Positions 1-22,467 of a stretch of DNA of 22,467 nt are shown here, piece by piece. The stretch lies in NCBI GenBank assembly GCA_964534375.1, contig CAZHPN010000093.1:1-22467 (forward strand), written 5' to 3'. The notes below the pieces were generated by a model, which was given only the letters and a program-made list of their open reading frames with translations, was not told where the DNA came from and searched no databases. The position numbers and the translations under genes were made by a program. The DNA is from an uncultured bacterium (GTDB lineage Bacteria > Lernaellota > Lernaellaia > Lernaellales > Lernaellaceae). Numbering within the stretch: the first letter of the stretch is position 1; each line of letters starts with the position of its first letter.

Positions 1-49
1 TGTTCGATTTCCGAACACGCGTGTTCGATTTTCGAACACCATCGAACAC
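1..49. promoter_or_regulatory. Tandem palindromic boxes (TGTTCG-N5-CGAACA x2 plus a half site), candidate transcription-factor / enhancer-binding sites
   Basis: tgttcgatttccgaaca at 1-17 and gtgttcgattttcgaacac at 21-39 lie 21 bp apart (about two helical turns), with a further tcgaacac at 42-49. The window edge truncates the context. Confidence 0.4.
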
Positions 50-335
50 TTTTTGAGGCGCTCGGTTCGTCGTAAAACGTCCCATTGTGTCAGTTCCGGG
101 ACATTTGCCGAGTGCCGTTTACCGCATCGCGCTGTTTTCGGACACCTGGGCCGCTGACGCTGACGCCCCATCTTAGCGAGCCATTTCCGAAGTGGCTGGC
201 ACCTTCTTCGGGGCGCCTTCTTCGGGTGCCTGAACTGATCGACGACGCCGGCCGTCAGCAGCAATCGCGGCCGGTAGGCAGTTCGCGCGCCGCGCCGAAG
301 TCGATAACGGGGTCTCGCTTGCTTATCGGGCAAGG

Positions 336-1373
336 TTGACGACGAACCGTCGCCTCGCTAGCCTCGTGGCCGTGGTGGAACTGAAACCAGAAGCCGCACG
401 AACGGTCATCATTACGGGCGGGAATTCCGGGCTCGGGTACGCCTGTGCTCGCGTGTTCCTCGCGCAGCGCGAGCCATGGCGGGTCGTTCTCGCATGCCGC
501 GATCCGCAACGCGCCGCAGCCGCCGCGTTAAGTCTTCGCGAGCCAGCCTCCGCGGGGCGCGTCGAGACGATGCCGCTCGACCTCGGATCGTTTGCCTCGA
601 TTCGCGCGTTCGCTCGAGACGTCGCGGTTCGTCTGGCCGGCGGGGAATTGCCGCCGCTGCAGGGCTTGGTCTGCAACGCCGGCGTTCAGGGAGCGAGAGC
701 GTTGACTGTCGACGGGTTCGAGACGACCTTCGGCGTCAATCATCTCGGCCACTTCCTGCTGGTCAATCTGCTGATAAGCGGGCTCGTCGCGCCGGCCCGT
801 GTGGCGATCGTCGCCAGCGGCGTTCACGACCCCGCGCAACGAACCCGGATGCCTGAGCCGGCCTGGAACGACCCGAACGCTCTCGCCCGTGGAGAACTCG
901 GCCCGGCCGCAGCCCAAGATAGCCCTTCCGTCGATATCCGTCGTCGTTACACCACATCCAAGCTCGCCAACGTGTACTTTGCGTACGGCCTGGCCAGGCG
1001 TCTGCCCACGGGCGTAACCGTCAACGCGTTCGACCCCGGCCTCATGCCGGGCACCGGCCTCGCTCGCGAGTACCCGCCGCCGATCAGGTGGCTGTGGTTC
1101 CGTGTGCTGCCGCGAGTGATCCCTCTGCTCCGTCGGCTCGTGGCGCCGAACATCCACACGGCGAACGAATCGGGCGCCGCGCTCGCGCGGTTGATTCTCG
1201 ACCCGGCGTTGGCGGCGACCAACGGCAGATATTTCGAGGGTCTGCGCGAAATTCGCTCGTCCGACGATTCCTACGACGAAACTCGAGCCGACGAGCTGTG
1301 GCGCGCGAGCGCTGCGCTCACCGGTCTGGGACCCGAGCACGGCGCTGAGAGACTGTCGACATTTTCGGATTGA
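336..1373 (+). CDS. Short-chain dehydrogenase/reductase (protochlorophyllide-reductase/retinol-dehydrogenase-like SDR)
   Basis: Has TGGNSGLG Rossmann motif, LVCNAG, FGVNHLGHFLL, catalytic YTTSK, DPGLMPGT and C-terminal 'ADELW..S..L'. Start is uncertain (TTG 336 or a GTG shortly downstream). Confidence 0.88.
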   Translation: MTTNRRLASLVAVVELKPEAARTVIITGGNSGLGYACARVFLAQREPWRVVLACRDPQRAAAAALSLREPASAGRVETMPLDLGSFASIRAFARDVAVRLAGGELPPLQGLVCNAGVQGARALTVDGFETTFGVNHLGHFLLVNLLISGLVAPARVAIVASGVHDPAQRTRMPEPAWNDPNALARGELGPAAAQDSPSVDIRRRYTTSKLANVYFAYGLARRLPTGVTVNAFDPGLMPGTGLAREYPPPIRWLWFRVLPRVIPLLRRLVAPNIHTANESGAALARLILDPALAATNGRYFEGLREIRSSDDSYDETRADELWRASAALTGLGPEHGAERLSTFSD

Positions 1374-1441
1374 TCGATCTTTATTCGACATTCTGCATTC
1401 CGCGGGCCTGGCGCCTCCTTCGCCTGCCCGCCGACGGAGGC

Positions 1442-1469
1442 TTGCCTGAGGTCGGCGAGCGCTTATACT
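1442..1469 (+). promoter_or_regulatory. Putative sigma70 promoter for the peroxiredoxin-like gene
   Basis: TTGCCT-N16-TATACT, followed by GGAGG RBS (1503-1507) 7 nt before ATG 1515. Confidence 0.45.
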
Positions 1470-1514
1470 GTAGGCAACGACGATCACGATTCGCAACCAA
1501 CCGGAGGATGAGGC

Positions 1515-2195
1515 ATGACCTTGAGACACGGTTCTTTCGCCCTGGTTCTCGCCGCAATCATCCTGGCCGCGTGCACGGTGAAGCCGTTGCTCTTCGCGGC
1601 GCCATCAACCACGGATGCATCGAAGGACGGCGCGGCGGTTCCCGCGAATGCGCCGACGATCAATCCGCTGAAGGTCGGCGACGCCGTGCCGGCCGTGGTG
1701 GTGCAAACGGCGGACGGCCAGCCGCTCGACCTGCGGGCCGCCGTCGCGAACAAGCCGGCGATTCTGCTCTTCTACCTCGGCCATTGGTGAGGCAGTTGCA
1801 TGCGCCAACTAGGTCAGTTGGCAAAAGACCAGCCCGAATACGACAAGCTCGGCGTCCAGATTTTCGGCACGTGCCCCGAACGTCCTGAAGTGCTCAAACG
1901 AACGGTCACCAAACTCAACCTTGCCTATCAATTGCTTTCCGACCCCGAAGGGAAACTGATGCGCGCGTTCGGCGTCGCGCACCGGATCAGCGACGACGAA
2001 TTCGCGCAATTCAAGTCCGCCGGCAAGGATCTGGAAGGCGATTCCGGCTTCAAGCACCACCTGCTGCCGATTCACGCGGTTTACCTCCTCGGAACCGACG
2101 GCAAGGTGAAGTACGCGATGCCCGTCACCGACGAAAGCAAACACATCGACTTCAAAGCTTTGATGGACGCGGCGAAGGCGGCGGTGGGCAAGTAG
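1515..2195 (+). CDS. Selenocysteine-containing AhpC/TSA (peroxiredoxin-like, thioredoxin-fold) lipoprotein, 226 aa, UGA-Sec at 1788-1790
   Basis: ORFs 1515-1790 and 1800-2195 are in the same frame. Read-through gives LKVGDAVP...ILLFYLGHW-U-GSC-MRQLGQL...LLSDPEGKLMRAFGV...LPIHAVYLLGTDGKVKY, so the TGA occupies the first Cys of the WCxxC redox motif. The N-terminus has a hydrophobic signal with an LAAC lipobox, and a hairpin follows the TGA. Confidence 0.88.
1804..1822 (+). promoter_or_regulatory. Putative bacterial SECIS element
   Basis: Perfect 7-bp stem GCCAACT/AGTTGGC with loop AGGTC, starting 13 nt after the TGA. The GGUC-containing apical loop resembles the E. coli fdhF SECIS loop. Confidence 0.75.
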
Positions 2196-2212
2196 GTAGG
2201 CGAACGGGATTT

Positions 2213-2289
2213 GGGAGTCGGGAGTCGGGAGTCGGGAGTCGGGTTCCGAGTTCCGGCTTCTGACTTCTGACTTCTGACTTCCGACTTCT
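2213..2289 (+). repeat. Paired heptamer tandem repeats (GGGAGTC)x4 and (GACTTCY)x4-5
   Basis: GGGAGTC x4 at 2213-2240; GGCTTCT, GACTTCT, GACTTCT, GACTTCC, GACTTCT at 2255-2289. The two arrays are complementary as + strand RNA when G-U pairs are allowed. Confidence 0.9.
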
Positions 2290-2309
2290 GTCTGCTGTCC
2301 CCCTCCAGT

Positions 2310-2339
2310 TTGACACCCATGAGCCGCTTCGGCTATCCT
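2310..2339 (+). promoter_or_regulatory. Putative sigma70 promoter for the GT-C/UbiA/GGR operon
   Basis: TTGACA-N18-TATCCT, then an AGGAG RBS just before ATG 2374. Confidence 0.55.
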
Positions 2340-2373
2340 GAACTGCCGGATTTTCCGACTTGGCAGGAGTGGA

Positions 2374-4329
2374 ATGACCGAAGCGTCGCCCCGCGCAGAA
2401 CAATTAGACGAAACGCCCGCGCCAACAGCGGCGCCGCAGCTTGCCATCGACGAGACCTTCGATTTCGTGGAGTTCGATGAGAAGTCCGCGCCGCGGCTGT
2501 CGCGGTGGTTCTGGGTGCAGTGGTGCGTCCTGCTGGGGGTCGGCTTCGGCATGCTGTCGGTGCTCGAAGGCGGTTTCGACAACGTCCGCGAATACGGCTG
2601 GACGGAAGCCGGCGTCAACAAGATTCTCCTCTTCAGCCACACCGAAACGATCTTCGGTCTCGCCCTGCTCGCGCTGCTGCCGCTGGCGATTTTCCTCGTG
2701 CTGGGCCTGGAAGACGTCCTGTGGCGGCCGTTCGCGCGCCTCGCCGCCTGGCTGCGCCCGGCCTCGCGACGCCGCGCGGCGCTGCTGGTTCTCGTGCTGG
2801 CGGCTGGCGGCGCGATCGTCGCCGGTTCGCAATGGATGCTGGCGAAGCGGCCGGTGACCGACGACGAAAACGTCTATCTGTTCCAGACCCGAATCCTGGC
2901 GAAGGGCTGGCTGACCCTGCCCAGCCTGCCCGATCAGGAACCGCTGCACGATCGCCTGTTCGAGGACAACATCTTTCTGGTCAACAACGGCAAAATCTTC
3001 GGCCAATATCCCTTCGGCCAGAGCCTCATGCTCCTGCCCGGTTATCTGCTCGGCTGGGCGCACCTGACGCCGCTGCTCTTCGCGTTGGCCGCGATCTTCG
3101 GCATGTACGCGTTGGTCGGGCGCCTCTACGGCCCGAATTGGGGACTCGTCGGAGCGGCGTTGCTGGCGGTCAGTCCGACTTTTCTCGCGACCTCGGCGAC
3201 GCTGCTGTCGCACACGTCGACCTTGTGTTTTCTCGTCTGGTTTCTGTATTTCGCGCATCGCACGTGGAAAGACCCGGCGTGGTGGACGGCGATTCCGGCC
3301 GGCCTGTTTTTCCTGTTGGCGTTCCAGGTGCGCTCGGCGACGACGCTGCTGGCGGCCGGCCCGGTCGGCCTGGCGTTGGCGGTCGCCCTGTTGCGCGACG
3401 CCAAACGGCAGTGGCGCAAGATCGCCTGGCTGGCCGCGTTCGTCATCCTCGCGATCGGGATATCGCTGTGGCTGAACCAGCACGTCAACGGCGATCCGTT
3501 CAAGACGAACTACCACGCGGCGTGGGGCGAAGGCCGAACGCCGTTCAAGCACCCGTTCGGTTTCGAGAAAGGCGCGTGGCACCTGATCCACACGCCGGCG
3601 CAAGGCCTCTGGAACGCGCTCGACAACCTGCTGCGCCTGAATTGGTGGATGCTCGGCTGGCCGATCAGCCTGATTTTCGTTCTTGCCTGGCTGCTGCGGC
3701 GCGACAAGCTGGCCGAGGAGTGGGCGGCCTTCGCGGGCGTCGGCATGACCTTTTTCGCGTACTATTTCTATTTCTGGCCGGGCGTCGCCGACACGGGGCC
3801 GGTCTTGTATTACGAACTGATCGCCGTACTGATTCCGCTGACGATCAGCGGCCTGATCGCCGCTCCGCGGCTGCTGCTGCCCTGGATGCCGCGGCCGCTC
3901 GCGGCGCGCCGCACGGCCTTGTTCGTCGTGTTTTCGACGCTCATCGCCTTTGCGACCTTCCACCAGTTCGAAGTGCGCGGCCTGAACCACGTCGCAGGCC
4001 GCGTCGGCCAATTGGACGACGTGCTCGAACGCTTCGACGTGCCGGCGAACGCGGTGGTGTTCACGAATTACTATTTGAAAATCGCCGGCGAGAAGAATTT
4101 CCAGGACAGTTGGGTGGTCGGCCGGCCGTTCACCAGCCGGCTGCTCGACGATCCGCGGCTCTTTTATATCAACTATGGGCGGACGCGCGATGACGAATTT
4201 CTCGCCAAATATCACCCCGGCCGGCCGGCGTATGTGGTCGTCTGGACCGACGCCGGTTCGCCCAGCGTGATGAAATTGTCGGACTATCAAGTCGCCGCGA
4301 TGCCCGACAATTTGCCCGATTCGCGATGA
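2374..4329 (+). CDS. Multi-pass membrane GT-C fold glycosyltransferase (ArnT/PMT-like)
   Basis: More than 10 hydrophobic segments; acidic 'VTDDENVY' motif after an N-terminal TM; 'YPFG', 'LLAVSPTF', 'LLSHT' segments; extracytoplasmic C-terminal domain. Confidence 0.7.
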   Translation: MTEASPRAEQLDETPAPTAAPQLAIDETFDFVEFDEKSAPRLSRWFWVQWCVLLGVGFGMLSVLEGGFDNVREYGWTEAGVNKILLFSHTETIFGLALLALLPLAIFLVLGLEDVLWRPFARLAAWLRPASRRRAALLVLVLAAGGAIVAGSQWMLAKRPVTDDENVYLFQTRILAKGWLTLPSLPDQEPLHDRLFEDNIFLVNNGKIFGQYPFGQSLMLLPGYLLGWAHLTPLLFALAAIFGMYALVGRLYGPNWGLVGAALLAVSPTFLATSATLLSHTSTLCFLVWFLYFAHRTWKDPAWWTAIPAGLFFLLAFQVRSATTLLAAGPVGLALAVALLRDAKRQWRKIAWLAAFVILAIGISLWLNQHVNGDPFKTNYHAAWGEGRTPFKHPFGFEKGAWHLIHTPAQGLWNALDNLLRLNWWMLGWPISLIFVLAWLLRRDKLAEEWAAFAGVGMTFFAYYFYFWPGVADTGPVLYYELIAVLIPLTISGLIAAPRLLLPWMPRPLAARRTALFVVFSTLIAFATFHQFEVRGLNHVAGRVGQLDDVLERFDVPANAVVFTNYYLKIAGEKNFQDSWVVGRPFTSRLLDDPRLFYINYGRTRDDEFLAKYHPGRPAYVVVWTDAGSPSVMKLSDYQVAAMPDNLPDSR

Positions 4330-5198
4330 TGCGCCAGATTTGGAAATATCTCCTCGCGACGCGCCCGTTCGAATCGGCGCTGATGATCGGCTTTCCGCTG
4401 ATCGGCGCCTTGATCGGCCTGCGCGAGTGGACCGGCGTCGGCCGCCTCGTGCTGCATTTTTTCGTGGCCACCTATCCGCTGGTGATGTACGTCTATTGTC
4501 TCAATTCCTTCGGCGGCTTGTCTCACGACGCGATCAACGAACGGCTCTACGACAACCCGGCCGTGACCGGCGAAGTCAGCCCCAACGAACTGATCGGGCT
4601 GGCCTTCGGCGGCGCGTTCCTGTCGGGCCTGCTCTATTTCCTTTGGTTTCCGCGCTGTCTGGTGCCCTGGCTGTTGATCGTCATCAATTGGACCCTCTAC
4701 TCATACCCGCGCGTGTACGCCAAGGGCCGACCGATCGCCGGTTCGCTCGTCCATTTCATCGGCGGGGTGCTGCAATTCCTGCTCGGCTACGCCGCCACGC
4801 ACCCGCTGGACCGCGCCGGGTTGCTGCTCGGCGTTTATTTCGCCCTCGCCTTTGCCGCCGGCCATCTCAACCACGAAGTCAAAGATTTCGAACCGGACCA
4901 GGCCGCCGGTTTGCACACCAACGCCGTTGCCTTCGGGCCGCGCCGCGTGTTTTCGGCCGCGTTCTTCATTTTTTTCGCCGCCTTCGTTTATCTGCTCTTT
5001 TTGAGTGTTTTCCGCGTCATCGCCTGGCGATATTCCTGGCCCTATTTGGCGATCTTTTTCCCGCACCTGCTCTTGCACATCCGCGCCACGGGGCGCCAAT
5101 GGACGGGTTACGATCGCACGTACCAGTTCGTTTATCGGGCGCTGTTTGTGCTGGCCGGCTTTGCGCTGGCCGGCGCGAAGTGGCTCACGGTGGCCTGA
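4326..5198 (+). CDS. UbiA-superfamily membrane prenyltransferase
   Basis: N-terminal 'ATRP', 'LNSFGGLSHDAIN...NPAVTGEVS', 'YSYPRVYAK', 'HEVKDFEPDQAAGLHTNAV' and about 8-9 TM helices. ATGA overlap with the upstream gene. Confidence 0.78.
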   Translation: MMRQIWKYLLATRPFESALMIGFPLIGALIGLREWTGVGRLVLHFFVATYPLVMYVYCLNSFGGLSHDAINERLYDNPAVTGEVSPNELIGLAFGGAFLSGLLYFLWFPRCLVPWLLIVINWTLYSYPRVYAKGRPIAGSLVHFIGGVLQFLLGYAATHPLDRAGLLLGVYFALAFAAGHLNHEVKDFEPDQAAGLHTNAVAFGPRRVFSAAFFIFFAAFVYLLFLSVFRVIAWRYSWPYLAIFFPHLLLHIRATGRQWTGYDRTYQFVYRALFVLAGFALAGAKWLTVA

Positions 5199-5211
5199 GG
5201 AGAAACCTCGG

Positions 5212-6321
5212 ATGAGTCTGCCGACGTACGAAGTCATTGTCATCGGCGCCGGCCCCTGCGGCGCGACGGCGGCCCGCGAAGTCGCGCTGGGCGGCCGCCG
5301 GGTTCTGCTGCTCGAACGCGACTCCTACCCCGGCGAAAACAACTCCTGCGGCGGCGGCCTCGGCTGTTTTTTGCAGAAGAAATTCGATCTGCCGGACCGC
5401 CTGATCCACAAGCGCGTGCGCGAGGTGCGGCTCGACCTGGGCTTTTTGACCAAAACCTACCGCGCCGACCAGCCCATATACATGTCGATCAAACGCACGG
5501 AGTTCGACAAGTTTCTGGCCGAGCGCGCCGTGGCGGCCGGGGCCGAGTTGCGGGTGCGCCAGACGGTTCTCGGCTACGACCCGCACCGCAAGATCGTCCG
5601 CGTTCTCGATCGCGACAGCGGCCGGCATTGGGAGGCGTCGGCCAAAATTGTGATTTTCGCCGACGGCGCTCGCAGCCTCGCCTGGCGCGAATGCGGCATC
5701 GGCGTCGATCCGCAACGCGACCCGCTGATCGGCATCGCCTACGAACTCGGCTGGCCCGGCAATCCGTGCGAGACGTTCGAGTTTTTCTTCGACGAGGCGA
5801 AATTGCCGTACGGCTATTTTTGGATCTTCCCGACAACTGACACATTGAACGTCGGCATCGGCGGGCCGGTCCGTGACCTCGGCAAGCAAGCCAAGGGACT
5901 GCTGCAGCAGTTCATCGCGGAACGGCCCGAGTTGCGCGACCTCAAGCCCGTGCGCAAGACCGCCGGGTTCATTCCCGGCCATCTCGCGAACCGCCTGCAC
6001 GGCGACGGCGTGCTGGTCGTCGGCGACGCCGGCGGCTTCGTCAATCCGCTGACCGGCGGCGGCATTTACCTCGGCATGCTCGGGGCGCAAACGGCCGGCC
6101 AGGTCGCGGTCGCCGCGCTGCGCGAGGACCGCTGCGACAATCCGTCGCTCGCGCGCTATTCGCGGCGCATCAAAACCTCGCCGTATTGGGCAGGGCTGCA
6201 CGTCTTCCACGGCCTGGTGAAATGGAGTCAGGACCATCGGTTGCGAACGGGCAAACCGGTGCTGGGCAAGATTTTCAAGGTCTATTCGGATATTGGCGAC
6301 TTCGCGCTGCGCAGATTGTGA
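5212..6321 (+). CDS. Geranylgeranyl reductase family FAD-dependent oxidoreductase
   Basis: VIVIGAGPCG, CGGG, RTEFDKFL, ADGARS, GYFWIFP, NVGIG, VGDAGGFVNPLTGGGI. GAGGAG RBS precedes ATG 5212; the ORF track's upstream extension overlaps the UbiA gene. Confidence 0.88.
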   Translation: MSLPTYEVIVIGAGPCGATAAREVALGGRRVLLLERDSYPGENNSCGGGLGCFLQKKFDLPDRLIHKRVREVRLDLGFLTKTYRADQPIYMSIKRTEFDKFLAERAVAAGAELRVRQTVLGYDPHRKIVRVLDRDSGRHWEASAKIVIFADGARSLAWRECGIGVDPQRDPLIGIAYELGWPGNPCETFEFFFDEAKLPYGYFWIFPTTDTLNVGIGGPVRDLGKQAKGLLQQFIAERPELRDLKPVRKTAGFIPGHLANRLHGDGVLVVGDAGGFVNPLTGGGIYLGMLGAQTAGQVAVAALREDRCDNPSLARYSRRIKTSPYWAGLHVFHGLVKWSQDHRLRTGKPVLGKIFKVYSDIGDFALRRL

Positions 6322-6335
6322 GGAATCGGGCTGAA

Positions 6336-6373
6336 CACAGAGGGCGCAGAGCGCGGGCACGGAGGACACCGAG
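6336..6373 (+). repeat. Short degenerate 9-nt-period intergenic repeats (CACAGAG/CGCAGAG/CACGGAG/CACCGAG)
   Basis: Four related heptamers at 6336, 6345, 6358 and 6367. Confidence 0.4.
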
Positions 6374-6391
6374 ATTTATGAGGAACGCTCA

Positions 6392-6715
6392 ATGAAACGC
6401 GTCGGCTTTGTGTTGAAGGTGCGGCCCGACAAGCTGGCGGAATACCGCGAACATCACAAAAAAGTCTGGCCTGAGATGCTCGATGCCCTGCGCCGCCACG
6501 GTTGGGGCAACTATTCATTGTTCTTGCGCGACGATGGGCTGCTGTTCGGCTATTTCGAAACGCCGGCGGATTTTGCGACGGCGCTCGCCGGCATGGCGCA
6601 GGAAGACGTCAATGCGCGATGGCAGAAAATCATGGCGCCGTATTTCGAGGCGCTCGACGGCCGGCCGCCGGACGAGGGAATGTTGGAATTGGAAGAAGTG
6701 TTTCATCTGGATTGA
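6392..6715 (+). CDS. rhaM: L-rhamnose mutarotase
   Basis: 107 aa with EYREHHKKVWPEM, NYSLFL, LFGYFE, RWQKIM and LEEVFHLD, the RhaM signature. GAGG RBS upstream. Confidence 0.9.
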   Translation: MKRVGFVLKVRPDKLAEYREHHKKVWPEMLDALRRHGWGNYSLFLRDDGLLFGYFETPADFATALAGMAQEDVNARWQKIMAPYFEALDGRPPDEGMLELEEVFHLD

Positions 6716-6778
6716 CGGCAAAAATTCCCGAGGGACTGTACAATTCCGGGTCAACCGGGCGCGGGACCAAGACCGTCC

Positions 6779-6807
6779 TTGACAGCTTGCCACGAACCTT
6801 AGACAAT
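6779..6807 (+). promoter_or_regulatory. Putative sigma70 promoter upstream of a long leader
   Basis: TTGACA-N17-GACAAT. Confidence 0.55.
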
Positions 6808-6813
6808 CCGGGC

Positions 6814-6960
6814 ACATCCAAAGCATGCTCCAACTGAGAGTCGGGGAAAGCCGCGTCGGATTTGCCGCCGGTGAGGCGGGCAGAAGTCGGTCATTCGAAG
6901 ATGGGGAGCCGAACGAACCCTGCTCAATGTTTGAGCCAGGCAACTTCGTTCGGAATATCG
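6814..6960 (+). ncRNA. Candidate structured 5' leader or small RNA of unknown family
   Basis: About 160 nt between the promoter and ATG 6975, containing hairpins TGCCGCC-ggtga-GGCGGGCA and CCGAACGAA...GCTCAA-tgt-TTGAGC...TTCGTTCGG (6909-6953). No known riboswitch consensus recognised. Confidence 0.3.
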
Positions 6961-6974
6961 CGAGGAGCAAAGCC

Positions 6975-7196
6975 ATGATGAAAGTCTGTTCGGGGAGTCT
7001 CGTGAAGAACGAAGGCGCGCGCAAGAAGGGCGATAAGTGCGGCGCCGCCATGTATCATTGCGAGCGCTGCCACAAGGAAGGCTGCTGGCACAAAGAACGC
7101 GACACCTGCGCCAACCAGGCGCTCGCCAACGCCGACCCCACGTCGATGAAGAAGATTTGCGTCGGCTGCGGGATGTCGATTTATCATCCGCTGTGA
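6975..7196 (+). CDS. Small Cys-rich hypothetical protein (73 aa, 8 Cys), probable metal (Zn) binding
   Basis: GAGGAG RBS at 6962-6967 and ATG at 6975. Pattern MMKVC...KC...YHCERCHKEGC...TCANQ...ICVGCG, with no signal peptide. Confidence 0.75.
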   Translation: MMKVCSGSLVKNEGARKKGDKCGAAMYHCERCHKEGCWHKERDTCANQALANADPTSMKKICVGCGMSIYHPL

Positions 7197-7200
7197 CTGG

Positions 7201-7227
7201 GGGCGTTGCCCAGCTTGGGCGTTGCCC
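7201..7227. repeat. REP-like GGGCGTTGCCC direct repeat between convergent genes
   Basis: GGGCGTTGCCC at 7201-7211 and 7217-7227; an inverted copy lies at 19482-19492. Confidence 0.5.
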
Positions 7228-7254
7228 TAGGCTGGGCTGGCTCGGGCCATTGCC

Positions 7255-8481
7255 TTACGATCCCAATTCCGCCTGCAACGCCTCCGCCAGCCGGTCGTAA
7301 TCGCGAGGCGAATTGTAAATTTGCGCCGAAACGCGCACGAGGCGGCGGCCGGCGTCGGGCCAGGCGATGATCGGAACTTCGATGCCGTATTTCTCCCACA
7401 GCAGGCGCTGGAACGGATCGGCGTCGCCGCCCGGGCCCGGGAAGCGCGCGGCAATCTGCGGCGCGGGCCACGCGGCCATCGAGCCGAGCATCTCCGGCGG
7501 GCACGGCGCTTCGCCGCCGAGGGCCGCGGCGAGGCGGTCGCGCGCCGCGAGCGCCTGCGCGCGGTTGCGCCCCATCAATTCGGGCCAGCCGCCGGGCAGC
7601 AACGAGCCAAGAAAACGAGTGGCTTCGGGCACGCACAAATACGGCGACGGGTCGTGCGTGCCGGTCCAATCGAATTCGAGTTGATAGCGCGAGCGATCCG
7701 GCGCCGTTTGCGAATAACCGTGGCTGACGACCGGCGGGTGCAACCCCGCCTGACGGTCGCGGCGCGCGACGAGAAAACCGGCGCTCTTTGGCGCGCAGAG
7801 CCATTTGTGACAATTGCCGACGTAATATGCCGCGCCGAGTTCGCGCAGATTCAGCGGCAGCATGCCGGGCGCGTGGGCGCCGTCGACCAGCGCGTCGACA
7901 CCCCGCGCCGCCAGTTCGGCGACGAGCCGCTCGACCGGCAACACGATCGCCGTCGGGCTGGTCACGTGGTCGAGCAGCGCCAGCCGTGTCCGCGACGTGA
8001 CGCGGGCCAACACAGCTTCGACGACCTGCTCCGGCTCGCGCAGCGGAAACGGCACAGCCGCCTCAACCACGCGCGCGCCGTCGCGTTCGGCGACGTACCG
8101 CGCGGCGTTGCGGCAGGCGTTGTAGACGTGGTCGATGATCAGAATCTCATCGCCGGGCCGCAAGCGCAGCGAGCGCAGCACGGCGTTGACGCCGGCGGTG
8201 GCGTTGGCGACGAAGACGAGATCCGCCGGGTCGGCCCCGACGAACTCCGCCAGCGCCGCGCGGGCGGCGCTCAGCAGGCCCGGCCATTCGCGCACCAGAA
8301 AATCGACCGGATCGCCTTCGAGCCGCTCGCGCAGCCGCGCCTGCGCCGCCAGCACCGGCCGCGGACAGGCGCCGAACGACCCGTGATTTAGAAATGTGAT
8401 ATCCGGCCGCAGCGGCCAGTGCCGGCGATAGGGGTTGTCGGCGTCGCTCGCCGCGCGATCCGCCGCCGCGCTTCCGCTCAC
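7255..8481 (-). CDS. Class V PLP-dependent enzyme (isopenicillin N epimerase / EgtE / L-cysteine desulfhydrase-like)
   Basis: FLNHGSFGACP, NATAGVNAVL, DHVTSPTA, VDGAHAPG, PLP-lysine motif GNCHKWLCAPK, WTGTHDPS, RVSAQIYN. GTG start at 8481 overlaps the upstream TGA (GTGA). Confidence 0.88.
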   Translation of the reverse strand: MSGSAAADRAASDADNPYRRHWPLRPDITFLNHGSFGACPRPVLAAQARLRERLEGDPVDFLVREWPGLLSAARAALAEFVGADPADLVFVANATAGVNAVLRSLRLRPGDEILIIDHVYNACRNAARYVAERDGARVVEAAVPFPLREPEQVVEAVLARVTSRTRLALLDHVTSPTAIVLPVERLVAELAARGVDALVDGAHAPGMLPLNLRELGAAYYVGNCHKWLCAPKSAGFLVARRDRQAGLHPPVVSHGYSQTAPDRSRYQLEFDWTGTHDPSPYLCVPEATRFLGSLLPGGWPELMGRNRAQALAARDRLAAALGGEAPCPPEMLGSMAAWPAPQIAARFPGPGGDADPFQRLLWEKYGIEVPIIAWPDAGRRLVRVSAQIYNSPRDYDRLAEALQAELGS

Positions 8482-9629
8482 GTCAAGAACCGCCGGGTGA
8501 ACCAGCGGACCGCGCGGTACACCACCGACATCCTCTCGCCGATCGCGTTGTGCGGGCACGATTCGTGGCAGCAGAAGCACTCGATGCACAGATCGCGGTT
8601 GATGGCCGCCGCCTCGGGGCCGAGCGAGATCGCGCCGACCGGGCACATCCGGCGGCAGGCGCCGCACAGCTTGCACTGGTCGACGAGAATCTGCGGCCGG
8701 ATGCGCCACACCCGAAAGAAAATCCGCACCAGAAAATTCGGCGGCGAGCCGAACGCGCGCGGCGGCGGCTCGAACGGCACGCGGACTTCGGCCGGCGTCG
8801 GGCCGTCGAATTCGATCCGCGCCACGTCCGCCTCGCCGAGCCCTTCCTCGCCGGCGATGCGCACGTGCGGGACTTTCATCCGCGTCCAATTGACGCACTC
8901 CAGCGCCGTCGCATCGAGGGCCACGGCGTCGGTCGAGGCCAGAATCACCCCGAGTTGTTTCTGTTTGCCCTGCCCCGGACCGCGGCCCTCCATGCCGATC
9001 ACCGCGTCCATCACGGTCAAATCCGGCGGGCGCACGCGGAAGATATCGACCAGCGCCTCGGAAAACGGCTCGATTTCGTTGAGGTGATGGGCGCGCCGGC
9101 GGTCGCGGCTGGAAATGGTCCCGAACCAATTCTTGATCGCGCCGGTGTAGAGCGCCTGCAGGTGGCTTTTCAATTTCGGCGCATTGATCACGACGTCGGC
9201 GTCGAGCACGTCATTCGCGAACATCAGGCTCGGCAGCCGGCGCGCGCGGGGCACGGGAGTTTCGCGGAAACCGTTGCGGCTGAACGGCGCGATATCCACG
9301 CCCTCGTCGCGGCAGATCGCGGCCATGCCGCTGCGCTCCAGCGCGCGCTCGGGTTCGTCGGTCAGGTCCATGCCCGGCATGTCGGCGACCAGGATCGCCG
9401 CCGCCCCCGCCGCCTGGCAGACGCCGATCAACGCCCGCACGACCTCGGGATGCGTGCAGACCGCTTTTTCCGGCGGGGCGTCGGACAAAATATTGACCTT
9501 GATCAACACGCGCTTGCCGCGCGCCAGCGCGGGGAAATCGACCGCGGCCGCGACGGCCGCGGCCACGGCCTGCCGCACTTCTTCGCGGTTATACGCGCCG
9601 CACCGGCGAATGGCCACTTTGCTGGGCAT
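8478..9629 (-). CDS. DUF362 domain protein with C-terminal 2[4Fe-4S] ferredoxin domain
   Basis: VLIKVN, THPEVV, INAPKLKSH, TGAIKN, DAVIGMEGRGP, DAVALD; CKLCGACRRMCP and CIECFCCHESCP. AAGGAG RBS. Confidence 0.9.
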   Translation of the reverse strand: MPSKVAIRRCGAYNREEVRQAVAAAVAAAVDFPALARGKRVLIKVNILSDAPPEKAVCTHPEVVRALIGVCQAAGAAAILVADMPGMDLTDEPERALERSGMAAICRDEGVDIAPFSRNGFRETPVPRARRLPSLMFANDVLDADVVINAPKLKSHLQALYTGAIKNWFGTISSRDRRRAHHLNEIEPFSEALVDIFRVRPPDLTVMDAVIGMEGRGPGQGKQKQLGVILASTDAVALDATALECVNWTRMKVPHVRIAGEEGLGEADVARIEFDGPTPAEVRVPFEPPPRAFGSPPNFLVRIFFRVWRIRPQILVDQCKLCGACRRMCPVGAISLGPEAAAINRDLCIECFCCHESCPHNAIGERMSVVYRAVRWFTRRFLT

Positions 9630-9775
9630 GAGATCTCCTTTCGCGTCCGCCTAATCTGCGAAGAAACGCGCCGCCGGTCAATCGCATTTAACCGCCCGCG
9701 CCACAAACGCAAAACGGGCGAGGAATCTCTCCCTCGCCCGTAAGACACGTTCGGCCAAACCGCCGCGGCCGCCCG

Positions 9776-10426
9776 CTAGCAGGCGTTCATGCAGTTGATC
9801 AGGGCTGTCGCCTGCGCCTGCGTCGGCGGGCTGGAGCACGGGTTGCTGCTCACGCACGTGGCGAAGCAGGACCAGTTGTCCGTGGTGTCGCTCGAGCAAT
9901 ACGCCATTTCGTCCATGAGCGGCACGTAGTAGTTCGTGTTTTGTTGGAACGTGAACGCGACGCCGCACGAGTAGAGTGCGTAAGCCGTGTGGCCGCAGCC
10001 CGAGCCGGGATCGGCCGGCTGCAAGCAGGCCGTGAAGCAACTCTTCGAACAGGATTGCGCGACGGCGCAATTATCCATGCAGTTCCAGAACGGGTCGGCC
10101 CCGCCGTTGAACATCTGGTCGCAATCCTGGCACCACGTGACCATTTGGGCCTGTGTGACCTGATTGCCCTGGTCGTCATTCAACGTGACTTGGCAGGTCC
10201 CGACGACGTCTTGCGCCACGGTGGTGCAATCGGTGGGGGCGTTGTCATCGTCATTGTCGTCGTCGTCGTCGCCGGAATTGTCGTCATCGTCGTCGGCAGC
10301 CGGCGAGGCGTCGTCGTCGGGGATGACCGTGCTGGTCGTCGTCGTGGTGGTCGTACAGCACACGATGATCGCGCCGAGCAACGCGAGGAGCCCGGCAAGC
10401 AGGAACGCCAAGAATTCGCGCCTCAT
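9776..10426 (-). CDS. Cys-rich exported protein/lipoprotein with Thr- and Asp-rich linker (216 aa)
   Basis: GGAGG-containing RBS; MRREF plus hydrophobic signal ending IIVCC; poly-T and poly-D linker; two Cys-rich helical units. Paralogous to 11082-11735. Confidence 0.8.
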   Translation of the reverse strand: MRREFLAFLLAGLLALLGAIIVCCTTTTTTTSTVIPDDDASPAADDDDDNSGDDDDDNDDDNAPTDCTTVAQDVVGTCQVTLNDDQGNQVTQAQMVTWCQDCDQMFNGGADPFWNCMDNCAVAQSCSKSCFTACLQPADPGSGCGHTAYALYSCGVAFTFQQNTNYYVPLMDEMAYCSSDTTDNWSCFATCVSSNPCSSPPTQAQATALINCMNAC

Positions 10427-10498
10427 TTCCTTCCTCCTGAAAAACGTTGAAACACAATGGCCGTCTAACATTTGCGCCGCGAATCGCGCGGTTTGGCG

Positions 10499-10528
10499 AC
10501 TGTAGACCGGCGGCTCGGTCGGCGTCAA
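10499..10528 (-). promoter_or_regulatory. Putative sigma70 promoter
   Basis: Minus strand TTGACG-N18-TACAGT upstream of the 10426 start. Confidence 0.4.
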
Positions 10529-10576
10529 CCGGCGGCCGAAATGTCGCAGGAAATCGAGAAGAGGAATGGAAAAACT

Positions 10577-10659
10577 CACGCGGAAACGCGGAGCGCGCCG
10601 AAAAACTGAGCGGCCGAGTCCAGTCCTCAGCCTTTCCGCGGTCGCTGCGTCTCCTCGTG
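10577..10659. repeat. Imperfect intergenic palindrome (REP-like)
   Basis: CACGCGGAAACGCGG...CTGAG...CTCAG...CTGCGTCTCCTCGTG arms are partly complementary. Confidence 0.45.
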
Positions 10660-10675
10660 GAATCCCGTCCGAAAA

Positions 10676-11023
10676 TCACACGCCCTTGAGCGCCTCGGCG
10701 AGGCAGTTCGCCATCGCGTCGCAGTTGCCGGCGTTGTCGTCGATGCACTGGGCGAAGGCGCCGTCGGGGCCGTAGCCCGCCTGGTTCTGCGCGCAGGCCG
10801 TCAGAACGCGTTCTTCCGGAAAGGCGACGCTGTTGTTGTCCTCGAACGAGAGGCCGCACCCGATGTACATCTGGTCGTAAATGGCGTGGCACACTTTGTC
10901 GTACGGACCCAGGACGCTGGCGGGCGGATAATACGTCGGCTTGTTGCTGGCCATGCACGCCGCGGCGAAGCCCGCCGCCACGATCAACAAAATCGCCGCC
11001 AACCGGAATTTCTTGCTGTACAT
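10676..11023 (-). CDS. Small Cys-rich lipoprotein (115 aa)
   Basis: AAGGGGTG RBS-like sequence; MYSKKFR plus hydrophobic stretch and AAAC lipobox; 6 Cys in the mature domain. Confidence 0.75.
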   Translation of the reverse strand: MYSKKFRLAAILLIVAAGFAAACMASNKPTYYPPASVLGPYDKVCHAIYDQMYIGCGLSFEDNNSVAFPEERVLTACAQNQAGYGPDGAFAQCIDDNAGNCDAMANCLAEALKGV

Positions 11024-11081
11024 GCTCACCCCTTCGCGCGGCGTCCGCGCCGGGGCCGTCGGGCCCCGCAAGACGCGGCGA

Positions 11082-11735
11082 CTAGCACTTCGTGACGCAC
11101 GCGACCATCGCCTGAGTTTGCGCGGACGTCGGCGGCGAGGAACACGTTACGGTGGACGTGCAATTGGCCAAGCATGACCAATTCAACGTCGTCATCGTCG
11201 GGCACGCCGCCTGCAGGTCCATTTCCAGGATGTAATACTTGAGATGGGCGGGGAACGGAATCTCCACGCCGCACGCGTACATCAGGTGCGCCGTGTGATT
11301 GCAGCCCGTGCCGCCGGGATCGCCCGGTTGCAGGCACGCCGTAAAGCAAGCCGCGCTGCACGCCGTATCCACCGCGCAATTGCCCAGGCAGTCCCATGCC
11401 GGGGATTTCACCTTGTCGAACAGTTCCTCGGAATAGCCGCACCATTCGGCGCCGTCGAGGGCGTCCGCCGGCGTGCCGTTCGTCTCGGGCAACACGAGCT
11501 TGCAAACGCCGATCGCCTTCGCCGCGATCTGCAGGCAGTTGAGGTCGGCCGCGTCGTCGTCGTCATCGCTCGGCGATTGATCGTCGTCCGCCGGCGAGGA
11601 ATCGTCGTCGGCCGGGGATTCGTCGTCATCCCCCGGCGCCGGGCTGCTCTTGCTGCTGGACTTGCCGCAGGCCAGCGCCACGCAGATCGCCAGCGCCGCC
11701 AGCGCCAGCACTGTCAATAAATATGGCCGTTTCAT
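11082..11735 (-). CDS. Cys-rich lipoprotein with Asp-rich linker (217 aa)
   Basis: GGAG RBS; MKRPY plus hydrophobic stretch and ALAC lipobox; DDxSPA repeats; shares W.C..NCAV...CS..CFTACLQP.DPG with 9776-10426. Confidence 0.82.
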   Translation of the reverse strand: MKRPYLLTVLALAALAICVALACGKSSSKSSPAPGDDDESPADDDSSPADDDQSPSDDDDDAADLNCLQIAAKAIGVCKLVLPETNGTPADALDGAEWCGYSEELFDKVKSPAWDCLGNCAVDTACSAACFTACLQPGDPGGTGCNHTAHLMYACGVEIPFPAHLKYYILEMDLQAACPTMTTLNWSCLANCTSTVTCSSPPTSAQTQAMVACVTKC

Positions 11736-11805
11736 GCTGTTTCTCCCGCAACACGATGGCGCTTTCACGCCCGCCTCGTCCACATTTCTCGGCAATTCGC
11801 GAGCG

Positions 11806-11835
11806 AATCTACACCCGCGGCTCCCGCGCGGTCAA
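11806..11835 (-). promoter_or_regulatory. Putative sigma70 promoter
   Basis: Minus strand TTGACC-N18-TAGATT upstream of the 11735 start. Confidence 0.4.
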
Positions 11836-11868
11836 ACGCGGAGGGACCGCCAAATCGCCCATCCGCCG

Positions 11869-12738
11869 TCAAACCGTCGCCGCGCGCACAACGTGGCCGC
11901 CGCGGTCCGGCAAGTCCCCTCCCCGGCCTGCAAACCACCGTCGCCGGATCGCCGCCGGGCCGAGATCTTCGATGTCGCGGAAACCCAGCGCCGCCAGTTT
12001 GGCGCGCAACGCGTCCGTTTCGAAACAGCTCCGGAAATTCTCGCCCACGGCGGCGACGCGCGCGGCCAGCGCCTCGTGTTCGGCGGCGGCTTCGTCGCGG
12101 TCGTCGCCGGCGGCCGGTGGGTTGCTGTAATCGAACACGACGTGGGCGCCGCCGGGCAGCCCGGCGATGAAGCCGAGCGTCGAAAAAACGGCCTGCTCGG
12201 TGAGATAAGGCACAACGCCCAGCCACGTGAAAAAGCATGGCTGCGCCGGATCGAAGCCGGCGGCGGCCAGGCCGTCCGCCAAATTTTCCCGCTCGAAATC
12301 GATCGGCGCGAAGGTGAGCAGGCGCGGTTCCGGGATCGCCGCCGCAACAAGCCGCTCGCGTTTCCACGCCTGCGTCGCTGGGCGGTCAACCTCGAAGATG
12401 CGCAGGGTTTCCGCAAACGGCGTGCGGCAGGCGTAGGTGTCGAGGCCGGCCCCGAGCACGACCAACTGCCGGACGCCGCCGGCAACCACGGCGGCCAGCG
12501 CATCCTCAGCAAAGCGCGAGCGCACGGCAATGAACAAGCGCAGCCGCCGCTCGGACGGATCGCCTTGCGCGGCTCGCACCGCCGCTTCCGCCTCGGCCCC
12601 CAGGATGCGCAGCGCCAGCGGATCGGTGAAAATCCGTCCGCCTTCCAGCACCTGGTGAACGGCCCGATGGACCGCGGCGCCCAGCGCGGTGCGGCTCGGT
12701 TGGCCGCCGTCCATCGCAATTTTGCGCTCGCCGGTCAT
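11869..12738 (-). CDS. SAM-dependent methyltransferase, leucine-carboxyl-methyltransferase (LCM)-like family
   Basis: SRTALGAAVHRAVH, FTDPLA, RSRFAED, QLVVLGAGLDT, FEVDRPATQAWK, WLGVVPYLT, VVFDY. Start is ATG 12738 (ATGA overlap) or 12714. Confidence 0.88.
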   Translation of the reverse strand: MTGERKIAMDGGQPSRTALGAAVHRAVHQVLEGGRIFTDPLALRILGAEAEAAVRAAQGDPSERRLRLFIAVRSRFAEDALAAVVAGGVRQLVVLGAGLDTYACRTPFAETLRIFEVDRPATQAWKRERLVAAAIPEPRLLTFAPIDFERENLADGLAAAGFDPAQPCFFTWLGVVPYLTEQAVFSTLGFIAGLPGGAHVVFDYSNPPAAGDDRDEAAAEHEALAARVAAVGENFRSCFETDALRAKLAALGFRDIEDLGPAAIRRRWFAGRGGDLPDRGGHVVRAATV

Positions 12739-14207
12739 CCGAGCCGGCCTCGCGTTTGCCGGCGCGAAAACCGCCCGGTGAAGAACACGGCGAACCGCGC
12801 GGCGGCGGCGCGCGGATTGCGGCGCGCGATGCGGAAAAACCGGCGGAGCAGCCGCCAGGGGTTCTGGTTGTAACGGTCCACCCGCCCGAGCAATTCTTCG
12901 ACGAGCGGCAGAAAACGCTCGCGCGGCACGGCGGACAAACCCATCAGCGGGCTCTGGTGAAAAAACGTCTGCCAGTCCGGCCGTTCCGGAACCAGCCCCT
13001 GCGCGCGCGCCGCGTCCCAAATCGCCGTGCCCGGGTACGGCGTCAGGATGCTGGCGACGAGGAAATCCGGCCGGCAACCGCGCGCGAAAGCGATCGTTCG
13101 GCGCATCTGCGGCTCGGTCTCGCCGGGAAAGCCGAACATGATGAACGCCGAGGTCGAGATGCCGCGGCGATGGGCGAGCCGAAAACCGGCGGCGATCTGT
13201 TCCAGCGTCTCGCCTTTCTCCGCCTGCGCGAGGATTTCCGCGTCGCCGCTCTCGATGCCGATGCTGATCTGCACGCAGCCGGCGGCGGCCATCGCCGCGA
13301 CGCGCTCCTCGTCGAGACAATCGGCGCGCGTGTCGCACCGCCAGACGACGCCCGGCAGCCTCCGGCGAATCCGTTCGCAAATATCCAGCGTCCGTTCTTT
13401 TTTCAGCGTGAACGTGTCGTCGCGGATATTGAAATACGTCGTGCGGAAACGCGCGCGCACCTCGGCCATTTCGGCGACAATGTTCTCCGGGTCGCGGTAC
13501 CGCACGCGGCGGCCCCAGATCGTCTTGCTCGCGCAATAGCTGCAGCCGAACGGGCAGCCCCGCGCCGAAAACATCACGCCAAACGCGTACGGATGATAAA
13601 TTTCCTTGTCGATCAACCGCTCGCGCGCCGGCGGCGGCAACGCGTCCAGGTCGTCGATCGGCAAACGCGCGGGGCCGACTTCCGCGCCCTCGCCGCGCCG
13701 CACGGCCAAGCCGGGCAGCGGCCCGTTCGCCGTCGCGCCCGCGAGATATTCCACGGCGGTCCGCTCGCCCTCGCCGATCACGGCGGCGTCGAACACCGCG
13801 CTTTCCAAAAGCTCGGCCGGCCGCAGCGTCGCGTGCGGACCGCCGGCGACGACGCGGCAGCCTGGCGCCTGCTCGCGCGCCAACCGCGCCACGACCGCCG
13901 CGGCGGCGGTTTGCCCCGTTTTCACGTGGATGCCGACCACTTCCGGCCGAAACTCGCGAATTTGCCGCGCCGCGTTTTGATAGGCCGGATCGTCGCCGTT
14001 TTCCAATCGCCGCTGATATTCCGCGAAACGCCCGGTCAGGCCGCCCGTCGAAAAATTCGCCGTCGGGCCGCGATCGGCGTTGCAAATCGCCGTCTCGTGG
14101 CCGGCCGCGGCAAGCGCCGCCGCGACGTAGCCCAGGCCCATCGGGAACTCGTTGAACCCGGCGCCCTGAAAAACGTACCAGGGCGGATTGATCAGCAAAA
14201 CGCGCAA
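12735..14207 (-). CDS. Cobalamin (B12)-binding radical SAM enzyme
   Basis: RVLLINPP...PMGLGYVAA, VVAGGPHAT, VIGEGE, SARGCPFGCSYC, DDTFT, IGIESG, FIMFGFPGET, TPYPGT. TTG start at 14207 with a GGAGG RBS. Confidence 0.92.
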   Translation of the reverse strand: MRVLLINPPWYVFQGAGFNEFPMGLGYVAAALAAAGHETAICNADRGPTANFSTGGLTGRFAEYQRRLENGDDPAYQNAARQIREFRPEVVGIHVKTGQTAAAAVVARLAREQAPGCRVVAGGPHATLRPAELLESAVFDAAVIGEGERTAVEYLAGATANGPLPGLAVRRGEGAEVGPARLPIDDLDALPPPARERLIDKEIYHPYAFGVMFSARGCPFGCSYCASKTIWGRRVRYRDPENIVAEMAEVRARFRTTYFNIRDDTFTLKKERTLDICERIRRRLPGVVWRCDTRADCLDEERVAAMAAAGCVQISIGIESGDAEILAQAEKGETLEQIAAGFRLAHRRGISTSAFIMFGFPGETEPQMRRTIAFARGCRPDFLVASILTPYPGTAIWDAARAQGLVPERPDWQTFFHQSPLMGLSAVPRERFLPLVEELLGRVDRYNQNPWRLLRRFFRIARRNPRAAAARFAVFFTGRFSRRQTRGRLG

Positions 14208-14229
14208 CGGACACCTCCGGCGCCGCCCG

Positions 14230-15861
14230 TCACGGACGCCGCTCGTAGATCGTGTAACCGGCCGCGCCGTGCGCCGGCGCATACCGCGCGCTCAGCCACG
14301 CGCGCAGCCGCGCCTCGAATTCGTCGACGGCGGCGCGGTCCGCCGGATCGAAAGAAAATTGGTTGCGGTTCGCCGTGATCCGGATGAAAAACCGCGGCGG
14401 CGCGGCCGCAAGCTGTTTCAGGAAGTCGTCTTGCAGCCCTTTGACATAGGCGCTGCTCGGATGCACGTAAAACTGATAATCGACATAGTACCGTGTCGCC
14501 GTGTCGATCTGCGCCCGCCACGCCGCGTCCGTTCCGCCGCCGAACCAATCCATGAACTGCGCCGCGTCGCCCGGCGCGGCGCGCTCCTTGAGATATGCCG
14601 CGATCTCCCGCGGCCGCGCCCCCATGCATTGCTGCGGCGGACGGCCGGCCGCTTGCCGCACGAACGAACGCGGCCACAACGCCGCCGAACCCAGCAATAT
14701 CGGCAGCAGCACGGCCAGCGGCGCCCAGCGCTTGAACGCCGGCAGGCCGGCCGCCGGTTCGAACCCCGCGCCAAACGCGGCGAGCAGCGTCAGGAAATAT
14801 CCCAGCGGCAGCCAGACGTACGGGTGCGGCTGGCCGACCAGCACGACCGTCAGCGCGAAGATCGCCGCGCCGGCGAGCGCGAGCCCCACGACGCCGCGGC
14901 GTTGCGAATCCGCCGCCGACATCCGCCAGACCTTCCACAACCCGATCGCGGCCGGCGCCGACAGAAAGAGCCACGGCAGCGGGAAACGTTTCGGCAGCAT
15001 TTCGAAGCGCATTTTCCAGGCCTTCGCGCCCGGCGCATACAGGAACGCCGCCTTCTCGACGAACATGTGCGTGTGATACGGCCACCAGTGGCGGGCCATT
15101 TCGAGAAAGGCGTCCAGACCGCCGATGGCCCAGAGCCACAGCCCGCAAACGGCCAGCGGCGCCGCAAAACCGAGCGCCATCCCCGCCGCGCGCGGCGCGC
15201 CGAAACCGAACGCCGCGCGCACATTCGTCCGTGCATCCGGCCGGCGCCAGAATTCGAAACCGAGCAGCGCGCCGAGCCACAGCACGGCCTGCGGCTTGAG
15301 CGACGCGCCGAGCCCGACGAGCGCGCCCATCGCCGCGCCACGCAGCCACGGCCGTTTCTCGAACAGCGCAGAACCGGCGACGAGCGTCGCCCAGACGATC
15401 GGCAGAATCAGCAGATGGTCGCGCTGCAAGGTCACATATTCGCCGCGGGCGAAATACAGCCACGGGTAAAAAATCGCGCCCAGCCACCGGACGCGCCAAT
15501 CGAAGCGGCGCAGCAGCCGCGCGGTCGAAGCCGCAAGCGCCGCGAGAAACAGCAGATCGAACAGGCGCGCGCCGGCGTCGGTATAGCCGAACACGCGCGT
15601 CAGCAACGAGTGCAAAAGCATCGTCCCCGGCATGTTCGGATCGAAAATGTCGCGATAGGGCACGCGTCCCATTTTGTTGATGAGGAAGCCCAGATAATTC
15701 ATATCCAGGGCGTCCCAGCACAAATCCCAGCGCAGGGAATACGCGGCGACGACGAGCAGCAGGCCGCTCAGCAACACCAGGATCGGAACCAGCGGCAGGT
15801 CCCAATTTTCCAGGCGGCGCCGGGGCGGCAAAGGGGGATCAGGCGGGCGGCTTTGCGTCAT
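14230..15861 (-). CDS. Multi-pass membrane GT-C-type glycosyltransferase
   Basis: WDALDMNY...GRVPYRDIFDPNMPG loop after the first TM, 'LQRD', 'LKPQ', many TM segments and a periplasmic C-terminal domain. Immediately downstream of a GtrB-like GT2. Confidence 0.7.
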   Translation of the reverse strand: MTQSRPPDPPLPPRRRLENWDLPLVPILVLLSGLLLVVAAYSLRWDLCWDALDMNYLGFLINKMGRVPYRDIFDPNMPGTMLLHSLLTRVFGYTDAGARLFDLLFLAALAASTARLLRRFDWRVRWLGAIFYPWLYFARGEYVTLQRDHLLILPIVWATLVAGSALFEKRPWLRGAAMGALVGLGASLKPQAVLWLGALLGFEFWRRPDARTNVRAAFGFGAPRAAGMALGFAAPLAVCGLWLWAIGGLDAFLEMARHWWPYHTHMFVEKAAFLYAPGAKAWKMRFEMLPKRFPLPWLFLSAPAAIGLWKVWRMSAADSQRRGVVGLALAGAAIFALTVVLVGQPHPYVWLPLGYFLTLLAAFGAGFEPAAGLPAFKRWAPLAVLLPILLGSAALWPRSFVRQAAGRPPQQCMGARPREIAAYLKERAAPGDAAQFMDWFGGGTDAAWRAQIDTATRYYVDYQFYVHPSSAYVKGLQDDFLKQLAAAPPRFFIRITANRNQFSFDPADRAAVDEFEARLRAWLSARYAPAHGAAGYTIYERRP

Positions 15862-16813
15862 CCGGGAAATTGATCCTCTCGCGCTCGATCACGAGCGGCC
15901 GCTTGCGCACCTGGGACTGGATCGCGCTGATGTACTCGCCGAAAACGCCGAGAAAGAAGAGCTGCACGCCGGAGAAGAAGAACAGCGCCGTCAGCAGGGT
16001 CGGGATGCCGGCCGGCGCCAACTTGCGGTAGAAGATCAGGTTCACGGCCGCCGTGAAAATCGCGTAGAGGATGCTGAGGCCGGAAAGGATCAGCCCGAAA
16101 AACAGCGCCAAGCGCAACGGCACGTTGGAAAACGAAATCAGCCCGTTGATCGCCTGGTCGATCAGATCGTACAGGCGGTTTTTCGACAGCCCCTTCTTGC
16201 GCGCCTTCCACGTGTACGGCACGCCGACCGAACGGAAGCCGCAACTGGCGATCATCCCGCGGATATACGGATAATAATCGTCGAATTTGCGCAGGGCGTC
16301 GACCACCACCTTGTCGATCAACTGGAACTCGGCCACATCCGGCGGAATATGGATATCCGTAATGCGCTGCACGGTGCGATAATACGCGTGGCGCACGCCG
16401 CGCATGAGCGCGCCCTCTTCCCGGTTGGCGCGGATGCCGTAAACGATCTCGTGCCCGGCCTCCCATTGGCGGACGAACTCGACGATCACCTCGGCCGGGT
16501 CCTGCAAATCCGCCGCGAACAGCGGCACCACCGCGTCGCCGGTCGTCGCCAGCAGGCCGTTGAACGTCGAACGAAACGGCCCGAAATTGCGGGCGTTGAC
16601 GATCACCTTCACGCGCGGATCCGCCGCCGCCATCTTCCGCAGAATGGCGACCGTGTCGTCGGCGGACGCGTTGTCGCAAAAAATCTGCTCGTGATCGTAT
16701 TCCGGCAGGCGCTTCTCGAACAGCTCGACGATCGCCCGGCGGCAATCTTCGACGTTGAGCGACTCGTTGTACGTCGGCGTCACAATGGTGATCAGCTTCC
16801 GCTTTTCCGCCAT
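15839..16813 (-). CDS. GT2 polyprenyl-phosphate glycosyltransferase (GtrB/ArnC-like)
   Basis: IVTPTYNE, DNASADDT, RNFG, ADLQDP, two C-terminal TM helices and LGVFGEYI...RP. Confidence 0.9.
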   Translation of the reverse strand: MAEKRKLITIVTPTYNESLNVEDCRRAIVELFEKRLPEYDHEQIFCDNASADDTVAILRKMAAADPRVKVIVNARNFGPFRSTFNGLLATTGDAVVPLFAADLQDPAEVIVEFVRQWEAGHEIVYGIRANREEGALMRGVRHAYYRTVQRITDIHIPPDVAEFQLIDKVVVDALRKFDDYYPYIRGMIASCGFRSVGVPYTWKARKKGLSKNRLYDLIDQAINGLISFSNVPLRLALFFGLILSGLSILYAIFTAAVNLIFYRKLAPAGIPTLLTALFFFSGVQLFFLGVFGEYISAIQSQVRKRPLVIERERINFPDDAKPPA

Positions 16814-16816
16814 GCT

Positions 16817-17743
16817 TCAGAGCTCCTTTTTCTGCCGCACCAGGTCGCGCACCAGCCCGTCGAGGTCGCCGAACATCTCGCGCATGTACGCCTGCGAGCC
16901 GATGCGCCGGTGCAGGCGGTCGGGCGCGCCGAAGCGCCGGAACAGGCAGCGTGCGCCCGGCGTTTCGGCGAGCGTTTCCGCCGTCGCCGAGCCCAGGCCC
17001 CCGATGATGCTGTGCTCTTCCAGCGTGACGATGACGCCGGTTTCGCGCGCCGCCGCGCGCACCGCGTCCTCATCGAGCGGCTTGAGCGTGTGCATGCTCA
17101 GCACGCGCACTTCCAGGCCGTGCGCCGCGCGCAGGCGGTCGGCCGCCGTCACCGCGGTCTTCAGCATCCCGCCGGTGCTGATCAGCGTCGCGTCGCCGCC
17201 CTCGCGCACGCGGATCGCCTTGCCGATTTCGAACGCCGGCGGCGCGGCGTGCACCTCCGGCTCGCCGGCCTTGCCCAGGCGCAGGTAGCACGGGCCGGGC
17301 AGCGCGGCGATGGCGCGGGTCGCGAGGCGCGTCTCGGCCGGATCGCCGGGCGCGACGACGGTCATGCCCGGCAGCGTCCGCAGCACGGCGAGGTCTTCGA
17401 GCCCGTGGTGGGTGTACCCTTGCGACCCGTAGGTGAAGCCGCCGCCGACGGCGACGACCTTCACCGGCAATTCGTGATAGCACACGTCATTGCGGATTTG
17501 TTCCAGGCAGCGCAGCGTCGGGAAATTGGCGATCGAATAGGTGAAGACGATCTTGCCGCTGTGCGCGAGGCCCGCGGCGACGCCGGTCAGGTTTTGCTCG
17601 GCGACGCCGACGTTGACGTACCGCGCCGGCGCGCATTTTTGGAAGCGTTCGAGGACGGAATAGCCGAGGTCGCCGGCGAGCAGCCAGAGGCGCTGGTCGG
17701 TCGCGACCAACTCGCACAGGGTCTCGGCGAACGCGGTCCTCAC
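16817..17743 (-). CDS. Transketolase C-terminal subunit (pyrimidine-binding and C domains)
   Basis: VRTAF...DLG, NVGVAEQN, EQIRND, THH..ED, PCYLRLGK, LKPLD, EEHSIIGGLG. GTG start overlaps the upstream stop. Confidence 0.9.
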   Translation of the reverse strand: MRTAFAETLCELVATDQRLWLLAGDLGYSVLERFQKCAPARYVNVGVAEQNLTGVAAGLAHSGKIVFTYSIANFPTLRCLEQIRNDVCYHELPVKVVAVGGGFTYGSQGYTHHGLEDLAVLRTLPGMTVVAPGDPAETRLATRAIAALPGPCYLRLGKAGEPEVHAAPPAFEIGKAIRVREGGDATLISTGGMLKTAVTAADRLRAAHGLEVRVLSMHTLKPLDEDAVRAAARETGVIVTLEEHSIIGGLGSATAETLAETPGARCLFRRFGAPDRLHRRIGSQAYMREMFGDLDGLVRDLVRQKKEL

Positions 17744-18567
17744 GCCTCGCCCTCCACTTCCTCGAGCGCCGCCGCCAACTGCGCGTCGTCCGGCGATTTG
17801 TAGTGCCACGCCAGCAGGTTTTCCATGAAGCGCACGCCCTTGCCTTTGATCGTGTGCGCGAGGACCAGCGACGGTTTGCCCGCCGCGAACGGCGCGGCGC
17901 CGAGCGCGGCCAGAATCTGCGCCGGATCGTGGCCGTCGATCTCGCGCACCGCCCAGCCGAACGCGCGCCACTTGTCGGCGAACGGCTCCAGGTCGAGCAC
18001 CTCTTTCACCGAGCCGAAGCTTTGGATCTTGTTGTAATCGACGATGGCGACCAGACGGTCGAGGCGATGGTGCCCCGCGAACAGCGCCGCTTCCCAGATC
18101 GAGCCCTCGTCGCACTCGCCGTCGCTGAGCAGCACGAACGCGCGCCACGGCCGGCCGTCCGCCTGCGCCGCCAGCGCGACGCCGCAGCCGAGCGCCAGGC
18201 CGTGCCCCAGCGACCCGGTCGAAAACTCGACGCCCGGAACGCCGTGCCGCGTCACGTGGCCGGCCAGCGGCGTGCCGTCCTGGCCGTAGGTCTTCAGCCA
18301 TTCGCGCGGGAAAAAGCCGCGTTCGGCCAGCGCCGCATACACGGCCGCGGCGGCGTGGCCCTTGCTGAGAATGAAGCGGTCGCGGTCCGGCCAATCCGGG
18401 CGCGCCGGATCGATGTGCAGGATTTCGGCGTACAGCGCCGCGAGCAGATCGGCCATCGACAGGCAACTGCCGATGTGCGAGGCGCGCGCCTGGTGCACCA
18501 TGCGCAAGGCGTCGGCGCGGATGCGCCGCGCCAGATCCTGCGTTCGCCTAACCGCGTCGTCGTTCAC
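17740..18567 (-). CDS. Transketolase N-terminal subunit (ThDP-binding)
   Basis: HIGSCLS, RDRFILSKGH, STGSLGHGL, SDGECDEG...EA...DYNKIQ, IDGHD, HTIKGKG, WHY. Confidence 0.92.
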   Translation of the reverse strand: MNDDAVRRTQDLARRIRADALRMVHQARASHIGSCLSMADLLAALYAEILHIDPARPDWPDRDRFILSKGHAAAAVYAALAERGFFPREWLKTYGQDGTPLAGHVTRHGVPGVEFSTGSLGHGLALGCGVALAAQADGRPWRAFVLLSDGECDEGSIWEAALFAGHHRLDRLVAIVDYNKIQSFGSVKEVLDLEPFADKWRAFGWAVREIDGHDPAQILAALGAAPFAAGKPSLVLAHTIKGKGVRFMENLLAWHYKSPDDAQLAAALEEVEGEA

Positions 18568-19468
18568 GATGCCACTCGATAGTTTTCGCCAGCCCCGTCT
18601 CCAGCGGCGTGCGCGGCGCCCAGCCGGTCGCGGCGCGCAGGCGCGAAATGTCGGCTTCCAGACGCATCACCTGGTCCGGCCGGTACGGGATCTCGCCGAA
18701 ACCGAGCGGCAGGCGCGGATCGATGCCGTCGCGAATGCGCTCGACGATGCGCCGCAACGGTTCGGCGCGGCCCGAGCCGAGATTGAACACGCCCGTCGCC
18801 GCCGTCTGCCGCGCGACCGCCGCGATCGCCGCCGCCGCGTCGGCCGCATAAATGTAATCCCAAAGTTGCTCGCCGGCGGTAAGCGACGGCCGTTCGCCGT
18901 TCAGCAATTTTTCGATCAGATACGGGATCATCCAATTCGGATGATCGCCCGGGCCGTACGAGGAAAACAGCCGCAGCCACGCGAAACGCACGCCGAGCCC
19001 ATCGCACAGTCGTTCGGCGGTCACACAAACGCTCAACTTCGCCGCGCCGTAAAGCGTAGTTGGCCGCGTCGGCGCGCTTTCGTCGATGGGCCGCGATTGC
19101 GGGCCGTATTCCGCCTGCGAACCCAGGCCCAGCCAATTTTTCACGCCGGCCCGCTGCGCCGATTTCACGAGTTCCAACGACAGCCCGATGTTGTCGGTCT
19201 GCGACGGATCGTTCCGGTCGTTGTTGATCACGCCTTTCCACGCGAGATGGATGATCGTGTCCGGCGCAAAATCCGCGAGCGCTTGCTCCCACGCCCGCGG
19301 CGTCGCCAGATCGCCGTCGATGGCCGTGGTACGCGGCAGCAGGTCCGCGATGCGCGTCGGCGCGAACCCCGGCTGCAGCAGCACCGCGACCGCGTCGCCG
19401 GCGTCGAGCAATTGCGGCAGCAAATAGGACCCGAGAAAACCCGCGGCCCCCGTCAAAAAAACTCGCAT
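18548..19468 (-). CDS. NAD-dependent NDP-sugar epimerase/dehydratase/4-reductase (extended SDR)
   Basis: TGAAGFLG, IHLAW, GSQAEYG, YGAAK, RLFSSYGP, DYIYAAD, VFNLGSG. GAGG RBS. Confidence 0.9.
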   Translation of the reverse strand: MRVFLTGAAGFLGSYLLPQLLDAGDAVAVLLQPGFAPTRIADLLPRTTAIDGDLATPRAWEQALADFAPDTIIHLAWKGVINNDRNDPSQTDNIGLSLELVKSAQRAGVKNWLGLGSQAEYGPQSRPIDESAPTRPTTLYGAAKLSVCVTAERLCDGLGVRFAWLRLFSSYGPGDHPNWMIPYLIEKLLNGERPSLTAGEQLWDYIYAADAAAAIAAVARQTAATGVFNLGSGRAEPLRRIVERIRDGIDPRLPLGFGEIPYRPDQVMRLEADISRLRAATGWAPRTPLETGLAKTIEWHRERRRG

Positions 19469-19523
19469 CGTCCCTCTTCCGGGGCAACGCCCCAGGACGG
19501 CTCATCAAGGGTTAGGCCGCGCC

Positions 19524-19552
19524 ATTCTGAGCGGGGCGCCGCGCATTTTCAA
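19524..19552 (-). promoter_or_regulatory. Putative sigma70 promoter of the glycosylation operon
   Basis: Minus strand TTGAAA-N17-CAGAAT, just downstream of a terminator. Confidence 0.4.
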
Positions 19553-19568
19553 GGCGGTTCTCGCCATG

Positions 19569-19599
19569 AAAAAGGGGGAAGTCCTTGCGGACTTCCCCC
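19569..19599 (-). terminator. Rho-independent terminator of the DUF1566-repeat gene
   Basis: Minus strand GGGGGAAGTCC-GCAA-GGACTTCCCCC-TTTTT: 11-bp perfect stem, GNRA loop and U tract. Confidence 0.88.
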
Positions 19600-19635
19600 C
19601 CGGATGACCTCAATGTCGACCCGACCAAAGATCAA

Positions 19636-21960
<2,325 letters not shown>

Positions 21961-22024
21961 GGCGGTCCCTCCAACATCGGCACATTTACATTTACGAACG
22001 GCATATTGCTTATTTTTTTGTGCG

Positions 22025-22040
22025 TGCATTTTTCATGCCA
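22025..22040 (-). promoter_or_regulatory. Sigma54 (-24/-12) promoter
   Basis: Minus strand TGGCATG-AAAA-ATGCA with exact GG-N10-GC spacing, about 65 nt upstream of ATG 21960. Confidence 0.7.
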
Positions 22041-22076
22041 CGATTGCGGCGTTGGTCAAAAAAAAGTTGTCCATGA

Positions 22077-22089
22077 AATCAATTAGTTA
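22077..22089. promoter_or_regulatory. IHF binding site
   Basis: AATCAATTAGTTA matches WATCAANNNNTTR exactly and lies between the sigma54 promoter and the upstream palindrome. Confidence 0.65.
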
Positions 22090-22121
22090 TGAAACCAGCC
22101 CGATCGGCGCAAGGCCCGCGC

Positions 22122-22138
22122 TATGAAAACATTTCATA
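22122..22138. promoter_or_regulatory. Palindromic candidate upstream activator sequence
   Basis: Perfect inverted repeat TATGAAA-aca-TTTCATA about 80-100 bp upstream of the -24 element. Confidence 0.55.
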
Positions 22139-22211
22139 AATTGGATAACTTTTTCACAATAGCGCGCAGCCAACGAAAAGATTACGGGGGGCGGTTTCAA
22201 GGCTTCCGGCT

Positions 22212-22276
22212 GTCCGCAGATTGCACAGATTGCGCAGATTCAGGATTATTCCGCCTAATCTGCGTAACCTGCGGAC
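22212..22276. repeat. REP-like palindromic element built from 9-nt GCRCAGATT units
   Basis: GTCCGCAGATT-GCACAGATT-GCGCAGATT ... AATCTGCGT-AACCTGCGGAC. Confidence 0.7.
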
Positions 22277-22467
22277 GCTCGAACCCCGAATCCAGAATCC
22301 CGTGTCCCGAACCCGCGGACCGCTCCGCACGGCGCTCAACCGCCGCAATGCGCGATCGTGCAGCCTGCGCCCGGGGCCGGCGCGCCCATCTTAGAGCGCG
22401 CTTTCCAGCCGCTCCAGGCTTAGTTGAATCCGACGCGCCGCGGCTGGCCGCCCGGGGCGATCCTCGT

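Follow-up and report, generated by a model that had tools for sequence, protein, structure and literature searches.

Organization of the locus

The window, by which we mean the whole stretch of 22,467 nucleotides analyzed here from the genome assembly of an uncultured bacterium, carries two open reading frames that follow one another in the same frame on the plus strand. The upstream ORF (1515-1790, 91 aa) closes at a TGA codon at 1788-1790 and the downstream ORF (1800-2195, 131 aa) starts with an ATG. As a first-pass annotation of this DNA had pointed out, one TGA is all that parts them; it is the sole interruption of a frame of 226 codons that extends from 1515 to a TAG stop codon at 2193-2195 and that stays open for 134 codons beyond the TGA. 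A Shine-Dalgarno-like GGAGGA, recognized from the sequence, is located at 1502-1507 on the same strand, 7 nt upstream of ATG 1515. When the TGA is read as selenocysteine (Sec, U) it becomes codon 92 of a 226-aa protein with the central stretch ...AILLFYLGHW-U-GSC-MRQLGQL..., or more fully ...KPAILLFYLGHW-U-GSC-MRQLGQLAKD.... The Pfam AhpC-TSA domain (PF00578) matches residues 54-200 of this read-through protein (E 8.9e-23; 81 bits against a cut-off of 26) and the Pfam Redoxin domain matches residues 53-159. The AhpC-TSA domain straddles the TGA and thus neither half contains the whole domain, in agreement with the earlier view that neither ORF by itself is a complete fold.

One detail of that first reading has to be corrected, namely that the second half has no ribosome binding site. 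A GAGG at 1789-1792, which overlaps the TGA, stands 7 nt upstream of ATG 1800, and this is probably why gene callers begin a gene there. In the large public protein collection that we searched, the sole called protein from this gene is the 131-aa downstream half (P0002, 100% identity), and the full-length 226-aa form is absent. Thus, standard gene calling does split the gene, just as had been anticipated. We consider it very likely that the two short ORFs are one gene for a predicted exported peroxiredoxin (Prx)-like Sec protein of the CxxC-type AhpC/TSA group. The annotation is corrected accordingly, from the 131-aa tail present in public data to a 226-aa predicted selenoprotein as the real product.

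The TGA codon occupies the column of an invariant cysteine

All 11 full-length homologues (32-42% identity) have a Cys at the column of the TGA and another at residue 95, together forming W-C-x-x-C, which places the FYLGHW-U-GSC of the read-through protein at the WCxxC position as the first-pass annotation had proposed. We also scanned one genome per species with the homologue alignment, which gave 559 relatives. The best 80 of their genome loci all have a Cys at the TGA column (52 TGC and 28 TGT), a count that is biased against Sec forms given that one seed pattern included the Cys codon. Every column that is invariant in the 12-row alignment, which includes the window protein, falls within 1515-2195 on one or the other side of the TGA, and the invariant residues downstream of the TGA are all retained in the window protein.

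Sec forms of the family occur elsewhere. A search of 17 genomes from the same phylum detected the family at E <= 1e-15 in three of them, these being the genome of the window (G000) and the genomes G016 and G009, with the gene found in none of seven same-family genomes at that threshold. The G016 orthologue, which is 41% identical to the window protein, reads GGW-TGA-PYC with the TGA at the same column, while the G009 relative is a Cys form with the motif FYRGGWCPYC. The Sec synthesis gene selA was detected in 14 of these 17 genomes, G000 and G016 among them, and was not found in G009. Thus, among these genomes the Sec and Cys forms track the Sec machinery. A scan of metagenomes for FYRGGW codons followed by a TGA returned at least 120 stretches, of which 120 were listed. 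Among the 120 listed, 100 read through into homologues of the window protein (phmmer E <= 1e-3), and 46 score at least 88 bits with enough sequence past the TGA; the latter are referred to below as close Sec forms. With at least 100 metagenome examples, the Sec forms of this family are common in environmental DNA.

A SECIS-type hairpin follows the TGA

A hairpin is located at 1804-1822 on the plus strand, with a 7-bp stem (GCCAACU/AGUUGGC), a 5-nt loop (AGGUC) and a folding energy of -8.6 kcal/mol. It starts 13 nt past the TGA, its loop begins 20 nt after the UGA and the second loop position is a G that is followed by another G. The bSECIS criteria in the Fig. 2 legend of PMC13188914 are a loop of 3-9 nt, a stem of 4-16 bp, a G in the first two loop positions, a spacing of 16-37 nt and a minimum free energy of <= -7.5 kcal/mol, and the hairpin lies within all four of the constraints quoted in that paper.

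The hairpin separates Sec from Cys forms of the family. Among the close Sec forms, 44 of 46 have a stem of at least 7 bp in the same register with GG at the loop, as do 13 of 53 distant ones, versus only one of 80 Cys forms; if any loop is accepted these counts are 44 of 46, 23 of 53 and 5 of 80, respectively. Four Cys forms that encode QLG[QE]L by chance have stems of only 4-6 bp. Covariation was analyzed in an ungapped set of 48 sequences (window, G016 and the 46 metagenome forms) with eight proposed pairs. These pairs are formed in 92.0% of cells, as opposed to 23.7-46.3% when the partners are slid by 1-3 columns, and five of the eight pairs have changed on both sides (48 cells), as in CG/UA at columns 22-30 or GC/CG at columns 24-28. 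For covariation, the score of 0.330, versus 0.142 for shuffled data, was reached by none of 500 shuffles, and the number of pairs changed on both sides is not significant, having been matched by 69 of 500 shuffles. A Gly codon separates the two hairpin arms, one coding for Q-L and the other for Q/E-L, and it is the synonymous codons that covary.

Two other tests gave no support to the hairpin. The 66-nt region after the TGA is no more stable than its shuffles (z 0.12; 111 of 200 fold as well), and a search of the whole window with Rfam at gathering thresholds gave no match. Consequently, the case for a SECIS rests on comparison rather than on thermodynamics. The Sec forms collected here, at least 100 in number, together with the covarying synonymous codons of the Q-L-G-Q/E-L stretch that contains the SECIS, could provide a search model for finding further genes of this family that have been split. 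The stem is situated within the coding stretch QLGQL, in which palindromic codons could partly mimic pairing.

Selenocysteine machinery and authenticity of the TGA

All components that the first-pass annotation had proposed looking for, selA, selB, selC and selD, are found in G000, a metagenome bin of 6.3 Mb in 381 contigs that is 94% complete with an estimated contamination of 3.6%. The selA gene scores 586 bits. The selB gene is represented by two contig-end pieces that cover model positions 60-580 and 2-87 and score 218 and 134 bits, both short of the family cut-off of 242. The selD gene (353 bits) itself contains one in-frame TGA, read as SHGAG-U-ACK and followed by a hairpin of its own with the loop CGGGC. 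The tRNA-Sec scores 78 bits and is called SeC with anticodon tca by ARAGORN. All of these genes are on contigs other than that of the window.

The TGA is also a genuine feature of the DNA. Contigs from four other runs, each from a different study (X2 and X4 from RNA libraries, X3 and X5 from DNA), span 1788-1790 with zero differences, which largely excludes a sequencing error; no meaning is attached to stretches that some of these runs leave uncovered. One RNA-library contig covers 1490-2128 and thereby crosses the TGA. The RNA-library contigs start at 1490 and 1506, and the DNA contigs extend further upstream. Such RNA-library contigs across the TGA give a weak hint of one transcript, although they are no proof of transcription.

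The location of the TGA exactly on an invariant Cys column, together with a type of hairpin that occurs in one of 80 Cys forms, is more than chance would provide. With the published SECIS limits, the occurrence of the hairpin in Sec versus Cys forms, the sel genes and the unchanged TGA in four assemblies, these computational results support the assignment of the TGA at 1788-1790 as a predicted Sec codon.

What else the TGA might be can be judged against the same evidence. The codon could be a former Cys codon (TGC or TGT) of an ordinary Prx-like gene that mutated to TGA and left the gene dead or dying. A single base change is enough to turn TGY into TGA, most of the relatives found are Cys forms (80 of the best 80 loci), the gene is missing at E <= 1e-15 from the seven same-family genomes and the window protein is on a long tree branch (0.96). 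A pseudogene is nonetheless very unlikely, as it is at odds with a SECIS-type hairpin at the right distance when such a hairpin exists in one of 80 Cys forms, with the retention of all invariant downstream residues in a frame that is open for 134 codons, with a TGA at the same column of an orthologue and of at least 100 metagenome relatives, with a full Sec machinery in the genome and with an identical sequence in four other assemblies. That the true codon is Cys, misread or misassembled at 1788-1790, might be entertained for a fragmented metagenome bin of 381 contigs, but the agreement of four runs from four studies at the codon leaves it virtually no chance, and an error would leave unexplained the SECIS-specific arrangement of codons downstream. 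It is also hardly credible that the locus comprises two genes, one for a 91-aa exported peptide and one for a 131-aa cytoplasmic protein that starts at ATG 1800. The GAGG in front of this ATG and the fact that a gene caller does produce the 131-aa protein are what such a reading has to offer, whereas the Pfam domain and the predicted fold require both halves, the active-site motif is divided between them and no homologue found (124-396 aa) begins at the point of ATG 1800. A single gene with a Sec codon is the reading that we carry forward.

Predicted fold and active site

An AlphaFold2 model built from the 12-row alignment has a mean pLDDT of 84.6 and a pTM of 0.77, with residues 1-44 unstructured; averaged over blocks of 10 residues, the pLDDT is 84-97 from residue 41 onward. 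At about residue 45 begins a compact alpha/beta domain, which we describe as a thioredoxin-fold (BCP/AhpE-like) catalytic domain comprising residues 45-226 (1647-2192, plus strand) based on AlphaFold2 and Foldseek. The predicted Sec92 (1788-1790, plus strand) is the first position of the U-G-S-C redox motif and directly precedes helix 93-111. Cys95 (codon 1797-1799, plus strand), the proposed resolving partner of Sec92, occupies the other invariant column of the motif.

The best Foldseek matches are BCP, AhpE and PrxQ peroxiredoxins (for example 2cx3, 3hjp and 1xvw; E of about 1e-12), led by Bcp4 3hjp with an E of 8e-13 and a TM-score of 0.91 on the target, the highest obtained; ResA is lower in the list and all structural matches have 12-23% identity. 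These peroxiredoxins share the fold of the window protein but lack both its insertion of about 30 residues (roughly 156-180) and the invariant HHLLP. A profile alignment to BCP 2cx3 sets F-Y-R-G-G-W-C-P-Y-C of the family on F-F-P-A-A-F-S-P-V-C, which puts Sec92 on the Prx Ser/Thr, Cys95 on the peroxidatic Cys and the Prx Pro on an Arg that is Leu88 in the window protein. The canonical peroxiredoxin motif PxxxT/SxxC is therefore not found in the window protein. The catalytic Arg of 2cx3 and 3hjp falls on a profile Pro (His187 in the window protein) in local alignments that are weak, at 4.0 and 12.1 bits. The placement of Sec92 on the Prx Thr/Ser and of Cys95 on the peroxidatic Cys identifies the protein as a CxxC-type Prx-like oxidoreductase and not as a canonical peroxiredoxin. 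The protein is predicted to be Prx-like in fold and thioredoxin-like in active site. The earlier label of "peroxiredoxin-like" holds with the qualification that the canonical Pro and Arg are not conserved and that Sec takes the position of the Thr/Ser.

All NCBIfam matches are far below their cut-offs, the best being thiol peroxidase (46 bits, cut-off 140), with the SelL-related redox protein at 29 versus 120 and PrxU at 18 versus 270. Residues invariant in the family are PLKVG (51-55), SD (142-143), K167, HHLLP (181-185) and D206. The window protein has a Cys at position 120 where all 11 homologues have Ser, and it has G-S between the redox residues where homologues have P-Y or another pair.

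Predicted export and lipidation

The N-terminus of the window protein, MTLRHGSFALVLAAIILAAC, has features of a lipoprotein signal peptide. Residues 1-20 (1515-1574, plus strand) comprise M-T-L-R-H followed by a hydrophobic run to I-L-A-A-C, with Arg4 as the basic residue, residues 8-19 as the hydrophobic core and Cys20 (codon 1572-1574) as the predicted lipid-attachment site. This is a pattern match to a PROSITE-like lipobox rule, which asks for a basic residue, a hydrophobic core and a Cys at 15-35. The genome encodes the enzymes for such processing, with lgt (143 and 123 bits) and lspA (117 and 115 bits) each above their cut-offs. The signal peptide and LAAC lipobox of the first-pass annotation are thus borne out as a pattern, and the protein is probably exported and lipid-anchored at Cys20. 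Combined with the Cys alignment, selABCD, the hairpin and the TGA in the assemblies, this agrees with the overall claim made at the outset, that of a single exported UxxC selenoprotein of 226 aa with a probable lipid anchor.

Export seems typical of the family, with 30 of the 46 close Sec forms (15 are without and one is too short) and 68 of the 80 Cys forms having a hydrophobic segment at the N-terminus. Matches that resemble a lipobox, as scored on stop-to-stop frames with a crude rule, are found in one of the 30 close Sec forms with a hydrophobic N-terminus and in 14 Cys forms.

Gene neighborhood

Genes around the Sec gene code for an SDR protein, a PMT_2 glycosyltransferase, UbiA, a geranylgeranyl-reductase-like protein, a rhamnose mutarotase, and DUF362/Fer4, B12-radical SAM, GT2, transketolase, epimerase and Lcl_C proteins, with no redox partner found among these window neighbors. 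Around the Cys-form loci, 100 of 152 flanking ORFs (from 53 of the 80 loci) were scanned with Pfam and likewise gave no partner common to several lineages. The flanks of the Cys-form loci display lineage-local synteny only, such as MscS and RlmN in Balneolaceae, along with a few genes for VTT-domain proteins or pyridine-nucleotide-disulfide oxidoreductases.

The first-pass annotation suggested that the enzyme could service Cys-rich exported proteins encoded nearby. Such ORFs are real and comprise 9776-10579 (20 Cys in 267 aa), 10676-11071 (7 in 131), 11082-11795 (20 in 237) and 19636-22029 (35 in 797). However, they lie on the opposite strand at a distance of 7.5 kb or more, no link to them was found and no neighbor is conserved with the family in the 53 loci scanned, and we have not retained this suggestion.

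Proposed function

From these features we infer a membrane-tethered, extracytoplasmic selenol/thiol oxidoreductase that would cycle through a Sec92-Cys95 selenenylsulfide. Translation would start at ATG 1515, and the hairpin at 1804-1822 would recruit SelB with Sec-tRNA(Sec) at UGA 1788-1790, placing Sec at residue 92 before translation runs on to TAG 2193. The 226-aa precursor would be exported via its N-terminal signal peptide, with lipidation and cleavage at Cys20 by Lgt and LspA being probable, and a flexible linker of about 25 residues would then hold the thioredoxin-fold domain at the membrane. The attacking nucleophile would be Sec92, which caps the N-terminus of helix 93-111, and Cys95 would resolve the intermediate to give the selenenylsulfide. 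By analogy, the most likely extracytoplasmic reaction would be reduction of disulfides, sulfenic acids or peroxides, and recycling may occur via a DsbD/CcdA-type conduit, with two proteins that have a DsbD_TM domain in the genome as possible electron conduits.

The same selenoprotein could act in other ways. It may be a GPx- or Prx-like peroxidase rather than a protein disulfide reductase, in which case Sec92 would be oxidized to a selenenic acid that Cys95 resolves. In glutathione peroxidases Sec reacts well with peroxides as a nucleophile, the best matches by both sequence and structure are BCP, AhpE and PrxQ, and Cys95 is aligned with the peroxidatic Cys. On the other hand, the window protein has Leu88, Sec92 and His187 (the last by weak local alignment) where peroxiredoxins have Pro, Thr/Ser and Arg, and the motif is a thioredoxin-like WCxxC with ResA-type oxidoreductases matching as well. 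We see a peroxidase as the less likely role. A role in metal handling, as a Sco-like protein or a binder of copper or mercury through Sec92, Cys95 and His-His 181-182, is unlikely. Some thioredoxin-fold proteins, Sco among them, do bind soft metals at sites composed of CxxC and His, and HHLLP is invariant in the family, yet there is no conserved metal-related neighbor and there is no similarity to Sco in the Pfam, NCBIfam, profile or Foldseek results. The selenol/thiol oxidoreductase remains our preferred description. Known proteins comparable to it include ResA, TlpA and CcmG, which are membrane-tethered thioredoxin-fold proteins with a WCxxC outside the cytoplasm. The match to this group is weak in sequence (NF002854, E 2.3e-7; ResA chains) and extends to structure (2h1b and 4nmu). 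The window protein differs in being far under the family cut-offs, in having Sec in place of the N-terminal Cys and in the location of its gene, which cytochrome c maturation genes do not adjoin.

Relationship to known selenoproteins

The Prx-like UxxC family is in print as a predicted selenoprotein family since 2004-2005. A "Prx-like protein" with a thioredoxin-like UXXC motif was described from 22 Sargasso Sea sequences (PMC1088965), and a "Prx-like thiol:disulfide oxidoreductase" (PF00578, UxxC/UxxU), for which the published representative is WP_010940744.1, is "predicted with high confidence" in Table 1 of PMC13188914 and is also among the predicted families of PMC9312934. The window protein has the PF00578 domain and a UxxC at the thioredoxin-fold active site, by which it belongs to this family. 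Consequently, the gene is "hidden", as it had been called, only in the sense that gene callers miss it, since the family is already in published selenoprotein lists. The evidence supports a genuine mis-split selenoprotein gene whose product is a fairly divergent addition to this already predicted family. It differs from the other Prx-like selenoproteins in its motif, which is L-G-H-W-U-G-S-C versus R-G-G-W-C/U-P-Y-C, and it has an extra Cys120, where 11 of 11 homologues have Ser, and a lipobox. Export of the family is not mentioned in the relevant passages of PMC13188914, PMC9312934 or PMC1088965, whose supplements may list exported members, and the terms "signal peptide", "periplasm" and "lipoprotein" are absent from PMC13188914. 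A literature search for selenocysteine combined with a lipobox found nothing relevant. Lipoprotein signal peptides on Sec proteins that databases cut at the UGA are nevertheless described for SaoX and SaoC of the SAO system (bioRxiv 10.1101/2022.07.06.499078), which have unrelated folds and contexts, one being an ABC substrate-binding protein and the other having a CC/CU C-terminal motif. General knowledge of selenoproteins is therefore unchanged, as publications already cover this family, its UxxC motif and selenoproteins that are lipoproteins. What the locus adds is a predicted Sec-using envelope redox enzyme in a poorly known uncultured phylum in which, by the distribution of selA (14 of 17 genomes), the Sec trait is common.

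A FastTree phylogeny was built from 33 Sec and 81 Cys forms with rows of at least 150 residues, a limit by which 15 of 48 Sec forms were dropped; G016 entered it trimmed to 150 residues. Resolution is poor, with 43 of 111 inner branches open, and the Sec forms are scattered over the tree, with 10 Sec/Cys changes by parsimony, at least two of which are forced by supported branches. The window protein forms a long branch that is joined to another long branch in an uncertain position, and it does not pair with G016. The tree points to no origin or donor and gives no direction to the Sec/Cys changes. Given that 30 of the 46 close Sec forms have a hydrophobic N-terminus, we tentatively suggest that the Sec forms of this clade are mostly extracytoplasmic and would give soil and wetland bacteria a widespread redox activity of the envelope that depends on selenium, of which the window protein would be a lipid-anchored variant with U-G-S-C and Cys120. 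If true, these bacteria would need a supply of selenium for the thiol and peroxide chemistry of their envelope, with truncation at the UGA coupling envelope redox capacity to selenium availability.

The window protein presumably falls in CDD cd02970 PRX_like2, the label given to a related UxxS form, from which it differs in having UxxC. This cd02970 UxxS form is listed as well in PMC9312934 and PMC13188914. Within the same phylum as the window we observed a UxxS relative that has an equivalent hairpin (genome G013, locus L027).

A third cysteine and relatives of the selenoprotein

The mature domain of the 226-aa peroxiredoxin-like selenoprotein contains a third cysteine, Cys120, whose codon lies at window positions 1872-1874. 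In the alignment this residue is located in an S-P-D motif after the strand formed by residues 115-120, and it is replaced by Ser in all 11 of the full-length Cys-form homologues. Cys120 could serve as an extra resolving residue. The TGA-containing orthologue from the same phylum (locus L023 of genome G016) was matched in the search only by query residues 10-193, and its reading frame loses family likeness past ...PAAFIVDKK, after approximately locus nt 2030. This loss may reflect a frameshift or an error in assembly close to the orthologue's 3' end.

Two further Sec-containing genes of the AhpC/TSA fold were encountered in other genomes. One of these has a U-P-Y-S (UxxS) form (L027 of G013, nt 1645) and is accompanied by a hairpin, GCAUCU-CGGGC-AGAUGC, at the same offset, while the other encodes a BCP-type peroxiredoxin with a T-P-G-U (TxxU) motif (L026 of G022, nt 1639). 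The window's own genome (G000) also encodes SelD as a selenoprotein, with an in-frame TGA Sec codon at nt 1531 of locus L010 (contig C112) that is read within SHGAG-U-ACK. A hairpin downstream of the selD TGA has the loop CGGGC, which is identical to the loop in the SECIS of the G016 orthologue.

A repeat hairpin and the neighboring genes

Repeat and folding analysis revealed two heptamer arrays immediately past the selenoprotein gene stop (2205-2297), the first composed of 5.6 copies of CGGGAGT and the second of 6.4 copies of TTCCGAC/TTCTGAC. Together the arrays form a single G-U-rich hairpin of approximately 33 bp with a folding energy of -69.2 kcal/mol, a stability that was reached by none of 200 shuffles (z -7.5). 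Contigs from the RNA libraries end at 2128 and 2202, shortly 5' of this hairpin. Summed contig depth over its 3' arm is 460-1750 in the two DNA runs and 32-72 in the two RNA-library runs, which indicates that the heptamer repeat is present in many other contigs. The hairpin may act as a terminator or represent a dispersed REP-like element.

Immediately downstream of the selenoprotein gene and hairpin are genes for a PMT_2-type membrane glycosyltransferase (651 aa), a UbiA prenyltransferase and a flavoprotein resembling geranylgeranyl reductase (2374-6321, plus strand). These genes have the look of a cluster concerned with polyprenyl lipids or glycosylation. Another PMT_2 gene is found with a GT2 gene at 14230-16813 (minus strand). 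Three adjoining minus-strand ORFs at 9776-11795 are Cys-rich (5-8% Cys; 20 in 267, 7 in 131 and 20 in 237 residues) and have no Pfam match, and at least two of them have signal-peptide-like N-termini. Finally, the gene at 19636-22029 (minus strand), which contains long trinucleotide or 18-21-nt repeats, encodes a protein of 797 aa with 35 Cys and four matches to the Lcl_C domain.
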